Source: Acidobacteriota bacterium
Lineage (GTDB): Bacteria > Actinomycetota > Acidimicrobiia > Acidimicrobiales > CADCSY01
Direction: 5' to 3'
Assembly (NCBI GenBank): GCA_019510095.1
Contig: JAEKLB010000020.1
Location: 12,499-76,498, forward strand
DNA length: 64,000 bases
Shown: piece by piece, positions 1 to 64,000 of the stretch
Position numbering within the stretch: position 1 is the stretch's first letter
How the letters are laid out: each line of letters opens with the position of its first letter
Made by a program: the position numbers and the translations under genes
The notes under the pieces: generated by a model
The model's database searches: none
What the model was told of the DNA's origin: nothing
The model's input: the letters and a program-made list of their open reading frames with translations, nothing else

Positions 1-614
1 GCCTCCGTGCACACCAGCATGCCGCCGAGATAGTCCCACGGGCCGTGCAACCCGATGGTGCAGTCGACCCAGCCGTCGAGCCGGCCGCAGGCCACGGCGC
101 AGAGGTCGAGCGCCGCCGCGCCCAGCGAGCGGAACTGGTGCCAACCAAGATCGGCAGCGGCCAGACCGGTGATGGCGATGACGGCGTCGTCGAGCCGGCG
201 GACCGTGCCGGTGGTGATCGCCGAACCGTTGCGCCGGGCGCCGCCGCCTCGCACCGCGTCGAAGCGCTCCCCCGTTGCCAGGTTCTCGACCAGCGCCACG
301 CGCGCGCCGTCCGCATCGACGGCGCACATGCTCGTCGCGTACCAGGGAATGCCGCGGCTGGCGTTGGTCGATCCGTCGACGGGGTCGACCACCACCACCA
401 GGTCACGTCCGGCCTCGTGCAGGCCCGACTCCTCGCTCAGCACGCCAACGCCGCCGTCGAGGAGGATCGGCACGACCACGTCGTCGGTCACCACGTCGAT
501 GGCGTACTGGCCGGCCCGCTCGGTCATCGGCATGCGATCCTCGACCGCGTGGAGGGCGACCCGGACCGCCGCCGCTGCCCGCTCGAGGAGGTCCAGCACG
601 GCGGCGTCATCCAC
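1..614 (-). CDS. inositol monophosphatase / FBPase-superfamily protein (C-terminus beyond window edge)
   Basis: Not in the ORF track because it runs off the window. Reverse-strand translation reads ...DLVVVVDPVDGSTNASRGIPWYATS... and ...GPWDYLGGMLVCTEA, matching the DPxDGT and WD metal-binding motifs of this superfamily. GTG at 612-614 (alternative GTG 642-644) follows an in-frame stop at 648-650. Confidence 0.75.
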   Translation of the reverse strand, partial: MDDAAVLDLLERAAAAVRVALHAVEDRMPMTERAGQYAIDVVTDDVVVPILLDGGVGVLSEESGLHEAGRDLVVVVDPVDGSTNASRGIPWYATSMCAVDADGARVALVENLATGERFDAVRGGGARRNGSAITTGTVRRLDDAVIAITGLAAADLGWHQFRSLGAAALDLCAVACGRLDGWVDCTIGLHGPWDYLGGMLVCTE

Positions 615-662
615 GCCGGGGGAAGGTATCGCCGGCCGGCCCACCCTCTAGCCTCAACGGGG

Positions 663-1232
663 ATGGCCGCCATCGACGTCGCCGGCTACGTCGCCGAGCT
701 CAAGGAGCACGCGGTCGACCACTCGTTCCACGTGCACGACGAGCGGCACTTCGTCGAGACGTACTCCCTGCGCCAGATGTGGGAGGTCGACCTCCACCCC
801 GAGGAGGGCTGCGGCGGGCCCCTCGACCTCCATCTGGCCCTCGAGGTCGACCCCCGGGTGCTGCTGGCGTTCGAGGACCAGTTCCTCGACCTCGACGAGA
901 CCGAGAACCCGCCCGACGAGTACTACTTCCCCCTCGTCTTCACCTGGCAGCTGCCGCCCCTCCCCCACCCGCCCGACCTGCTCCTGCTCGCCACCGAGCT
1001 GGCCGGCATCAGTGGGCCCGACCTCCCCCTCGAGGTCTCGGCCATCGACTCGTTCGGCGCCGTCACCGACGCCCCCGAGCGGTCGGTCACCATCGTCGCC
1101 CGCCAGAGCGTCTCCCTGGCCCGGGTCTGGCTCGGCGAGGAGCTCCTGTGCGAGACCCTCGACCGCTGCATGGCCGTCAGCCGCTTCCTCCTCGACCAGG
1201 CCCCCGCCTGGCTCGGCTCCGACCTCCTGTAG
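663..1232 (+). CDS. hypothetical acidic protein (189 aa)
   Basis: Distal part of track ORF 45..1232. ATG at 663 lies just past the divergent IMPase start. Third codon positions are G/C-rich. No motif recognised. Confidence 0.5.
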   Translation: MAAIDVAGYVAELKEHAVDHSFHVHDERHFVETYSLRQMWEVDLHPEEGCGGPLDLHLALEVDPRVLLAFEDQFLDLDETENPPDEYYFPLVFTWQLPPLPHPPDLLLLATELAGISGPDLPLEVSAIDSFGAVTDAPERSVTIVARQSVSLARVWLGEELLCETLDRCMAVSRFLLDQAPAWLGSDLL

Positions 1233-1274
1233 CTCCGGAGGTCACCGGAGCCGCTGCTACCCTCAACCTTCCTT

Positions 1275-1347
1275 TCCGGGGTGGCGCAATCGGCAGCGCA
1301 GGGCACTGTTAATGCCAAGGTTCTGGGTTCAAGTCCCAGCCCCGGAG
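1275..1347 (+). tRNA. tRNA-Asn (GTT)
   Basis: Hand-folded cloverleaf: acceptor tccgggg/ccccgga, D arm gcgc/gcgc, anticodon loop cTGTTAa, T arm ctggg-ttcaagt-cccag. Confidence 0.9.
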
Positions 1348-1403
1348 CTCTTCGACCGACCGGGTCGTAACTGATGAGACGCTCGCCCTAGCGTCTCTCG
1401 CCC

Positions 1404-1476
1404 GGGGCAGTAGCTCAATGGTTAGAGCATCGGACTCATAATCCGTCGGTCGCAGGTTCGATCCCTGCCTGCCCCA
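1404..1476 (+). tRNA. tRNA-Met (CAT), elongator-type (tRNA-Ile2 with lysidine not excluded)
   Basis: Cloverleaf: acceptor ggggcag/ctgcccc, anticodon arm tcgga-ctCATaa-tccgt, T arm gcagg-ttcgatc-cctgc. It lacks initiator features (no 1:72 mismatch, no GGG/CCC anticodon stem). Confidence 0.85.
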
Positions 1477-1486
1477 CCGCTTCCGG

Positions 1487-2305
1487 CTAGGTAGCAGCGA
1501 CCGGGTTGACCAGGGGGAGCACCCGCTCGACCTGGACCTCGACGACGTCGCCGGGGGCGAGGAAGTCGGTGGCCTGACCGCCCACCCGCCCGGGCGTCCC
1601 GGTGGTGATGACGTCGCCCGGCTCGAGCGTTGTGAAGCGCGACAGCCAGCTGACGACGTAAGGGACGCCGAAGAAGAGCTCGCTGGTGCGAGCCTCCTGG
1701 CGGAGCTCGCCATTGACCAGGGTTCGCAGGCCGATGTCGTCGGGGTCGTCGTACTCGTCGGGTGTCACCACGCTCGCCCCCAGCGGGCAGAACGTGTCGA
1801 ACGACTTGGCCAAGCCCACGTTGCCCATCCCCCGCTGGACGTCGCGTGCGCTGACGTCGTTGCAGGCGGTGACCGCCGCCACGTGGCTCCAGGCCGACAC
1901 CTCGGGGACGTTCGTCGCCCGCCGGCCGATGATCACGGCGACCTCACCCTCGTAGTCGACGAGGTCGGGGGCAGCGGGCGGGATCAATATGGAGGCGCCG
2001 GTGCCGATCACCGCCGAGGTGACCTTGATGAAGACCCGGGGCACCTCGGGCCGCTCGTTGCCGGTCTCCTCGCCGTGCTTGAGGTAGTTGATCCCGATGC
2101 CCCAGACCTTTCCCGGGCGCAGCACCGGAGCCAGGACGTCGGCACCGAGCACCGGCCGCCGGTCACGGACGCCGGCGATGGCCAGGCCCTGAAGGGTCTC
2201 CTGGTCCTCGAGCACGGCACCGACATCGGGCCACGGCACGTCGAGCACAGCCAGGCTCTCGCCCTCGACCCGGGCGATGCCGTCGCGCAGCGTCACCAGC
2301 TGCAC
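1487..2305 (-). CDS. fumarylacetoacetate hydrolase (FAH) family protein
   Basis: C-terminal 272 codons of track ORF 1487..2815. FAH-fold signatures are GIGINYLKHGEE, VDYEGEVAVIIGR and GDVITTGTPGRVG. GTG at 2303-2305 lies 11 nt after the upstream stop. Confidence 0.85.
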   Translation of the reverse strand: MQLVTLRDGIARVEGESLAVLDVPWPDVGAVLEDQETLQGLAIAGVRDRRPVLGADVLAPVLRPGKVWGIGINYLKHGEETGNERPEVPRVFIKVTSAVIGTGASILIPPAAPDLVDYEGEVAVIIGRRATNVPEVSAWSHVAAVTACNDVSARDVQRGMGNVGLAKSFDTFCPLGASVVTPDEYDDPDDIGLRTLVNGELRQEARTSELFFGVPYVVSWLSRFTTLEPGDVITTGTPGRVGGQATDFLAPGDVVEVQVERVLPLVNPVAAT

Positions 2306-2316
2306 GGCGCGTCTGC

Positions 2317-2772
2317 TCAGGCCTCGCCGGCGGCGGCAAGGGCGGCCTCGAAGCCGGCCACCGCAGCCTCGGCGATCTTCACGTCGTCCTGGTACTTGCC
2401 GCCGCTGACCCCCACACCACCGACGCAGCGCCCACCGGCCATGAGCGGGTAGCCGCCAGGCACGAGGAAGGTCGTCGGGTTCTGGGTCACGGCGCGGAAG
2501 AGTACGTCGTCGTGCTTGAGCCGGCTCTCGATGAAGTCCTCGGTGCTGCGGCCCCTCGTACCCGAGTAGGTGGCCTTTCCGGTGGCGGCGTTGACGGTGC
2601 TCGCGCCCGGGCCGTCCATCCGGGCCACGGCGACGATGCCACCCGCCACGTCGACCACCGAGATCGTTGCCTCGAGCCCGAGCTCGACGGCCCGGGCGAT
2701 GCCAGCCTCGATGGCGGCCATGGCCCCCCTGTACGTCACCCGGTCCTGTCGCATCACCAGGGCGTCGTCCAT
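2317..2772 (-). CDS. GlcG/HbpS-like (DUF336) heme/cofactor-binding protein
   Basis: Starts at ATG 2770-2772 (MDDALVMRQDR...). GGYPLMAGGRCVGGVGVSGG is typical of the GlcG/DUF336 family. The rest of track ORF 2317..2979 is over-extension. Confidence 0.8.
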   Translation of the reverse strand: MDDALVMRQDRVTYRGAMAAIEAGIARAVELGLEATISVVDVAGGIVAVARMDGPGASTVNAATGKATYSGTRGRSTEDFIESRLKHDDVLFRAVTQNPTTFLVPGGYPLMAGGRCVGGVGVSGGKYQDDVKIAEAAVAGFEAALAAAGEA

Positions 2773-2843
2773 CTGCGCTCCTCGATCTCGTGGGACGGCA
2801 GGGATTGTTGGACACGGGCCAGCCCGCCGCCTACCGTCGCGGA

Positions 2844-2853
2844 TTGTATACGG
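2844..2853. promoter_or_regulatory. candidate GntR-type operator half-palindrome (tTGTATACgg) in divergent promoter
   Basis: Shares the TGTATAC core with the perfect palindrome CTGTATACAG at 4696-4705, upstream of the GntR gene. It sits between the glcG-like gene (-) and the amidohydrolase gene (+). Confidence 0.3.
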
Positions 2854-2881
2854 TTTCTCCTGAGGGGAAAGAGGGCCTGCC

Positions 2882-4033
2882 ATGCGAGTGATTGACATCG
2901 ACACCCACGTCGACCCGTCGATGGAGGTGCTCCACGAGCACGCCGACGCCGCGCTGCGAGCCCGCTGGGACGAGTTCACGCCCTACATGAACCTGACCAA
3001 GCAACAGGGCAGGAGCAACCTTTCCGTCTATCCGTTCGCCTACGGCCGCCAGTTCCGGACGTCGGGCCAGGAGATGGACCCGACCGGCGCGGGCGGCAAG
3101 GGCGCCCTCGAGGGCAAGACCCGCCAGGTCGGCCGCAAGAGCCCGGCCGCCGACGTCCGCCACGGCAACGTCGAGGGACGCCTCGCCGACATGGACGAGG
3201 AGGGCGTCGACCTCCAGGTGATCATCCCCGGGACCTGGGCGCTGGGCGCCAGCGCCCTCGACGCCGAGCTGGCGAAGGGCTTGTACGAGGCATACCACCG
3301 CTTCCAGAACGCCTACTGCGGCGCCAACCTCAACCGGCTCAAGGGCCTGGTCGTGGCCCATGCCGGCGATCCGGCGTGGTCGGCGCTGCAGATCAAGTCA
3401 CTGCAGGACGAGCGCTGGGTCAGCGGGGTGATGCTCGTGTTGCCCGAGGGCATCCCGGTCGACGACCCCGAGCTCGATCCCATCTGGGACGCCATGGCCG
3501 ATGCCGACCTCCCGCTCGTGTACCACTCGTTCTTCTACGAGCCGCCCTACTTCCCCGGCTACCGCGACGTGTGGGGCAACCTGGCCGTCGCCCGCACCGC
3601 CGCCCACCCATGGGGCGCCCAGCGAATCCTCGCCTACCTCTTGCTGAGCGGCATGCTCGACCGCTGGCCCACGCTCCGTGTCGGCTTCGCCGAGACGGGA
3701 GCCGGCTGGCTCCCCAACTGGCTGCTGCGCCTCAACTTCATGGCCGACTACCTCTCGTCGTCGGTGCCGGAGACCAAGTACACCCCGCTCGAGTACGCGG
3801 CCCGGGGCAACGTGTTCTGCGGGATCCAGCTCTACGAGGGCGCGCTCATGGCCAAGGCGATCAACGACATCTGCGGTGACGGCGTGCTCATGTACCAGTC
3901 GGACTACCCGCACGGCGAGTGCCAGTTCCCTGAGTCGGTGAACGTGGTCCTCGACTGGGCACCAACCCTCGGCGAGACGGCCATGGAGAAGCTGATGGCC
4001 GGCAATGCCGAGCGGTTCCTCCGCCTGATCTGA
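2882..4033 (+). CDS. amidohydrolase-2 family metal-dependent hydrolase/decarboxylase
   Basis: N-terminal MRVIDIDTHV (metal-ligand HxH-type start) and C-terminal YQSDYPHGE are typical of the amidohydrolase_2/ACMSD-like family. Confidence 0.85.
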   Translation: MRVIDIDTHVDPSMEVLHEHADAALRARWDEFTPYMNLTKQQGRSNLSVYPFAYGRQFRTSGQEMDPTGAGGKGALEGKTRQVGRKSPAADVRHGNVEGRLADMDEEGVDLQVIIPGTWALGASALDAELAKGLYEAYHRFQNAYCGANLNRLKGLVVAHAGDPAWSALQIKSLQDERWVSGVMLVLPEGIPVDDPELDPIWDAMADADLPLVYHSFFYEPPYFPGYRDVWGNLAVARTAAHPWGAQRILAYLLLSGMLDRWPTLRVGFAETGAGWLPNWLLRLNFMADYLSSSVPETKYTPLEYAARGNVFCGIQLYEGALMAKAINDICGDGVLMYQSDYPHGECQFPESVNVVLDWAPTLGETAMEKLMAGNAERFLRLI

Positions 4034-4039
4034 CTCAGG

Positions 4040-4687
4040 TCAACGCGCCGGGCCGCCCGACAGCGAGGTCCGCACGGCCTCGACGTGAGCGACCGCCAAG
4101 GCGCCCGCGGCCTTCTCGTCGTGGGCGGCGACCGCGACCAGCAGTCGGCGGTGTTCCTCCAACGACTCCGCGGCTCGTGCGGACGCGGTCTCCTGGAAGA
4201 GCTTCTGCATCCGGCCCCGGAGCGGCAACAGCACGTCGCGCAGGTAGACGTTGTCGGCCAGGTCGAGCATCGCCTCGTGGAACCGGCGGTTGAGCACGGC
4301 CACCCGGCGAAGGTCGGCACGGGCCACCGCCCGGTTGGCTGACTCGAGCAGCTGCTCGATCTTGGCGATCTCGCGCTCAGTGGCGTTGCGCGCTGCGGTG
4401 CGAGCCACAACCGCCTCGAGCGCGGCCCGCACGTCGAAGATGTCGGACACGTCCTTCTCCGACAGCCGGGCGACGAAGGCCCCCCGGCGGGGCTTCATCT
4501 CGACGAAACCCTCGGCCTCCAGCACCCGCAGCGCCTCGCGCACCGGGTTGCGCGACACGCCGAGCTCGTCGGCGAGCCGGTCCTCGACGAGGCGGCCCCC
4601 GGCGGGATGGGTGCCCTCGATGATCTGCTGGCGGATCTTGTCGCAGACGGTGTCCCGCAGCAGGGGCCGGTCCGTCGCCGCCGTCAC
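4040..4687 (-). CDS. GntR family (FadR/FCD subfamily) transcriptional regulator
   Basis: Winged-HTH segment RLVEDRLADELGVSRNPVREALRVLEAEGFV followed by an all-helical FCD-like C-terminus. GTG at 4685-4687. The upstream part of the track ORF is over-extension. Confidence 0.85.
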   Translation of the reverse strand: MTAATDRPLLRDTVCDKIRQQIIEGTHPAGGRLVEDRLADELGVSRNPVREALRVLEAEGFVEMKPRRGAFVARLSEKDVSDIFDVRAALEAVVARTAARNATEREIAKIEQLLESANRAVARADLRRVAVLNRRFHEAMLDLADNVYLRDVLLPLRGRMQKLFQETASARAAESLEEHRRLLVAVAAHDEKAAGALAVAHVEAVRTSLSGGPAR

Positions 4688-4695
4688 GCCGCCAA

Positions 4696-4705
4696 CTGTA
4701 TACAG
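4696..4705. promoter_or_regulatory. perfect 10-bp palindrome CTGTATACAG, candidate GntR autoregulatory operator
   Basis: Located 9 nt upstream of the GntR GTG start. FadR-subfamily operators are commonly of the T.GT...AC.A type. Confidence 0.35.
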
Positions 4706-4727
4706 CCGTAGCCCAGAGAACGGATCG

Positions 4728-6140
4728 TCAGCTGCCGCTGCGCACGTGTACGACGGCACCACCGCGTCGTGGATCGCTCCCCCCGCTGAGCGACCCGCCC
4801 ACAGTGCGAACGACCTGGCACCCGCCGAACCCACCGTTGCCGGGGTCGCGCCCGACGACCTCGGGCATGCGCGCCGCCAGCTCGTGGCCGGGCTCGGCGG
4901 TCAGCTGACCCCCGGGCAACACGCGGAACCGAGGGGCGTCCACCGCGTCCTGCGGCGCCATGCCGTGGGCGAGCAGGTTCACGAGCACCTGAATCTGACC
5001 CTGGGCCTGCATGTAGCCGCCCACCACCCCGATCACGTGCGAGAGAGCACCGTCGCGGGTCACGAGCGCGGGGATCGTCGTGTGAGGTGGCTTGCCCGGT
5101 CGCGGCCGCTCCCCGATCACCGACGTGCCGGTCGCCCGGTTCTGCAAGGGGCCCCCGATGGCGTCGACACCCACCGTCGAGCCGAACTCGGAGAACACGC
5201 TCGTGATGAGCGACACCCCAAGGCCGTCGGCGTCGATCGCCGCGATGTAGGTGGTGTCGCCCCGGCCGGCGCCGGCGCGGCCACCTGGCCGGAAGTCGAC
5301 GCCGGTGACCAACATCCCGGCGGTGATCGCGTCGATCAGGGAATCGGTGTCGAACCGACCGCCCTCCTCGAGCATCGCCAACGCGGTGAGCACGGCCCGG
5401 CCCTGGGTCGGCGGGGGGAGCTCCCAGACGTCGGTGCCCTGGAACGAGGTGGAGATCGGCGTCATCGGGCTGGTGGCATGGGCCCGCAGGTCGGCGATGT
5501 CGAGGTAGCCGCCCACCTCCTGTGACCGCTCGGCGATGGCGTCGGCAAGGTGGCCCTCGTAGAGCGGGCGGGCCCCTTCCTTGGCGACGACGTCGAGGGC
5601 CTCGGCCAGCCGCTCGTTCCTCACCACCTCGCCGATCTCGACCGGCCGGCCGCCCGGCAGGTAGAGCGGCGCCAGCACCCGGTCCTCGGCGAGGAGCGCC
5701 GCCATCTTGGCCGCCGACGCGGCCAGCGAGGCGCGCACGCCGAAGCCCTCACGGGCTGCCTGCCTGGCCGGCGCGCTGGCCCGATCGAGGCCGATGGTGC
5801 CGTACTGGGCCAGCGCCGTCTCGAACAGATCCATGGCGCCGGGGACGGTGAAGGTGCGCGCTCCAGTGCGGGGAACCGGTTCGAACTCGTCGCCGGCTCC
5901 CGCGGCGGCGAGCGCCGCCGGTATCGCGCCACAGCCATCGAGCGCCACCGGCGACCCCGACGGTCCTTGGAGCAGGACAAAGGCATCGCCTCCCATCCCG
6001 CAGGCGTGCGGTTCGACCACGAGGAGCAGCAGCGCGGCCGTGACCGCCGCGTCGAGGGCGTTGCCCCCCTCCCGGAGGACCTCGGCGCCGGCCTCCGACG
6101 CACGCGGATCGCTGGTCGCGATCATCCCGTCGCTGGTCAC
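4728..6140 (-). CDS. ggt: gamma-glutamyltransferase family protein, no signal peptide
   Basis: Contains EPHACGMGGDAFVLL, GDTTYIAAIDADG (autoprocessing Thr region) and GGYMQAQGQ. GTG 6138-6140 overlaps the ridA-like stop (GTGA). The product begins directly with mature-type sequence (V)TSDGMIATSDPRAS. Confidence 0.85.
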   Translation of the reverse strand: MTSDGMIATSDPRASEAGAEVLREGGNALDAAVTAALLLLVVEPHACGMGGDAFVLLQGPSGSPVALDGCGAIPAALAAAGAGDEFEPVPRTGARTFTVPGAMDLFETALAQYGTIGLDRASAPARQAAREGFGVRASLAASAAKMAALLAEDRVLAPLYLPGGRPVEIGEVVRNERLAEALDVVAKEGARPLYEGHLADAIAERSQEVGGYLDIADLRAHATSPMTPISTSFQGTDVWELPPPTQGRAVLTALAMLEEGGRFDTDSLIDAITAGMLVTGVDFRPGGRAGAGRGDTTYIAAIDADGLGVSLITSVFSEFGSTVGVDAIGGPLQNRATGTSVIGERPRPGKPPHTTIPALVTRDGALSHVIGVVGGYMQAQGQIQVLVNLLAHGMAPQDAVDAPRFRVLPGGQLTAEPGHELAARMPEVVGRDPGNGGFGGCQVVRTVGGSLSGGSDPRRGGAVVHVRSGS

Positions 6141-6604
6141 GAGCCGCGCAGGCGGACGACCATGTCGAGCTCGACACTCGCGCCGCGCGGCAGGGCAGCC
6201 ACGCCCACGGTGGTCCGGGCGCTGCGGCCGGCCTCGCCGAAGACCTGGATGAGCAGCTCTGACGCACCATCGAGCACCGGCGGCAGATCGGTGAACTCGG
6301 GCACCGCGCGCACGTAGCCGGTGACCTTCAGCACCCGCTCGACGCGGTCGAGCCCGCCGATCGCGACGGCCAGCGTGCCGAGGCTGCGGAGGCACGCGCC
6401 GCGAGCCGACTGCTTCCCGTCCTCAACGGTGAGCTCCGCGCCGAGGCGGCCGACCGACGCCGGCTCGTTGTTCTCGATGGCGACCGTTCCCGACGTGTAG
6501 GCGATGTTGCCGTCGATCACCACTGGTGTGTAGGCGCCGGCCGGCGGGCGCGGCGCGGGCAGCTCGAGGCCCAACGCCTTCAGGCGATCGTCGATCTCGC
6601 TCAC
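6137..6604 (-). CDS. RidA/YjgF/L-PSP family protein
   Basis: 155-aa product starting at GTG 6602-6604. Shows the typical YjgF-fold pattern AYTSGTVA...GKQSARGACLRSL...VKVTGYV...ARTTVGVAALPRGASVEL. Confidence 0.85.
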   Translation of the reverse strand: MSEIDDRLKALGLELPAPRPPAGAYTPVVIDGNIAYTSGTVAIENNEPASVGRLGAELTVEDGKQSARGACLRSLGTLAVAIGGLDRVERVLKVTGYVRAVPEFTDLPPVLDGASELLIQVFGEAGRSARTTVGVAALPRGASVELDMVVRLRGS

Positions 6605-6740
6605 CGCGCACCCCCCACGGAACCGCACCACGAGCGATTCGCGGCTGTCACGGTACGCGACCTCGCCACCGGGCCGCTCAGAGTCGCGACGCCAACACCC
6701 TGGCACCTCCGTTCGACGACAACGCCACCTAACGTGCGGC

Positions 6741-6986
6741 GTGGTGCGCGCACTGCGATTCCTGCTCATCGCGGTGTTGGCGCCGGTTGGTGCCCTCCTG
6801 GGCGTCGACGCGGCGGCCGACGTCATCCGCGGCCTTCTCGGCGAGCAGCCCGGGCCGCTCGGGCTGATCCTGGTGATCACCATCGGGACCGCGGCCTTCC
6901 TGGCCTTCCGGCACCTCGCCGACGCCGCCGCTGCCGCGCTGACCGACCGGCTGGCCCGGACGGGCACGCCCGACCAGCACGACTGA
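6741..6986 (+). CDS. small hydrophobic protein (81 aa, two predicted TM segments)
   Basis: Track ORF with G/C-rich third positions and two hydrophobic stretches. No homology recognised. Confidence 0.4.
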   Translation: MVRALRFLLIAVLAPVGALLGVDAAADVIRGLLGEQPGPLGLILVITIGTAAFLAFRHLADAAAAALTDRLARTGTPDQHD

Positions 6987-7011
6987 GAAGGCTCGCGGGT
7001 CCGGCGGGGCG

Positions 7012-7170
7012 CTACTCCTCACCCTGCAGGCCATCGGGCTGCTGTAGCCGCGCGTCCAACTCGTCGATCAGCGCCCGGGACTGCCGGAGCAGCTCCTCAC
7101 CCTGCTCGTAGACGCGCTCGTACGGCGGCTCCGGCACGTCATCGGGTTGCGGATCGAGGGGGTCCGCCAT
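7012..7170 (-). CDS. small acidic protein (52 aa) with LLRQSRALIDELD motif
   Basis: Below the track size cutoff. ATG 7168-7170 to TAG 7012-7014, with strongly G/C-biased third positions. Shares a motif with the 51-aa ORF at 15883..16038. Confidence 0.35.
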   Translation of the reverse strand: MADPLDPQPDDVPEPPYERVYEQGEELLRQSRALIDELDARLQQPDGLQGEE

Positions 7171-7290
7171 GGCGCCCCGCAGCTACCCAAAGTCCACCCG
7201 CCGTACACATCGGTCGAATCGACGGCGGGCGCCGGAGCCCGGCCGTCGGCCCCGGCGCCGTGGCCGACCTCATGAGTACCGTTTGCCGCA

Positions 7291-8868
7291 GTGTGGCAGC
7301 CCGAGCTCGACTACCCGGCCACGATCCCGGGCCTGCTCCGCCACATGACCGAGCGATTCGCCGATCGCGACTGCGTGGTCACCGACGTCGATCGGCTCAC
7401 CTACCGAGAGGTCGACGAGCGGTCCCGTGCGCTCGCCAAGCGCCTCCTTGCCCATGGTGTCGGCAAGGGCGCCCGCATCGGCGGCCACTTCCCCTACGGC
7501 ACCGACTGGATCGTGTCGTGGCTCGCGGTCACCCGGATCGGGGCTGTGTACATGCCGTTCAGCACCGCCTTCAAGCCGGGTGAGCTCCGAAAGGCGCTTC
7601 GCCACGGTGACGTAGCGCTGCTGCTCGCACCTCGCTCCCTCTTCGGCAGCGATCACCGGGGGTTCGTGACCGACGCGGTGCCCGGCCTGGCCGACCGAGC
7701 GCCCGGTCCGCTACACCTGGCCGAGCTGCCCTACCTGCGCGACGTCTGGTTCGACCTCGACGACAGCGCGGGTGCCGACATCTCCGACGAGCTGCTCGAC
7801 GCCGTCGAGTCCGAGGTCTCCCCCGCCGACGTTGCCATCACGATCTACACCTCCGGCACGACGAGTGAGCCCAAGGGAGTGCTGCACACCCATGGCGCCC
7901 TCGTCCGCAAGGGCGCGCAGCTCGCCGCGCTCCAGGCATGGACCGCCGACGATCGCATCTTCTGCGGCATGCCCTTCTTCTGGGTCGGCGGTGTGGGCAT
8001 GACCGTCGTTCCATCGCTCCACGTCGGTGCCGCCCTCCTCTGCATCGACAGGACCGAGCCGATCCGCTCGCTCGACCTCATGCAGCGCGAGGCGGCCACC
8101 AAGCTCACCGGCTGGCCCGGCGTGATCGGCCCCATCACCACCGATCCCACCGCTGCCGATCGAGGGATCCCAGCCCTCCACCGCCCGCTGTCGCTGGTCG
8201 GCGCCAGGCACAGCTCGCTGGGCATGACCGAGACGATCGCGTCGTACACCTATGCCACCCCCGAGCAGCAGGCCGTGCCGCTGCCCGAGGGGCACACCGG
8301 ATCGATGGGCTGGATCATCGACGGCGCCGAGGTCCGCATCGCCGACCCCGACACGCTCGAGCCGCTCGCCGACGGCGAGGAGGGCGCCATCCTCGTGCGC
8401 GGCTACTTCGTCATGCAGGGCATGGTGAAGCGAGAGCGGGAGGACGTGTTCACGCCCGACGGCTTCTACAACACCGGCGACAAGGGCTACTTGCTGGGCG
8501 ACAACCTGTACCTCAAGGGTCGGCTCACCGAGATGATCAAGACCTCGGGCAACAACGTGGCCCCGCCCGAGGTCGAGGCCGTGCTGCGGTCGTTCCCCGA
8601 GGTCAAGGACGCCCATGTCCTGGGCGTGCCCGACGCCGAGCGGGGCGAGCTCGTGGCCGCCCTGGTGATCCCGGCCGACGGCGCCGACCCCGATCCCGAC
8701 GACCTGCGGGAGCGGGCCCGGGCCGAGCTCTCCAACTTCAAGGTCCCCCGCGTCGTGGTGCTGGCGAGGGAGGACGAGCTGCCGTGGCTGGCCACCGGCA
8801 AGCCCGACCGGCTGGCGATCAGAGCCATGCTCGCCGACGCTGTGGCCCGGCGACCAGCCTCGGGTTGA
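7291..8868 (+). CDS. AMP-dependent synthetase/ligase (acyl-CoA synthetase family)
   Basis: Adenylate-forming core motifs TIYTSGTTSEPKGVLHTHG, YNTGDKGY and GKPDR near the C-terminus. Confidence 0.9.
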   Translation: MWQPELDYPATIPGLLRHMTERFADRDCVVTDVDRLTYREVDERSRALAKRLLAHGVGKGARIGGHFPYGTDWIVSWLAVTRIGAVYMPFSTAFKPGELRKALRHGDVALLLAPRSLFGSDHRGFVTDAVPGLADRAPGPLHLAELPYLRDVWFDLDDSAGADISDELLDAVESEVSPADVAITIYTSGTTSEPKGVLHTHGALVRKGAQLAALQAWTADDRIFCGMPFFWVGGVGMTVVPSLHVGAALLCIDRTEPIRSLDLMQREAATKLTGWPGVIGPITTDPTAADRGIPALHRPLSLVGARHSSLGMTETIASYTYATPEQQAVPLPEGHTGSMGWIIDGAEVRIADPDTLEPLADGEEGAILVRGYFVMQGMVKREREDVFTPDGFYNTGDKGYLLGDNLYLKGRLTEMIKTSGNNVAPPEVEAVLRSFPEVKDAHVLGVPDAERGELVAALVIPADGADPDPDDLRERARAELSNFKVPRVVVLAREDELPWLATGKPDRLAIRAMLADAVARRPASG

Positions 8869-8927
8869 CCCCGACTTTCGGGGTGACTGGTGACTTGGCG
8901 TTCCCATCACGCCTACCGTTCGTCGGA

Positions 8928-9137
8928 ATGAAGTACCTGATCGGAGCCGTCGCCGGATGGTGGTTGTTCTTCATCCCGTGGGCGATCTACGACGCGGTCG
9001 CGGATACCAGTGGAGCGAACGTCTACGCGGGTGCGCTCTGGGGCTGTCTCGCGACAGCGGTCGTGTTCTTCCTTGCTGATCGGGCGGACGCCGGCAATCC
9101 GGTCAGACCCCCGAACTGGGTCCGTCGCTGGTGGTAG
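8928..9137 (+). CDS. small membrane protein (69 aa)
   Basis: ATG-initiated tail of track ORF 7938..9137, with two hydrophobic helices (GAVAGWWLFFIPWAIY, ALWGCLATAVVFFLA). First gene of the accessory region. Confidence 0.4.
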   Translation: MKYLIGAVAGWWLFFIPWAIYDAVADTSGANVYAGALWGCLATAVVFFLADRADAGNPVRPPNWVRRWW

Positions 9138-9297
9138 CCCCGATGGGCTGACCGGCAGGAGTCCCGGCCCAGCAGCGGGAAATTTCCCGGAGGGTCGGTC
9201 CGGACGGTCTCCGCCACAACCGGACAGACAGCCGGGGAAACTGCCCGATCGACCCTGCGCTGTGTGCTGTCACACGTCGGTCGTAGCCTTGGGGCCT

Positions 9298-9489
9298 ATG
9301 ACGAGAACCGCAGTTGGTGGCAAGGACGGCCCGAGTCCGTTGGCAATGGCAGTCGCCATGGGCTTGGTGTCGGCCGGCACATACACGTTGACCCGGAACC
9401 TGAAGGGCGCAGCTAAGGCCGGAGCAATGGCGATGGCGACCCCCCTGGTTCCAGTGGTGGCGACCTTCCTGACCGAACTAGGCCTCTAG
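9298..9489 (+). CDS. small hypothetical protein (63 aa)
   Basis: ATG-initiated tail of track ORF 9010..9489. Its TAG stop coincides with one candidate IS end, so it may be a truncated or fused reading frame. Confidence 0.3.
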   Translation: MTRTAVGGKDGPSPLAMAVAMGLVSAGTYTLTRNLKGAAKAGAMAMATPLVPVVATFLTELGL

Positions 9490-10536
9490 CTCAGTCCAGC
9501 CTGAGAACTACACCGAACCTCCGACGAGGGGTCGATACGTAAGCCGCCGTCCTGCAGCCTGGTCGATGACCTGACGCATGCGCTCCGTGTCTGAGTGCTT
9601 CTTGGTCGTGTAGCGGAAGTCGAACTCGGCCAGGTAGCGGTCAAGGTGCTTGCGGCTGACGTGATGGTGCGTCCCATCCAACGACCGCTTGAGCTGGCTG
9701 AAGAAGTTCTCTGCCTGGTTGCTGGTGACGTTGCCTCGCACGTACTCGCCTGAGCCGTGGTCCACCCATTCGTGCTGGATGAACTCGCGGCCCATGTGGC
9801 GGTACTGCATGCCTGCGTCCGTATGGAGGATCGAGCCGGCCAGATCGACCTGCTCTGAGATCACCTTGCGCAACGTCGCTCCGGTCACGTTGGCGACCAC
9901 GCGGGACCGAACCTCTCCTGTCCTGCGGTCCACCAGTGACAGGACCGGCTGAAGATGTGCCGTGCCGCCACCCTTGCGACGGTTGGAGCGCCTCCTGTCG
10001 GTCGTCCCTGCTGGTGCTTGTTCTTCGGCTTCCCGCCGATGAATGTTTCGTCAGCGACGACGATCCCACCGTTCCCGCCGAGCAGGTCCAGTGGGCTTGC
10101 CTTCATGGCCTCACGGATGCGGTGGAGCAGGAACCACGCGCTCTTGTTCGTCAGCCCGTAGCGGCGGAATACCTCAAACGCCGCGACCCGTTTTTGTTCG
10201 ACGCCATCTCGAAGATGACCATGATCCAGGTCCGAAGCGGGATCTTCGATCCGTGCATGACCGTGTCATTGAGGACCGAGAACGGCTTGCGGCACTCGGC
10301 GCACTTCCACAGACGCCGGTAGCTGGCCTTGCCGGTCGAAGTGGTCCGATGACCGTTCTTCGGGGTGAGGTAGTAGCTCCGCGCGTCGTTGCCGCAATGC
10401 GGGCAGACGGGCCGGCCGCTCCACCGAAGCTGCTCCATGAACTCCCACGCCGCCGCCTCGTCGGGAATCCGCTCCATGAGGCCGAGGGTCGTCATCCGCT
10501 CCACCCCCTCATTATGAAGAGCGGGTGTGACAGCTA
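9487..10536 (-). mobile_element. IS1595-family insertion sequence remnant (ends uncertain)
   Basis: Encloses the broken transposase. There is weak, gapped terminal similarity TAGCT(CA)GTC..CA.CC at both ends. An alternative outer pair is the perfect 10-bp inverted match GCTGTCACAC (9265-9274) / GTGTGACAGC (10525-10534). No clear target-site duplication. Confidence 0.4.
9508..10504 (-). pseudogene. IS1595-family (ISXO2-like DDE) transposase, disrupted by two frameshifts
   Basis: Three track ORFs in three frames tile one protein. The N-terminal zinc ribbon is CPHCGN...WKCAECRKPF (10151..10504). The middle part is YGLTNKSAWFLLHRIREAMK...ETFIGGKPKNKH (to 9885). The DDE C-terminus is PVLSLVDRRTGEVRS...HTDAGMQY...SNQAENFFSQLKR (9508..9933). 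Frame changes occur near 10195 (G-run) and near 10000. Confidence 0.8.
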
Positions 10537-10544
10537 AAGGCGAG

Positions 10545-10871
10545 TCAGGCGCTAACCGCTACGCGCTCTAGCTGGAAGTCGGCCTCGGGCTCAGGGGTCG
10601 GCTGCGACGACCTGCCACCGTTGGCAGCCATAGGCCGACCAAACGGCTGCATGAGGAATCTCAGGGTCCGCAGCGTGGTCGCATCGAGAAGATCGGTGAG
10701 ACCCGTGAAGTCCACATCGCGACCGGGCGACAGGACTTCGATCCCAACGACTTCACCGTTTGCGTCAACATCAACGATCAGTCCGCCCGGTGTCTCAACC
10801 TGGCGATCGATCGGAGCGGTGCGGACGTACGCGTAGAAGGCGTCGGCCTGGGTGTCGTACGTCCACCTCAT
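10545..10871 (-). CDS. DUF2283 family protein (putative antitoxin)
   Basis: MRWTYDTQADAFYAYV...VDVDANGEVVGIEVL is the DUF2283 pattern. There is a 4-nt ATGA overlap with the upstream DUF4258 gene. Confidence 0.8.
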   Translation of the reverse strand: MRWTYDTQADAFYAYVRTAPIDRQVETPGGLIVDVDANGEVVGIEVLSPGRDVDFTGLTDLLDATTLRTLRFLMQPFGRPMAANGGRSSQPTPEPEADFQLERVAVSA

Positions 10872-11095
10872 GTCTCGTCCTTCCAGAACGCAGAAATGAA
10901 CACGCCTAGGTCGGCAGCTGAGACTACGACCTTTAGGAGTTTGCCGTTCATCGCGTAACCCATTTTTACCATTGTGCCCGGCTTATTACCAGGTCGGAAC
11001 CCTCCGGTGGCCCGCGCGAGCGCCATCCGAACGTCCTCCTCGGTTATCCCACGTTCGGCCATCCGCTGACGGATGTGGTCCGTCCAGCCATCCAC
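10868..11095 (-). CDS. DUF4258 domain protein (putative toxin)
   Basis: 75 aa. WTDHIRQRMAERGITEEDV is the typical DUF4258 N-terminus. It is paired with DUF2283, as in predicted type II TA modules. Confidence 0.8.
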   Translation of the reverse strand: MDGWTDHIRQRMAERGITEEDVRMALARATGGFRPGNKPGTMVKMGYAMNGKLLKVVVSAADLGVFISAFWKDET

Positions 11096-11097
11096 TC

Positions 11098-11505
11098 CTA
11101 GACCGGCGGAAGCAGCGTCTGGACATGCAGGGGCAACCTCGCCAGTTCCTCGCCGTCTGTCGCCAGGATCACGGAGTAGACGCCAACGCGGCGGAAGTCG
11201 AGGTTCAGGGGCAGGACTACGTTGCTTCCCGGTGACGGCCCGGAGGGGTCGCTCGTGGGCAGCGGCGGCATAGCCCCGTCAAGACGCGCGATTTGCTCCC
11301 CGTCGGCGTGCTCAACGGAGACCCGAACAGTGTGGGCTACGCCTTCATCGTCAGGCTCCCACGCAACTCGGCCAACGAGAAAGATCGAAGCTCGGATCGG
11401 TAGCTCGGGAGCAGAGAGCCGAGAGACAAAGGCCCCAAGAACCGAAACCAGGCCGTTGTACTCCTTCGCCCCGTCAGCGAGGAACGCAGCTTCGATCCTG
11501 GGCAC
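11098..11505 (-). CDS. hypothetical protein (135 aa), first gene of the TA-like cassette
   Basis: GTG 11503-11505. Its stop is 2 nt before the DUF4258 start. The product looks beta-rich, and I cannot name a family with confidence. Confidence 0.55.
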   Translation of the reverse strand: MPRIEAAFLADGAKEYNGLVSVLGAFVSRLSAPELPIRASIFLVGRVAWEPDDEGVAHTVRVSVEHADGEQIARLDGAMPPLPTSDPSGPSPGSNVVLPLNLDFRRVGVYSVILATDGEELARLPLHVQTLLPPV

Positions 11506-11863
11506 CGAGGGAGGCTATCGATAACGGGCGTCGTATGGTCCGGCCTGACCGTCAGCCTTCGGAGTCCTGCCCCGCCCCTTCCTCCTTGACGCCAAGCAGG
11601 ACGCGTCTTCGGGGTCCCCGTCGATCCTGAACCTCTCCGCGAGCTGCTCGGGCGTCGGTCCGGTGTCCTTCCGGCGGTGGCGGCGACGCTGCGGACTAAA
11701 CGGTCCGTCTGTCACTGTCCGACCCTCCGGTACGGTTGTGAACGAAGGCCAATCAGCGGACCAGGTGACCCGAGAAAGCTTCGGCCCAGCAGGTCGCTGG
11801 CTTCCTGCGGAAGTTCCGGGGGTGCGACCCCGGAGTCGAACGGGCGGTCCTTCATATGTAGGT

Positions 11864-11907
11864 AAGGGAGACCGGGCATTCGCTCGGTCTCCCTTGCTGG
11901 TTTTGTT
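11864..11907 (+). terminator. orphan intrinsic-terminator-like hairpin (11-bp perfect stem, 10-nt loop, TTTTGTT tail)
   Basis: AAGGGAGACCG-ggcattcgct-CGGTCTCCCTT, followed 5 nt later by ttttgtt on the plus strand. No intact plus-strand gene precedes it. Confidence 0.35.
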
Positions 11908-12194
11908 CCGTGCAGCCGCCGGCCGCACGATTGAGCTGTACTACTTAGTTCTGTCAGCAGCAGTTCGACATGGTGACTGTAGCGAGTTTGGCGACGTTTG
12001 CTGGAACATCTGTTTACGCGGCCACCCCCCGCGACCAGCCAAAACGCTCAATCGCATAATTGAGCGTCTCGCGAAAGCCCTGGTCGAAGTTCACTAAACC
12101 CCCCTTGCCTCGGTTCCCTCCTATGGGTACGCCAAGGAACCTATCGTCACTTTCGGACCTTTCTGGTTGTTTGCTTGCATATCGGGTCGAACAT

Positions 12195-13268
12195 ATGTAC
12201 GATTCGTGCATGTTGTCCGTTCTGGCCGAGGCGCTCGATGAGGTCGAGATTCCGGCGACGGCGCCCGGGCTGCGCGAGGCGTTCGCCATCCGGGATCGGT
12301 TCAACGCCAAGCTCGCTGCGGCCGTCGCCGAGTTCGATCGCGCTGGTGGGTGGGAGGCGGACGGTGCGGCGTCGGCGACCGGTTGGCTGCGGCATCACGC
12401 CTCGGTGTCCGGCAGGGAGGCACAATCGCTGACGCGGCGATCGCGTCGACTGACCCAGCTCCCGGTCCTTGCTCAAGCGTGGTCGTCGGGACAGGTGTCG
12501 GGCGGGCAGGTCGATGCCGTCGTCGCCCAGCTCAACGACCGCAACATCGACCTGTTCGCCTCCCAGGAGGCGGAACTGGTGCCCACCTTCATCGGGCTGT
12601 CGGTGGCCCAGACGGGCATCGCCATGCAGGCCTGGCGCCAGTACGCCGATGCCCTCGACCACAGCGACGAGCCCGAACAACCGCCGTCGCGCTTCGATGC
12701 CGCCCCCATCCTCGACGGCCGCACCGAGGTGTCGGGCTCCCTCGACACCCTCGACGGCGAGACGCTGCTGACCGCCCTCCGCGTGGCCCAGCGACCCGAT
12801 CTCGAAGGCGAGCCCGAACGCACGCCTGCCCAACGCCGAGCTGACGCGCTAGTCGACATCTGCCGCTTCTTCCTCGACCACCAGCACACGGTCCTCACCG
12901 ACCGCCGTCGACCGCACCTGAACATCACCATCGACATCACCGGGCTCGACAATGGCGAGGGAGCGTGCTGCCTCGATGGCGCACTGATCGCCCGATCCGA
13001 CCTCAAGCAGCTCCTGTGCGAGGCCAACCTCCACCGCGTGTTGGTCGACGGTCCGTCGGCCATCCTCGACTACGGCACCTCCCGCCGCCTGGTCTCGGTG
13101 GCGCAGTACAACGCCCTCGGCGTGCGCGACCGCGGCTGCCGCTTCCCGGGCTGCGACCGTCCTGCGCACTGGTGCGACGCCCACCACGTCGTGCCCTGGT
13201 GGCCCGACAAGGGTCCGACCCGGCTCGACAACCTCGTCCATCCCGAATGTGTCCCCTCCCCGGGGTGA
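12195..13268 (+). pseudogene. DUF222 / HNH endonuclease (REP13E12-type), 5' portion interrupted by element insertion
   Basis: DUF222-type N-terminal region, then GCRFPGCDRPAHWCDAHHVVPWWPDKGPTRLDNLV. After 13237 the frame runs into unrelated sequence (HPECVPSPG*). The missing C-terminus is found at 19046..19207. Confidence 0.85.
13230..13237. other. attL core (AACCTCGT)
   Basis: Identical 8-mer at 19046-19053. Lies exactly at the break in the HNH reading frame. Confidence 0.7.
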
Positions 13269-13320
13269 AACGCAGAACTACTCTCCCGGGACCTATTTGG
13301 AGGGAAGCGAGGGCGTGGCC

Positions 13321-15168
13321 ATGAGCGATGGGACAGCCGTGCCAATCCCTCCCGAGTTGCCTGGGCTGACGGCGTTTGAGAGTCGGGATGACCTTGCGGT
13401 TTACGGGAGCAACGCGTTGCTCCTCTTCGTCGCGCAGCTCAGGCTTGGGTTCGACGACGTGGACTCGTTCGCCGCGAACAGCCTGACCGATGGAAGCAAT
13501 GACAAGAAATGCGATCTCGTCGCGGTCACCGGTGACGGTCAGCGGATCGTGCTGGCACAGGGCTACATGGGCACGAAGGACGTTGCTGCAGCGCCCGCAA
13601 ACAAGGCCAGCGACCTCAACACCGGAGCAAGTTGGCTGCTAGCGGGCCCGCTTGAGTCCCTCCCCGAGACGCTTCGCGGAGCCGCCCAGGAAGTCCGAGA
13701 GGCGCTCGGTAGCGGAGAGGTTCGAGAACTGCAGCTCTGGTACGTGCACAACCTCCCTGAGTCAGTGAACGTCCAGTCGGAGTTGTTGCAAGCCGCAGCG
13801 ACGGCCGACAGCATCATCCGCCGAGACTTCCCGGACGCTGACGTGGATGTCTCGTTCGTTGAGATCGGACGTAGCACGCTTGAAGAGGAGTACGGGCGTA
13901 CTCAGGTGCCGATTCTCGTCGCCGAGAGCTTTGACTTCGAGGTTCCCGGAGGATTCGAACTGAAGGCCGGCGAGTGGAGCGCATTTTCAACGGCGGTCGC
14001 GGCCGGTGCGCTGCGTGACCTTTGGAAGGACCACAAGACGAAGCTCATGTCGCCGAATATCCGTGACTACTTGGGGGTCGTGCGGTCGAGCAGCAACATC
14101 AACTTCGGGATCAAGGAGACAGCGAAGGGGCAGCCTGAGAACTTCGCGATCTTCAATAACGGCATCACCGTCCTCGTGCACGACTACCGGCGAAGGTGGG
14201 AAGAGGGCGAGGGGGGCGAGCAGCGGGAGATTCTGACGGTCGAAGGGATTGGAATCGTCAATGGCGGCCAGACGACAGGCGCCCTCGGCAGCTTGGAGGA
14301 CAGCGAGGCTGTCGGGGCTGCCTCGGCCATGGTCATGGCCCGCTTTGTCAAGTGCTCGAACACCGCAGTTCTTGGAGACATCGTCCGTTACAACAACACC
14401 CAGAACAAGGTCGAGGCGACCGACTTCAGGAGCAAGGATCCCATCCAGGATCGACTGAGGACCGAGTTCGAGGTAGTACCCGACGCGGATTACCGCGGTG
14501 GCAGGAGAGGAGGAGCGAGCGACGCGATCCTTCGAATCAAGACACTCCTGCCGGATTCATCAGTCGCTCAGTCGCTCGCAGCATTCCATGGTGATCCGAA
14601 CCTCGCCTATAACGAGACGCGCAGCATCTGGGACAGCGATGCCGTGTACGCGAGGATTTTCCGGGAGAACGTCACGGCTCGGCACATCGTCTTCACGTAC
14701 AGCTTGCTAAAGGCGATTGAGAATGCGAAGCAAGTGAACTCAAAGATCGGTGTTGCGGACCGCACCGACGCCCAACGTCGTCATGCGCTGTTCTTCAGCG
14801 CACGAGGCTCGAACTACCTCCTCGTAGCGGCCCTCGGCGACTGCATCGAGACCGTTCTTGGCCGTGCCGCCGCCGATCGTTACGCACTGCAGTTCACAAA
14901 GAACATCTCACCGGCTGAGGCGCGGGAACTGTGGCAGCCAGTGGTGGACGTAGCACTCTCGTTCTCGGCGCAGCTCCAGCCAGCGACGGACCTTGGCTTG
15001 AAGGCACAGGATCGCGTGCGGAAGGCGCTCCAAGACTTCAGTTCAATGATGGAGGCCGTTCGGTCCGCGAACCCTGGTCCGTTCGATGCGTTGGCTGCTG
15101 CGACTGAGGCTCACCCGGCGTCAACACCAGCACCTAGTCCGCCATCGGGCGGGGTGCTCTTTACTTGA
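13321..15168 (+). CDS. AIPR (abortive infection phage resistance) family protein
   Basis: ATG 13321 with GAGGG 8 nt upstream. Family hallmarks are SNDKKCDL, SPNIRDYLG, FAIFNNGITV, IGIVNGGQTT and RYNNTQNKV. Confidence 0.85.
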   Translation: MSDGTAVPIPPELPGLTAFESRDDLAVYGSNALLLFVAQLRLGFDDVDSFAANSLTDGSNDKKCDLVAVTGDGQRIVLAQGYMGTKDVAAAPANKASDLNTGASWLLAGPLESLPETLRGAAQEVREALGSGEVRELQLWYVHNLPESVNVQSELLQAAATADSIIRRDFPDADVDVSFVEIGRSTLEEEYGRTQVPILVAESFDFEVPGGFELKAGEWSAFSTAVAAGALRDLWKDHKTKLMSPNIRDYLGVVRSSSNINFGIKETAKGQPENFAIFNNGITVLVHDYRRRWEEGEGGEQREILTVEGIGIVNGGQTTGALGSLEDSEAVGAASAMVMARFVKCSNTAVLGDIVRYNNTQNKVEATDFRSKDPIQDRLRTEFEVVPDADYRGGRRGGASDAILRIKTLLPDSSVAQSLAAFHGDPNLAYNETRSIWDSDAVYARIFRENVTARHIVFTYSLLKAIENAKQVNSKIGVADRTDAQRRHALFFSARGSNYLLVAALGDCIETVLGRAAADRYALQFTKNISPAEARELWQPVVDVALSFSAQLQPATDLGLKAQDRVRKALQDFSSMMEAVRSANPGPFDALAAATEAHPASTPAPSPPSGGVLFT

Positions 15169-15185
15169 AGTAGCAACGAAACTCG

Positions 15186-15224
15186 GAAGCGGGCCCTTGC
15201 GCTTCGAACCCGGTGAATCGGGTT
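15186..15224. terminator. two adjacent short hairpins between convergent AIPR and Cys-rich operon
   Basis: GAAGCG-ggcccttg-CGCTTC and AACCCG-gtgaat-CGGGTT. They sit between the two stop codons and have no U-tract. Confidence 0.35.
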
Positions 15225-15345
15225 AGTTCTTGTGCAGGTCGGGTCTCTGCACAGGAAGCTGGGAGCAGCAGCAGTCGGGGTGCTTGGCGCATGGGGTGAC
15301 GATGACGCCGTGATCGACCTCGCATCCGCAGTCGGCGCAGAGCAT
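15223..15345 (-). CDS. Cys-rich micro-protein C (40 aa; 7 Cys)
   Basis: MLCADCGCEVDHGVIVTPCAKHPDCCCSQLPVQRPDLHKN. Its ATG overlaps the stop of ORF B by 1 nt (TGATG). Confidence 0.45.
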   Translation of the reverse strand: MLCADCGCEVDHGVIVTPCAKHPDCCCSQLPVQRPDLHKN

Positions 15346-15572
15346 CAGGCCCACGTCGCGTTCGGGTCGAGTCGGCGCTTCTCGTCGGCGGTCATCTGGT
15401 CGTGTCCGAATGGGGCGACCCACCGGAACGTGGACAGCCCGGGCTTGCGGCACCAGCAGGAGTCCCGACAGCCGCACCGGACGGCGCCCATGCGCTCGAC
15501 GTACTTCCCGATGATGGCGAACACCAGGTAACCGGCCGCGGCTCGTCCGAGGAGGCGCTTCAGGGCTAGCAC
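15345..15572 (-). CDS. Cys-rich small protein B (75 aa; predicted TM helix then CGCRDSCWC)
   Basis: GTG 15570-15572, in the frame of track ORF 15345..15836. The start overlaps the stop of ORF A (GTGCTAG). Contains hydrophobic AAAGYLVFAIIG followed by VRCGCRDSCWCRKPG. Confidence 0.45.
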   Translation of the reverse strand: MLALKRLLGRAAAGYLVFAIIGKYVERMGAVRCGCRDSCWCRKPGLSTFRWVAPFGHDQMTADEKRRLDPNATWA

Positions 15573-15817
15573 CGGCTGAACCCGGCCCGGAAGCTGACCC
15601 GCCGCCAGAACGGCCAACCGGACGGGGCGGCTCGGGTCTGACGTTCGATCTGGCGCCTGCGCTTGGCGAGCACCTTCACGCACCGGAAGCAGACGCCTAC
15701 CTCGGGATGGTCCCCAAGGTGGAGCAGGCTTCCTCGGACGGTTCGGTCGCCACAGCACCAGCACCCGGAAGCGGCCGGCGGCTCCTGGTAGTCGCCTCCA
15801 AGGGCGGTCATCGCCAT
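15566..15817 (-). CDS. Cys-rich small protein A (83 aa; CWCC...HPEVGVCFRC zinc-ribbon-like)
   Basis: Track ORF with sequence SGCWCCGDRTVRGSLLHLGDHPEVGVCFRCVKVLAKRRRQ. Two Cys pairs spaced like a zinc ribbon are followed by a basic helix. Confidence 0.5.
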   Translation of the reverse strand: MAMTALGGDYQEPPAASGCWCCGDRTVRGSLLHLGDHPEVGVCFRCVKVLAKRRRQIERQTRAAPSGWPFWRRVSFRAGFSRC

Positions 15818-15882
15818 GTTGCGAGTCTCGCGCCACTGGCGAGACGGGGTCCGGCGGTGAGGCCGTACACCGAGGCGCTCGA

Positions 15883-16038
15883 CTAGGGCGCGGAGCGACC
15901 GCCCGCCGTTGCGGGCTCGGCAGAATCCCCGACGACTTGCCCGTCGAGCTCAGTGAGGAGCTCCCGAGACTGCTGGAGCAACTTCGCCGTACGGTCCGCG
16001 ATCTGGTTATTCAGGTCGTCGCGCTCGGGCCCGCTCAT
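15883..16038 (-). CDS. small protein (51 aa) with LLQQSRELLTELD motif
   Basis: Below the track cutoff. ATG 16036-16038 to TAG 15883-15885. First gene of the minus-strand operon of the element, and shares a motif with 7012..7170. Confidence 0.4.
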   Translation of the reverse strand: MSGPERDDLNNQIADRTAKLLQQSRELLTELDGQVVGDSAEPATAGGRSAP

Positions 16039-16103
16039 CGCGGGCCGTCGTACCCAAATCGCCTGAACCCGTATCAGTAGGGCGGACCAGGACCGTCAAG
16101 GCC

Positions 16104-16637
16104 ATGGCCGACCCCGAGCGGAGCGAGTGGGTTGACGGGCCGAAGCCTTGGTCGTCGTCACGATTGAGATGGCCTCGCCGCCAGGCGAGGCCTGCCAAGC
16201 CTCGGCCATCTGGAACTACACGCCTGTTGTTCTACTTGCAGGAACGCGAGTATCGTTCGGGCGTGGCGATCGACTTCCGTAGCGACCCGAGCCCGAGCCC
16301 CGAGGGCCGCGGCCGCGCTCGCCGTGCCTGGGACGCCTACGCCAAGGCCGTGAACTCGGTGACGCTGCCGGTCTTGGAGCCGGCGATCCGCCGTCTGGCG
16401 ACATCGATGTCAGTCGACATGGTCGGCTTCTGGGTGGCGTGGCATCTGCACGGCGGCTTCGAGGGCCTGGTCGAGTTGGGGATGCACCCGTCCACGGTCT
16501 GGCGCAAGGTCAAGCGCTTCCGGGTCGTGACCGGCCAGCACCCTGACGACTTCGAGTTGCCCGGCGTGAAGCTCGACCGGGAGGCGTATTGGAACTGGGC
16601 ACGGGAGTCGAACGGCACCTGGGTCAAGGTCCGCTGA
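16104..16637 (+). CDS. hypothetical protein with C-terminal HTH-like segment (start uncertain)
   Basis: Track ORF. GMHPSTVWRKVKRFRVV resembles a DNA-binding recognition helix. Sits immediately upstream of rep. Confidence 0.5.
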   Translation: MADPERSEWVDGPKPWSSSRLRWPRRQARPAKPRPSGTTRLLFYLQEREYRSGVAIDFRSDPSPSPEGRGRARRAWDAYAKAVNSVTLPVLEPAIRRLATSMSVDMVGFWVAWHLHGGFEGLVELGMHPSTVWRKVKRFRVVTGQHPDDFELPGVKLDREAYWNWARESNGTWVKVR

Positions 16638-16643
16638 CGTGTC

Positions 16644-17447
16644 ATGGCCGTCACCGCCTCCGCCGACCCCGACACCCCTACTCGCATTTCAGCGAGTGAG
16701 CGCCCATCGCGGTCGGAGGGTGCCGTCGTCGGGTGGGTTCTCTCGGTTTGCGTCCTCGCCCTGGAAGCCGGCGGCTCCTTCCGGTACGCGGTGCGGAAGC
16801 CGCCGATCCGCGGGGGCCCCACAGCCGATCCCGAGCGGGCCGCAATGGAGGCAGCGCGCCGAGCCCGAGGAAAGGTCCGTCGCTACTGCGCCGCCAACCG
16901 ACTGAACCGCCTCGGCACGCTGACCTACCGGGGCGAGGGATGCCACGACCCGCGGGTCCTTCGTGCAGACGTCGCCGCCTTCTTTCGCTCACTGCGGGCG
17001 CTGCTTGATAGTGGCCCGTTCCCGTACCTCTGGACAGCGGAATGGCACAAGACAGGCCACGGTCTCCACGTCCACTTCGCGGTCGGGCGCTACATCCAAC
17101 GCTCCCTGATCGAACAGGCATGGGACCGAGGCTTCGTCCACATCAAGCTCCTAGGCGACCTGCCCGTCGGCTCCGGTCCCGTCGAAGAAGCGCGACGCGC
17201 TGCGGGCTATCTGTCGAAGTACGTCGGCAAAGCCTTCGACAACGACCGCGTTCCCGGCCTTCATCGCTACGAGGTCGCCCAACGATTCCAACCCGAGATC
17301 GTCCAAGTCTGGGGGCGCACCCGAGAAGCCGTCATCGACCAGGCGAACGAACTCGTCGGCAACCGCACACCCGAACAGGTCTGGACCTCCGACCAAGTCA
17401 CCGACTGGCAAGGACCACCCGCCGTCTGGGTCCGGTGGCCAGGATGA
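16644..17447 (+). CDS. rep: rolling-circle replication initiator (HUH endonuclease Rep; start uncertain)
   Basis: Shows the three RCR motifs in order: LGTLTYRG (motif 1), GLHVHFAV (HUH, motif 2) and AAGYLSKYVGK (catalytic Tyr, motif 3). Confidence 0.8.
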   Translation: MAVTASADPDTPTRISASERPSRSEGAVVGWVLSVCVLALEAGGSFRYAVRKPPIRGGPTADPERAAMEAARRARGKVRRYCAANRLNRLGTLTYRGEGCHDPRVLRADVAAFFRSLRALLDSGPFPYLWTAEWHKTGHGLHVHFAVGRYIQRSLIEQAWDRGFVHIKLLGDLPVGSGPVEEARRAAGYLSKYVGKAFDNDRVPGLHRYEVAQRFQPEIVQVWGRTREAVIDQANELVGNRTPEQVWTSDQVTDWQGPPAVWVRWPG

Positions 17448-17683
17448 CCGCCGACGAACTTGCCGTCTGGGTTACCGCCTCCTGCGAACGTCAAGGCATC
17501 CCCGTCAAGATCACCGACCGCCGCGTGATCACCGAAGTCGCCGCGCTGCTGACCGATGGCACCGTGCGGGCCCCGACCCGTGGCGAAGCCGGGTCGGGCC
17601 GCACACCTCGAACAACTACACCCGCCACACCAGCTCAACCCGAGCAGGATCAAACTCGCGTGCTCCCGAAGCGCCGGCGCTGA
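17444..17683 (+). CDS. small protein (79 aa) translationally coupled to rep
   Basis: ATGA overlap with the rep stop. The N-terminus MTADELAVWVTASCERQGIPVKITDRRVITEVAALL looks protein-like. The 3' end overlaps the convergent integrase by 68 nt, so the C-terminus is uncertain. Confidence 0.4.
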   Translation: MTADELAVWVTASCERQGIPVKITDRRVITEVAALLTDGTVRAPTRGEAGSGRTPRTTTPATPAQPEQDQTRVLPKRRR

Positions 17684-19019
17684 TCACTGCACGGTCGAGC
17701 ACAGCCCGCACGATCGCGTGCTGACGGGTCAGGTTCAGGGAACCCCACTGATCACGCAGCCCGTCGCCATTGCCAGGCAGCCCGACGAGCGTGTCAGTCC
17801 GAGTGACACGAGCCAGTCGCCCTTGGGTGTCACGCATCCGCTCCTCAACCGAGCGCCGTGCCGTCAGCCACTCAGCGCGGGTGATCTCCTTTGCCGCCCA
17901 CATGCCCGCCAGCTCGTCCAACTGCCCACGATCAGCCGACAACGACTCCGACAGCGCAGCCACCGCCTCGTCAGCAGCGCCCCGACCCGCAAGCGTGTCG
18001 GCAAGCTCCGGCGTATCGAGCCGATACAGCACCGCGGCGGCGACGAACTCCTCGAGCGGGCCCGCCACTACCGTCAGCCTCCCGCAACCTCCATGGTCCG
18101 GTCCCGACGAGCACACGTAGCGGCGAGTCGTCGCCCGAGCCGACGAATAGAGAACACCGCCGCACTTGCCGCACCGCAACAGACCGGTCAACAGATACCG
18201 ACGAGGCGCACGCCGGCCCGATGTCTTCTTGGCCTCCATCACCGCGAGAACCCGCTCCCGATCAGCAGGAGTGACGATCGGCTCCCAAACCGCGGGGCCG
18301 ACAACCTCGCCACGATGCGTCCGGAGGCCCGCGATCCGCCCCGAGCACAACAAGTCCCGCAGCGTCGGCGTCCGCCAGGGCCCGCCCTTGACCGTCCGCA
18401 CACTCTCGGCGTCCAACCACGTCGCCAGCGACCGCAAGCTCTCGCCGGCCAAGAACCGAGCCACCAACTGACGGATCACTTCGGCTTCGTCCGCCTTGAC
18501 CGTCACCTTGTCGGCCTCGTAGCCAAAGGGCCGCTGGCTCCCACCATGGGGCCGTCCCTCCGCTGCCACCTGATCCAGTTTGCGGCGCACCCGGCGACTC
18601 TTCGACGCCGACTCGTTCGCAGCCACCGCGGACAGCATGCGCAACACCAACAGCCCGTCACCATTCGCCACGTCCACGTCGCCGCCCGCCACGAACCGAA
18701 CATGACGGACCTTGGCATCCGTGACGACTTCCACGAACCGCTCTAGCTCGATCGGCCGACGAGTCAAGCGGTCAACGTGGTACACGACCACCGCGTCCCT
18801 CAGTCCGCTCCGCAGGTCCTCCAGCATCTCCTCATAGCGAGGACGACGCTTGCCCGAGAACGCTGACACGTCGTTGTCGACGTACTCCTCAGCCACCTCC
18901 CAGCCCAACTCCCGAGCCAGCCGTCGACAGTCCTCCAACTGCCGCAACACCCCGAGGGAAGTGCCCTCCTGGTCCGACGAAATACGGGCGTACACAGCAG
19001 CAGAGCGGGCGATCGCCAT
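17616..19019 (-). CDS. int: large serine recombinase (integrase)
   Basis: N-terminal resolvase catalytic domain (AAVYARISSDQEG..., VVVYHVDRLTRR), a recombinase domain, and a Cys-rich zinc ribbon (LLRCGKCGG...YVCSSGPDHGGCG). 467 aa. Confidence 0.9.
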   Translation of the reverse strand: MAIARSAAVYARISSDQEGTSLGVLRQLEDCRRLARELGWEVAEEYVDNDVSAFSGKRRPRYEEMLEDLRSGLRDAVVVYHVDRLTRRPIELERFVEVVTDAKVRHVRFVAGGDVDVANGDGLLVLRMLSAVAANESASKSRRVRRKLDQVAAEGRPHGGSQRPFGYEADKVTVKADEAEVIRQLVARFLAGESLRSLATWLDAESVRTVKGGPWRTPTLRDLLCSGRIAGLRTHRGEVVGPAVWEPIVTPADRERVLAVMEAKKTSGRRAPRRYLLTGLLRCGKCGGVLYSSARATTRRYVCSSGPDHGGCGRLTVVAGPLEEFVAAAVLYRLDTPELADTLAGRGAADEAVAALSESLSADRGQLDELAGMWAAKEITRAEWLTARRSVEERMRDTQGRLARVTRTDTLVGLPGNGDGLRDQWGSLNLTRQHAIVRAVLDRAVISAGASGAREFDPARVELVWRV

Positions 19020-19045
19020 AGAGGGCAGATTAACAAAGGACGGTG

Positions 19046-19053
19046 AACCTCGT
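19046..19053. other. attR core (AACCTCGT)
   Basis: Identical to 13230-13237. The flanking attP-side sequence contains the inverted pentamers GGACG(8 nt)CGTCC when the element ends are joined. Confidence 0.7.
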
Positions 19054-19207
19054 GCTGCTCTGCCGTCGTCACCACCGCCTGCTCCATCGAGACGGTTGGA
19101 GCCACAAGCTCCTGCCCGACACGCAACTGGTGGTCACCACGCCCGATGGTCGGGTCCTCCGCAGCATGCCGCCCGGACGACCACCACCTGCGCTTCCGCT
19201 GGAGTAG
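19046..19207 (+). pseudogene. DUF222/HNH endonuclease, displaced 3' portion
   Basis: Hand translation gives NLVLLCRRHHRLLHRDGWSHKLLPDTQLVVTTPDGRVLRSMPPGRPPPALPLE*. This is the HNH C-terminal LLCxxHHxxxH motif that 12195..13237 lacks. Confidence 0.8.
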
Positions 19208-19254
19208 CACCCGATCTGGAATGCCGGCCGGGCCGAACAGGGCCGACCTGCCTG

Positions 19255-20121
19255 CTACTCGGGGGTCTGGCTCCCGCCTTGCTCCAACCACTGGTTGAAG
19301 ACGGGCGGGCGCTTCTCGAAGAACGCCTTGGAGCCGTCGTGGGCGTCGTCGTGGAAGTCGCTCAAGGCGGTCTTGGTGGCGATGTCATCGCCGGCCTGGT
19401 CGAAGGTGAGGTGAGCGGCGTTGTACACCGCCTTCTTGAGCAGGCGCATGGCGACCTGCGGGCCGGCGGCCAGCTCCCGGGCCAGCTCCATGGTGCGCTC
19501 CATCAGCAACTCGTCGTCGACCGAGTCGTTGACCAGGCCGAGCTCGGCGGCCTCGTCGCCCGTGACGATCCGCTTGCGGAGCAGGAAGTCGAGCGCCCGC
19601 TTCACGCCGAGATGCTCGACGAGGAGCCAGTGCCCGCCTTCGTCGGGCTGCCAACCCATGCGCAGGGTGGCGCTGCCGAGCTGGGCCGAGCGAGCAGCGA
19701 TGGCGAAGTCGCACGCCAGCACCACGGACAGGCCGAGCTGGATGGCAGCGCCATTGACCGCGGCGATGGTGATCTTGTCGAGGCGACGAATGACTCGTGC
19801 CGGGTCCTGCGCATAGGTGGCCAGCCGGGCGTAGAGGTTGACCGGCACCTTGCTGAAGCCCTCAGGAAGATCAGAGACGAGGGTCGGCGGCTCCGGCTCG
19901 GCGGACTTGTTGTTGACACCGGCAATGAAGCCTCGACCCGTCCCGGTGAGCACGACGACTCGCACGGCGTCGTCGAACTGGGCGAGGGTCAGCACCTCGC
20001 ACAGGTCGCGACGCGCACCGAAGCTCATGGCGTTGAGCCGCTCGGGGCGGTTGAAGGTGATGATGGCGATCCCGTCGCCGTCGACGGTCGCGTCGAATCC
20101 CTGGTAGCTGCCCTCGATCAC
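19255..20121 (-). CDS. enoyl-CoA hydratase/isomerase (crotonase) family protein
   Basis: GTG 20119-20121 overlaps the upstream stop (GTGA). The crotonase fold pattern is ITFNRPERLNA...VVVLTGTGRGFIAG...AAVNGAAIQLG. Paralogue of 48971..49759. Confidence 0.9.
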   Translation of the reverse strand: MIEGSYQGFDATVDGDGIAIITFNRPERLNAMSFGARRDLCEVLTLAQFDDAVRVVVLTGTGRGFIAGVNNKSAEPEPPTLVSDLPEGFSKVPVNLYARLATYAQDPARVIRRLDKITIAAVNGAAIQLGLSVVLACDFAIAARSAQLGSATLRMGWQPDEGGHWLLVEHLGVKRALDFLLRKRIVTGDEAAELGLVNDSVDDELLMERTMELARELAAGPQVAMRLLKKAVYNAAHLTFDQAGDDIATKTALSDFHDDAHDGSKAFFEKRPPVFNQWLEQGGSQTPE

Positions 20122-20930
20122 GCCTGCTTGCCCTTCTGCAAGGCCCCACTGAGTCGACCGGGTCGCGGCGGGCCGGAGTTGAGAGCCGAGTTGGCGATCC
20201 GTTCGATGTGCCGGCTCTTCTCCCGGTCCTCTGCGGTGCACAGGTCGATCGTCAGCTTGGCCATGCCCAGCGCGTCGGCATCGAGGGCAACCAGGCTGCG
20301 GGCGAACTCGTAGACCCGGTCCATGAACTCCTCGGCCGGATAGACCTCGTGCACCAGGCCGATGCGCAGCGCGGTGTCGGCGTCGATGTTGCGGCCGGCC
20401 ATGCCGATCCACTTCGACCAGTGGGGCCCCACGAGCCGGGTCAGCCGGCTGATCCCGCCGCTGCCAGCGATGACACCGAGGTTCGGCACCTCGGGGAGCC
20501 CGTAGGTGGTGTGCGGCGCGCAGAAGCGGAAGTCGCACGACACACCCATCTCCAGCCCGAGGCCGAGGCAGGGCCCTTGCGCGGCATGGATGATCGGCTT
20601 CTCGATCTTCTCGAACTCGTCGTGCAGCTCGTGGTGGCGCTGCCGGTACTTGCGCCGCTGCAACGTCTTGGTCGGCTGCGGGCCCTCGAAGTCGCGCCGC
20701 TCGGCCTGGGCCTCGTCGCTGATGTCGAGCCCGGCCGTGAAGTAGCGCCCGTTGGCGGTGAGCACCATCACCCGGAGCTCCTCGGTGTCGCCGAAGCGCC
20801 AGGTCGCCTCGTCGAGCGCCTGGCTCATCGGCAGGTTGATGGCATTGAGCTTCTTTGGCCGGTTGAGGGTGACGGTCATGATCCCGTCCTCCTCGGCCAC
20901 CAACACTGGTGCGTCGGGCTGCTCTGCCAT
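20118..20930 (-). CDS. enoyl-CoA hydratase/isomerase family protein
   Basis: ATG 20928-20930 (MAEQPDAPV...). Contains VTLNRPKKLNA...VMVLTANGRYFTAGLD...IIHAAQGPCLGLGLE. The rest of track ORF 20118..21566 is over-extension. Confidence 0.85.
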   Translation of the reverse strand: MAEQPDAPVLVAEEDGIMTVTLNRPKKLNAINLPMSQALDEATWRFGDTEELRVMVLTANGRYFTAGLDISDEAQAERRDFEGPQPTKTLQRRKYRQRHHELHDEFEKIEKPIIHAAQGPCLGLGLEMGVSCDFRFCAPHTTYGLPEVPNLGVIAGSGGISRLTRLVGPHWSKWIGMAGRNIDADTALRIGLVHEVYPAEEFMDRVYEFARSLVALDADALGMAKLTIDLCTAEDREKSRHIERIANSALNSGPPRPGRLSGALQKGKQA

Positions 20931-20954
20931 GGGCCGGACGCTACCGTCGCCGCT

Positions 20955-21674
20955 GTGAGCGATGACGAGGGGCTCTACTTCCGCCAGCTGCTGTCGGGCC
21001 GCGACTTCGCGGTCGGCGACGGCGCCGCGACGCAGATGGTCAACTTCGTCTACCTGATCGGCGATCGCGCCACGGGCGAGGCCGTCGTGGTCGATCCCGC
21101 CTACGCGGTGCGGGAGCTGGTCGAGATCGCCGGCGCCGATGGGATGCGCATCACCGGCGCCCTCGCCACCCACCACCACCCCGACCACGTGGGCGGGTCG
21201 ATGATGGGCGTCACCCTCGAGGGCGTGGCCGAGCTGCTCGGCCTCGGCCTGGGGCCGGTGCACGTCCAGCGGGACGAGGCTCCCTTCGTCCAACGGGTCA
21301 CCGGGGCCGAAGCCAGCGATCTGGTCTCCCACGACAGTGGCGACGTGGTCGAGGTCGGCTCGGTGACGATCGAGCTCCTGCACACGCCCGGCCACACGCC
21401 CGGCAGCCAGTGCTTCCTGGTCGACGGGTTGCTGGTGTCGGGCGACACCCTGTTCCTCGAGGGGTGTGGGCGCACTGACTTCCCGGGCAGCGACCCTGCT
21501 GCCATGTACGACAGCCTGCAGCGCCTGGCAGCGTTGCCGGCGGCGACGGTGGTCTTCCCCGGCCACCGGTACTCGATGCCGTCGTTCGGGAGCCTCGAGG
21601 CCATCAAGGAGTCGAACTACGTGTACCGGCCCGGCACCAAGGAGCAGTGGCTCGCCATGTTCGGTGGGGCCTGA
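20955..21674 (+). CDS. MBL-fold metallo-hydrolase (glyoxalase II-like)
   Basis: GTG 20955. Has the metal motif ATHHHPDHVGG, plus HTPGHTPGS and the C-terminal GHRY. Confidence 0.85.
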   Translation: MSDDEGLYFRQLLSGRDFAVGDGAATQMVNFVYLIGDRATGEAVVVDPAYAVRELVEIAGADGMRITGALATHHHPDHVGGSMMGVTLEGVAELLGLGLGPVHVQRDEAPFVQRVTGAEASDLVSHDSGDVVEVGSVTIELLHTPGHTPGSQCFLVDGLLVSGDTLFLEGCGRTDFPGSDPAAMYDSLQRLAALPAATVVFPGHRYSMPSFGSLEAIKESNYVYRPGTKEQWLAMFGGA

Positions 21675-21693
21675 TTCCGGCTACAACTGGGGC

Positions 21694-21950
21694 ATGCGCT
21701 TTCGACTCGGAGCAATGATCGGTTTTGGTGCCGGCTACTACCTGGGGGCCAAGGCTGGGCGCGAGCGCTACGAGCAGCTCAACGCCGTGATCAAGAAGGT
21801 TCGGGGCAGCGACGCCTACGAGGCGGCCACCGACAAGGCCCGTGACGTCGTCGACCTCACCGTCGAGAAGACCAAGGACTTCATCGACGAGCACAAGCAG
21901 GGCGCATCGGCCGACGCCTACGACGGCGACCTGAGCCCCATCACCAACAA

Positions 21951-21954
<4 letters not shown>
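21694..21954 (+). CDS. small membrane-anchored protein (86 aa)
   Basis: ATG 21694 in the tail of track ORF 21466..21954. An N-terminal Gly-rich hydrophobic helix ([15 protein letters not shown]) is followed by a charged helical region. Confidence 0.5.
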
Positions 21955-23203
<1,249 letters not shown>

Positions 23204-23207
<4 letters not shown>

Positions 23208-24961
23208 GCCCCCTCCTCACCCCGGGCCACGAGGAAGGGTACCAACTGGCCCAGCGCCGCCAGGCGGGTGTCCGACTCCCGGAGCTCCTCGAGACGGAGC
23301 TTCAGCCAGCCCACCACCTCGGCGGCGGCGAGCGGGTCGTCGGTGGCCCGGGCGTCGGCCCCGACCTCCTGGAGCACCCGGCCGATGGCCTCGGCGACCA
23401 GGAGGGCCACGACGTCGTCGGCCTCGATGTCGACCTCTTCGACGGCCAGCCGCTGCAGCAGCTCGGCCGCCTCCGGGTCGGCGGCCTCGATGGCCTCGTG
23501 CAGGGTCGACGCCCCCGAGAGGGCGCGGTAGGCAGCGAGCTCGACGGGATCGGTGAACAGCACGTCGTGCAACCAGTCGGCGACCGACTCCGGCTGGTGC
23601 ACGGCGAGTCCGAGCACGAGCAGCGACGGGCTCTCGGGCCGAGCCGGGCGTCGTCGCGCCGGGGCTGGCTGGGCGGCCCGGTGGTCGGCCCCTCGCGCCG
23701 AGGTTCGCAGGCGGTCGGGGTCGACGCGGGTGCGGTCGGCGACCTGCATCACGTACTGGTCACGGACGAGCTCGTTGGGATGCTCGGCGATGATCGTCAT
23801 GGCCGCCTCGGCGACGCGCGCCCGCCCCTCGGCCGTGGTGAGGTTGGCCGAGCCCAGCAGCCGGTTGATGCGAAAGCCGAGGAACGGCGTGGCCTCGGCC
23901 ACCGCCTTCCGAAGGGCAGTTGGGTCGGACCGGGCGAGGTCGCCGGGGTCGGCGCCGGGCGGCAGTGCGGCGACGTAGACGTCGAGCTCGTGGCGTCGCT
24001 CCCACTCGTAAAAGCGCTCGGCCGCGCCCTGGCCGGCGGCGTCGGCGTCGAACGCGAGCACGATCTTCCGCGAGAAGTTCTTCAACGTCCGGAAGTGGCT
24101 GTCGGTCAGGGAGGTGCCGCAGGTCGCCACTGCCCAGGGCACACCGGCCAGACCCATTCCGATGACATCGGTGTACCCCTCGCAGACCACCACCTCGCCC
24201 TGCCGGACGATGTGCTCCTTCGCCCAGTTGAGCCCGTACAAGGTGTCGCTCTTGTCGTAGATGGCGGTCGAGGGGGAGTTCTTGTACTTGGCCGGGTCGT
24301 TCGAGCCGGGCAGGATGCGACCGCCAATGGCCACCGCATCGCCGCGCGAGTCGAAGATCGGGAACAGCACCCGGCCGCGGAAGGAGTCCTGCAGCCGTTC
24401 GCGCTTGTTCAGGAACGCCAGCCCGGTCTCCCGCAGCACCTCCGACGACAGGCCGATCGACCTCGAAAGCGTGTCCCAGTCGTCGGGCGCCCAACCCAGC
24501 TTGTAGGTGCGGACGATGTCACCGTCGTAGCCCCGTGACCGGAGGTAGCCCCGCGCCTGGTTCGCATCGGGCGCGGTCAGCAGCCGTTGGTGGTACCAGT
24601 CGACGGCCTTGGCCATGGCCTCGACCAGTCCGGAGCGCTTCTTGCGCTGGCCGGTCTCCTGGGTCGAGTCGTAGTGCAGGGTGATGCCGGCCTTGGCCGC
24701 CAACGACTCGACCGCGCCGACGAAGTCGAGGTGCTGGATCTCCCGCACGAAGGTGATCACATCGCCCTTGGCCTGGCACCCGAAGCAGTAGTAGAAGCCC
24801 AGATCACCATTGACCGAGAACGACGGCGTCTTCTCACCGTGGAACGGGCAGAGGCCCGTCCACCGGGCACCCTGCTTCCGGAGCCCGACGTGCTCGCCGA
24901 TGACGTCGACGATCGAGACCTGGGCCCGAATCCGCTCGATGTCCTCGTTGGCGATGCCCAT
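23204..24961 (-). CDS. dnaG: DNA primase
   Basis: Zinc-binding N-terminus [13 protein letters not shown] and the TOPRIM motifs VVCEGYTDV and LAFDADAAG. There is a 4-nt overlap with the rpoD start. Confidence 0.9.
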
Positions 24962-24981
24962 CTCAGCCCTGAGGGTACGGG

Positions 24982-25947
24982 CTACTCCCGGGCGTCGGCC
25001 CGGAGCGAGGCCATGACCGCCACGAACAGCGTGAGGACGATGACCACCAGCCCGGCCCAGGTCGGCAGGTGGATCAGCTCGTGGACGAGCATCTTCACGC
25101 CGACGAAGCCGAGGATCACCGCGAGACCGAGGTTGAGGTACCGGAACCGGCCGGCCATGCCGGCGAGGCAGAAGTACAGCGACCGCAGCCCGAGGATGGC
25201 GAAGGCGTTCGAGCTGAACACGATGAACTGCTCGCGGCTCACGGCCAGGATCGCCGGGATCGAGTCGACGGCGAAGAGCACGTCGGTCGTCTCGATCATG
25301 ACCAACACCGCGAACAGGGGCGTCGCCACCCGCCTGCCGTTCTCCTTGGTGAAGAGCTTCTGGCCGTCGTACTCGTTGGTCGAGGGGATGAACCGTCGAA
25401 CGAGCTTCAGCGCCACGTTGTCGTCAGGATGCACCTCGGCATCGTCATGACGACCGATCTTCACCGCGGTGTACACCAGGAACCCGCCGAACACGTAGAG
25501 CACCCACTCGAACTGCTCGACCAGGGCGACCCCGGCGAAGATGAAGATGGCACGCAGCACCAGCGCGCCGAAGATGCCCCAGAACAGGACTCGGAACCGG
25601 TACATCAACGGCACGCCGAAGTACGTCAGGATCACGGCCCACACGAACACGTTGTCGATCGACAGGCTCTCCTCGATGAGATAGCCCGACAGGTACTCGC
25701 CCGCCGCCTGACCTCCCTGCCACGCAAGGATCACGAAGGTGAAGGCCAGTCCCAACGAGATCCACACGCCGCTCTCGATTGCCGCTTCGCGCAGTGTGAT
25801 CTCATGCGCCGTGCGGTGCACCAGCAGGAGGTCGGCGGCGACCAGCACCACGATCAGCGCCACGAACCCGGCCCACACCACGTTGGGCGTCTCGAAGCTC
25901 GAGAAGCTCTCGGCGCTCTCGGCCGTGCTCGCCAGCTGCAGCATCAA
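24982..25947 (-). CDS. TerC family integral membrane protein
   Basis: Multi-pass hydrophobic protein with TerC signatures (EESLSIDNVFV, LFAVDSIPA). Paralogue of the adjacent gene, with an ATGA overlap. Confidence 0.9.
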   Translation of the reverse strand: MMLQLASTAESAESFSSFETPNVVWAGFVALIVVLVAADLLLVHRTAHEITLREAAIESGVWISLGLAFTFVILAWQGGQAAGEYLSGYLIEESLSIDNVFVWAVILTYFGVPLMYRFRVLFWGIFGALVLRAIFIFAGVALVEQFEWVLYVFGGFLVYTAVKIGRHDDAEVHPDDNVALKLVRRFIPSTNEYDGQKLFTKENGRRVATPLFAVLVMIETTDVLFAVDSIPAILAVSREQFIVFSSNAFAILGLRSLYFCLAGMAGRFRYLNLGLAVILGFVGVKMLVHELIHLPTWAGLVVIVLTLFVAVMASLRADARE

Positions 25948-26984
25948 CCGTCATCCCCCTGTTCGTGCTCGAGGCTTCGCTCCACGAGCTCTTCGATCGG
26001 CCCGCCGTCGTTCCGGCCGTCGTGGCGGTCAGCCCGCGCCGAGAACGACACGGCAGTCAGCAACGTCGCTGTGATGACCGCCAACGACGCCCACGTCGGG
26101 ACGTGCACCACATCGGCGGTCTCGACGATCATCTTGGTTCCCACGAAGGCGAGGATCACACCAAGCCCCACGTTGAGATAGCGGAAGCGACCGGCCATGC
26201 CCTGCAGGCAGAAGTAGAGGGACCGAAGGCCAAGCAGGGCCATGGCGTTGGAGCTGACGACGATGAACTGCTCGCGGCTGACGGCGATGACTGCCGGAAT
26301 CGAGTCGACGGCGAACAGGACGTCGGTGGCCGCCACCATCACGACGACAGCGAAGAGCGGCGTCGCCAGCCGCCGGCCGTCCTTCACGGTGAACAGCCGC
26401 TGGCCGTCGTACTCGGCGGTCGATGGCACCAGCCGGCGAACCGCCCGCATGGCGAGGTTCCGATCAGGGTGGACCTCGGCCTCGTCGTGGCGGCCGATCC
26501 TCCACGCCGTGTAGAGCAGGAACGCCCCGAAGCCGTAGAGGACGAACTCGAACCGGTTCACCAGCGCCACGCCACCGAGGATGAACAGGGCCCGCAGCAC
26601 CAATGCACCGGCGATGCCCCAGAACAGGACCCGGAACCGGTACGCCAGGGGGACAGCGAAGAAGGTGAGGATGACCGCCCACACGAAGACGTTGTCGACC
26701 GAGAGGCTCTCCTCGATCAGGTAGCCCGACAGGTACTCCCCTGCCGCCCGACCGCCGTGCCAGGCGAGCACCACCAGCGCGAAGGCCAGGCCCATGGTGA
26801 GCCACACGCCGCTCTCCAGCGCGGCTGTGCGCAGCGAGAGCTCCCGGGGGCCGCGATGGACCACCAGGATGTCGGTGGCGATGATCGCCACCACGAAGCC
26901 GACGAACGCGATCCATGCCCAGACCGGAACGTCGAAGTGTGCATACGCCGTCGACGCCGCTACCAGCGCGGCGGTGAAGGTCAA
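25944..26984 (-). CDS. TerC family integral membrane protein (TTG start)
   Basis: Same signatures (EESLSVDNVFV, LFAVDSIPA). The only start candidate is TTG at 26982-26984, directly abutting the tandem hairpin repeat. Confidence 0.85.
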   Translation of the reverse strand: MTFTAALVAASTAYAHFDVPVWAWIAFVGFVVAIIATDILVVHRGPRELSLRTAALESGVWLTMGLAFALVVLAWHGGRAAGEYLSGYLIEESLSVDNVFVWAVILTFFAVPLAYRFRVLFWGIAGALVLRALFILGGVALVNRFEFVLYGFGAFLLYTAWRIGRHDEAEVHPDRNLAMRAVRRLVPSTAEYDGQRLFTVKDGRRLATPLFAVVVMVAATDVLFAVDSIPAVIAVSREQFIVVSSNAMALLGLRSLYFCLQGMAGRFRYLNVGLGVILAFVGTKMIVETADVVHVPTWASLAVITATLLTAVSFSARADRHDGRNDGGPIEELVERSLEHEQGDDG

Positions 26985-26985
26985 C

Positions 26986-27091
26986 GCGTACCTGCGCTAT
27001 TGAGCCGCACGAACCCCGCGACAGGTACGCAATGTCCCCGCGTACCTGCGCTATTGAGCCGCAAGGCGAACCCCGCGACAGGTACGCAATG

Positions 27092-27093
<2 letters not shown>
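26986..27093. repeat. tandem direct repeat, 2 x ~54 nt, each unit a long hairpin
   Basis: The unit is GCGTACCTG-CGC-tattgagccgca(agg)cgaacccc-GCG-a-CAGGTACGC-aatgtc, at 26986-27036 and 27040-27093. It fills the whole ppdK-terC intergenic space. Confidence 0.75.
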
Positions 27094-29743
<2,650 letters not shown>

Positions 29744-29784
29744 AGTGGGTCGAGGTTAGACCGCCGACCCAGGTGACCCAGTGG

Positions 29785-30444
29785 TCAGGACCTCGGAAGT
29801 GGCCGCAGGCCGTTCGCCCATCGCTCGAGCACGATGCCGACGTCCCGCCGGGCCCGCTGGGGATCGGTGGACCGGCTGACGTAGATGCCGGCCTCCGACA
29901 CCACCGATGCCAGGAGATGGCCGAGCGGCTCGACGGGGACGGCATCGATGTGTCCTGCCGCCATCAGGTCACGCAGGCGCTGCTCCCACCTCGAGTTCAT
30001 CGAGCGTTCGGCGATCTCGACCACTGCGGCCAGGCCGAACACCATCGGTCCGTCGACGAGGAGGATCCGGGCGCGTGCCGGCGCCAGGCACCCATCGAGG
30101 TAGGCGAGCATGCCGCGGATCGCCATCGACCACTGGTCCTCGGTCGGCGAGGCGGCCGCGACGACCTGCACGCTCTCCACTGCCTCCTCGATGACCTCGG
30201 CCACCACGCAACGGAAGAGGTCCTCCTTGTCGACGAAGTGGTGGTAGAGCGCACCCCGTGTGACCCCGGCGAGGGCCACGATCTCCTCGGTCCCGGTGTC
30301 GTGGTAGCCGACGGCGGCGAAGAGCTCCCGGGCGGCCTGGAGGAGCTTGGCCCGCGTGGCATCCGGCTGGCGCTTGCGCTTGGCAGCGGCTCCTGCGGTA
30401 GCGGCGGTCGGTGCGATGCCGCCGAGTGTAGGTACTGTCCACAT
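29785..30444 (-). CDS. TetR family transcriptional regulator
   Basis: ATG 30442-30444. The HTH segment is ATRAKLLQAARELFAAVGYHDTGTEEIVALAGVTRGALYHHF. Confidence 0.85.
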   Translation of the reverse strand: MWTVPTLGGIAPTAATAGAAAKRKRQPDATRAKLLQAARELFAAVGYHDTGTEEIVALAGVTRGALYHHFVDKEDLFRCVVAEVIEEAVESVQVVAAASPTEDQWSMAIRGMLAYLDGCLAPARARILLVDGPMVFGLAAVVEIAERSMNSRWEQRLRDLMAAGHIDAVPVEPLGHLLASVVSEAGIYVSRSTDPQRARRDVGIVLERWANGLRPLPRS

Positions 30445-30474
30445 ACAGGCTGTATCCACTCGGAGGCGCCGATC

Positions 30475-31422
30475 GTGAACCTGCCCGGCTTCCCTCCGGC
30501 ACCGGCCGAGACCATCCGGCGGTCGCACGTCGCCGAGCTGGCCACGGTCACCGCTGCCGGCGTGCCGTTGGACACGCCCTTGTTGTCATGGGTTGGCGAC
30601 GACGGCACCACGGACGACCTGTCGACCGGGCTCTCCTATCCGGCCAAGGCCGAGCGGGCCCGCCGCGAGCCGAAGGTCGGTCTGCTCTTCGAGGGCGACG
30701 GCGAGGGGCCGGTCGTCGCCATGGCCGCTTACGCCGCAGTTCGGGACGCGGACATCCAGGCCAACGCCGAGCGGTACGCGGCGCTGACCGGTCCGATGGT
30801 GGCCAGCCTGAGCGCGGGCCGGCCCTGGGCGGAGCTGCGCGAAGCGGTCTGGTACTGGGCCCGGATCTGGCTGCAGTGCACCCCCGCGCGCGTGACCTGG
30901 TGGCCCGAGGGCACCGACCGGCCGGGCACGGTGTGGTCGCCGCCCGGGGCGGTCGTGCCACCCACCTCCGACCCGGCACCGACTGGACCGCCCACCCGGG
31001 CGCCGGGCTGGCCGGCGAGCGACTGGCGGGCGGGAGCCGCCACCGCCGTTGCCGGCGGGCCGTCGCCGCACCTCACCGCCATGGACGAGGGCGGGTTCCC
31101 GATCCCGTTCCGTGTGCGGTCGGTCGAGGTCACCGACGGCGGGTTCGACCTCGACGTCCCGGCCGGCGCGCCGTGGGCGCTCGCCGGCCCCGCCTCGTTG
31201 TGCTTCAACGGCCGGGACACCTTCGTCGGCAGCCTCGAAGGCGCTCGACTGGTCGTCGACCGCCAGCTCCCCGACCTGCCGCTGGTGGCCGATACCACCC
31301 AGATCTTCAGCCCGTCACCCGACGTCAGAGACGCCTTGATGGGTCGGCTCACCGCCGAGCTCGCCCGCCGCGGCCAGCCAGTGCCGGTCATGCCCGAGCA
31401 CGCACCGCCCGGCTTCTCCTGA
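30475..31422 (+). CDS. putative pyridoxamine-5'-phosphate-oxidase-like (split-barrel) protein
   Basis: GTG 30475 in the tail of track ORF 29620..31422, divergent from the TetR gene by 30 bp. The N-terminal pattern HVAELATVTAAGVPLDTPL...GLLFEG resembles PPOX-class proteins. The assignment is tentative. Confidence 0.5.
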   Translation: MNLPGFPPAPAETIRRSHVAELATVTAAGVPLDTPLLSWVGDDGTTDDLSTGLSYPAKAERARREPKVGLLFEGDGEGPVVAMAAYAAVRDADIQANAERYAALTGPMVASLSAGRPWAELREAVWYWARIWLQCTPARVTWWPEGTDRPGTVWSPPGAVVPPTSDPAPTGPPTRAPGWPASDWRAGAATAVAGGPSPHLTAMDEGGFPIPFRVRSVEVTDGGFDLDVPAGAPWALAGPASLCFNGRDTFVGSLEGARLVVDRQLPDLPLVADTTQIFSPSPDVRDALMGRLTAELARRGQPVPVMPEHAPPGFS

Positions 31423-31435
31423 GAACGAGCCAAGC

Positions 31436-31475
31436 CGCGACGGATTCTCGGCAGATCTGTCGAGGATCCGTCGCG
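31436..31475. repeat. palindromic intergenic repeat, copy 1 (imperfect)
   Basis: CGCGACGGATTCTCGGCAGA|TCTGTCGAGGATCCGTCGCG, with 2 arm mismatches. Lies between the convergent stops at 31422 and 31486. Confidence 0.7.
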
Positions 31476-31485
31476 GGTTCGGGAC

Positions 31486-32796
31486 TCAGCTGGCCTGGAG
31501 GCGGCCGACGATCTCGGTCACGAGGTCGTCGATGGGGACCCGGACCTGGGCGAGGCTGTCGCGGTCGCGGATGGTGACCGCCTTGTCCTCGAGCGAGTCG
31601 AAGTCGACGGTGACGCACCACGGCGTGCCGATCTCGTCCTGGCGCCGATAGCGGCGACCGATCGACTGGGTCTCGTCGTAGTCGGTCATCACGAAGGGCT
31701 GGAGCTTGCCGAGTACCTCACGGGCAAGCGGCGTGAGCGTGTCCTTCTTGGAGAGTGGCAGCACCGCCACCTTGTAGGGCGACAGCCGGGGGTGCAGCCG
31801 CAGCACCGTCCGTGATTCGCCCTCGACCTCGTCCTCTGAATACGCGGCGAGGAGAAAGGCCATCATCGTGCGGGTGGCGCCGGCAGCCGGCTCGATCACG
31901 TGGGGCACGTAGCGCTCGCCCGATGCCTGGTCGAAGTACTCGAGCTTCTCGCCCGAATGAGTGGCGTGCTGGGTGAGGTCGTAGTCGGTGCGGTTGGCGA
32001 TTCCCTCGAGCTCACCCCAGCCCCAGGGGTACAGGTACTCGACGTCGGACGTGCCGGCCGAGTAGTGGCTGAGCTCGTCGGCGTCGTGGGGGCGCAGCCG
32101 GAGGCTCTCGGTGGGGATGCCGAGGTCGATGTACCAGCGATAACGCTGCTCGCACCAGTACTCGAACCACTGCTTGCCCTCGTCGGGCGGCACGAAGTAC
32201 TCCATCTCCATCTGCACGAACTCGCGGGTGCGGAAGATGAAGTTGCCCGGCGTGATCTCGTTGCGGAACGACTTGCCGATCTGGGCGATGCCAAACGGCG
32301 GCTTCTTGCGCGACGTCTCCAGCACGTTCTTGAAGTTGACGAACATGCCCTGCGCCGTCTCCGGCCGCAGGTACACCGTGGCGGCCGATTCCTCGACCGG
32401 GCCGGCGAACGTCCGGAACATCAGGTTGAACTGGCGGGCCTCGGTGAAGGTGTCGCTCTTCCCGCAGTTGGGGCACGTCGTCGGGTCGTCGAGCTGGTCG
32501 AGCCGGTACCGCTCCTTGCAGTTGCGGCAGTCGACCAACGGATCGGTGAAGTTCTGGAGATGGCCCGATGCCTCCCAGATCGCCGGCGGGGACAAGATCG
32601 ACGCGTCGAGGCCGACGACGTCGTCACGAAGCTGCACCATCGACCGCCACCACGCTTCCTGCACGTTCCGCAGGAGGAGGACGCCGAGGGGGCCGTAGTC
32701 ATAGGCCGAGCGGAAGCCGCCATAGATCTCCGCCGACGGGAACACGAAGCCCCGCCGCTTGCAGAGATTGACGACGTTCTCGAACTGGTCGGCCAT
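31486..32796 (-). CDS. glyQS: glycine--tRNA ligase (homodimeric class II type)
   Basis: ATG 32794-32796 (MADQFENVVNLCKRRGFVFPSAEIYGG...). Class II motifs FRNEITPGNFIFRTREF and GATR are present. Confidence 0.95.
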   Translation of the reverse strand: MADQFENVVNLCKRRGFVFPSAEIYGGFRSAYDYGPLGVLLLRNVQEAWWRSMVQLRDDVVGLDASILSPPAIWEASGHLQNFTDPLVDCRNCKERYRLDQLDDPTTCPNCGKSDTFTEARQFNLMFRTFAGPVEESAATVYLRPETAQGMFVNFKNVLETSRKKPPFGIAQIGKSFRNEITPGNFIFRTREFVQMEMEYFVPPDEGKQWFEYWCEQRYRWYIDLGIPTESLRLRPHDADELSHYSAGTSDVEYLYPWGWGELEGIANRTDYDLTQHATHSGEKLEYFDQASGERYVPHVIEPAAGATRTMMAFLLAAYSEDEVEGESRTVLRLHPRLSPYKVAVLPLSKKDTLTPLAREVLGKLQPFVMTDYDETQSIGRRYRRQDEIGTPWCVTVDFDSLEDKAVTIRDRDSLAQVRVPIDDLVTEIVGRLQAS

Positions 32797-32808
32797 ACGG
32801 CCGTGATT

Positions 32809-32852
32809 CTGGCAGGGAAACCGGCGCGTCTTTGCCCCGCTTTCCCTGCCAG
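32809..32852 (-). promoter_or_regulatory. 12-bp perfect inverted repeat in glyQS 5' leader
   Basis: CTGGCAGGGAAA-20 nt-TTTCCCTGCCAG, ending 12 nt upstream of the glyQS ATG. No Shine-Dalgarno sequence is visible in between. Confidence 0.35.
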
Positions 32853-32924
32853 AACCGAAAGCCGGCAGGTCGGGCGGCCTAGGTTCGGGCCGCCTATCCA
32901 CCCCAGCGGCATCCAGGAGCGGAC

Positions 32925-33929
32925 ATGCCAGCGATACCGATCGACGAGAACGAGCTCGGAGGGCGGCTCGGTGCCGTCCTCGCCGAGGCGTCCCCGGGTT
33001 GCACGGTCGACACCATCACGCCGTTGCAGGGCGGGGCCTCGAGCATCACGTACTCGACCACCGTGACCAGCGCCGCCGGGGACCCCCAACGGGTCGTCGT
33101 CAAGGTCGCGCCGGCCGGACTCGAGCCGACGAGGAACCGGGACGTCCTGCGCCAGGCCCGGCTGCAGCGTGCGCTCGAGGACACGGATGTGCCCGTGCCG
33201 CGCGTGATCGCCGAGCACCCGGGCACGCCGCCAGAGGTACCGCCGTTCTATGTCATGTCCTTCGAGGAAGGCGACTGCGTCGAGCCGAACTTCCTGCCGG
33301 TCGGCGAGCAGCTCCCCCCGGACCACGTACGCGGACGGCAGCTGCACGCCGCCGGCATCCTCGGCACGCTCCATGCCCTGGCACCCGCGTCGCTGGGGCT
33401 CGACGACGAGCCCGAGATGACGCTCGACGCCGAGGTCGATCGGTGGACGAAGTCGCTCGACGCCTGCGACGACGACCTGCGTGCGGGCACCGAGGACGTC
33501 GGCCGGCGCCTGGCCGAGACCGTGCCCGCCATGGGGCCGACCACGCTGATGCATGGCGACTTCCGGCCCGGCAACGTGCTGGCGTCGGCCGACCGGGTGG
33601 TGTCAGTGATCGACTGGGAGCTCTGGGCACGCGGCGATCCCCGCGTCGACCTCGCGTGGTTCCTGATGATGGCGAACCCCGACGAGCAGATCGGTCGGGT
33701 CGCGTGCCCCGGCATGCCCAGCCAGGACGAGCTCCTCGCGGCCTATCACCAGGCGCGCGGAACTGAGGTCCGCGATCTCGAGTGGTTTGCCGCCCTGGTC
33801 CGCTACAAGCAGGCGTCCGCGGCGTCGTTCATCACCCGCAATGCCCGCCGGCGGGGCAAGGACGCACCACCGCCTGTGGGGAACCCCGGCCTCATGGCCT
33901 CGGCCCGGACCCTGCTCGGCCTCGGCTGA
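32925..33929 (+). CDS. phosphotransferase (APH/choline-kinase-like) family protein
   Basis: Kinase-like catalytic loop LMHGDFRPGNVL and IDWELWARGDPRVDLAW. Confidence 0.8.
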   Translation: MPAIPIDENELGGRLGAVLAEASPGCTVDTITPLQGGASSITYSTTVTSAAGDPQRVVVKVAPAGLEPTRNRDVLRQARLQRALEDTDVPVPRVIAEHPGTPPEVPPFYVMSFEEGDCVEPNFLPVGEQLPPDHVRGRQLHAAGILGTLHALAPASLGLDDEPEMTLDAEVDRWTKSLDACDDDLRAGTEDVGRRLAETVPAMGPTTLMHGDFRPGNVLASADRVVSVIDWELWARGDPRVDLAWFLMMANPDEQIGRVACPGMPSQDELLAAYHQARGTEVRDLEWFAALVRYKQASAASFITRNARRRGKDAPPPVGNPGLMASARTLLGLG

Positions 33930-33935
33930 CGCCGG

Positions 33936-34661
33936 TCAGCGGCCCTGCCACACGGGGGACCGCTTCTCGGCGAAGGCAGCCGCCCCTTCCTTGGCGTCGG
34001 CGCTGGCGAAGACGGGCACGACCTTGGCCCGGATCGCCTTCCACTCGCTGGCGTCGTGCATGCCGGCCTCCTCGAAGATCAGCTGCTTGGTGACGGCCAG
34101 GGCAAGCGGCGCATTGGCCGCGATGCGATCAGCCAGAGCGGCAACGTGCGCCATGAGATCCGCGGCGGGCACCACCTGGTTGACCAGGCCCAGCTCATAG
34201 GCCCGCGCCGCGTCGATGGCGTCGCCGGTCAACCCCATCTCGAAGGCGATCGCCGGGGGAACCCGCGCCGCGAGACGCGTCGAGCAGCCTGCGCCCACCA
34301 GGCCTCGCTTGACCTCTGGCATGCCAAAGGTGGCGTGCTCGGCCGCGATCACCATGTCGGATGCCATCGCCAGCTCGAAGCCCCCACCGATGGCCGCCCC
34401 GTTGACCGCGGCGATCACCGGCTTCGGGTAGCAGCGGGTCTGGAACACCTCGAGACCCGGTCCCTCGGGCCGGGGCCGGCTGCCTTGCCCGAAGGCGCGG
34501 AGGTCCATGCCCGCGCAGAACGCCTTGTCGCCCGCGCCGGTGATGACCACCACCCGGACCCCGTCGTCGTGCTCGGCGTCGGTGAACGCGCGGCCGATGC
34601 CAGCAATGGCTTCGGCGTCGAAGGCGTTGCGGCGCTCCGGGCGGTTGATGGTGACGACCAA
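33936..34661 (-). CDS. enoyl-CoA hydratase (crotonase); N-terminus probably longer than the TTG-defined ORF
   Basis: Contains VVTINRPERRNAFD...VVVITGAGDKAFCAGMDL...AAVNGAAIGGGFELA. The in-frame upstream sequence encodes (I)SIITEQHGST, preceded by AGGAGA, but has no ATG/GTG/TTG. Confidence 0.85.
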   Translation of the reverse strand: MVVTINRPERRNAFDAEAIAGIGRAFTDAEHDDGVRVVVITGAGDKAFCAGMDLRAFGQGSRPRPEGPGLEVFQTRCYPKPVIAAVNGAAIGGGFELAMASDMVIAAEHATFGMPEVKRGLVGAGCSTRLAARVPPAIAFEMGLTGDAIDAARAYELGLVNQVVPAADLMAHVAALADRIAANAPLALAVTKQLIFEEAGMHDASEWKAIRAKVVPVFASADAKEGAAAFAEKRSPVWQGR

Positions 34662-34704
34662 CGTCGAACCGTGCTGCTCGGTGATGATGCTGATGACTGT
34701 CTCC

Positions 34705-35415
34705 TCAGGTCAAGAGCCCGACGGACTTCATGCGGCGCTCGAGGTGGTGCTCCATGGCGCGTGTCGCCAGGTGCTCGATCTCGTAGCCGGATTGCGACGC
34801 CGGCTCTGAAAGGACCGAGACGAGATCGCCGCCGAGGATCCGGCGCAACAGGGCGAGCGCCTCGGGCGAGATGCGGGTGCCCCGCGCGCACGAGCGGCAC
34901 AGCACGCCTCCCTCGATGAGGTCGAAGGCCACCAGGGCATCGGTGGTGCCGCAACCGGCGCAGGCATCGACCATCGGGCGGAAGCCGAGGTGGGCGAGCA
35001 GCTTCCAGAAGAAGGCGGGCACCACCAACGGCGTCGACTGGGCCTCGAGCGTGCGTAGGGCGCCGAGCAGCATCTGGTGCACGCGGTGGTCGTCCTCACC
35101 TTCCTGCACGACGGCATCGACTGCTTCGAGGAGCGCCGTGGCCCGCGAGAGCCGATCGAGGTCCTCGCGGATGGTGCGGAAGTGGTCGATGGTCTCGGCC
35201 TGGGTGATGGTGTCGAGGTTGCGCCCCTCGTAGAGCTGGAGCGACACATGGGTGAGTGGCTCGAGCCGGGCGCCGAACCGGCTCTTGGTCTTGCGCACGC
35301 CTTTGGCGACGGCCCGCACCTTGCCCCGCCGCTCGGTGACGAGGCTCACGATCTTGTCGGCCTCCCCCAGCTTGATGGTGCGCAGCACGATCGCGTTCTC
35401 GCGGTACAGGCCCAT
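34705..35415 (-). CDS. recO: DNA repair protein RecO
   Basis: ATG 35413-35415 (MGLYRENAIVLRTIKLGEADKIV...). Has the C-terminal zinc motif CAGCG...CRSC. The rest of the track ORF is over-extension. Confidence 0.9.
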   Translation of the reverse strand: MGLYRENAIVLRTIKLGEADKIVSLVTERRGKVRAVAKGVRKTKSRFGARLEPLTHVSLQLYEGRNLDTITQAETIDHFRTIREDLDRLSRATALLEAVDAVVQEGEDDHRVHQMLLGALRTLEAQSTPLVVPAFFWKLLAHLGFRPMVDACAGCGTTDALVAFDLIEGGVLCRSCARGTRISPEALALLRRILGGDLVSVLSEPASQSGYEIEHLATRAMEHHLERRMKSVGLLT

Positions 35416-36128
35416 CAGATCGCCCCGAAGCGGCGCTCGCGCTGCTGGTACTCGCGGACCGCCTCGACCAGGTGCTCGCCCCGGAAGTCGGGCCACAACA
35501 CCTCGGTGAAGAACAGCTCCGAGTAGGCCAGCTCCCACAACAGGAAGTTGGAGATGCGGTGCTCGCCCGACGTGCGGATGACGAGGTCGGGATCGGGCAT
35601 GTCCGGGTCGTAGAGGTGGCGGGCGATGGCCCGCTCGTCGATCCGGTTGGCCGGGACGCCGTCGGCCACCAGCTTCCGCACGGCGTCGACGATCTCCGCC
35701 CGGCCGCCGTAGTTGAAGGCGATGGTGAAGGTCAGGGTGCGGTTGTCGGCGGTGAGGGCCGAGGCGTCGTCCATGCGCCGGACCAGGCGGCGCGGCACCT
35801 TCCTGTCGCGCCGGCCGGCGAACCGGATGCGGACGCCGCGCTCGTGCAGCTCGGCCTGGCGCCGCAGGAGGCTCTGCTCGTTGAAGTTGAGCAGCCACCG
35901 AACCTCATCGGGGGGCCGCTTCCAGTTCTCGGTCGAGAAGGCGTAGACGGTGAGCCACTTGATGCCGAGGTCGATGGCGGCGTTGACGACCTCGTAGAGG
36001 GCCTCCTCGCCGGCCGCGTGACCAGCAGTGCGCGGCAGGCCCCGCTTCTCGGCCCAACGGCCGTTGCCGTCCATCACGCAGGCGATGTGGGCGGGGACGC
36101 GGCGAGGATCGATCGCCTCCAAGTCCAC
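35415..36128 (-). CDS. uppS: isoprenyl transferase (undecaprenyl-diphosphate synthase family)
   Basis: Cis-prenyltransferase motifs HIACVMDGNGRWA, TVYAFSTENWKRP and IRTSGEHRISNFLLWELAYSE. Confidence 0.9.
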   Translation of the reverse strand: MDLEAIDPRRVPAHIACVMDGNGRWAEKRGLPRTAGHAAGEEALYEVVNAAIDLGIKWLTVYAFSTENWKRPPDEVRWLLNFNEQSLLRRQAELHERGVRIRFAGRRDRKVPRRLVRRMDDASALTADNRTLTFTIAFNYGGRAEIVDAVRKLVADGVPANRIDERAIARHLYDPDMPDPDLVIRTSGEHRISNFLLWELAYSELFFTEVLWPDFRGEHLVEAVREYQQRERRFGAI

Positions 36129-36161
36129 CCATCGAACGTACCTGCTCGGGGGTAGGGAACG

Positions 36162-37520
36162 GTGGTGCTCGCCTGGGTGAAGCGGCTCCCCGATCGCTGG
36201 CCGTGGCTGCGATTCGCCCTCGACCTCCAGGGCCGTTTCAACGAGCTGAACGGGGGCTACCTGGCCAGCGCCGTCACCATGACCGCCTTCCTGTCACTGT
36301 TCCCGCTGCTGCTCTGCGTCAGCGCCGTGCTGGGGTTCGTCGCCGGCAGCACGCCCGACCTCAGCCACAACGTGATCCGGGCCCTCGGGGTACCCAGGCA
36401 GGGCGAGGCGGCCACGGCGATCCGGCAGGCCATCACCACGGCCCGCGACAGCAAGGCGGCCGCCTCGGTCGTCGGCGTCGCCGGTCTCCTGTGGTCGGGT
36501 CTCGGCCTGGTCGCCGCCCTCCAGTACGCCTACAACTCGGCATGGCAGGTCACCGGCCGAGGCATGAAGGACAAGGTCTTCGGGCTGCTCTGGCTGGCTG
36601 GCGCCGGCGCCCTCTTCGCCGCCTCGTTCGCGGTCACCACCGTCCTCCAGTTCCTCCCTGGCTTCCTCGCACCCCTCAACCTGATCGCCGGCGTCGCCGT
36701 CAGCACCGGCCTGTTCCTGTGGGCGGCCAGGGCCCTGCCCAACGTCGATGTCGGCTGGCGGCCGCTCCTCCCCGGTTCGATCACGGCGGCCGGCGGGTTC
36801 GAGGTGTTGAAGGTGATCGGCGCCATCTACGTGCCGAGGGCAGTGGCGTCCTCATCAGCCGTCTACGGCTCGCTGGGCGTGGTGTTCGCCATCATCGCCT
36901 GGCTGTTCTTCTTCGGTCGCCTGCTCGTCTACTCCAGCATCGTCAACGTGGTGCTGTGGGAACGCGGCCACGGAACGGTCCACCTCGACATCGAGGTGCC
37001 AGCGGTGCCAGGGCGCGATGTGGAGCCCGAGGCCACGAGGGACGGCGAGGCGAGGCCAGATGGGCGGGCGGAGGATGGCCCGCCGGCGTCAGAGCCCGAG
37101 CCGGTCGAGCGAGTCGGGACGGCGCTGCCAGTCGCGGTCGACCTTGACCACGAGCTCGATGTACGCGCCGGGCGGGAGCTGCTCCCTGACCGCAGTGCCG
37201 ACGTCCTTGAGAACCGCCCCACGGCGGCCAATGACCATCCCCTTCTGCGACTCCCGCTCGACGAGGATCTCGCAGCGGATGCGCGGCCATTCCCACTCGA
37301 CGACCCGCGTGGCAATCGAGTGGGGAAGCTCCTCGCGCATGGCGATGAACAGCTGCTCGCGGACGAGCTCGGCCACCCAGAACGCCTCGGGCACATCCGT
37401 CACGGTGTCGGCCGGGTAGTACAGCGGGCCTTCGGGCATGCGCGCCGTCAGCTCGCCGACGAGGCCGGGAAGACCCGCCCCCGTCGTGGCCGACACCGGG
37501 AAGTAGGCGGACAGGCCTAG
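36162..37520 (+). CDS. YihY/BrkB (virulence factor BrkB / RNase BN-like) family membrane protein; 3' end questionable
   Basis: Contains YLASAVTMTAFLSLFPLLL...YGSLGVVFAIIAWLFFFGRLLVYSSIVN. The membrane domain ends near 36960, but there is no stop until 37520, which is 432 nt into convergent era. Confidence 0.7.
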   Translation: MVLAWVKRLPDRWPWLRFALDLQGRFNELNGGYLASAVTMTAFLSLFPLLLCVSAVLGFVAGSTPDLSHNVIRALGVPRQGEAATAIRQAITTARDSKAAASVVGVAGLLWSGLGLVAALQYAYNSAWQVTGRGMKDKVFGLLWLAGAGALFAASFAVTTVLQFLPGFLAPLNLIAGVAVSTGLFLWAARALPNVDVGWRPLLPGSITAAGGFEVLKVIGAIYVPRAVASSSAVYGSLGVVFAIIAWLFFFGRLLVYSSIVNVVLWERGHGTVHLDIEVPAVPGRDVEPEATRDGEARPDGRAEDGPPASEPEPVERVGTALPVAVDLDHELDVRAGRELLPDRSADVLENRPTAANDHPLLRLPLDEDLAADARPFPLDDPRGNRVGKLLAHGDEQLLADELGHPERLGHIRHGVGRVVQRAFGHARRQLADEAGKTRPRRGRHREVGGQA

Positions 37521-37928
37521 CTCGCCGGCCTTCTCCAACTGGGCCAGCACGTTCTTGCGTGACGCGGCGTCGACCTTGTTGACGATGCAGATGCCGTTCG
37601 CCGGCACGCGGTCGGCCACGAACTGGTCACCACGCCCGAACGGCGCGGTCGCGTCGATCACCAGGCACACCACGTCGACACCGCCGGTGGCCTCGACCGC
37701 CCGCTCATTGAGGCGCTCGCCCATGGCGCTCCGTGGCTTGTGGATCCCCGGCGTGTCGACGAACACGATCTGGACGTCGTCCCGGTTGAGGACCCCGCGC
37801 ACCTGGGTGCGGGTGGTCTGCACCTTGTCGGAGACGATCGACACCTTGGTGCCGAGGATGGCGTTGAGAAGGGTGGACTTGCCGACGTTGGGCCTGCCGA
37901 CCAGCGATACGAATCCGGACCGGGTCAT
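37089..37928 (-). CDS. era: GTPase Era
   Basis: ATG 37926-37928. Has G1 GRPNVGKST, G3 DTPG and G4 NKVD motifs and a C-terminal KH domain. There is an ATGA overlap with the upstream gene. Confidence 0.95.
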   Translation of the reverse strand: MTRSGFVSLVGRPNVGKSTLLNAILGTKVSIVSDKVQTTRTQVRGVLNRDDVQIVFVDTPGIHKPRSAMGERLNERAVEATGGVDVVCLVIDATAPFGRGDQFVADRVPANGICIVNKVDAASRKNVLAQLEKAGELGLSAYFPVSATTGAGLPGLVGELTARMPEGPLYYPADTVTDVPEAFWVAELVREQLFIAMREELPHSIATRVVEWEWPRIRCEILVERESQKGMVIGRRGAVLKDVGTAVREQLPPGAYIELVVKVDRDWQRRPDSLDRLGL

Positions 37929-39190
37929 GAGCGAGCACCCGCCATCCTCGTGATCCGGACGCGGCCGATGCGGCGGCCCTGCACCCGCTCGGCCCGCAGC
38001 AGGTGGGTACCGACCTCGACGGTCTCGCCCTCCGCCGGCACATGCCCAAGCAGGTTGAAGACCAGCCCGCCGACCGTGTCCCAATCGCCCTCGGGCAGGG
38101 CCAGGTGCAGGAGCTCGTTCACCTCGTCGAGGGCCATGCGGGCATTGACCCGCCAGTCGCCATTGGGCAGCGGCTCGAGCAGCGGGTCCTCGACGTCGAA
38201 CTCGTCGACGATCTCACCAATCAGCTCCTCGATCAGATCCTCGAGCGTGGCGAGCCCGGCGGTGCCGCCGTACTCGTCGACCACGATCACCATGTGCATC
38301 TGCTTGGCCTGCATCTCCCGCATGAGCTCCGACACCCGCTTCGTCTCCGGCACGAAGAGGGCCTGGCGCAGCAGGCCCCTGACCGGCGTCTCGGCCCCCG
38401 TCTCCCGGGCAGCTCGCATGAGATCCTTGGCGTAGACGATGCCGACGATGTCGTCGATGCCACCTGCGTCATAGGCCGGGATGCGGCTGTAGCCGTTGGC
38501 AATCGAGATCTCCATCGCCTCGCCGACCGTCACCGATGCCGGCACCGTCACCATGTCGGGGCGCGGCACCATCACCTCGCGGGCGACGGTGTCGCCGAAG
38601 TCGATGATCGACCGGATCAGCGTCCGCTCCTCCGACTCGATCTCACCGGCCTCGACGGCCACGTCGGCCAGCGCCAGCAGCTCCTCCTCCGACGCGGCCG
38701 GGCCCGCCGGGTGCCCCTTGCCGGGCAGCAGGATGTTGGAGGCGCCGATGAGCGCCCTGGTGAGCAACCGCACGGGCAGCGAGGCGGCGAGGAAGCGCAC
38801 GGCCGGGGCGACGAACAATGCGGTGCGCAACGGGTGCTGCAACGCATAGGTCTTCGGTGCGGCTTCGGCGACCACGAAGATCACGACGACCTCACCGACG
38901 ACGGCGACGACGATGCCGAGCGGACCGAGGTATGACTCGGCGAGCAGCGTCACCAGGCTGGCGGCCACCAGATGGCAGAGCAGGACGAGGAAGAGGATCG
39001 GGCTGAGGATGTCCTCCCGCCGCTCGAGCATCCGGGACAGGCTGGCTGCGCCGCGTCGACCCTCCTCCTCGAGGGCGAGGGCCTGCGCTCGCGGCAGGTG
39101 GGTGAGGCTGGTCTCGGCGGCGGCCAGGAAGGCGGCCGTGACCACGAGGGCCAGCACTGCGACGATCGCCGCCACCTCGGGGGTCGACAT
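37925..39190 (-). CDS. hemolysin-family protein (DUF21 + CBS pair + CorC_HlyC)
   Basis: ATG 39188-39190. The N-terminal DUF21 membrane region is followed by a CBS pair (VMVPRPDMV...IVYAKDL) and C-terminal GETVEVG...RVQGRRI. Confidence 0.9.
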   Translation of the reverse strand: MSTPEVAAIVAVLALVVTAAFLAAAETSLTHLPRAQALALEEEGRRGAASLSRMLERREDILSPILFLVLLCHLVAASLVTLLAESYLGPLGIVVAVVGEVVVIFVVAEAAPKTYALQHPLRTALFVAPAVRFLAASLPVRLLTRALIGASNILLPGKGHPAGPAASEEELLALADVAVEAGEIESEERTLIRSIIDFGDTVAREVMVPRPDMVTVPASVTVGEAMEISIANGYSRIPAYDAGGIDDIVGIVYAKDLMRAARETGAETPVRGLLRQALFVPETKRVSELMREMQAKQMHMVIVVDEYGGTAGLATLEDLIEELIGEIVDEFDVEDPLLEPLPNGDWRVNARMALDEVNELLHLALPEGDWDTVGGLVFNLLGHVPAEGETVEVGTHLLRAERVQGRRIGRVRITRMAGARS

Positions 39191-39738
39191 CAGCCCTGGT
39201 GGTGGAAGCGTTCGAGCAGCTCGCGCTCGCGGGCTTGCATGACCGCGGTCTCCTCGTCGGTCGCGTGATCCATCCCCAGGACGTGGAGCACGCCGTGCAC
39301 CACCAGCAGGGCCAGCTCGTCCTCGACCGTGCGCCCGTGCTCGGCCGCGTTGCGGCTGGCCACCGCCGGGCACACCAGCACGTCCCCGAGGAGCAACGGG
39401 ATCTCGGAGGCTTCGGTCGGCGGCCGGTCGGGGCCGGCCGAACCGGCATCGGGTGAGCGCCCGGTCTCGGTCAGCTCGTCATCGATGGGGAAGGCCAGCA
39501 CGTCGGTTGGGCCCTCGCCGCCGAGGAACTTCTCGTTGAGGTCGGCGATCGACGGCTCGTCGACGAAGTAGAGCGCCAGCTCGCACAGTCCCCGCACGCC
39601 CTCGTCGGCCAGCACCCCCTCGGCGAGCCGGACGAGATGGGCGACGTCGACCGCGACGGCCGACTGCTCGTCGGCGGCGAAGACTGCGGGCACCCCGTCA
39701 GGAGGACCGGGGCGGCGGCGGCGCGGGCCACTGATCAT
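39190..39738 (-). CDS. ybeY: rRNA maturation RNase YbeY
   Basis: Zinc motif LLVVHGVLHVLGMDH. There is an ATGA overlap with the phoH stop. Confidence 0.9.
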   Translation of the reverse strand: MISGPRRRRPGPPDGVPAVFAADEQSAVAVDVAHLVRLAEGVLADEGVRGLCELALYFVDEPSIADLNEKFLGGEGPTDVLAFPIDDELTETGRSPDAGSAGPDRPPTEASEIPLLLGDVLVCPAVASRNAAEHGRTVEDELALLVVHGVLHVLGMDHATDEETAVMQARERELLERFHHQG

Positions 39739-40700
39739 CGTTTGTCGCCGGTCTTGGCGTCATCGGCCCGCTCGTAGGCGTCGACGATGTCCTGCACGAT
39801 GCGGTGGCGCACCACGTCTTTGTTGGTCAGATGCACCCACTCGAGGCCGTCGATGCCGCCGAGCACCCGCTCGAGGCCCACCAATCCCGACCGGCCGTTC
39901 GGAACGTCGACCTGGGTGACGTCGCCCGTGATGACTGCCTTCGACCCGAACCCGATGCGAGTCAGGAACATCTTCATCTGCTCAGGCGTCGTGTTCTGCG
40001 CCTCGTCGAGGATGATGAACGCGCCGTTCAGGGTCCTTCCGCGCATGAAGGCCAGGGGGGCGACCTCGATGGTGCCCCGCTCGAGGAGCTTCTGGGCGCC
40101 CTCGAGGTCGACCATGTCGTAGAGGGCGTCGAACAGCGGGCGGAGGTAGGGGTCGATCTTGGCCATGAGGTCGCCGGGCAGGAAGCCGAGCCGCTCCCCC
40201 GCCTCCACCGCCGGGCGGGTGAGGATGATCCGGCCGACCTCCTTGGCCTGGAGGGCCTGGACCGCGGACGCCACGGCCAACCACGACTTGCCGGTGCCGG
40301 CGGGGCCGATGCCGAAGGTGATCACGTTCTTCCTGATGGCGTCGACGTAGCGCTTCTGGCCGCTGGTCTTCGGCCGGACGGTGCGGCCCTTGGCCCCTCG
40401 CAGGACCTCGGCGGTGAGCACCTCGGACGGCCGCTCGTCGGCCTTGACCATGTCGATGGTGCGGACCACGTTGATCGTGTCGAGGGACTGCCCCCGCTCC
40501 AGCAGCAGCACCAGCTCCTCGAAGAGGCGGCCGACCAGATCGGCCTCCTCGCCGACGATGGAGATCTCGTTGCCCCGGACGTGGATCTCGACCTCGTCGA
40601 AGGCCGCCTCGATGAGGCGGAGGAGCTCGTCCCGCTGGCCGAGCAAACCGACCATCAGGTGGTTGCCGGGCACGCTGATCTTCACATCGGTGCGGGACAA
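39735..40700 (-). CDS. phoH: PhoH family ATPase
   Basis: Walker A GPAGTGKSWLAV, Walker B FIILDEAQN and the ITGDVTQVD motif. Confidence 0.9.
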   Translation of the reverse strand: MSRTDVKISVPGNHLMVGLLGQRDELLRLIEAAFDEVEIHVRGNEISIVGEEADLVGRLFEELVLLLERGQSLDTINVVRTIDMVKADERPSEVLTAEVLRGAKGRTVRPKTSGQKRYVDAIRKNVITFGIGPAGTGKSWLAVASAVQALQAKEVGRIILTRPAVEAGERLGFLPGDLMAKIDPYLRPLFDALYDMVDLEGAQKLLERGTIEVAPLAFMRGRTLNGAFIILDEAQNTTPEQMKMFLTRIGFGSKAVITGDVTQVDVPNGRSGLVGLERVLGGIDGLEWVHLTNKDVVRHRIVQDIVDAYERADDAKTGDKR

Positions 40701-40723
40701 GGTGGGAAAAGGCTACCCGGCGG

Positions 40724-41074
40724 TCAGCCCGACCACGGGGGCCAGCCCATCTGCCGGCCCCCGAGGACGTGCAGGTGGAGGTGGGGCACGGAGTTCCCGG
40801 CGTCCTCGCCGACGTTGAACACCAGGCGGTAGCCCCGCTCGGTGAGGCCGTCGATCTCGGCCACCCGGGTCGCCGTCACCAGGAGGTCGGCAACGGCGGC
40901 GGCATGCTCGGGGCCCACGTCGCCGGCATGGGTGATGTGCTGGCGCGGGATGACGAGCACGTGGGTCGGGGCCTGCGGGCTGAGGTCGCGGAAGGCGAAC
41001 GACAGCTCGGAGCTGACGACCTCGTCAGCCGGGACCTCGCCCGCCACGATGCGGCAGAAGATGCAATCGGTCAT
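40724..41074 (-). CDS. HIT family (histidine triad) protein
   Basis: ATG 41072-41074 (MTDCIFCRIV...). Histidine triad VPHLHLHVLGG. The 734-aa track ORF is mostly artefact. Confidence 0.9.
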   Translation of the reverse strand: MTDCIFCRIVAGEVPADEVVSSELSFAFRDLSPQAPTHVLVIPRQHITHAGDVGPEHAAAVADLLVTATRVAEIDGLTERGYRLVFNVGEDAGNSVPHLHLHVLGGRQMGWPPWSG

Positions 41075-41835
41075 GTCGGGCCAGACGGTAGGCCGGGCAC
41101 CAGCAGCTCGTCGCCAGGAAAGAGGAGGTCGGCGTTCTGCGGATCGCGGAGCCGTTGCCGATTGGCCTCGATCAGGTCCCGCCAGTACGCCGTGACCTCC
41201 TGCTCCGACGGCTCCCGGTGCCACCCGGCGACCAGCACGCGCCGGGCGATCGACCAGAAGTGGTCGCCCGGCGCCACCGTCCACGGCGGTTGGACGACTG
41301 CCGGCGGGGCGGCCGGGGGCGGCGGTGGGGCGGCCGGGATGGCGACGGGGACGAGGTCGGGCGCGGGCGACGCCTCGGTCGTGGGTGGCCCCATCGGCGA
41401 GCGGCGCACCACGTGCAGGGCCGGGACCGGGTCGCGCCGCCCCGCGGCCCGGGCGGGTGGTGCGGCCGACGACACGCTGGCGACCCCGCCGGCGACGGTG
41501 GCCCCCACCAGGCTGGCCCCGACCGCGGTGTGCACAGCCCGGCAGATGAAGGGCACCGACAACAGCTCGCTGAGCTCGACCAGGAGGGCGTGGCGAGCCA
41601 CCTCGGCGGCCACCGCGACGGCGGTGGCGACCAGGAGGTAGAGGGCCAGGGCCAGGACCACCAGGCGGACGACCGCCACGGCAGCGGCCGGCGGGCCCAC
41701 CGAGGCAGCCCATGACGCCCACGCCCCGGGCCTCGCCGGTGGCGCGGCCAGGTTGCCGCGCCCGGCAACGACCATCCCAGCCACAACCGCAACCAACGTC
41801 GCCGACCACCCCAGCAGCGGCCCCAACCTGCGCAT
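41071..41835 (-). CDS. membrane protein with Pro-rich linker and C-terminal LysM-like domain
   Basis: N-terminal TM helices, a PAAPPPPPAAPP linker, then VAPGDHFWSIARRVL...YWRDLIEANRQRL...LLFPGDELLVP, which resembles LysM. Confidence 0.6.
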   Translation of the reverse strand: MRRLGPLLGWSATLVAVVAGMVVAGRGNLAAPPARPGAWASWAASVGPPAAAVAVVRLVVLALALYLLVATAVAVAAEVARHALLVELSELLSVPFICRAVHTAVGASLVGATVAGGVASVSSAAPPARAAGRRDPVPALHVVRRSPMGPPTTEASPAPDLVPVAIPAAPPPPPAAPPAVVQPPWTVAPGDHFWSIARRVLVAGWHREPSEQEVTAYWRDLIEANRQRLRDPQNADLLFPGDELLVPGLPSGPT

Positions 41836-41946
41836 CGCCCGAGTGTGCCCGATTCATGCCCTTTCGTGCAATCTCGGACACAACCCCCCACGTTCTTTGG
41901 CGACTGGTGGCCGTGTCCGGTGCAGGAGTCGCCGAAGAACAGGGGG

Positions 41947-42774
41947 TCAGCGGGTGAAGGGGGCCACCAGGGCGGCGGTGCGATCCCAGAGGGCGGCGGC
42001 GAGGGTCGCATCCCGGGCGGCGGCCGAGGTGCGGCCCGGCCTGCGGTCGGCGTAGTAGGGGGCGGCTGGGTCGGGCTCCTCCGCGCTGGTTGCCAGCCAC
42101 ACCAAGGTGTCGGCGCCCTGCTCCGGCGTCCGCAGGTATCGGCCGAGCGGCTTGACCAACCTGGTGAGCGCCGAGTCGCGGCTGAGCGCGGTGTTGACCG
42201 CTCCCGGATGGAACGACCACGCGGCGATGCCGGTGCGCCGCCGCAGCTCGCTGGTGAAGAGGATGTTGGCGAGCTTCGAGTTGCCGTAGGAGCGCAGCCG
42301 CCACCATCCACGCTCGAGCTGGAGGTCGTCGAGGTCGAGCCGGCCCAGGCGGTGCACCACTGACGACGTCGTGATCACCCGGCCGCCCGCCGCTTGGAGC
42401 TTGTCGACCAGCAAGGTCGTGAGGAGGAAGGGCGCCAGATGGTTGACGGCGAGGGTGAGCTCGAAGCCGTCCGCCGACACCTGTCGGCGCCCGGTCGTCA
42501 GGCCGGCGTTGTTGGCGAGCACGTCGAGCCGATCGACACGGGAGCCGATCTCGTCGGCCAACCGCCGTACCTCGTCCAGGCTCGACAGGTCGGCGACGAG
42601 CGGTTCCGGCACGACGGCGCCCTCCGGCGCGGCGGCCGACATCCGCTCGTGGACCGCTCCCAGCTTGGTGGCCGATCGCCCGCTGGCGAGCACCTGATGG
42701 CCCTGGCCGGTCAGCATCACCGCCGCTGCCGCCCCGATCCCGTCGCTGGCACCGGTGACGACGATCGATGCCAT
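41947..42774 (-). CDS. short-chain dehydrogenase/reductase (SDR)
   Basis: ATG 42772-42774. Has the cofactor motif VVTGASDGIG, NNAG, and YGNSK (YxxxK). Confidence 0.85.
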   Translation of the reverse strand: MASIVVTGASDGIGAAAAVMLTGQGHQVLASGRSATKLGAVHERMSAAAPEGAVVPEPLVADLSSLDEVRRLADEIGSRVDRLDVLANNAGLTTGRRQVSADGFELTLAVNHLAPFLLTTLLVDKLQAAGGRVITTSSVVHRLGRLDLDDLQLERGWWRLRSYGNSKLANILFTSELRRRTGIAAWSFHPGAVNTALSRDSALTRLVKPLGRYLRTPEQGADTLVWLATSAEEPDPAAPYYADRRPGRTSAAARDATLAAALWDRTAALVAPFTR

Positions 42775-42776
42775 GG

Positions 42777-43439
42777 CTAGGGCGTGCCGGCTTGCACCCG
42801 TGCCTGCGCCTCCGCAACGAGCTCGCGGAACCGCCGGACCCCCGGGGGGAGCACGCCGTTGGCGCGCGCGACCGCCAGCGCGTTGCCCCACCACTCCAGA
42901 TCGTCGAGGAGGACCGTGGCCGCGGCATCGGACGCCGGGTTCACCGGCTCACCGTCGTCGTCGAAGGCGCCGCCCACCGCGGCGACCAGCACGCTGTTGC
43001 GCAGTGGCACCAGCTCGGTCTCGATGGCCACCAGCGCGAGCTGTTCGACCGCCCGCGCCCCGCCGACCGCGCCGCTCGAGTAGCTCACCATCCCCACCGG
43101 CTTGTTCCGAAAGGCGAAGCTGGCCCACACGTTGTCGATCGCGTTCTTGAGGACGCCGGAGAAGCTGTGGTTGTACTCCGGGGTGATGAAGATGAACGCG
43201 TCGCCCTCGGCGATCGTCTGGTTCCAGCGCTTGACCACCGGATCGGAGTACGTCGGGGCGGCCGGGTCGCCGAGCGTGCCGAAGTGCTCGGCGAACATCG
43301 GGAGGGGCCATTCGCGCAGATCGAGCAGTGTGACCTCGAACGCGCCATGGGCTCGGGCTCGACGGTCGATCCACTGGAAGACGCGCTCCGCGGCGCGCGT
43401 CTCGCGAGTGCTCCCGACGATCACGTGCAGTCGCAGCAT
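42777..43439 (-). CDS. NADPH-dependent FMN reductase family protein
   Basis: ATG 43437-43439. Contains VIVGSTRETR...FIFITPEYNHSFSGVLKNAID. Confidence 0.85.
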   Translation of the reverse strand: MLRLHVIVGSTRETRAAERVFQWIDRRARAHGAFEVTLLDLREWPLPMFAEHFGTLGDPAAPTYSDPVVKRWNQTIAEGDAFIFITPEYNHSFSGVLKNAIDNVWASFAFRNKPVGMVSYSSGAVGGARAVEQLALVAIETELVPLRNSVLVAAVGGAFDDDGEPVNPASDAAATVLLDDLEWWGNALAVARANGVLPPGVRRFRELVAEAQARVQAGTP

Positions 43440-43477
43440 GGGCTCTGCAACCCCGCGGCTGGGCAACACATTCCGAT

Positions 43478-44002
43478 GTGCACAAAGCGGGGCGTTCGGG
43501 GATGCACGCGCTGGGAGCCACTTTCCGGCACGCTTGCGCAGTGGAGCAGCAGGTCAAGCCGGTGTCGGTGCTCCTCGTCGACGACGACGAGGACCTGCGG
43601 CTGCTCGCGCGGCTGGCACTCGAGGACGATCCCCGCTTTGCCGTGCTCGCCGAGGCAGGGAACGGCTTCCATGCCATCGCCATCGCCAGCGACCACCAGC
43701 CCGACGTGGTGCTGCTCGATCTCGACATGCCGTGGCTCGACGGCGCCGAGGCCGTGCCTCATCTCCGCCACAAGGCACCCGACGCCCTGATCGCGGTGTG
43801 GACCGTGACGCCCGAGAGCCGGCGCGCCGCTGAGGCGGTCGAGCTCGGTGCGAGCACGGTGCTCGACAAGTTCTCCGTCAGTCCCGGCACCCTCGGCGAC
43901 CACATCGAGAAGATCCTCGGCGACCACCGGAGGCTCCTCGACGAACGTCGTCCTGCGGTCGAGCGCCGTGGAACGGATCTCCCATCGGCGGGACCAGAGT
44001 GA
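43478..44002 (+). CDS. stand-alone response-regulator receiver protein (start uncertain)
   Basis: Receiver motifs VLLVDDDEDL, VVLLDLDMPWLDG and a conserved K-region. No output domain. Confidence 0.75.
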   Translation: MHKAGRSGMHALGATFRHACAVEQQVKPVSVLLVDDDEDLRLLARLALEDDPRFAVLAEAGNGFHAIAIASDHQPDVVLLDLDMPWLDGAEAVPHLRHKAPDALIAVWTVTPESRRAAEAVELGASTVLDKFSVSPGTLGDHIEKILGDHRRLLDERRPAVERRGTDLPSAGPE

Positions 44003-44622
44003 GGCTCATGGGCTTCTATGACGAGCAGGTCGTACCGCGCCTCATCGACAAGGGCCTCGGCGGTAAGGGGTTCGGCCGCCTCCGGGCCCGGGCCATCCGC
44101 GGCGTCTCCGGCGAGGTGGTCGAGATCGGCTTCGGCTCCGGCACCAACCTGCCGCACTACCCGACCGGCGTCACCAAGGTGTGGGCGGTCGACCCCTCGG
44201 CCGTCGGTCGCCAGTTGGCCGCCCGCCGGGTGGCGGCCAGCCCGATACCCGTCGAGTTCGTCGGGCTCGACGGTCAGGACCTGCCGCTCGCCGACGAGTC
44301 GGTCGACTGTGCAGTGAGCACCTGGACCTTGTGCAGCATTCCCGACGCCGGTCGAGCGATCGCCGAGCTCCGACGCGTCCTGCGCCCCGGCGGCACGATG
44401 CACTTCCTCGAGCACGGTCATGCCCCCGACCCGGGCGTGGCCAAGTGGCAGGAACGACTCAACCCGTTGCAGCAAAAGATCTGCGGCGGCTGCAACCTCG
44501 ATCGCCGGATCGACTCGCTCATCAGCGGTGCCGGGTTCGAGCTCACCAAGCTGGCCAACTTCTACATCAAGGGCCCGAAGACGTTCTGCTACATGTACGC
44601 GGGCGTCGCCACCAAGTCGTAG
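43999..44622 (+). CDS. class I SAM-dependent methyltransferase
   Basis: SAM motif VVEIGFGSGTN and the post-I/II motifs LRPGGTMHFLEH. GTGA overlap with the receiver gene, with an alternative ATG at 44008. Confidence 0.85.
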   Translation: MRLMGFYDEQVVPRLIDKGLGGKGFGRLRARAIRGVSGEVVEIGFGSGTNLPHYPTGVTKVWAVDPSAVGRQLAARRVAASPIPVEFVGLDGQDLPLADESVDCAVSTWTLCSIPDAGRAIAELRRVLRPGGTMHFLEHGHAPDPGVAKWQERLNPLQQKICGGCNLDRRIDSLISGAGFELTKLANFYIKGPKTFCYMYAGVATKS

Positions 44623-44628
44623 CCGCGA

Positions 44629-45744
44629 CTACCCAAGGGCATGAGCTAGGCCGACCAGGCCACCGGCCGCGACGAGGAGCGCCGGGTTCGGCCGCCAGCG
44701 CACGATCGCAACAAGGACGGCAACCGCGACGGCTGCCCGCAGGACGTCGTCGGCGCCCGTGCGGACGAGGTCGATCGTGACACCGGCCATCAGCCCGAGC
44801 GCCGCCGCGGTGACGCCCTGGAGAGCAGCGGTGGCCCGCGCTGAAGCCCGCAGCCGGTGGACGTGCGGCGCGACCAGGCCCACCATGACGAACGAGGGCA
44901 CGAAGATCGCGGCGGTGGCGACGAGCGCGCCCGGGACGCCGCCCAGCAGGTAGCCGAGAAAGGTCGCCGTCGTGAACACCGGGCCCGGCGTCACCTGGCC
45001 GGCGGCCACTGCGTCGAGCACCTGCCGCAGCGACAACCAGTCGAGGCCGGCAACCAGATCGCGTCGAAGGAAGGCGAGCAGGACGTAACCGCTCCCGAAG
45101 ACGATCGAGCCGAGCTTGGCGAACTCGATGGCGATGTCGACGAGGCCTGGGCTCCGGCTGGGCCGATGCGCCGCCCAGAGCGAGCCGAGGGTGAGTGGGA
45201 ACGGGACGGAGGCAAGACGATCGATGCGGCCGACATGCGTCGCGACGACGGCCACCATCCCTCCCCCGACGAGGAGGAGCAGCACGTTGGCTCCCGCGAA
45301 GTAGCCGGCAAGGACGAACGCCGAGACAACGACGAGCCACCGGGGACGAAAGGCGGCCTTGCCCAGCTCCAGCACCGCGACCGCCACGATGGCCGCGACG
45401 ACCGGCTCGATGCCGTAGAGCAGCCCAGCCCCCGTGGGCGTGGTGCCATAGCGGCCGTAGAGGACCGCCAAGACGAGGACGATGGCCATGGCCGGGGCGA
45501 TGAAGCACACGCCGGCCGCCACCAGTCCTCGCCAACCGGCTCGCCGGCGACCGACGACGATGGCGAGCTGGGTCGACGTCGGTCCCGGAAGCACGCTCAT
45601 GGCGGCGAACAGGTCGAGGAACTCCTCGTCGGTCAGCCAGCCCCGGCGGCGGACTGCTTCCTCGCGGAGCATGGCGACGTGCACCGCTGGCCCGCCGAAG
45701 GCGATCGTGCCGAGCTTCAGCATCACCCCTGCCACCTCGATCAC
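44629..45744 (-). CDS. chrA: chromate transporter (two CHR domains)
   Basis: GTIAFGGPAVHVAMLR...LPGPTSTQL and a second half GSIVFGSGYVLLAFL...TPGPVFTTATF. Start is GTG 45742-45744 or ATG 45721-45723. Confidence 0.85.
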   Translation of the reverse strand: MIEVAGVMLKLGTIAFGGPAVHVAMLREEAVRRRGWLTDEEFLDLFAAMSVLPGPTSTQLAIVVGRRRAGWRGLVAAGVCFIAPAMAIVLVLAVLYGRYGTTPTGAGLLYGIEPVVAAIVAVAVLELGKAAFRPRWLVVVSAFVLAGYFAGANVLLLLVGGGMVAVVATHVGRIDRLASVPFPLTLGSLWAAHRPSRSPGLVDIAIEFAKLGSIVFGSGYVLLAFLRRDLVAGLDWLSLRQVLDAVAAGQVTPGPVFTTATFLGYLLGGVPGALVATAAIFVPSFVMVGLVAPHVHRLRASARATAALQGVTAAALGLMAGVTIDLVRTGADDVLRAAVAVAVLVAIVRWRPNPALLVAAGGLVGLAHALG

Positions 45745-45779
45745 GGTGGCGTTGCCGCTCGGCCAGCGACGCCGGGAGC

Positions 45780-46724
45780 TCAGGGGATGAAGTCGTCGAT
45801 GAGGCGGGCCAGCTCGATCGGCGTGTCGCCCTGGAGGCTGTGGCCGGCCTCCTCGAAGTGCTCGACCCGGGCAGTGGGGTTGCGCCGGAGCAGCTCGGCC
45901 TCGTCCTCGTCGTCGACCACCGACTGCACCCGCATGCCCCGCGCGAGGCACAGCGGGGCCTTCATCGAGGACACCACGTCCCAGTACTGGCCGAACATCG
46001 GTGCCTTCGGGTCGACGTTGGCCGCGCCCTGGGCCAGCCGGTGGCGCTGGTGGCGCCAGACCCAGCTCCCATCGGCCTGTTGCTCGGCGTTGTGGAGGAT
46101 CCCGCGCCGCAGCGCGCTCTCGGTCCGCGTCGGGTTGTACTCGACGGTGCGGGCCAGCAGCTCGTCGAAGTCGGGGAAGGTCTCGGGCCCATTGAGGAAC
46201 TCGCCGATCACCTTCGACTTCTCCCGGTTCACGCCGGGCGTGACGTCGACGAGGATCGCCGCCTTCACCAGCTCGGGCGCGTGGGCGGTGAGCGCCAACG
46301 TCGTGATCCCGCCGAGCGACATCCCGATGACACCGCGGGCATTCGGGGCGAGCGCGCGGATGACGGTGGCCACGTCAGCGGCGTTGGTGTCGGTGTCCAT
46401 CGACCCGATCCGGCCGCCGTCGGAGTGGCCGTGACCGGGCAGGTCGACGGCGATCAACGGGCGGCTTAGGGCCATGGCCACCGTGTCCCAGGTGTGGGCG
46501 TTCTGCCCGCCGCCGTGGAGGAGGACCAGCTCGGGGTCACCCGTTCCCCAGACGAGCGCGCTCAACTTCCGGCCGTCGTCCATCGCCACGAACTCCCGCC
46601 GTACCGTCGGCGGGCCGTCGTACGGCAGACCGAACTCCTCGGCGTTCTCGTGGAACAGACCAAACTCGTCGTACTCGACTCGCCCCCCGCTTGCCATGAG
46701 GCCGGAGGGTATCCCTTCAGCCAT
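45780..46724 (-). CDS. alpha/beta hydrolase (start uncertain)
   Basis: Contains LVLLHGGGQNAHTWD and the nucleophile elbow GMSLGG. The track start (46748) lies inside the palindromic repeat, so ATG 46722-46724 or 46695-46697 is more likely. Confidence 0.8.
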   Translation of the reverse strand: MAEGIPSGLMASGGRVEYDEFGLFHENAEEFGLPYDGPPTVRREFVAMDDGRKLSALVWGTGDPELVLLHGGGQNAHTWDTVAMALSRPLIAVDLPGHGHSDGGRIGSMDTDTNAADVATVIRALAPNARGVIGMSLGGITTLALTAHAPELVKAAILVDVTPGVNREKSKVIGEFLNGPETFPDFDELLARTVEYNPTRTESALRRGILHNAEQQADGSWVWRHQRHRLAQGAANVDPKAPMFGQYWDVVSSMKAPLCLARGMRVQSVVDDEDEAELLRRNPTARVEHFEEAGHSLQGDTPIELARLIDDFIP

Positions 46725-46730
46725 TCCGGC

Positions 46731-46780
46731 GAATCGGCGACGAATCATCGGCAGAAACGCCGAGAATCCATCGCCGGTTC
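46731..46780. repeat. palindromic intergenic repeat, copy 2 (diverged)
   Basis: GAATCGGCGACGAATCATCGGCAGAAACGCCGAGAATCCATCGCCGGTTC aligns position-for-position with copy 3 at about three-quarters of positions, by hand alignment. Confidence 0.55.
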
Positions 46781-46790
46781 GGCGTCCAGC

Positions 46791-47696
46791 TCAGAACGTG
46801 ACGGCTTCGGGCATGACGTTGTCGGCGAACCAGCCCATGGCGGCCAGGACGGCGTCGAGCGAGGTGTTGCTCGTCTCGCCCAGATCGACGAGCGCGCTGG
46901 TGCAGCCGGCCGAGGCCAACACCTGCAGGCGCCCGAGCACCTCGGCCGGCGTAGTGGCGTCAGGCACGATCTTGCCGCCCCGGCCGGAGATCACCAGCGC
47001 CTCGCCAGCGCGCCCGGCGGCCTCCATCGCCTCGGCAAGGCGAGGTAGCGCCGCCGCGATCTCCTCGGGTGTCATGCCGGCGGGGATCCAGCCGTTGCCG
47101 AACCGAGCGACGCGGCGAAGGACGGCCCCGCTCGCTCCTCCGCCAACCAAGATCGGCAACGGCGCTTGTACCGGCGTCGGCGCGAAGGCCAAGGCGGGGA
47201 AGCTGAAGTAGTCGCCGTCGAAACCGCCCTCGCCCTCGAAGAGATGCCGCAGAATGGCGAGATACTCGTCGGTGATCCGACCCCGCTCGTGGAACGGGAC
47301 GCCGAGGACGTCGAACTCGTCCTTCATCCACCCCACGCCGACACCGAGGGTGAGACGTCCACCTGAGAGGAAGTCGAGCGTGGCCAGCGCCCGGGCCGAG
47401 CCGATCGGGTTGCGGAGCGACAGCAGGTAGACGCCGGGAACCAGTCGGATGGTGGTGGTCGTCGCCGCAAGGAACGACAACAGCGTCAGCACGTCGAGCT
47501 TGCTGCCGTGCGGGTCGGTGGGGATCACACCGGTTGGGCTGTAGGGATAGCGCGACCGTGTCTCCAGGGGGTAGAGGGCGTGGTCGCCGACCTGAAGGAA
47601 GGCGAAGCCCAGGGCCTCGGCCTCCTGGGCGACCCGCACCAGCGCTTCGGGACTGACGAGCGGCCCGGTCCACGGCACGCTCATGCCGAGCTCCAT
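46791..47696 (-). CDS. LLM-class (luciferase-like) flavin/F420-dependent oxidoreductase
   Basis: TIM-barrel LLM pattern: FAFLQVGDH...LSGGRLTLGVGVGW...PILVGG. Confidence 0.85.
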   Translation of the reverse strand: MELGMSVPWTGPLVSPEALVRVAQEAEALGFAFLQVGDHALYPLETRSRYPYSPTGVIPTDPHGSKLDVLTLLSFLAATTTTIRLVPGVYLLSLRNPIGSARALATLDFLSGGRLTLGVGVGWMKDEFDVLGVPFHERGRITDEYLAILRHLFEGEGGFDGDYFSFPALAFAPTPVQAPLPILVGGGASGAVLRRVARFGNGWIPAGMTPEEIAAALPRLAEAMEAAGRAGEALVISGRGGKIVPDATTPAEVLGRLQVLASAGCTSALVDLGETSNTSLDAVLAAMGWFADNVMPEAVTF

Positions 47697-47706
47697 CGTC
47701 GCCCCC

Positions 47707-48915
47707 TCAGCCCTCGCCCCAGAGCACGCCGGTCTCGATCAGCTCGATGACCCGCTGCTCGTCATAGCCACACAGCTCGGTGAGTATCTCGTTGTTGTGC
47801 TCGCCCGGCTCGGGCGGGGTGTGGCGCACCTCGACCGGCGACTCCGACAGGTGTAGGGGACTCCCCATGGTCTTGATCTGGCCGAAGCCGCGGTACTCGT
47901 ACTCGAGGAACATGCCGCGGGCGTCGAGCTGCTCGTCCGACCAGATGGTCTCCATGTCCCGCACCGGCTCGCTGGGAATGCGGGCCGCACGCAGGGCGCT
48001 GTGTGCCTCTGCCACCGTCCGCCCCCGCGTCCACGCCACGATCTTCTCGGTCACCGTGGCGAGATGTGCGGGTCGGCCGGGATCGTCACGACCGGGCAAC
48101 GGGAAGAGGTCGGGCTCGCCGAGCACGTCCGCGATCAACGTGCCCGCTCGGTCAGCGGTGGCCGCGATCACGATCTGCCCATCACGACACGGGAAGAGGC
48201 CGTAGCCAGGCATGCCAGCCGGATGGGCGTTGCCGCTGCGCGGCGGCATGGCGCCCGCAACCGAGTGCCACAGGGGGAAACCGTCGAGGCAGGCCACGAC
48301 CGGTTCCAGCAGCGAGATGTCGACGAGCTGGCCCTTACCGATCACCGTGCGCTGGTGCAGCGCCGCGACCACGCCCACCGTGAGGTGCAGCCCGGCCAGA
48401 TAGTCGGCCGCCGAGTTGCCTGGCTTCATCGGTGGTCCCTCGGGCTCGCCGGTCAGGCTGAGCAGGCCGCCCCTGGCCAGCGCGGCGTAGTCGAGACCGT
48501 CGAAGGCGGCCTCGGGCCCGCTACGCCCGTACATCGACAACGACGCCCAGATGATCCGGGGGTTCAGGGACCACGCCCATCCCTCGTTGAGCCCGAGATG
48601 CTCCCGGGCGTCGTGACCGAAGCTCTCGATCACGACGTCGCTGACCTCGATGAGGTCGGCCAGCACCGCCATGCCATCCGGCGTCTTGAGGTCCATCGTC
48701 AGGCTGCGCTTGTTGCGGTTGTTCGACAGCCAGAACGGCGAGAACTGGCGGGCCGGTGGGCCCGGTGGGCTCAACGCGACGCGCTCCGACAGGGCACGGA
48801 GCGGGTGCTCGACCTTGATGACGTCGGCGCCGAGGTCGCCGAGCATCTGACCGGCATACGGCCCGGCGATCGAGCGCGACAGGTCGAGCACCCGAATGCC
48901 GTCCAACGCTGCCAC
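47707..48915 (-). CDS. CoA transferase, family III (CaiB/BaiF)
   Basis: Contains IRVLDLSRSIAGPYAGQMLGDLGADVIKVE and the conserved mid-region SLTGEPEGPP...D. Confidence 0.9.
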   Translation of the reverse strand: MAALDGIRVLDLSRSIAGPYAGQMLGDLGADVIKVEHPLRALSERVALSPPGPPARQFSPFWLSNNRNKRSLTMDLKTPDGMAVLADLIEVSDVVIESFGHDAREHLGLNEGWAWSLNPRIIWASLSMYGRSGPEAAFDGLDYAALARGGLLSLTGEPEGPPMKPGNSAADYLAGLHLTVGVVAALHQRTVIGKGQLVDISLLEPVVACLDGFPLWHSVAGAMPPRSGNAHPAGMPGYGLFPCRDGQIVIAATADRAGTLIADVLGEPDLFPLPGRDDPGRPAHLATVTEKIVAWTRGRTVAEAHSALRAARIPSEPVRDMETIWSDEQLDARGMFLEYEYRGFGQIKTMGSPLHLSESPVEVRHTPPEPGEHNNEILTELCGYDEQRVIELIETGVLWGEG

Positions 48916-48970
48916 GCGGCCCCCCTTCCGACTCTGGGCAGAAGCATGGCCGCACCCCTAGGGTCGGCGC

Positions 48971-49759
48971 GTGATCGAGGGCTCCTACCAGGGGTTCGAC
49001 ATCGAGCTGCGTGAGGGGGGCATCGGCCTCCTCACCTTCGGGCACCCCGAGCGGCTCAACGCCATCTCACCGGGCGCCAAGCGGGACCTGAGCCAGGTCA
49101 TGGCGCTGGCCCAGTTCGACGACGACCTCCGCGTGCTGGTGCTGACCGGTACCGGCAAGGCGTTCGTCGCCGGCGTCGACAACCAGCGCGCCCAACCGGA
49201 GCCACCCACGCTGGCCCAGGCCGTGCCCGTTGGGCAGCGGGCGCAGGTCACCCTCTACAGCCGGCTCGCCCACCTCGCCCAGGAGCCGGTACGGGCGATC
49301 CGCCGCCTCGACAAGCCGACGATCGCCGCCGTCAACGGCTATGCGGTGCAGCTCGGTCTGTCGATCGCGCTGGCGTGCGACTTCGCCGTCGCCGCCCGCT
49401 CGGCCCGGCTCGGCAGCGCCACCCTGCGCATGGCCTGGCAGCCTGACGAGGGCGGGCACTGGCTGCTCGTCGAGCACCTCGGCGTCAAGGAGGCGCTCGA
49501 CTTCCTGCTCCGCAAGCGCATGGTCGATGCCGAGGAGGCGTGCCGGCTCGGTCTCGTCAACGAGGTCGTCGACGACGAGGCGGTCCTCGGCCGCGCCCTC
49601 GATCTGGCAGCCGAGCTGGCCGCTGGGCCCCAGGTCTCGATGCGGCTGCTGAAGAAGGCGATCTACGGCGCCGCCCATCTCACGTTCGACCAAGCCGGCG
49701 ACGACATCGCCAGCAAGAGCGCCATCTGCGAACCCGACGGCGACCCCGCGGACGGCTGA
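48971..49759 (+). CDS. enoyl-CoA hydratase family protein, paralogue of 19255..20121 with shortened C-terminus
   Basis: GTG start. Collinear with the 19.2-kb paralogue (MIEGSYQGFD..., ATLRMAWQPDEGGHWLLVEHLGVK identical blocks), but ends ...ICEPDGDPADG* where the paralogue continues ...DFHDDAHDGSKAFFEKRPPVF. Confidence 0.85.
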   Translation: MIEGSYQGFDIELREGGIGLLTFGHPERLNAISPGAKRDLSQVMALAQFDDDLRVLVLTGTGKAFVAGVDNQRAQPEPPTLAQAVPVGQRAQVTLYSRLAHLAQEPVRAIRRLDKPTIAAVNGYAVQLGLSIALACDFAVAARSARLGSATLRMAWQPDEGGHWLLVEHLGVKEALDFLLRKRMVDAEEACRLGLVNEVVDDEAVLGRALDLAAELAAGPQVSMRLLKKAIYGAAHLTFDQAGDDIASKSAICEPDGDPADG

Positions 49760-49788
49760 CCATCCGCGTCGTGGCATCCTCTACTGCC

Positions 49789-50265
49789 GTGTCAGCCTTC
49801 GATGACCTGCTCGCCAGCAACGAAGCGTTCGCAGCAGAGTTCGCCGCCGGTGAGCTGCCTGCGCCGCCGGCCAAGCACCTCGCCGTGCTCACCTGCATGG
49901 ACGCCCGCATCCTTCCGCTCGCCGTCTTCGGGCTCGAGCCAGGCGATGCCCACATCGTCCGCAACGCCGGTGGCCGCGTGACCGACGATGCCCTGCGCTC
50001 GCTCCTGGTGTCGACCCACATCCTCGACGTCCGGTCGATCGCCGTCGTACACCACACAGAGTGCTCGATGGCTCGATTCAGCCAGGAGGACCTGAGCGTC
50101 CAGATCGGCTCCGACGGCGTCGACTTCCGGGTGATCGGCGACCCGGAGGCGTCCCTCAAGGATGACGTCGGGCAGCTGCGGTCATCACCGTGGTTCCCAC
50201 CCGACACCGACATACGCGGCTACGAGTACGACGTGCGTACCGGCCGCCTTCGCCAGATCCTCTGA
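49789..50265 (+). CDS. beta-class carbonic anhydrase
   Basis: Zinc ligands in CMDAR and HHTEC(S). GTG 49789 (alternative GTG 49771). Confidence 0.85.
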   Translation: MSAFDDLLASNEAFAAEFAAGELPAPPAKHLAVLTCMDARILPLAVFGLEPGDAHIVRNAGGRVTDDALRSLLVSTHILDVRSIAVVHHTECSMARFSQEDLSVQIGSDGVDFRVIGDPEASLKDDVGQLRSSPWFPPDTDIRGYEYDVRTGRLRQIL

Positions 50266-50344
50266 CCGACACCACGGCGAGGGCCCTGCCTGGCGCTGCG
50301 GAGCGATCACCAGGTCGGTGATGCTCCGCGGCGCCGTGCAGCGA

Positions 50345-51181
50345 TCAGGAGGAGGTGAGGCTCAGTTCCTTGACGAGTGCGGGCGCGTTGACGATCTGGC
50401 CGCTGTAGCGCATCGGATCCTCGATCGTGCAGAGGTAGTCGATGGCGGCGGCAGGAACGGCGAGCGGGATCGCACCCGTCTCTGATCCCACGATGCCCTG
50501 TTGGCGGTAGGTCTCGTCCATCGTCTCCGTCAGAACGTGCCCGGGGACCAGGTTGATGACCGCGATGTTGTGCTGCATGCCGGTAGCCGCAACCACGTTG
50601 GCCATGCGGTCGAGCGCGGCCTTGCTCGCGCCGTACAGGGGCCCATTGCGGGGCAATGAGCTGCCTGCGAGCCCGTTGGTCTCCCCGAGCGGCTTCAGAT
50701 CGGCGACCGGTGAGGTCACGTTGATGACGACGCCGCCGCCCCGCTGGCTCATCGACTCCCAGAAGGCGGTCGTGAGCATCAGGGGTGCTGTCACGTTGAT
50801 GGCGAAGCCCTTCTCCCACTGATCCCGGGTCAGCTCGGGCACGGTCGAGAACAGCGCCTTGCCGACGGTGTAGGCCGCGTTGTTGATGAGGATGTCGACC
50901 CCGCCGCAGTGCTCGAGCGTCGACGCCACCAGCCGATCAAGGTCGTCCTGACGCGAGAGGTCAGCGGCCAGAACCAACGGCTCGCAGCCCAAGGCCCGGA
51001 GCTCGTCGGCCGTGTCACCGAGCGTGCCAGGGGTGTTCGCACGCGCCTCGACCGTACGTGCCGCGATCACCACCTTGGCACCGTGGCTGGCCAATCGCAG
51101 GGCTGCCTGCTTGCCGATGCCGCGGCTGGCCCCGGTGATCACCGCAACTTTCCCGTCCAGTCGGTCGTCAGTCCCGCTCAT
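50345..51181 (-). CDS. SDR family oxidoreductase
   Basis: Contains VAVITGASRGIG, NNAA and YGASK. Confidence 0.85.
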   Translation of the reverse strand: MSGTDDRLDGKVAVITGASRGIGKQAALRLASHGAKVVIAARTVEARANTPGTLGDTADELRALGCEPLVLAADLSRQDDLDRLVASTLEHCGGVDILINNAAYTVGKALFSTVPELTRDQWEKGFAINVTAPLMLTTAFWESMSQRGGGVVINVTSPVADLKPLGETNGLAGSSLPRNGPLYGASKAALDRMANVVAATGMQHNIAVINLVPGHVLTETMDETYRQQGIVGSETGAIPLAVPAAAIDYLCTIEDPMRYSGQIVNAPALVKELSLTSS

Positions 51182-51274
51182 GCGAGAACCGCGCCGCGAC
51201 GACCCGAACCACTCGAAGGCTTCATGGCGGCGAGTGTAGAACGGCGCGCCTCGGCGCGTCCCGTCCCGTTCGGC

Positions 51275-52189
51275 CTAGGGGACGGTGATCACGACCTTGC
51301 CGGTCACGTGGCCGGTCTCCACGTGGGCCAAGGCGTCAGCCGCCCGTTCGAGCGGGTAGGTCGCGGTGACGCACGGGTCGAGCACGCCCCGCACCACGAG
51401 CTCGGCGAGCTCGATCAGCGTCGCGGACGGACGGTCGCGGTTGACCACCAGACCGCCGAACTCGGCGGCCACGGCCGTCTCCGCCACCTCCACGATGCGG
51501 GAGCTGTCGGCCAGCAGCGGCGCGACGTCACTGAGGGCGACGCTGCCAACCGTGTCGATGATGGCGGTGATCCCAGAGGGGGCGAGGGCCTCGATCCGCT
51601 CCCGTACACCTTCACCGTACGCGACGGGCTCGGCGCCGAGCTTCTCGAGGAACACGTGCTTGGGCTCGCTCGCCGTGCCGATCACACGCACACCCCGATC
51701 GCGCAACAGTTGAACGGCAGCCACACCCACACCACCGGCCGCGCCCGTCACGACGACGACGTCCGCCGCCCCGAGCTGCAGCTGCGCCAACGCGTTGTAC
51801 GCCGTCACCGAGGCGATGGGCAGCACGGCGGCGACCGTGAAGGACACCTCGGGGGGCTTGTGGGCAGTGACGTCGGCGTCGAGCAACGCGTACTCGGCGA
51901 ACCCGGCCATCGGGGTGGAGCCGAACACCTCGTCGCCTGGGGCGAAACCGGTGACCTGGGGCCCGACCGCCTCCACGACGCCGGAGACCTCGCGCCCGAG
52001 AACGGCCGGGAGGTCGAGCGGCATGAAGTCACGGAGACGGCCGTTCCGGGTCTTCACGTCGACGGGATTGACACCAGCAGCGCGCACCCCGACGAGCAGC
52101 TGGCCGGCAGCAGGGCTCGGCATCGGGACCTCGGCCAGCGCCAACTGCTCCGGACCGCCATAGTCCTTGAACACGAGCGCTCGGGGCAC
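51275..52189 (-). CDS. NADPH:quinone oxidoreductase / zinc-type alcohol dehydrogenase-like (MDR) protein
   Basis: GTG 52187-52189 is preceded by GAAGGAGGG. Contains (V)PRALVFKDYGGPEQL and the Rossmann motif VTGAAGGVG. Confidence 0.85.
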   Translation of the reverse strand: MPRALVFKDYGGPEQLALAEVPMPSPAAGQLLVGVRAAGVNPVDVKTRNGRLRDFMPLDLPAVLGREVSGVVEAVGPQVTGFAPGDEVFGSTPMAGFAEYALLDADVTAHKPPEVSFTVAAVLPIASVTAYNALAQLQLGAADVVVVTGAAGGVGVAAVQLLRDRGVRVIGTASEPKHVFLEKLGAEPVAYGEGVRERIEALAPSGITAIIDTVGSVALSDVAPLLADSSRIVEVAETAVAAEFGGLVVNRDRPSATLIELAELVVRGVLDPCVTATYPLERAADALAHVETGHVTGKVVITVP

Positions 52190-52335
52190 AGACCCTCCTT
52201 CGATCCAGACCTGACCCACTCACCGAATCATCAGCGGCAGCAAGCTACCGAAGGACTCGGAGCCCGAGTGGTCCCGAGGTCTCGATCAAAGGCGCCGACC
52301 GGAGCGGCCAGCGCCGCGCCCGAAGCGGGCGATCG

Positions 52336-52773
52336 TCAAGCGGCCTTCATGTGCTGTCGCTTGGCCGCCTCGAACTTCCGTCCAACGTCTTCGAGGGTCC
52401 CCGGATCGGTCTTCTGCTTCCACTCGGGAAGGATGGCCTGCTCTTCCTCGTGGACGTGGTGCTGAATCGCCTCCATCAGCTCGGACAGCTGCGCCATGAA
52501 CTGCCCGTCATCACCAACGCACCCACGGAGCTCCTCGAGCATCGTCGACGCCTCGGCGTGCTCCTGGGTGGCCTCCTCGCTGTCGAAGCTGGCCACGCCG
52601 GCCTGGGCGATCAGTGGATAGACAACCTGTTCCTCGGCCTCGGTGTGGGGTACCAGCAGCACGGCGAGCTGGTCGACCAAGCCGCTGCGATCTCCGTCGC
52701 CCGACTGCAGCCTTGCGAAGACCTTCTCGACCTCCCGGTGGTCCTGTTCGATCATCGTCACGACATCCGCCAT
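52336..52773 (-). CDS. hemerythrin HHE cation-binding domain protein
   Basis: Contains MIEQDHREVE...HTEAEEQVVYP...HHVHEEEQ. Confidence 0.8.
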   Translation of the reverse strand: MADVVTMIEQDHREVEKVFARLQSGDGDRSGLVDQLAVLLVPHTEAEEQVVYPLIAQAGVASFDSEEATQEHAEASTMLEELRGCVGDDGQFMAQLSELMEAIQHHVHEEEQAILPEWKQKTDPGTLEDVGRKFEAAKRQHMKAA

Positions 52774-52963
52774 GTCATGGCCTCCTCATGGTCCGCTCTG
52801 GCAATCCCCTACCCCCACGACCCTCCGAGAAGACACCTGCTCTCGGGGGTCAAGAGTCGGCGACGGGGGTAGAGCCTGGCGCGACGGTTGAGCAGGCAGC
52901 CATCCCCCGATCCGCGCACGCGGCGACGCGTCATCGCCTGGAATCTGCAGGAGCAACCGGGGC

Positions 52964-53596
52964 ATGGGGAACAGAGCTGGGACGCGCTGGCCGGGGCGAT
53001 GGTGTCGCCATCCCCGGCTCGGCGCCGCCGCCACCTTGCTGGTGCTGCTCGCCGTTGCCTGCAACCCCTCAGGGGCGACGGACCGAGCCGACATCCGGGC
53101 GCCCGCCGAGGCCGCGGTGGGGCTCGCCGGCAGCGCGCTCGCGCCGGGCCGGCCACGGGCGCCCCTGTCGGGGGCCCTGACCGCGGACGCGCTGCTGTTG
53201 ACTGCGTTGCGGGACGCGACGGCAGAGCTGCTCGGCCGTGCGCCAACCGCCGCCGAGGGGTTCACGTTCATCCGGGTCTTCCACGCAGCCGAGCTGGAGG
53301 CCCGGCGTCGGCATGCCGATGGACTCACCATGAGGGTCCCCATTCCGGGGACGATGGCTCGGCAGTTCGTCATCGAGCAGCACCGACCAGAGATCCAGGC
53401 CTTCACGGCTCGTCTCCGCTCGCAAGCGTCGGTGTCCACCTCCACGACGCCCCCGCCACCGACCCCGGTCCGCGCACCGAACCGTCCGCTGCCACCGGCC
53501 ATCCCGATGTCGACGACGTCGACCACCACGGCCACGACGGCCCCCACCGAGAACCCGTCGCCGTCGGAGACGGCCGCGAGTGAGACCCAGCCGTGA
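52964..53596 (+). CDS. hypothetical lipoprotein
   Basis: Signal peptide with a lipobox (LLVLLAVAC|N). The C-terminus is Ser/Thr/Pro-rich. Confidence 0.55.
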   Translation: MGNRAGTRWPGRWCRHPRLGAAATLLVLLAVACNPSGATDRADIRAPAEAAVGLAGSALAPGRPRAPLSGALTADALLLTALRDATAELLGRAPTAAEGFTFIRVFHAAELEARRRHADGLTMRVPIPGTMARQFVIEQHRPEIQAFTARLRSQASVSTSTTPPPPTPVRAPNRPLPPAIPMSTTSTTTATTAPTENPSPSETAASETQP

Positions 53597-53771
53597 TCAA
53601 CCATCGGAAATCGAGGAAGGCCACCTCGTCCGCCACTATCGACGTCGCAACGGCGAGCTATGGGACGCCATCACGATGGGTCTCGTCCTCGACGACTCAT
53701 CACCTGGATCGCCCCATTCCGCCGCATCCCCTCTCTAAGCGCGCGATCGCGCGTCACTTTCGCCGTCATCG

Positions 53772-55073
53772 TTGACCAGGACGTGGTCATACTGCAGCGT
53801 GCACATCGGGGGGTGGGCCGGTCCTCGCCGCGGCAAGGTGATAGCGGCGGTCGCAGCAGCATCGGTCCTGTTGACGCTGGTTTCGGCTGCGCCAGGAGCG
53901 CGCGCCGCCGACTACCAGGAGGTGCGCTACGAGCACTGGGTCGACCCGTCGAGGCCGACGCCGCCGAACGGGACCTATCCCGGCACGTCCTCGCGCAGCA
54001 TCGACATTCGCTTCCTGGTGCCGCCCGGCAACGGCCCGTTTCCGCTGGTGATCTACAGCCACGGGCAGAACGGGACCATGGAGGGTTCGGACGCGCTGTT
54101 GCGGCCCCTCGAGAAGGCCGGCTACCTCGTGGCCATCCCCGACTACCCGTACGCGCGGCTGAACCCGCCCGGAGGCCTGACCGGCATCGACCGGGTGAAC
54201 GAGACGAAGGACGAGACATTCGTTCTGGACAAGATCCTCGACGTTTCGGAGCACTTCACCGGATGGCTCGGCGGCCTCGTCGACGCCACGCGCGTCGCGG
54301 CGGCCGGTCAGTCGCGTGGCGGCTACACGACGCTAGGCCTGTTCAACAGCTGCTGCCGCGACGATCGCTTCAAGGCGGTGATCATGCTCTCCGCCGCGCT
54401 CGACGGCCGGGACGACTTCAAGGGCACCTGGCTGCCGAACCCGCCGTTCCTCGGTATCGCCGGCGACGCCGACTCCTACAAGGATCTGCACCTCTACGAC
54501 ACGAACCACGCCTTTTTCGCCACCACCAGCAGCCCCACCTATTTCATCACCGCCCTGGGCGCCGACCACACCGATCCCCTCAACCCCCGGCTCAAGTGGG
54601 CCGGCTGGGTGGCCGACGCCATGGTGGGCTTCCTCGACACCTATGTCCGCGCCGACCCGACGGGACCGCAACGACTCGGCAACGGCGGCAACCACCCGGG
54701 GGCGACCCGCTGCGAGGGCTGCAAGCCCTACCGGGAGACACCGACCACTGACCTGCCCAGCGCAACGACGTCGACAACGACCACCCTCAAGACGTCCAAG
54801 CCGACCTTGACGACCAAGAAGCCAGCACTCAAGGTGACGCCGAAGGCGACAGCCACGACCACGAACGGTGCAGCCAAGACGAAGCCGGCCGCGACGAAGA
54901 AGACCGCCACCCCGAAGCGACCGGCAAAGACGGGCACCCCGCCGGCCAAGGCGCCGACCACCACAATGCCTCCGACTTCGACGACGGAGACGACGGTGCT
55001 TTCCAACCTCGAGATCCGGATACCGGGCGGGGCGCGGACCGATACATCAACGACGCCAAACACCACCGGGTAA
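53772..55073 (+). CDS. secreted alpha/beta hydrolase (dienelactone-hydrolase / PAF-acetylhydrolase-like) with Thr/Lys/Pro-rich C-terminal tail
   Basis: Signal peptide ...LVSAAPGARA|AD, PLVIYSHGQNG and the nucleophile elbow GQSRGG. The last ~110 aa are low-complexity T/K/P/A. Confidence 0.7.
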   Translation: MTRTWSYCSVHIGGWAGPRRGKVIAAVAAASVLLTLVSAAPGARAADYQEVRYEHWVDPSRPTPPNGTYPGTSSRSIDIRFLVPPGNGPFPLVIYSHGQNGTMEGSDALLRPLEKAGYLVAIPDYPYARLNPPGGLTGIDRVNETKDETFVLDKILDVSEHFTGWLGGLVDATRVAAAGQSRGGYTTLGLFNSCCRDDRFKAVIMLSAALDGRDDFKGTWLPNPPFLGIAGDADSYKDLHLYDTNHAFFATTSSPTYFITALGADHTDPLNPRLKWAGWVADAMVGFLDTYVRADPTGPQRLGNGGNHPGATRCEGCKPYRETPTTDLPSATTSTTTTLKTSKPTLTTKKPALKVTPKATATTTNGAAKTKPAATKKTATPKRPAKTGTPPAKAPTTTMPPTSTTETTVLSNLEIRIPGGARTDTSTTPNTTG

Positions 55074-55201
55074 GGACCGCGACCGTGAGTCCGACTCCGA
55101 TGTCCTCCCGCGGTGACGCTCCATAGCCCCTATTGGCTCCCCACTCACGTTCCGACGCTCACGTGAGACAAGCAATGAGGCTCTGAGCAGGAGTTCTCGG
55201 G

Positions 55202-55275
55202 TGGGCCGTACAGGACTTGAACCTGTGACCCCTTGCGTGTCATGCAAGTGCTCTACCAAGCTGAGCTAACGGCCC
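55202..55275 (-). tRNA. tRNA-Val (GAC)
   Basis: Reverse-strand cloverleaf: acceptor gggccgt/acggccc, D arm gctc/gagc, anticodon arm cttgc-atGACac-gcaag, T arm acagg-ttcaagt-cctgt. Confidence 0.9.
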
Positions 55276-55309
55276 GAGGCGTGCGAGGGTAGCAGCCGAC
55301 GTCGGCCTC

Positions 55310-55957
55310 TCAGCCGCCCGCGATGTCGTGATTGCGTAGATCGGCCACGAGATCAGCAAGGAGCCGGGGCGCCGCCGTTGCGATGCTTGCCTCGGCATTG
55401 CCCAACGCCGTGACGAGCGGAACGAGGTCACCCGCAGCCAGTGACAAGCGAGGTCGGCGGGTGAGGATGACCCCGACCCGCTCGGCCACCTCTTCGATGT
55501 TCGAGATGCGTGCCGGGATGTCGACCTCGCGGAGGCGGATGACGAGCTGCACCCAGCGCGCCCGCTGAGCATCGTCATCGAGGACGTCGGCCAGGCCGGC
55601 GCCGGTCGCCAGCGCTGCGTCGAAGGCGACACGGGCGGGCTCGTGCCACTGGAGCGTCGCGTCGAGGAGCAGCTCGTAGCCGACGTGGGCCGCCGCTCGG
55701 CGTGCTCCGGTCGCCAGCCCCGCCTCCCGCAGCTCCGACCGGAGCGACGCCACGCCGGTCCGAAACGTCGGATGGTTGTGGAATGCGGCGTCGGCCACAT
55801 GGTGGAGCTGCCTGCCGCGCTCCACGGCCGCTGGTAGCTGATCGCCAAAGCGCACCGCCACGAGCGAGGCAAGATCGGGGAGCATCGTCCCCAGCAGGGC
55901 CTGGGGCTCGGCAACCCCGGCGGCGTGTGCGGTCCATGCATGAGCAGGGAAGTTCAT
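55310..55957 (-). CDS. hypothetical protein, ACP-phosphodiesterase (AcpH/DUF479)-like N-terminus
   Basis: ATG 55955-55957. MNFPAHAW... and HHVADAAFHNHP resemble the AcpH family (MNFLAHLHL...). The assignment is tentative. The rest of track ORF 55310..56380 is over-extension. Confidence 0.5.
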   Translation of the reverse strand: MNFPAHAWTAHAAGVAEPQALLGTMLPDLASLVAVRFGDQLPAAVERGRQLHHVADAAFHNHPTFRTGVASLRSELREAGLATGARRAAAHVGYELLLDATLQWHEPARVAFDAALATGAGLADVLDDDAQRARWVQLVIRLREVDIPARISNIEEVAERVGVILTRRPRLSLAAGDLVPLVTALGNAEASIATAAPRLLADLVADLRNHDIAGG

Positions 55958-56609
55958 GGTTGTTCGGGCAGCGTACGCTCGGCCGATACCTATGACGGGC
56001 AGGGGGCTCCGCGCCAAGCGAGCACGAGAGCGCGCCATCGGCGTCATGCTCCTGCTGCCCGCTGCGCCGGTGCTCGCACTCGCCGCTGCGGCCATCTGGC
56101 TGGAGAGCCGTCTCGACCACCGCGCTCGTGGGCCAGTGCTCTTCCGCGAACAGCGAATCGCCGAGGGACGGGTGATCGAGCTGCTCAAGTTCCGGACACT
56201 CGACGCGAGCGCGCTGGCATCCCTCGGCGATGGGCCGACGCACATCGCCACCCTCGAGCGCGAAGGCCGGATGACACGCAGCGGGCGAACGATCAAGCAG
56301 TGGTACCTCGACGAGCTCCCCCAGCTGTGGAACATCGCCCGCGGTGACATCGGACTGGTCGGCACCAGGCCGTACCCCATCGAGCTCTACGAGGCTGAGC
56401 TGGCCGCCGGGATCACCCGCAAGCGCGACATGCCGTCAGGCCTCATCGGGCCGGTGCAGTCCCGAAAGGGAACGACGATGGATGCCCTCGCCCTCGACCA
56501 GGAGTACTGGGACGCGTGCCGCTCGTACTCGTCATGGCGCCTCGCCCTGCTCGATCTCCGGATCACCCTTCGCTCCGCCCGCGTGCTGCTCCAGCACAAG
56601 GGCATCTGA
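55956..56609 (+). CDS. sugar transferase (polyprenyl-phosphate hexose-1-phosphate transferase, PglC/WbaP C-terminal type)
   Basis: Membrane re-entrant helix, then KFRTL and DELPQLWNIARGDIGLVGTRP. An alternative, more typical start is ATG 55992 (MTGRGLRAKRA...). Confidence 0.85.
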   Translation: MVVRAAYARPIPMTGRGLRAKRARERAIGVMLLLPAAPVLALAAAAIWLESRLDHRARGPVLFREQRIAEGRVIELLKFRTLDASALASLGDGPTHIATLEREGRMTRSGRTIKQWYLDELPQLWNIARGDIGLVGTRPYPIELYEAELAAGITRKRDMPSGLIGPVQSRKGTTMDALALDQEYWDACRSYSSWRLALLDLRITLRSARVLLQHKGI

Positions 56610-56621
56610 CCCGCCTCACCT

Positions 56622-56671
56622 GAACTCGCGACGGATCCTCGGCAGATCTGCCGAGGATCCGTCGCGGGTTC
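56622..56671. repeat. palindromic intergenic repeat, copy 3 (perfect 40-bp core)
   Basis: The core is CGCGACGGATCCTCGGCAGA|TCTGCCGAGGATCCGTCGCG (56627-56666). The arms extend to GAACt.../...gGTTC. Lies between the convergent stops at 56609 and 56684. Confidence 0.8.
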
Positions 56672-56683
56672 GGGCAACGGGGC

Positions 56684-57319
56684 TCAGGCCAGCAGGGGGA
56701 GGACGTCGGCCGCGCCCGTACAGATGGGAACGTCGAGCCACTGGGTGAGCCATCCGGCGTTGCGCGGATGGAGGTCGTCGAGCGGGTCGTAACGGTTGAG
56801 GACCACTGCGACCCGGTAGCGCTCGATCGGGGGAAGGCAGGTCCGCACCGCGTGCAGCGTGCCGAGGCCGGCGTCGGCGACCAGGACCACCAGGTCGGGG
56901 GCCAGGGCCTCGGCCAGGTCGACGGTGTCGGCACCGTCGTGGGTGATCGGCGATCGAACGCCGCCGACACCCTCGACCACGCCGAGCCGTACCGAGCTGG
57001 GCCACGTGACCTCGTCGATCAGCTCCGACAACCGCAGCCGGGGGCGGCCGAGGACGTCGGCGGCCATGAAGGGCGCCATCGCCCGCTCATACGAGCGGTG
57101 CGGTGGGCACACGACGTCGGGATCCTCGCCCGATGCCGCGGCGAGCACGTCGGCGTCGGTTGGCGTACCCGGCTCGGACGACTGCGTCGGCTTGCGAGCC
57201 GCCACTGACCAGCCCACCGTGCGAGCAGCTCGCAGCAGCTCGGCGGCCACCCAGGTCTTCCCGACGCCCGTACCGGTGCCGGTGACCAGCACGACCCGGG
57301 CCGGGCGCTCACCGGCCAT
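56684..57319 (-). CDS. bioD: dethiobiotin synthase
   Basis: ATG 57317-57319. Has the P-loop VTGTGTGVGKT and VEGVGGV. 11-nt overlap with bioF. Confidence 0.85.
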   Translation of the reverse strand: MAGERPARVVLVTGTGTGVGKTWVAAELLRAARTVGWSVAARKPTQSSEPGTPTDADVLAAASGEDPDVVCPPHRSYERAMAPFMAADVLGRPRLRLSELIDEVTWPSSVRLGVVEGVGGVRSPITHDGADTVDLAEALAPDLVVLVADAGLGTLHAVRTCLPPIERYRVAVVLNRYDPLDDLHPRNAGWLTQWLDVPICTGAADVLPLLA

Positions 57320-58433
57320 GGTCACGCCAGCCTGGCACGCACTCGTCGAGCGCCTCGACCAGCGCGTCGACCTGGTCGAGGGTGTGGGCCGCCGACAGCG
57401 TGACGCGCAGGCGCGAGGTCCCCACGGGCACGGTCGGAGGGCGGATTGCCGGCACCAGCACGCCCCGCGCCCTGAGGGCGGCAGCGGCGGCAAGCGCCGC
57501 CTGCTCCCCGCCGACCACGACCGGCACGATGGGCGACGGGTGCCCGGGGCGGAGGCAGTCGATGTTCGCTCGCAAGCGGGCCCGCAGCTCGTCGCCCTCG
57601 GGCGACTGGACGATCCTCACCGCCGCCAGCGCGGCGGCGGCGTCGGCCGGGCTCGACGCCGTCGTGAAGATGAAGCTCCGGGCCCGGTTGACGAGCAGGT
57701 CGGCCAAAGGGCCGGACGTGGCGACGAACCCCCCGAGGGAGCCCAAGGCCTTCGACAGCGTGCCGACCCGGACGACCTCGGCATCGCCGGTGTCGCCGAC
57801 CGGGCCGAACACCTGATGGGCCTCATCGAGAACCAGGAGGGCGCCGTGCCGCGCGCACACCTCGGCCAGCTCGGTCACTGGTGCGACGTCGCCATCCATG
57901 GAGAAGACGGTGTCGGTGACCACGACAGCCGGTTGGTCGCCGCCTGCCAGCAACGAGGCGACGTGATCAACGTCGCCATGGCGGTACACGGCAACGTCGG
58001 CCCGCGACAGCCGGCAGCCGTCGACGATCGACGCGTGGTTGAGCTCCTCGGAGATCACGCGACCGCCCCGCGCGGCGAACGTCGTGAGCACGCCTAGGTT
58101 GGCCTGGAAGCCGGTGGAGAACAGCACGGCGCGCTCCTCGTCCTTCCACGCAGCGAGCGCCAGCTCGAGCTCGTCGTGGACCGGGCGCGACCCGACGATC
58201 AGCCGGGCCGAGGTCGAGCCGCTCCCCCATCGATCGAGGGCATCGTGGCCGGCGGCGATCACCCCGGGATGACCGGCGAGGCCGAGGTAGTCGTTCGACG
58301 CGAAGGACACGACCTTGGCGCCATCGGGCACGGTTCCTTCGGGGCCCAGCGCATCGAGGGTCGTGGGGCGGCGCCACCGGCCCTGGCCCAGGATGGCCGC
58401 GCCCTCGGCGCTGGCCCAGTCCCGCCACGTCAT
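57309..58433 (-). CDS. bioF: 8-amino-7-oxononanoate synthase
   Basis: Class II aminotransferase pattern: FASNDYLGL, the SMDGD region, and the PLP lysine context TLSKALGSLGG. Confidence 0.9.
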   Translation of the reverse strand: MTWRDWASAEGAAILGQGRWRRPTTLDALGPEGTVPDGAKVVSFASNDYLGLAGHPGVIAAGHDALDRWGSGSTSARLIVGSRPVHDELELALAAWKDEERAVLFSTGFQANLGVLTTFAARGGRVISEELNHASIVDGCRLSRADVAVYRHGDVDHVASLLAGGDQPAVVVTDTVFSMDGDVAPVTELAEVCARHGALLVLDEAHQVFGPVGDTGDAEVVRVGTLSKALGSLGGFVATSGPLADLLVNRARSFIFTTASSPADAAAALAAVRIVQSPEGDELRARLRANIDCLRPGHPSPIVPVVVGGEQAALAAAAALRARGVLVPAIRPPTVPVGTSRLRVTLSAAHTLDQVDALVEALDECVPGWRDHGR

Positions 58434-59713
58434 CGGCAGACCTCGGCGATGGACGCCGCCAGCGCGTCGACGATGCGCTCGATCTCGTCGGCGGTGGACG
58501 TGAGGATCGGCATGAGGACCACGACGTCGCCGAGGGGCCGGAGCAGCACCCCCCGCTGCACCATGGCGGCACAGACCCGCCGGCCCCAGCGCAGGCCCGG
58601 CATCGGCGGCGCCAGCTCCACGCCGGCCATGAGGCCCTTGAGGCGCACCTCCTTCACCGCCGCAAGACCGGCGATGCGAGCGTCGAGCAGGGCACCCAGC
58701 TGGGCTGAACGGTCACGCACGTTGGCGAGCACGTCCCAGCTGTCGAGCAGCTCGAGGTGACGGAGTGCCACCGCCGCGGCCAAGGCGTTCCCGCCGAATG
58801 AATGGCCGTGATACAGCGTGCGGTCCGACAGGTCGGGACCGAGGAACGCGTCGTAGACGGCCCGACTGACCGCGGTGGCCGACATGGGCAAGTAGCCGGC
58901 GGTCATCCCCTTGCCGAGCACCACCATGTCGGGCCGGACACCCGCCTGCTCAACGGCAAACAAGGTGCCGGTGCGGCCGAAGCCAGTGGCGATCTCGTCG
59001 GCGATCAGCAACACGCCGGCCTCGTGACACGCAGCGGCCAGGCGGGCCAGCGCCTCGGGCTCGTGGAGCAGCATCCCGCCGGCCGCCTGCACGAGCGGTT
59101 CGACGACCACGGCGGCCAGCTCGTTGCCTCGCTCGCGCACCACGGCGGCGGCATCGTCGTACGACTGGGCGCGGACGACTGGGAACCGCAGCGGGTCGAA
59201 GATCGACGCGCCGAAGCCCCCGTCGTCTCCCAGCGACATCGCTCCCACGCTGTCGCCGTGATAGGCGCCGGTGAGCGCGCAGAACGTCGTACGTCCCTCG
59301 ATGCCGCGGTTGGCGAACGACTGGAAAGCCACCTTGATCGCCTGCTCGACCGCCGTCGCGCCGTCGGACGCGAACAGGAAGTGCGCGTCGTCGACCGGCA
59401 CCACCCGGGCCAAGGCCTCCGCCAGCTCGACGACGACCCGGTTGCCATTGCCGAGCATGGTCGAGTGCGCCACCAGGTCGAGCTGCTCCCGAATGGCGTC
59501 ATCGAGCTCCTGGACGTGGTGCCCGAGCGTGTTGACCCAGAGCGACGAGATGGCATCGAGGTAGCGAGTGCCATCGACGTCGATCAGCTCACGGCCTTCG
59601 GCCGAGGCCACGACCACCGGCTCGTTCTCGGCGAACGCGGACATCTGGGTGAAGCCGTGCCAGACGACCGCGGCGTCGCGGGCTACCCACGCCGCCCTGT
59701 CGCCATCCAGCAC
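58430..59713 (-). CDS. bioA: adenosylmethionine-8-amino-7-oxononanoate aminotransferase
   Basis: Class III aminotransferase: GAYHGDS, LIADEIATGFGRTG and the PLP lysine in VLGKGMTAGYLP. ATGA-type overlap with bioF. Confidence 0.9.
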   Translation of the reverse strand: MLDGDRAAWVARDAAVVWHGFTQMSAFAENEPVVVASAEGRELIDVDGTRYLDAISSLWVNTLGHHVQELDDAIREQLDLVAHSTMLGNGNRVVVELAEALARVVPVDDAHFLFASDGATAVEQAIKVAFQSFANRGIEGRTTFCALTGAYHGDSVGAMSLGDDGGFGASIFDPLRFPVVRAQSYDDAAAVVRERGNELAAVVVEPLVQAAGGMLLHEPEALARLAAACHEAGVLLIADEIATGFGRTGTLFAVEQAGVRPDMVVLGKGMTAGYLPMSATAVSRAVYDAFLGPDLSDRTLYHGHSFGGNALAAAVALRHLELLDSWDVLANVRDRSAQLGALLDARIAGLAAVKEVRLKGLMAGVELAPPMPGLRWGRRVCAAMVQRGVLLRPLGDVVVLMPILTSTADEIERIVDALAASIAEVCR

Positions 59714-59758
59714 CAGGTCATTCTGCTGGTGGAGGCCGGCGCCTGACGATTTCCCCGA

Positions 59759-60451
59759 TCAGGCGCGGACGAGGGTCAGCCGGAACTCGAGCTCGCCGTG
59801 GTCCTCGGTGGTCACGGCCATGTTGCTGGGGTTGGGTACGCCGTAGTCGGCGAAGACGACGGGGATCGAGCCCGCCACCCGGATGCCGGCGCTGGTGCGC
59901 ACGGCCGTGACGTCGAAGGACACCGCCTTGTTCATGCCGTGCAGGGTCAGCACGCCGGTTGCCGCTGCGGTGATGTCCTTGCCGGCCGCCGGCTCACTGC
60001 CCAGGTCGATGGGCTTGGTGAGGACGAAGGTGGCGGTCGGGTGCGTCGCCGTGTCCATGATGCGACCGTGGAACTGGCCGTCGCGCCGCGACTGGTCGCT
60101 GCTGACCGTTGTCATGTCGACCGTGAAGCGGCCGGTGGTGACCGAGGTTCCGACGATCTCGAGCGTGCCGGTGACCGCCGTGGTACGCCCGACCGCTGTC
60201 GTGCTTTGACCGAACAGCACCTCCTTCACGCGGTAGCCGGCTTCGCTGCCGCGAGCGACCTTCCAGCTACCGGCGGCCGGGCCGGCATCGGGCGCGGTCC
60301 CCGAGCTCGTCGACGACGAGTCGTCGCTGGCCTCGAGGGTGAGCCGGGCCGGGGCGTCGCCCTCGATGACGTTGATGTACACCCACGTCCCCACTGACAC
60401 CACGGCGACCAACCCCAGGGGAACGGCGGCGAACAGCCAACGTCGGCGCAT
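59759..60451 (-). CDS. YceI family protein with N-terminal membrane anchor
   Basis: Contains YRVKEVLFG...VTGTLEI...FTVDMTTVSSDQSRRDGQFHGRIMD...ATFVL. Confidence 0.85.
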   Translation of the reverse strand: MRRRWLFAAVPLGLVAVVSVGTWVYINVIEGDAPARLTLEASDDSSSTSSGTAPDAGPAAGSWKVARGSEAGYRVKEVLFGQSTTAVGRTTAVTGTLEIVGTSVTTGRFTVDMTTVSSDQSRRDGQFHGRIMDTATHPTATFVLTKPIDLGSEPAAGKDITAAATGVLTLHGMNKAVSFDVTAVRTSAGIRVAGSIPVVFADYGVPNPSNMAVTTEDHGELEFRLTLVRA

Positions 60452-60493
60452 CGCCGGAGTCTTGCCGGCTCTGCTGGGGGCGACCTGTGGAGC

Positions 60494-61687
60494 TCAGGTG
60501 GCGGGCGGCGGGCCGGTGTACTCGGCCCGGGGCCGGAACCTCAGGCGATGGCCGTACTCCTCGATGGCATGGGCGACCCAGCCGGCGGTGCGCGCCACCG
60601 CGAAGATCGCCTCGCCGGCGCCCAGGGGCATCCGCGCCGTCTCGCCCAGAGCGGCGAGGGCGAAGTCGATGTTCGGGTGGGGTCCCTGGCGTGACGTCAC
60701 CACGCGCAGCACGTCTTCGATCGTTCGCCACAGGGCGGCCGGCGGTCGCGACTGCTCGACAGCGGCGAGCAGGGCGGGGGCGCGAGGATCAGGACCGGTG
60801 TAGACGCTGTGCCCGAAGCCGGGGAGATCGTCGCCCCGGCGCAGCCACTCGCCGACCGCCGCCTCCGGCGACGTGGCCGCCGCCTCGCGCAGCAGCATCC
60901 GAGCCTGGTCGGAGGCCTGGCCGTGCAGTGGACCGCCGAGTGCCGCCATCCCGCTGAGCACGACCAGGTACGGATCGGCCCAGGTCGAGGCAGCAACCCG
61001 GGCGGCGAAGGTCGACGCTGCGAGCTCATGGTCGGCCACCAGGCCGAGGGCGCGGTCGAGAGCAGCCACACCCGCCGGCCGGGCCGGCATCGGCGACAGC
61101 TTCGGCCAGAGGCGCCGGGCCACTGATCCGTCCGAGGGTGGCGCGGCACCGAGGTCGGGCAGGGAGTCGACCTCGGCGGCAACCAGCGCCCGGCCCGTGG
61201 CCACCACCGCGGGCGGCCGCCGGTCGTGGCGCAGTGCATCGGTCGCTGCCACCGCCGCCGTCACCACTCGCAGCCGGTCGGCAAAGGTCGCCTCTGGCGG
61301 GAGACCCGACTGGGCACGGCGTCCGGCCCGCAGCGCCGCCGGCGACGCCCGCCACGGCGGCAGCTCGTCGACGTCCTGCCCTGACCACAGCCACTCGGCG
61401 ACCTGCTCGTACGACCAGGCATCGGTCATGCCGACGGCATCACGCCCGCGGTACCAGAGGCGACCAGCCGGATCGATCGAGGTGAGGGCGGAGTCGACCA
61501 CGATGTCGCCGGTCGCTCGCTGCCGGCGACGGCCGGCGAGCCGGTCGACCTCGCTCCTGCGGAACCGGCTGGTCCGCTGGCCCGGGGTTCGCTCGCTGTG
61601 CAGCACGCCCCGGCTCACGTACGCGTAGAGGGTGGCCGGCTTCACGCCCAGCTCCGCGGCCGCCTCGCCTGCCGTCAACCATTCCAT
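60494..61687 (-). CDS. HTH (excisionase/MerR-like) domain fused to a citrate-synthase-like domain
   Basis: The N-terminus is WLTAGEAAAELGVKPATLYAYVSRGVL. The C-terminal ~300 aa have citrate-synthase motifs LGGPLHGQAS, PGFGHSVYTGPDPRA and PNIDFALA. Confidence 0.8.
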   Translation of the reverse strand: MEWLTAGEAAAELGVKPATLYAYVSRGVLHSERTPGQRTSRFRRSEVDRLAGRRRQRATGDIVVDSALTSIDPAGRLWYRGRDAVGMTDAWSYEQVAEWLWSGQDVDELPPWRASPAALRAGRRAQSGLPPEATFADRLRVVTAAVAATDALRHDRRPPAVVATGRALVAAEVDSLPDLGAAPPSDGSVARRLWPKLSPMPARPAGVAALDRALGLVADHELAASTFAARVAASTWADPYLVVLSGMAALGGPLHGQASDQARMLLREAAATSPEAAVGEWLRRGDDLPGFGHSVYTGPDPRAPALLAAVEQSRPPAALWRTIEDVLRVVTSRQGPHPNIDFALAALGETARMPLGAGEAIFAVARTAGWVAHAIEEYGHRLRFRPRAEYTGPPPAT

Positions 61688-61708
61688 CGGCGCAGCTTAT
61701 ATTGATAC

Positions 61709-61722
61709 TTGATCAACGTTGA
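61709..61722. promoter_or_regulatory. overlapping palindromes TTGATCAA / TCAACGTTGA in the divergent citrate-synthase promoter
   Basis: AT-rich 68-bp intergenic region. TCAACGTTGA (61713-61722) is a perfect 10-bp palindrome and TTGATCAA (61709-61716) a perfect 8-bp one. A TTGACG / TACGAT pair suggests a near-leaderless plus-strand transcript. Confidence 0.3.
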
Positions 61723-61755
61723 CGATAGGACAGACCACAGGCGTACGATGGACCC

Positions 61756-62895
61756 ATGACAACGACGTTGGACGTACCGAAGGGCCTGAAGGGACTCGCC
61801 GTCGCCGACACCGAGGTTGGCGACGTCCGGGGGGATGAGGGCTTCTACCACTACCGCCAGTACTCGGCTGTGGAGCTGGCCGAGAAGCGCACCTTCGAAG
61901 ACGTCTGGTACCTGCTTCTCGAAGGCGAGCTGCCCGACGAAGAGCGGCGGCGCCAGTTCATGCGCGAGGTCGCGCCCCTCCGGACAGTCCCCCGCGCCAT
62001 CGAGCCCCTGCTCGATGAGGTGGCCCGCACCTGTCTCTCGCCCCTCTCGGGGCTGCGCACCGTTCTCTCCCATCTCGCGGCCGTCGAGGCCATGCCCGCC
62101 AGCCATGGCGCCGATCGCAGCCGGCTCCTGGCCGATGCCCGACGACTGACGAGCGTCGCGGCCACCGTCGTGGCCGCCCTGCATCGCCGGTCGCGTGGCC
62201 TCGAGCCGATCGCCCCCGACGACGCGCTCCCCTACGCCGCCAACTACCTCTTCATGGTGAACGGCCAACGGGCCGACGAGCGTCACGCCCGCGCCATCGA
62301 GCAGTACCTGATGCTGGCGGTCGACCACGGCTTCAACGCGTCGACGTTCACCGCTCGCGTCGTCACCTCGACAGGCGCCGACTTCGGCGCCGCCGTGGTA
62401 GCCGCCCTCGGTGCGCTGTCGGGGCCGTTGCACGGTGGCGCACCGAGCCTCGCGCTGGAGTCGCTCGACGCCATCGGCACACCTGATCGAGCCCCTTCCT
62501 GGGTGCGCGATGCAGTGGCACGGGGCGAGCGGATCATGGGCTTCGGTCACGCCGTCTACCGCACGAAGGATCCGAGGTCCGAGGCCTTGCGGGGCACCGT
62601 CGAAGAGCTGGGTGGCCCCCGCGCCGAGCTGGCGGTGCAGGTCGAGCGACTGGTGGAGCAGACGCTGGCCGAGCTGAAGCCCGATCGGCCCCTCCAGGCC
62701 AACATCGAGTTCTACGCCGGCGTGCTCATGGAGCAGTGCGGGCTGCCGCCCGAGCTGTTCACCCCCACCTTCGCCATCGCCCGCGTTGTCGGCTGGTGCG
62801 CGCAAGCGCTCGAGCAGGCGGCCGACGTGGGCATCATCCGCCCCAGCGCCCGTTACATCGGCCCGCCGCCACCGCAGCCGGTCCCGGCGGCGTAG
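61756..62895 (+). CDS. citrate synthase (small, type I / 2-methylcitrate-synthase-like)
   Basis: Contains YRQYSAVELA, GALSGPLHGGAP, MGFGHAVYRTKDPR and ANIEFYAG. Confidence 0.9.
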   Translation: MTTTLDVPKGLKGLAVADTEVGDVRGDEGFYHYRQYSAVELAEKRTFEDVWYLLLEGELPDEERRRQFMREVAPLRTVPRAIEPLLDEVARTCLSPLSGLRTVLSHLAAVEAMPASHGADRSRLLADARRLTSVAATVVAALHRRSRGLEPIAPDDALPYAANYLFMVNGQRADERHARAIEQYLMLAVDHGFNASTFTARVVTSTGADFGAAVVAALGALSGPLHGGAPSLALESLDAIGTPDRAPSWVRDAVARGERIMGFGHAVYRTKDPRSEALRGTVEELGGPRAELAVQVERLVEQTLAELKPDRPLQANIEFYAGVLMEQCGLPPELFTPTFAIARVVGWCAQALEQAADVGIIRPSARYIGPPPPQPVPAA

Positions 62896-62904
62896 CCGCT
62901 GCCG

Positions 62905-63291
62905 TCAATCGTTGGTCAAGCCGTCGGTGCGGACGGTGACGTGGGCGGCGGTGTAGAGCATGCCCCCGACGCGGATCGGCTCCAGCGTGACGTGGATGGG
63001 GATCAGCCCGCCGTCGGAGACCCGCTCGGCCTCGGGGTGAAGACCAGGGTCCATCTCCCGGAGCGCAGGCTCGGCGATGTAGCCGCGGCGGTAGGCCTGG
63101 TGGCCAAAGCGACGATCGGCCGGCACCAGCAGCTCGACGGCCTCACCGAGGATGTACTCGTCCTCCGGCAGGTCGAGTAGCTCCCGGAGGGGCTCGGTGA
63201 CAGCGACGATGTTGCCGGCGTGGTCGACGACCACGATGGCCTCGTCGGGCTTGAGCGCGGCTGTGACCTCGGTGGGCAGCTCGGCGGCCAT
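62905..63291 (-). CDS. stand-alone PAS-like sensor domain protein
   Basis: 128 aa. EAIVVVDHAGNIVAVTEPLRELLDL...GEAVELLVP...DGGLIPIHVTLEPI follows the PAS fold pattern. Confidence 0.6.
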   Translation of the reverse strand: MAAELPTEVTAALKPDEAIVVVDHAGNIVAVTEPLRELLDLPEDEYILGEAVELLVPADRRFGHQAYRRGYIAEPALREMDPGLHPEAERVSDGGLIPIHVTLEPIRVGGMLYTAAHVTVRTDGLTND

Positions 63292-63399
63292 CAGCTCACC
63301 GCGACGTTGCCGGCGGAATCGAAGCGCTCCATGACCCGAGACTGTAGGGATCAGATAGCCCCTGGACCGGGCTGGCCGGCGCCCGTACCGTTGGGACTC

Positions 63400-63993
63400 A
63401 TGTCTGGGGTCGCCTCACCCACTGCCGCGCCCGCTGCCAGCCCGGGCCGCCCCCGCCGTTTCACGCGCGGCCAGGTGGTGGCCGCGGCGATCGCCGTGCT
63501 CCAGGAGCGGGGCCCCGAGGGCCTCACCATGAAGGCGCTCAGCGCGAGGCTCGGCACCGGGGTGGGGACGATCTACTCCTACGCCGCCAGCAAGGACGAG
63601 CTCATGTTGCTCGTGGCGACCGAGGTGCTCGCCACGGCGACGATCCCGGAGCCGACCGACGACTGGGAGGGCTGGCTCCGGGCCTTGCTGTGGAACGTCC
63701 GCGACGCCTTCCGGCCCTATCCGTGGATGGACCACGGCATCCTGGGTCGCCCATCGTGGACCGAGGCCGCCACGCCCATGCAGGTGGCGGTGCTGAAGAC
63801 GCTCGAGGATGCCGGCTTCTCCCCCCGCAACCGGAGCCGAGCGTCCCTTGCCCTCTACTACCTCTCCACGGGGTTCCTGCTCAGCGAGCCCACCGCCGAC
63901 CGGGCCGAGCACCGCAGTCGCAGCGTCACCAGCGCCATGGACATCCTGATGGCGGGCCTGCGGGCGGAGCTGGCAGCGCAGCGCCCCGAGTGA
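63400..63993 (+). CDS. TetR family transcriptional regulator
   Basis: ATG 63400 within track ORF 63220..63993. The HTH segment is RGQVVAAAIAVLQERGPEGLTMKALSARLGTGVGTIYSYA. Confidence 0.85.
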   Translation: MSGVASPTAAPAASPGRPRRFTRGQVVAAAIAVLQERGPEGLTMKALSARLGTGVGTIYSYAASKDELMLLVATEVLATATIPEPTDDWEGWLRALLWNVRDAFRPYPWMDHGILGRPSWTEAATPMQVAVLKTLEDAGFSPRNRSRASLALYYLSTGFLLSEPTADRAEHRSRSVTSAMDILMAGLRAELAAQRPE

Positions 63994-64000
63994 GCACCGT

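Follow-up and report, generated by a model that had tools for sequence, protein, structure and literature searches.

phiRv1 of Mycobacterium tuberculosis encodes the integrase Rv1586c and the recombination directionality factor (RDF) Rv1584c, and its integrase reportedly uses attB sites inside REP13E12. Classic AICEs (pSAM2, SLP1, and pMEA300) are 9 to 24 kb long, rely on tyrosine integrases acting at tRNA genes, and carry FtsK-like Tra and spread genes. IS607-like serine transposons are characterised by low target specificity and by a small serine recombinase that bears an N-terminal HTH. REP13E12 corresponds to DUF222/HNH (PMC10589994; bioRxiv 10.1101/2024.10.15.618387). phiRv1 itself is PICI-like, with a capsid, prohead protease, terminase, primase, and small basic Xis (PMC12268328), and it has a 12-bp core, GGTTGGCCGTGG (PMC3986857). 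Defence genes are carried by satellites and hotspots, including P4-like elements, PICI, and PLE (Rousset et al. 2022, PMC9122126), of which PLE uses a large serine recombinase (PMC6002521).

Here, we describe a locus within a 64-kb stretch of DNA (64,000 nucleotides, termed the window) in which a DUF222-HNH gene is interrupted by a 5,816-bp insertion at 13238..19053. The insertion, its exact boundaries, and its domain content are direct observations. In our judgment it is probably an integrated small mobile element, placed by its integrase through recombination of attP with an HNH attB, equipped with its own Rep, and acting as a defence-gene shuttle that exploits a multi-copy target. The features of the locus are as follows.

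12195..13237, + strand: N-terminal part of the DUF222-HNH gene (translation; Pfam; alignment to intact homologues)
13208..13257, + strand: attL (junction mapping and family attP dyad; outer limits inferred from the ~52-bp dyad)
13230..13231, + strand, right copy at 19046-19047: predicted crossover dinucleotide AA (sequence comparison)
13321..15168, + strand: AIPR-family (AbiU/Abi-alpha-like) protein of 615 aa, putatively anti-phage, the cargo (Pfam, PHROG, PADLOC)
15207..15224, + strand: terminator-like hairpin downstream of the AIPR gene (consensus scan only)
15566..15817, − strand: 83-aa ORF with CxxC...CxxC (gene call on Logan contigs L001 and L002; high GC3)
15883..16038, − strand: 51-aa ORF (gene call on Logan contigs)
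16104..16637, + strand: 177-aa backbone protein (13 related loci encode a homologue in this place, upstream of Rep)
16644..17447, + strand: HUH rolling-circle replication initiator (Rep), 267 aa (motifs HGLHVHFAV and YLSKYVGK; Pfam, PHROG)
17444..17683, + strand: 79-aa protein with a basic C-terminus, overlapping the 3' end of the convergent int gene
17616..19019, − strand: large serine integrase, 467 aa (Pfam, family alignment, structural homologue)
19020..19068, + strand: attR, in which the element P arm and the host B' arm flank the core AACCTCGT (19046-19053)
19046..19207, + strand: C-terminal fragment of the HNH gene (translation; alignment to C-termini of intact homologues)

As in phiRv1, a large serine integrase is paired with an attB located within a REP13E12 (DUF222/HNH) repeat ORF, which bears out the target logic suggested by the sequence-only reading of this DNA; the integrase gene likewise lies at the end of the element beside a partial REP13E12 gene, and the sites are small and dyad symmetric. 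The phiRv1 core contains GGTT, the complement of the AACC found at the junction in the window family, but the cores otherwise differ. phiRv1 also differs in length (~9 to 10 kb versus 5.8 kb here and 3.1 to 6.2 kb in the family), in content (structural genes versus an HUH Rep and a defence gene), and in its mycobacterial host, the host here being no mycobacterium and having its closest relatives in Acidimicrobiia. None of the phiRv1-type PICI-like genes (capsid, prohead protease, terminase, and primase) was found in any insert ORF with Pfam or PHROG. The same reading had called the cargo unlike that of phiRv1, and rightly so, given the AIPR/AbiU gene and the HUH Rep.

AICEs resemble the insert in being integrated plasmid-like elements of Actinomycetota with an integrase, an optional Xis, a rolling-circle Rep, and replication after excision. 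In contrast to them, the element here has a large serine integrase, a protein-coding target, and a Rep that belongs to the REP_ORF2-G2P type instead of RepSA. It also lacks a transfer gene: in the Pfam and PHROG searches, the called ORFs yielded only the AIPR protein, Rep, and integrase, with no FtsK/SpoIIIE-like Tra or spread gene, and the element is too small for a ~2-kb tra gene. Phage satellites are likewise small and integrative, their conserved backbone being joined by a single variable slot that holds diverse anti-phage systems, and PLE shares the large serine recombinase. However, the window family is not known to have a helper phage or genes for packaging or capsid hijacking, it is absent from viral contig collections, and Pfam and PHROG revealed no helper-exploitation genes (capsid, terminase small subunit, packaging redirection, or primase-helicase) in the insert. 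In SPbeta/SprA in spsM, skin/SpoIVCA, and fdxN/XisF, too, a large serine recombinase element splits a gene that precise excision restores; these are single-locus domesticated developmental switches, whereas the element here belongs to a spreading family with a replication gene, exchangeable cargo, and a multi-copy selfish target.

The interrupted DUF222-HNH gene

The left half of the gene covers codons 1 to 347 and two bases of codon 348, ending ...GPTRLDNLV; its frame from 12195 reads ...CDAHHVVPWWPDKGPTRLDNLV and then HPECVPSPG*, with the stop at 13268. On the right, the frame 19046..19207 reads NLVLLCRRHHRLLHRDGWSHKLL...PLE*, the translation of the fragment being NLVLLCRRHHRLLH...PLE*. Although this frame was earlier said to be missing from the ORF listing, it is listed there as 19043..19207 with a GTG start. 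Splicing 12195..13237 to 19054..19207 gives 1,197 nt in frame, i.e., 398 codons plus a stop. Pfam assigns residues 27 to 312 of the spliced protein to DUF222 (2.8e-21) and residues 315 to 360 to HNH_2/HNH, which spans the junction at 346 to 348. The protein aligns end to end with intact homologues of ~400 aa without a gap at the junction, the closest being P0002 (393 aa, 82% identity, E ~1e-217), which reads ...TRLDNLVLLCRRHHHLLH... across that position. The initial reading of a serine-integrase element inside a DUF222/HNH (REP13E12-type) gene, with both gene halves undamaged, is upheld by the in-frame splice, the gap-free alignment, and the Pfam assignment of the integrase. It would have failed had intact members naturally ended at ...NLVHPECVPSPG; instead, intact homologues continue past the junction, and the HPECVPSPG ending was seen only in P0001, the same interrupted allele in a second MAG.

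The 8-bp sequence AACCTCGT, proposed as the att core, occurs in the 64-kb window only at 13230-13237 and 19046-19053, both strands considered. Since ~2 copies of any 8-mer are expected by chance in 64 kb, the count alone carries little weight, and it is the placement of the two copies that matters. The repeat does mark the core, with the refinement that the 8 bp are merely the stretch of identity between attP and attB. The GC content of the insert is 65.4%, versus 69 to 70% in the flanks, and neither a second DUF222 copy nor a second integrase was found in the window. The Logan assemblies SRR9952755 and SRR9952756, which are independent, both contain the same attR junction, and the element proteins are present in two NCBI MAG contigs; thus, the insertion is not an artefact. 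Ends of Logan contigs fall at ~19081 and ~19102, near attR, and at ~15336 and ~15601, before the AIPR gene. These ends could reflect mixed populations or variable cargo, and low coverage explains them equally well.

Gene content of the insert

The integrase gene, anticipated as a 467-aa large serine recombinase beside the right junction, was confirmed there, with its ATG 26 nt from the core. Its product matches Resolvase (3.3e-28), Recombinase (1.5e-10), and Zn_ribbon_recom (1.1e-10) in Pfam, residues 9 to 404 align to a 500-aa integrase with solved structures, and the motif Y10-A11-R12-I13-S14 is invariant in 21 homologues; the architecture is that of a large serine integrase. An IS607-like serine transposon was considered and rejected, given a score of 34 bits against a cut-off of 110 for that model, the large serine integrase architecture, and the strict site specificity of the family. 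The Rep contains HVH and YLSKY and matches the curated family REP_ORF2-G2P (PF23343, 5.9e-15, 55.8 bits versus a cut-off of 27.8), which together meet the definition applied to an HUH Rep; it also matches PHROG 3419, rolling-circle initiation (1.6e-20).

The 615-aa protein meets the threshold for the AIPR/AbiU family, with matches to Pfam AIPR (PF10592, 2.1e-29, 103.6 bits versus a cut-off of 25), PHROG 1841 (Abi alpha-like, 1.3e-117), and PADLOC AbiU (7.4e-23); a defence activity is inferred from these family matches. Its gene has an alternative GTG start at 13249 and a lower GC content, about 0.60 to 0.62. As an MzaE equivalog the protein was rejected (63.8 bits versus 1,050). The 177-aa, 79-aa, 83-aa, and 51-aa ORFs had no match across Pfam, PHROGs, PADLOC, NCBIfam, and PDB, where the Pfam and PHROG scans took called ORFs and the two small ORFs were covered in PHROGs only. 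No directionality factor, transfer, mobilisation, or packaging gene was recognisable in the insert. The N-terminal ~35 residues of the 79-aa protein are conserved, with unchanged position, at 48 of the 80 related loci; a role for this protein as a recombination directionality factor or accessory protein is no more than a guess. A search for internal repeats revealed no array resembling iterons or clt, the only matches being weak and present in two copies.

The integrase family and its att sites

The integrase has 2,306 homologues, the best 120 at 65 to 78% identity, and related integrases were placed at 80 genomic loci. At 63 of the 77 assessable loci, the integrase start directly adjoins an HNH half (55 in the window orientation and 8 flipped), compared to 12 of 1,342 random control positions (0.9%). 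Both halves are present at 30 loci, with element lengths of 3,144 to 6,184 bp, and at each of these the N-terminal half ends and the C-terminal half starts at the Asn codon; the 8 loci in the opposite orientation use the same AA. Syntenic Rep homologues accompany the integrase at 62 of the 80 loci. The backbone of int, the 79-aa gene, and Rep is conserved, whereas the cargo on the attL side varies, consisting mostly of anti-phage genes. This cargo has lower GC3 and matches TIR, ThsA-Macro, retron-type RT, HEC-01, AbiLi/PDC-M38, STAND NTPases, PIN_8, and AIPR, and many proteins in the slot have no family match. Across the family, one and the same codon is used while the defence cargo varies, and the window element belongs to a large, apparently undescribed group of defence-carrying Actinomycetota elements of 3 to 6 kb. 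When the M. shimoidei relative (L065), itself a degraded insertion with a RepSA fragment, served as the query, only a tight mycobacterial subfamily was recovered, 79 to 100% identical to it, with none named phiRv1; one member (P0320) lies on a ParAB/ESX plasmid-like contig and not within an HNH gene.

In the window, attL consists of a host B arm, the core, and an element P' arm ending in CCCC at +23 to +26, while the P arm of attR begins directly after the int start codon. Joining the element ends produces an imperfect dyad, symmetric at 15 of 25 positions, with its centre between the A's of AAC. The inverted GGACG/CGTCC noted earlier in the joined ends is real and forms part of this longer dyad. 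The dyad centre has this placement in 20 of 30 elements, the window element included, and the symmetric positions conserved in the family are ±11, ±16, and ±23 to 26. At the 30 loci with both halves, the core shared by attL and attR always starts at or includes AAC, and the identity shrinks to AA alone in L019, L020, L022, and the flipped L024; cores vary naturally in the family, e.g., AACCTC versus AACGGC. AA makes up positions one and two of AAC, the Asn codon of the HNH catalytic motif, and crossover at this dinucleotide is most likely, an inference from these comparisons for which there is no biochemical evidence. At the sequence level only, with cleavage inferred, the sites have the hallmarks of large serine integrase att sites, namely a short dyad, a central dinucleotide, and no loss of target. 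TAATCT at 19027-19032 within attR, on the int strand and 7 nt before the int ATG, is possibly the −10 box of a leaderless int mRNA, an inference drawn solely from a conserved TAnTnT 7 nt before the ATG; a strict sigma-70 scan found no promoters in the element.

Origin of the insert and its significance

For the mobile element that we favor, the following course can be proposed. The large serine integrase would have recombined a ~52-bp dyad-symmetric attP, represented by the joined element ends, with an attB in the DUF222-HNH gene, namely the DNA for the conserved ...GGPT..LDN|L.LLC..HH... HNH core, with strand exchange predicted at the AA of the Asn codon. An excised circle would then be replicated by the element's own HUH rolling-circle Rep, and the attL-adjacent slot, here holding an AIPR/AbiU-type abortive-infection gene, would make the element a small shuttle for phage defence. 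As a target, the DUF222-HNH gene exists in multiple copies and is probably selfish and dispensable; its HNH motif is conserved throughout Actinomycetota, which may provide many safe landing sites in many hosts. Precise excision would restore the gene, since it was split without loss of sequence. The earlier view that the insertion is recent and possibly reversible remains an inference, as do current mobility, excision, and the route of cell-to-cell transfer.

The alternative that survives best, though we consider it unlikely, is a fixed, domesticated remnant: a single integration, no longer excised or transferred, and kept only for a useful AIPR gene. It accords with the lack of a recognised directionality factor or transfer gene and with the searches for other forms of the locus. 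The suggested check for an empty site and a circular junction found neither for this exact locus: no empty-site allele of the window gene was closer than the 82% of P0002, which like P0001 has no DNA on record, and a degenerate attB/attP/attL/attR scan of JGI metagenomes returned no element copy and no attP (circular) junction. The reconstituted 26-bp attB did occur uninterrupted in intact DUF222-HNH genes (metagenomes, JGI degenerate scan). IMG/VR viral contigs held no element relative above 38% identity, the integrase reached at best 35.5% identity in sequenced phages, and the Rep had no match among PLSDB plasmids; given these absences, a free replicating or packaged form has never been recorded. 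However, int and Rep are full-length, as are the two target-gene halves, their coding GC3 is normal, and the attP arms retain the family dyad. Moreover, two elements with different cargo occupy different HNH copies in related genomes (L027/L028 and L029/L040), and the cargo of a distant Labedella element (L051) is an AIPR copy with 67% identity to that of the window, above the 57% of its integrase. These last two observations imply ongoing turnover in the family.

We give very little credence to a regulatory gene-interrupting element of the XisF/fdxN, skin/SpoIVCA, or SPbeta/spsM type, whose programmed excision would turn the HNH gene on. Excision would indeed restore the ORF exactly, and XisF is the closest NCBIfam match of the integrase, albeit far under the cut-off (90.6 versus 375 bits). 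Such a switch would nonetheless have to account for a replication initiator of its own, exchangeable defence cargo, and an integrase family that occupies many different HNH paralogues, lies in either orientation, and in some genomes occurs twice; furthermore, DUF222-HNH genes are multi-copy repeats (REP13E12) and not developmental genes (PMC10589994). Equally improbable is an origin by decay from a phiRv1-like prophage or a PICI-type satellite, with the genes for capsid, protease, terminase, and primase gone. The target gene family and integrase class are those of phiRv1, which is PICI-like (PMC10654092; PMC12268328), but a compact set of int, the 79-aa gene, and Rep plus 1 to 3 kb of cargo recurs at 62 loci in several orders, no structural-gene remnants were seen, and the IMG/VR result offers no closer viral relative. 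The recurrent compact architecture and the lack of structural remnants point to a distinct element type and not to independent decay. Coincidence or an assembly chimera, for which only the chance expectation of the 8-bp repeat speaks, is refuted by the in-frame, gap-free splice, the independent assemblies, and the recurrence of the architecture at 63 loci against 0.9% in controls.

Beyond this locus, we tentatively suggest, being closer to undecided than convinced, that such elements form a class, not recognised before, of minimal (3 to 6 kb) integrative rolling-circle replicons, widespread in Actinomycetota and present in Dormibacterota MAGs as well. The HNH Asn codon may be their near-universal landing pad, used by co-evolved integrases in either orientation through an AA/TT flip, and each may carry one exchangeable anti-phage system, so that together they would form a phylum-wide shuttle parasitising selfish DUF222-HNH genes. 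The case of phiRv1 and REP13E12 would be widened from mycobacteria to a general strategy, that of targeting a multi-copy selfish nuclease gene at its most conserved codons, and the HNH target codons would be a harmless landing site in many hosts. The family constitutes a natural library of thousands of related large serine integrases whose attP and attB can be read from genomes; through its core variation and orientation flips, the evolution of site specificity and orientation in serine integrases can be tested directly, and actinobacterial engineering gains a source of new orthogonal integrases. Because the attL-side slot is enriched for known defence families, yet many of its cargo proteins are unmatched, it could guide the search for new anti-phage genes in poorly studied soil Actinomycetota.

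The interrupted DUF222-HNH gene and its insert

The octamer AACCTCGT occurs at 13230-13237 and at 19046-19053, with no other copy on either strand of the whole window. Because any 8-mer is expected about twice per 64 kb by chance, the count itself is uninformative, and the weight rests on the placement of the two repeats at a protein-level break. The DUF222-type frame that opens at 12195 runs to ...CDAHHVVPWWPDKGPTRLDNLV, after which come nine codons of unrelated sequence and, at 13268, a stop. From 19046, the second frame reads NLVLLCRRHHRLLHRDGWSHKLL...PLE*. Removal of one repeat copy together with the 5,808 bp between the copies yields an ORF of 1,197 nt (398 codons), in whose product Pfam places DUF222 at residues 27-312 and HNH/HNH_2 at residues 315-360, the HNH match crossing the junction at N346-L347-V348. 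Rebuilt in silico, the attB junction (the restored host site) is GGCTCGACAACCTCGTGCTGCTCTGCC and the attP junction (the joined element ends) is AAAGGACGGTGAACCTCGTCCATCCCGAATG.

The spliced protein has 6,075 homologues, and the intact ones of ~400 aa read ...LDNL(V/T)L.C.RHHHLLH..., the same as the splice; the nearest of them (P0002, 82% identity) reads ...TRLDNLVLLCRRHHHLLH. The ending HPECVPSPG is found in a single one of the 6,075 proteins, P0001, the identical interrupted allele from a second MAG. The sequence-only reading had proposed that an insert flanked by 8-bp repeats splits this gene, a claim that would have fallen had intact family members ended at the break or had the frame at 19046 been unlike HNH C-termini. 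Since intact homologues continue as the splice does and HPECVPSPG is confined to the interrupted allele, and with the 19046 frame matching the HNH C-terminus, neither is the case: the finding is real and that interpretation is right. An assembly chimera is excluded, because the right junction (attR) is also present in two independent Logan assemblies and the element proteins occur on two NCBI MAG contigs of 84.8 kb and 12.5 kb.

The insert (13238..19053, 5,816 bp) has a GC content of 65.4%, compared to 69-70% in its flanks, and the GC of its AIPR gene is only ~0.60-0.62. A stretch of 26 nt separates the integrase start codon from the core.

Features of the insert
13321-15168, +, 615-aa AIPR-family protein (Pfam 2.1e-29; PHROG 'Abi alpha-like' 1.3e-117; PADLOC AbiU 7.4e-23)
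15207-15224, +, terminator-like hairpin
15566-15817, -, 83-aa ORF, function unknown
15883-16038, -, 51-aa ORF, function unknown
16104-16637, +, 177-aa protein, function unknown
16644-17447, +, 267-aa HUH rolling-circle Rep (PF23343; PHROG 3419; HVH and YLSKY motifs)
17444-17683, +, 79-aa protein overlapping the 3' end of the integrase gene
17616-19019, -, 467-aa large serine integrase (Resolvase, Recombinase, Zn ribbon; Ser14 invariant)

Genes for a capsid, terminase, primase, FtsK-like Tra or relaxase were not found in the insert. In the deposited MAG annotations, Rep and the 177-aa protein are given shorter starts (200 aa and 124-157 aa, respectively).

Landing site and predicted crossover point across the integrase family

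Database searches returned 2,306 homologues of the integrase, the best 120 of which are ~467 aa long and 65-78% identical to it. With one genome taken per species, a scan yielded 80 loci; these span Acidimicrobiia, Frankiales, Micrococcales (Arthrobacter, Microbacterium, Cryobacterium, Sinomonas), Propionibacteriales (Nocardioides), Mycobacteriales, and Dormibacterota MAGs. At 55 of the 77 assessable loci, an HNH C-terminal half lies just upstream of the integrase start on the opposite strand and begins at its Asn codon, mostly 25-29 nt from the ATG (range 13-38). At 8 further loci, the HNH half next to the integrase is the N-terminal one (...EIDH...GGPT..L.N) and shares its strand, and the remaining 14, which were negative, mostly hold the most divergent integrases (46-55% identity). 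As a control for this test, random positions were drawn from the same loci, and 12 of 1,342 were positive. Both HNH halves are present in 30 loci, the N-half ending at the Asn codon 3.1-6.2 kb off; in tblastn with the spliced window protein, N-half matches end at query residues 346-348 and C-half matches begin at 343-346. Intact DUF222-HNH genes with an overall identity of just 30-54% contain the same 26-bp reconstituted attB, letter for letter. Our data show that a large-serine-integrase element inserted precisely at the HNH Asn codon, in a sequence-conservative manner.

The identity between the left junction (attL) and attR extends over 3-14 bp and always includes the Asn codon, as AACCTCG.. 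or AACGGC... At three loci (L019, L020, and L022), the third base of this codon differs between attL and attR, as does the base preceding the codon, with AA alone shared, and the junctions of a complete flipped element of ~4.3 kb (L024) have just AA in common. As independent evidence, element ends joined in silico form an imperfect palindrome, and for 20 of the 30 elements its center separates the two A's. For the element in the window, 15 of 25 positions are symmetric at the AA center, compared to 11 at the next-best center. Family-wide, symmetric conservation is seen at ±11 (A/T), ±16 (T/A), and ±23 to ±26 (GGGG/CCCC). This layout fits what is expected of a ~52-bp serine-integrase attP with AA as its predicted central dinucleotide, no cleavage having been mapped. 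As AA is non-palindromic, it would fix insertion orientation. At flipped loci, the upstream junction reads ...AA, after which the same P-arm sequence follows, which is what a flip of the attP central dinucleotide would produce. The inverted GGACG/CGTCC pair that had been read as flanking the core forms the innermost part of this longer dyad; the 8-bp 'core' itself is a real repeat at both junctions but marks merely the extent of attP/attB identity in these two sites.

Two mycobacterial observations stand apart. An integrase 82% identical to the M. shimoidei protein (P0320) is encoded on two Logan contigs (L125/L126, SRR9437259 / SRR9437256) that are plasmid-like, with ParA/ParB and ESX genes (EccD, EspG, mycosin), and has no adjoining HNH gene; this subclade may therefore have another role or target. 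The Mycobacterium shimoidei locus (L065, 15-3939) is a flipped insertion with the DUF222 N-half directly upstream of the integrase gene; downstream, its only features are the C-terminal piece of a pSAM2-type RepSA and an ORF like that of the 79-aa protein, beyond which come genes of host type and a DDE transposase. In appearance, the locus is a decayed element whose Rep is of another type.

Backbone, cargo, and genomic surroundings

Of the 80 loci, 62 have a Rep homologue (42-72% identity) with position and orientation kept, 48 conserve the N-terminal portion of the 79-aa protein, and 13 have the 177-aa protein. The region from Rep to attL is unconserved, with a GC3 below that of the backbone. 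A scan of 31 cargo proteins, each of at least 200 aa, gave the following families.

Cargo by locus
Window and L051: AIPR
L027: TIR
L011: nucleoside deoxyribosyltransferase-like and AAA
L018 and L053: STAND / AAA_16 NTPases
L031: HEC-01 (AAA_21 and DUF4276)
L041: retron-type reverse transcriptase (type VII)
L042: AbiLi / PDC-M38 ATPase and DUF3226
L045: ThsA Macro (Thoeris)
L047: PIN_8
L028: DUF6414

In about a dozen loci, the cargo matched no Pfam or PADLOC family. These unmatched proteins of 350-550 aa occupy the same slot (e.g., L004, L010, L019, L035, L040, L055, L061, and L064, among L003-L082) and are candidates for new anti-phage genes; those of L010, L061, and L064 are visibly alike in architecture, with an Ala/Gly-rich hydrophobic C-terminal tail.

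The AIPR protein of Labedella phragmitis (L051), a locus without the 177-aa gene, is 67% identical to that of the window over 597 aa, whereas the integrases share only ~57% identity, which suggests cargo exchange between diverged backbones. Two family members per genome were found in Sinomonas humi (L027/L028), Pengzhenrongella phosphoraccumulans (L029/L040), the Dormibacteraeota chromosome OY970355 (L030/L034), and a Frankiaceae MAG (L005/L009). In the first two genomes, with both junctions mapped, the members occupy different HNH genes and carry different cargo (TIR versus DUF6414 in S. humi). Family members are present in cultured hosts, among them Sinomonas humi MUSC 117, Pengzhenrongella phosphoraccumulans M0-14, Aquihabitans sp. 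G128, and Arthrobacter sp. Soil763. Approximately two-thirds of first cargo genes are co-directional with the interrupted host gene, from which we infer that read-through from the host-gene promoter is possible.

The DNA around the insert is chromosomal, with two enoyl-CoA hydratases, rpoD, and dnaG downstream. Directly upstream of the DUF222 gene lies a small accessory patch of lower GC (9508-11505, 0.59-0.66), so that the target gene was already in a variable region.

Features of the accessory patch
9508-9933, -, IS1595/ISXO2-like transposase fragment
10545-10871, -, DUF2283 gene
11098-11505, -, DUF6941 gene

The window holds no second DUF222 gene or second integrase and, besides tRNAs, no Rfam family at gathering score. 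The tRNAs are a tandem tRNA-Asn(GTT) and tRNA-Met(CAT) near the left end (1275-1478) and tRNA-Val(GAC) at 55200-55275 (-). The HNH C-terminal fragment is bordered on its right by the two adjacent enoyl-CoA hydratase/isomerase genes (19255-21566, -). Taken as longest ORFs (19255-20538 and 20118-21566), these genes overlap by ~400 bp, and the true start of at least one is therefore probably further downstream.

Near-identical element proteins (MBW8780375/6 and MBW8824843/4) come from two MAGs with conflicting labels, 'Verrucomicrobia bacterium' (JF599) and 'Acidobacteria bacterium' (JF603). Actinomycetota (Acidimicrobiia-like) is the origin indicated by the window's GC and DUF222 gene and by all close homologues, and the bins are probably mislabelled or contaminated. 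Both Logan contigs carrying the element (L001, SRR9952756; L002, SRR9952755) end 30-50 bp past attR, within the HNH C-terminal fragment (window ~19081 and ~19102), and their other ends fall before the AIPR gene (window equivalents ~15336 and ~15601). Branching of the assembly graph could account for these ends, be it at occupied versus empty sites, at paralogous HNH genes, or at alternative cargo, but so could low coverage alone.

Proposed mechanism and relation to phiRv1

We infer with high confidence that the integrase would catalyze attP × attB recombination with a 2-nt stagger at AA. With moderate confidence, a circle, once excised, would be replicated by the HUH Rep; current excision at the window locus is without evidence. 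Held with equal, moderate confidence are the inferences that the HNH core may have been selected as a target, being the most conserved DNA of a multi-copy, dispensable, and probably selfish gene family, and that the cargo gene may guard the host from phage and thereby pay for the element. The 79-aa protein is perhaps a directionality factor, given its small size, basic C-terminus, conservation, and position beside the integrase gene; this remains speculative and unproven. The directionality factors of phiRv1 and TP901-1 are small and basic (PMC1470463). Speculatively, the conserved TAnTnT (TAATCT, 19027-19032), 7 nt before the ATG, might be the −10 box of a leaderless integrase mRNA; if so, integrase binding at the P arm would be autorepressive, and integration would alter the sequence upstream of the −10 box. 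The route of transfer is unknown; speculatively, the element could be mobilized through a resident conjugative element or packaged in the particles of a helper phage.

Bibb and Hatfull are said to have reported in 2002 that the phiRv1 serine integrase uses attB sites within REP13E12 repeats. The sequence-only reading drew this parallel in target logic, with different cargo, and both points hold: the insert sits in a DUF222/HNH gene, the family to which REP13E12 corresponds (PMC10589994; bioRxiv 10.1101/2024.10.15.618387), and phiRv1 is a PICI-like element of ~10 kb with capsid, protease, terminase, and primase genes (PMC10654092; PMC12268328), whereas the present elements lack all four. The likeness concerns target logic, an attB within a REP13E12-type gene; integrase orthology and crossover codon were not compared. 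The phiRv1 core is GGTTGGCCGTGG, and an element of Mycobacterium sp. MCS carries, terminally or close to its ends, a 'phiRv1 integrase' together with genes for HNH endonucleases (PMC3986857).

Assignment to a recognized satellite type was rejected, as was an AICE: Tra is absent, the integrase is of the serine and not the tyrosine type, and the target codes for protein. No relatives were found among sequenced phages (identity at most 35.5%), IMG/VR contigs (at most 38%), or PLSDB plasmids. Elements of 3-6 kb combining a serine integrase and rolling-circle Rep in HNH genes are undescribed in the full-text literature searched, the coverage of which was incomplete, so that a prior description is possible.

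Taken alone, the window element is a new member of a group that follows phiRv1-style 'integrate into REP13E12' logic. What seems worth follow-up is the picture at family level: a minimal Rep-integrase backbone with a single exchangeable defense slot, and a landing site pinned to the Asn codon of the HNH motif in different orders of Actinomycetota, with insertion in both orientations.

Follow-up and report, generated by a model that had tools for sequence, protein, structure and literature searches.

The minus-strand gene at positions 60494–61687 of the window (that is, the whole 64,000-nucleotide stretch of DNA analysed here), which encodes the 397-residue protein P0001, probably specifies a one-component transcription regulator that is built from citrate synthase (CS) and controls both itself and a CitA-type partner gene through a conserved site. 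The initial annotation had envisaged an enzyme-derived transcription factor in command of the adjacent synthase, and this proposal is upheld in part: the N-terminal HTH domain is conserved, the two genes are conserved as neighbours and an operator-like site lies between them; DNA binding, dimerization, the identity of the ligand and the sign of regulation are what we infer. Given that both the N terminus and the linkage proved conserved, the regulatory model came through the two computational comparisons that could have overturned it.

The open reading frame, its translation and its Pfam matches confirm what had first been read from the sequence, that is, an HTH fused to a full CS-like domain. 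A winged HTH DNA-binding domain of the BldC/SoxR/excisionase type (MerR superfamily) spans residues 3–59 (61511–61681, minus strand); residues 3–54 match Pfam HTH_17 (E = 2e-9; 37.9 bits; cut-off 27), with further matches to MerR_1 (28.9 bits; cut-off 21.6) and TIGR01764 (30; cut-off 28.8). The Pfam MerR model stays under its cut-off (27.3 against 28.2), as does NCBIfam HTH_BldC (NF033787; 27.9 bits against the BldC family cut-off of 77), the domain being fused to 335 further residues. Residues 62–387 (60527–61504, minus strand) form a complete CS-fold domain, the presumed sensor or effector body, covering positions 6–357 of the 357 in Pfam Citrate_synt (PF00285; E = 1.6e-58) and scoring under every cut-off of the NCBIfam CS equivalogs (149.5 bits at best, against 332). 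In the AF2 model (pLDDT 95.3, pTM 0.88; pLDDT about 92 over residues 1–50), strands at 3–5, 31–33 and 40–43 and helices at 6–13, 17–26 and 44–60 give the HTH a predicted beta-alpha-alpha-wing-alpha topology like that of its DNA-bound relatives. Foldseek matches this domain to SoxR, BldC–DNA, NmlR–DNA, RacA–DNA and Xis (probability 1.00, TM 0.64–0.80; TM 0.75 to SoxR, and rmsd 1.5 Å with 35% identity to BldC–DNA complexes), the nearest structural relatives all being DNA-bound regulators, and the CS body to the dimeric citrate synthases 1iom, 3hwk and 8gm9 (TM 0.70–0.74); no solved structure that covers an HTH and a CS together was found. Instead of the coiled-coil dimerization helix and small effector domain of a canonical MerR protein, P0001 has a helix (44–59) that leads directly into the CS fold. 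The concern that the HTH might be a mis-predicted N terminus is removed by the segment T19–G27 (TLYAYVSRG) in its recognition region, which is invariant in 98 homologues (35–73% identical).

Full-length matches place the fusion in at least 595 species of at least six phyla, a wider range than the Actinomycetota named in the initial annotation, including Streptomyces, Nonomuraea, Caulobacter-like lineages, Roseibium and numerous uncultured groups from soils and marine habitats; the database entries that we met call these genes ‘citrate synthase’ or ‘citrate/2-methylcitrate synthase’. The suggested survey of linkage found a divergent CitA-type CS gene in 61 of the 80 fetched loci, spread over Actinomycetota, Chloroflexota, Acidobacteriota, Binatia, Gemmatimonadota and Alphaproteobacteria. 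The fusions fall into a single clade, the nearest neighbours of fusions and partners are locally congruent and the two genes of the pair are co-inherited; in this tree, two outgroup rows of main citrate synthases (L085 and L088) are probably in the wrong frame and have long branches, and only the fusion and partner groupings are relied on. Clustering of the open reading frames across the 81 loci revealed no recurrent neighbour besides the synthase partner.

In the window, the partner is P0002 (61756–62895, plus strand), a 379-residue protein that faces the fusion across a 68-bp spacer, as first described, and matches Pfam Citrate_synt (E = 2e-109). Its reading as a standard synthase has to be revised: P0002 is a CitA-type accessory CS with Glu318 (NIEF) in place of Asp at the catalytic-base position, its best solved relative (2c6x, from Bacillus subtilis) likewise carries Glu (NVEF), as do 60 of 62 partners at this position, and the main CS of the host genome is encoded on another contig (C83; 446 bits). 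About ten CS partners have N-terminal extensions of 118–166 codons, of which five that were tested are all CBS pairs and a sixth (L054) has no Pfam match. In 11–12 loci the partner is an HMGL-fold, homocitrate-synthase-like enzyme that condenses acetyl-CoA and is non-homologous to CS, with a layout and DNA site identical to those of loci with a CS partner, a pattern that suits a regulator and its target and speaks against an obligate heterodimer of two CS proteins; a synthase partner, even of a different fold, is linked in 73 of 80 loci. At two loci, an isocitrate/isopropylmalate dehydrogenase gene stands first.

The spacer (61688–61755) is a shared divergent promoter region that holds the only full operator-like site of the genome. 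Two palindromes had been singled out in it, of which TCAACGTTGA is the conserved core, whereas TTGATCAA (61709–61716) is a by-product of overlapping half-sites. Phylogenetic footprinting delimits the core palindrome of the putative operator to 61712–61723 (G-TCAACGTTGA-T on the fusion-gene strand; core 61713–61722), and in 71 of 81 loci exact TCAANNTTGA (that is, the TCAAnnTTGA core; consensus R-TCAA-YN-TTGA-T) is present upstream of the fusion gene. It occurs 74 times in the 21.6 kb upstream of fusion genes, compared with five times in the remaining 669 kb of the same loci (an enrichment of about 460-fold), and the median distance from its centre is 33.5 nt to the start of the fusion gene and 72 nt to that of the partner gene. 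A third half-site at 61700–61707 (ATCAAT on the fusion-gene strand; TTGA at 61702–61705 on the plus strand) emerged from half-site counts: in 62 of 71 loci a TCAA follows the palindrome towards the fusion gene within 16 nt, mostly at 5–9 nt, and in 26 there is a mirror-image copy on the other side. The half-sites within the 12-bp palindrome are close, and the spacing to the third is variable. The 2.95-Mb host genome has three copies of TCAANNTTGA (about four are expected from composition), and the copy at 61713–61722 is the only one that is accompanied by the third half-site and located in a spacer; in a relative of 6.6 Mb, the 12-mer occurs once, inside the spacer of that genome's pair. The motif is identical in at least six phyla with differing global regulators and sigma factors, and its position always follows the fusion gene's own promoter. 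Of five loci without a synthase partner, four keep the exact core and one (L021) a copy with one mismatch; since the site is thus present where no CS partner is, the sequences point to autoregulation of the fusion gene. A search for a wider regulon among the three host-genome matches to TCAANNTTGA and the 12-mer matches in five other genomes gave no second convincing target. One genome (G004) has a look-alike flanked by the genes of a LacI regulator and a GH4 protein, probably a site of that LacI regulator.

On the partner side, the proposed promoter pair is present as described (61719–61749, plus strand; TTGACG at 61719–61724 and TACGAT at 61744–61749, ending 6 nt before the ATG at 61756), read from the sequence as a putative −35 and −10, and TTGACG overlaps the core palindrome. 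A consensus promoter scan of the spacer at 16–18-nt spacing calls none, because the two hexamers are 19 nt apart. On the fusion side, the third half-site abuts the −10-like TATAAG (61701 to 61696, minus strand), which may be the −10 of the fusion gene. A leaderless partner mRNA is plausible here, and this layout is not conserved, as a Shine–Dalgarno leader is present in the close relatives L005, L008 and L016. In a canonical MerR operator the dyad is centred within a 19–20-bp −35/−10 spacer, whereas here the 19-nt spacer is free of a dyad and the conserved palindrome overlaps, and sits upstream of, the partner −35. Activation by MerR-style twisting of the spacer was considered and is ruled out by this placement.

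The CS body of P0001 retains the active site. The motifs GPLHGQAS, GFGHSVY...DPR and NIDF, named in the initial annotation, were found and align with the catalytic motifs of the solved synthases 2p2w and 6abx, and the recommended alignment to characterized citrate synthases shows H220, H255, H293, R302, D341, R366 and R385 in place, the catalytic His/His/Asp equivalents included. We take H255, H293 and D341 to correspond to pig His274, His320 and Asp375, and R302, R366 and R385 to the oxaloacetate-binding Arg329, Arg401 and Arg421'. Among 81 family members, H255, H293, D341, R302, R366 and R385 have equivalents in 79, 74, 79, 81, 79 and 80, respectively. As about 90% of the family, P0001 included, keep every catalytic and substrate-binding residue that was checked, it is possible that P0001 is a working enzyme. 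Seven or eight members, however, are without the His274 and/or His320 equivalents; all of these keep the HTH, all but L021 the exact operator core, and four (L024, L038, L052 and L074) still have a CS partner. Next to the active site, positions that the partners conserve at 97% or more are under looser conservation in the fusions (for example, G257 at 56% against 97%). Given this loss of catalytic histidines with the HTH and core retained, catalysis is apparently dispensable in some members, and the conserved job of the family would be regulation rather than catalysis.

On the basis of these observations, we propose that the CS-fold body would dimerize, as all citrate synthases do, and so present two N-terminal BldC/MerR-type winged-helix domains, which would bind R-TCAA-YN-TTGA-T and the third TCAA half-site 5–9 nt further on. 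The bound site would cover the −35/−10 region of the regulator's promoter as well as TTGACG, the −35 on the partner side, so its occupancy should set transcription of both genes; in the simplest case, both divergent genes would be repressed. Oxaloacetate or citrate, possibly with acetyl-CoA, may bind the CS body, in which the alignment places the residues for binding oxaloacetate and citrate, and the open-to-closed domain movement that is well known for the CS fold might then alter HTH geometry and DNA affinity. The product regulated in this way would be the accessory CitA-type CS, not the housekeeping enzyme. A bolder version, which we hold to be somewhat unlikely, is that P0001 is a catalytically competent flux sensor, in which an open/closed catalytic cycle, driven by oxaloacetate and acetyl-CoA being available together, directly gates the HTH on a phylum-spanning operator and switches on a back-up synthase; were this true, an enzyme of central metabolism would read the flux entering the TCA cycle, and its back-up would be of CS fold in the majority of lineages and elsewhere a synthase of HMGL fold, possibly of the Re type.

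Several known systems resemble the arrangement proposed for P0001. PutA and BirA, both proven enzymes, and NadR combine an N-terminal DNA-binding domain with an enzyme body, have their operator in their own or a divergent promoter and are thought to have binding gated by substrate state; P0001 would follow a similar plan with other folds and another DNA-binding domain. MocR, GabR and PdxR reuse a fold-type I aminotransferase as the effector of a winged-helix regulator, often divergent from its target, although there a GntR-type HTH is joined to a PLP fold rather than a BldC/MerR-type HTH to a CS fold. As in this class of enzyme-fold one-component regulators, the DNA-binding and enzyme-fold domains of P0001 sit in one chain that is conserved as a unit (in at least 595 species and one clade). 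The closest small structural relative of the HTH, BldC of Streptomyces (PDB 6ama and 6amk), is a stand-alone protein of about 68 residues that multimerizes head to tail on direct repeats, whereas the HTH of P0001 is part of a longer chain with an enzyme fold of the dimeric kind, and the family site combines a palindrome with one direct half-site. CitR of B. subtilis, which is of the LysR type and has no relation to the CS fold, is a dedicated regulator reportedly transcribed divergently from citA (Jin and Sonenshein 1994). The citA product is the same kind of enzyme as P0002, with the unusual Glu at the catalytic base (2c6x); P0001 differs from CitR in being a paralogue of CS and in having an HTH of the BldC/MerR type.

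Probably the only pair of this family ever handled experimentally is CitB (CCNA_03757) and the adjacent CitC (CCNA_03758) of Caulobacter crescentus, which, like P0002 and P0001, are accessory paralogues in a genome that also encodes a housekeeping CS; CitB complements E. coli gltA and CitC does not (Berge et al. 2020, eLife, PMC7083601). The citC cloning primer of that study encodes M-T-D-W-M-D, which fits the family start (D/E)-W-(L/M)-(T/D), and the citB primer encodes MMSDGLEGV, a plain CS start; judged from these six codons, CitC is a probable member of the fusion family. It was called a putative CS, with HTH and regulation unmentioned (PMC7083601), and the double-deletion construct suggests that citB and citC may be in tandem rather than divergent. 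In Streptomyces coelicolor, SCO5831 (citA3, ‘citrate synthase-like’) and SCO5832 (citA4) form a divergent pair with a common spacer, as P0001 and P0002 do, and MtrA is reported to bind that spacer (PMC12323332). The published site, TTGACTTAACTGTCCA, is a near match to TTGACTTGACTGTCCA in the spacers of three Streptomyces-group loci (L027, L028 and L042), and from the site positions SCO5831, which has been detected in proteomes, would be a fusion protein. The literature treats both proteins as putative citrate synthases under MtrA, with no HTH or autoregulation described.

Other explanations have to be weighed against a regulator derived from CS. P0001 might be a strict trigger enzyme in the manner of PutA or BirA (that is, chiefly a working third CS whose HTH autoregulates by catalytic load, with the neighbouring CS a co-located paralogue), a reading that we consider unlikely. 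It would account for the catalytic and substrate-binding residues kept in P0001 and in 74–81 of 81 members, for an Asp at the catalytic base as in canonical CS and for an operator that tracks the fusion's own promoter, but not for the members that have lost catalytic histidines yet retain the HTH and, with one exception, the exact core, for the relaxation near the active site relative to the partners, for the failure of CitC, the probable Caulobacter member, to complement gltA (PMC7083601) or for a partner linked in 73 of 80 loci, the other fold included. A further suggestion, quite improbable in our judgement, is that the AT-rich motif belongs to a promoter or is recognized by another factor, with the HTH serving, for example, nucleoid tethering or protein contact. 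The motif does overlap −35- and −10-like hexamers, and MtrA is reported on the homologous Streptomyces spacer (PMC12323332); against this stand the recurrence of the same motif in at least six phyla with different global regulators and sigma factors, the 74 sites against five in 30 times more flanking DNA, the single complete site among three host-genome cores, the difference in sequence of the reported MtrA site and its position nearer the partner gene, and the DNA-bound regulators that are the closest fold relatives of the HTH.

It is very improbable that the fusion and the partner CS instead form a mixed oligomer, in which the HTH-bearing subunit regulates or anchors the enzyme rather than acting as a transcription factor for its gene. 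Both proteins are of the CS fold, CS active sites span the dimer interface and the pair is co-inherited with locally congruent nearest neighbours; however, an HMGL-fold partner could not pair through the CS dimer interface, the five loci without a synthase partner keep the core (L021 with its mismatch) and the divergent, non-operonic layout is typical of regulator–target pairs. An obligate CS/CS heterodimer is down-weighted because HMGL-fold partners exist. An annotation artefact, with the real start further downstream and an untranslated HTH, is barely conceivable: the general risk of long open reading frames in DNA of 70% GC speaks for it and nothing further does, whereas the invariant nine-residue block recurs in 98 sequences from many phyla and the HTH folds confidently.

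Entry into the TCA cycle is by way of citrate synthase, and the regulators known to control its transcription are chiefly of the LysR type (CcpC and CitR) or global. Our literature search on fusions of an HTH, MerR or excisionase domain to citrate synthase, or on CS-like regulators, returned nothing on such a fusion, and the literature on SCO5831/SCO5832 and CCNA_03757/03758 gave only treatments as citrate synthases, while that on citA/citR contributed nothing of use; among the papers searched, no CS-fold counterpart of MocR-type regulators is described. If P0001 and its relatives are regulators derived from CS, hundreds of species would have a dedicated regulator that uses a copy of the enzyme as its sensor, with a strongly conserved operator motif that lends itself well to testing, and a systematic mis-annotation of the fusion genes as citrate synthase would be corrected. 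Such regulators could also provide a compact sensor of oxaloacetate or citrate for synthetic biology. The family would then represent a clean case of an enzyme turned regulator, complete with lineages in which the catalytic histidines have been lost, and would offer a reason why many bacteria retain a second synthase of the CitA type.

The fusion gene (60494–61687, minus strand) encodes the 397-aa protein P0001 and is separated by 68 bp from the divergent open reading frame (ORF) of the 379-aa citrate synthase (CS) P0002 (61756–62895, plus strand), an arrangement that the initial annotation described accurately and that the ORFs, Pfam matches and coordinates confirm. P0001 joins HTH_17 (residues 3–54, E = 2e-9, over the cut-off, as is MerR_1; the excisionase-type NCBIfam domain TIGR01764 is additionally matched) to Citrate_synt (residues 62–387, E = 1.6e-58, nearly the entire model spanned) and lies below the cut-off of every NCBIfam citrate-synthase equivalog (top score 149.5 bits versus 332); P0002 is a full Citrate_synt protein (E = 2e-109). 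Against a mis-called N-terminus stands the block T19-L-Y-A-Y-V-S-R-G27, which shows no or almost no variation in an alignment of 98 homologues (35–73% identity to P0001). In the AlphaFold2 model built on this alignment (pLDDT 95.3, pTM 0.88), a beta-alpha-alpha-wing-alpha domain (residues 3–59) leads directly into the CS fold, and the entire model resembles the dimeric citrate/methylcitrate synthases 1iom, 3hwk, 8gm9 (M. tuberculosis CitA) and 2c6x (B. subtilis) with TM 0.70–0.74. Modelled separately (pLDDT 85), the N-terminal domain resembles the DNA-binding domains of SoxR, BldC (on DNA; rmsd 1.5 Å, 35% identity), NmlR, RacA, GlnR and phage Xis. Unlike canonical MerR proteins, it has no long coiled-coil helix. 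No solved structure spans both domains of P0001; as judged from conservation and the predicted fold, the HTH is real.

More than 5,700 relatives of P0001 are present in the protein database, and the best 120 of these are of similar length (one has 582 aa), align over 96–100% of the query and, where given a source name, are called citrate synthase or citrate/2-methylcitrate synthase; 107 carry a precomputed HTH match. With one genome scanned per species, the fusion was detected in at least 595 species, among the matches listed not only in Actinomycetota (Acidimicrobiia, Streptomyces, Nonomuraea, Actinomadura, Nocardia, Actinomycetospora, Solirubrobacter and Rubrobacteraceae), where the initial annotation had placed such fusions, but well beyond that phylum (Chloroflexota, Acidobacteriota, Binatia, Gemmatimonadota, Dormiibacterota and, with Roseibium/Labrenzia and Rhizomicrobium, Alphaproteobacteria). 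Within an even sample of the window's phylum, 25 of 200 genomes have a match, which in 21 is a single full-length one starting at residues 2–6 and in the others is split or partial. Linkage with a CS gene holds in other genomes: of the 80 loci fetched, 61 have a P0002-like CS on the opposite strand, upstream of the fusion gene. An isocitrate/isopropylmalate dehydrogenase gene stands before the CS in two loci, and nothing besides the synthase partner recurs in these neighbourhoods. P0001 is nearest (53–54% identity) to proteins of another family of its phylum (f14) and only 38–40% identical to fusion proteins of its own order, in which most genomes are without the gene; this hints that the two-gene module may have been acquired by lateral transfer.

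The fusion gene is followed after 42 nt by a YceI-like gene (59759–60451, minus strand) that could be co-transcribed with it and is not kept beside it in other loci; farther on are genes for class-III and class-I/II aminotransferases (BioA-/BioF-like) and a BioD-like gene (58430–59713, 57309–58433 and 56684–57493, all minus strand). Past the partner CS, a convergent 128-aa PAS-domain ORF (62905–63291, minus strand) ends 9 nt beyond the CS stop, and its longest form overlaps a divergent TetR-family ORF (63220–63993, plus strand) by 72 nt at the latter's 5′ end, so that one start or both have probably been placed too far upstream.

A single motif is common to the spacers of all phyla, which reads on the fusion-gene strand as R-TCAA-YN-TTGA-T followed after 5–9 nt by another TCAA, often ATCAATAT. 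Of 81 loci, 71 have its exact core TCAANNTTGA in the 250 nt that precede the fusion gene, and 8 of the remaining 10 have a one-mismatch copy; exact sites number 74 in 21.6 kb of upstream DNA versus 5 in the other 669 kb of the loci. Median distances of the palindrome centre are 33.5 nt to the fusion start and 72 nt to the partner start. Of 71 loci, 62 have the third half-site toward the fusion gene and 26 its mirror image on the other side. Both palindromes named by the initial annotation are present, and one of them, TCAACGTTGA (61713–61722), is the conserved core; TTGATCAA (61709–61716) is not. As the motif is kept in 4 of 5 loci without a synthase partner and in those with an HMGL-type partner, putative autoregulation is the constant feature. 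The regulon looks local, since core or 12-mer copies elsewhere in the six genomes scanned make no convincing sites: the window's own 70%-GC genome contains three copies of the core where chance would give about four, and only the spacer copy is accompanied by the flanks and third half-site; the 12-mer occurs once in a Solirubrobacter-like 6.6-Mb genome, inside its pair's spacer; and the other 12-mer matches in four further genomes lie inside genes or are part of other systems. A GTTGAC/GTCAAC repeat cluster resembling the core (G004:C1, about 483300; L110:1470–1545), flanked by genes for a LacI-family regulator and a GH4 glycosidase, was rejected as probably belonging to the LacI regulator.

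Read from the sequence, the window's spacer has the third half-site (TTGA on the plus strand) at 61702–61705 and, for the fusion gene, a −10-like TATAAG (61701 to 61696, minus strand) 8 nt before the ATG at 61687. The partner gene has a TTGACG (61719–61724, plus strand) that overlaps the palindrome and, after a 19-nt spacer, a TACGAT (61744–61749, plus strand) with a 6-nt gap to the ATG at 61756. A Shine–Dalgarno sequence is absent before both genes, which makes leaderless transcripts plausible for both; in the close relatives L005, L008 and L016, the partner gene is preceded by an AAGGAG/GAGGAG leader. At the partner CS 5′ end in an Acidimicrobiales MAG (L024:3298–3342) are three perfect tandem copies of the 15-nt GCCAGAAGGAGGGTA, each including a Shine–Dalgarno-like AGGAGG.

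The partner had been described as a standard CS; P0002 is instead an accessory CitA-type enzyme and is not the housekeeping CS, the main CS being encoded by the genome's third CS gene (446 bits) on another contig. Five other genomes each possess a main CS (~470 bits) and the fusion, four of them also with a linked partner CS; G001, the fifth, pairs the fusion with an HMGL-type partner and has its partner-type CS at another site in the genome. In a FastTree tree with two unreliable outgroup rows, the fusions form one clade and the partners nearly one. Glu occupies the position of the canonical catalytic Asp (Asp375-equivalent) in 60 of 62 partners (NIEF/NVEF; residue 318, NIEF, in P0002) and also in 2c6x, the B. 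subtilis citrate synthase that is P0002's closest solved relative; the Glu marks out a CitA-type subfamily with chemistry that may differ from that of the housekeeping CS. B. subtilis citA encodes the minor CS under the divergent LysR-type gene citR, the same logic as in the fusion/partner pair with a regulator unrelated to the CS-fold fusion. About ten partner CS genes have an N-terminal extension (118–166 codons), which explains apparent gaps of 450–600 bp. The extension is a CBS pair in all five tested (L026, L033, L035, L043 and L067; for example, L035:3473–3937, minus strand) and has no Pfam match in a sixth (L054); the CBS pairs suggest adenosyl-ligand control of the partner enzyme atop transcriptional control.

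In 11–12 further loci (L009, L010, L011, L013, L017, L019, L025, L053, L055, L056 and L066, about 2650–3960, minus strand), from Spirillospora, Nonomuraea, Asanoa, Streptosporangiales, Binatia and Anaerolineaceae, an HMGL-fold, homocitrate-synthase-like enzyme (NifV the top match, far under its cut-off) replaces the CS as divergent neighbour, and the spacer has the same operator-like site as in CS-partner loci. This enzyme may be a Re-type citrate synthase, and a different fold for the same reaction class (that is, acetyl-CoA + 2-oxo-dicarboxylate) is as a regulator–target relation predicts; such loci are hard to reconcile with the fusion and partner CS forming a CS/CS hetero-oligomer.

Aligned to solved enzymes, the CS body of P0001 keeps the oxaloacetate/citrate-binding and catalytic residues, with H220 and R302 kept in all 81 fusions, R385 in 80, H255, D341 and R366 in 79 each and H293 in 74. 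Seven or eight members are without one (L052, L074, L015, L021 and L023) or both (L024 and L038) catalytic histidines; TLYAYVSRG is present in all of them, the exact core in all but L021 and a CS partner in four. Next to the active site, positions with 97% or higher conservation in partners vary more freely in fusions (for example, Gly after GPLHG is found in only 56%, and P0001 has Gln). Of the products of the adjacent Caulobacter genes citB and citC, only CitB complements E. coli gltA (PMC7083601). The citB primer encodes a plain CS start (MMSDGLEGV), whereas the citC cloning primer encodes M-T-D-W-M-D, six codons that fit the fusion-family start (D/E)-W-(L/M)-(T/D) and make CitC a probable member. 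Together, the histidine losses, the relaxed active-site neighbours and the non-complementation by CitC suggest that the conserved role of the CS body is sensing.

Our literature searches found no published work on the fusion as a regulator. The divergent S. coelicolor genes SCO5831 (‘citrate synthase-like’, citA3; its protein is contained in proteomes) and SCO5832 (citA4) appear in the literature as two putative synthases, with an MtrA site reported in their spacer (PMC12323332); because the published site nearly matches a sequence in the spacers of Streptomyces-group loci, we infer that they are the same system.

We suggest that P0001 is most likely a sensor made from a dimer of CS folds, which would place two BldC/MerR-type winged helices on the putative, promoter-overlapping operator and respond to oxaloacetate- or citrate-type ligands. 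As protein on the palindrome and third half-site would cover both promoters, repression of both genes is favoured. The regulator model of the initial annotation is supported to the limit of comparative sequence evidence, with its partner type, range and second palindrome corrected, and the fusion would belong with enzyme-fold one-component regulators and trigger enzymes.
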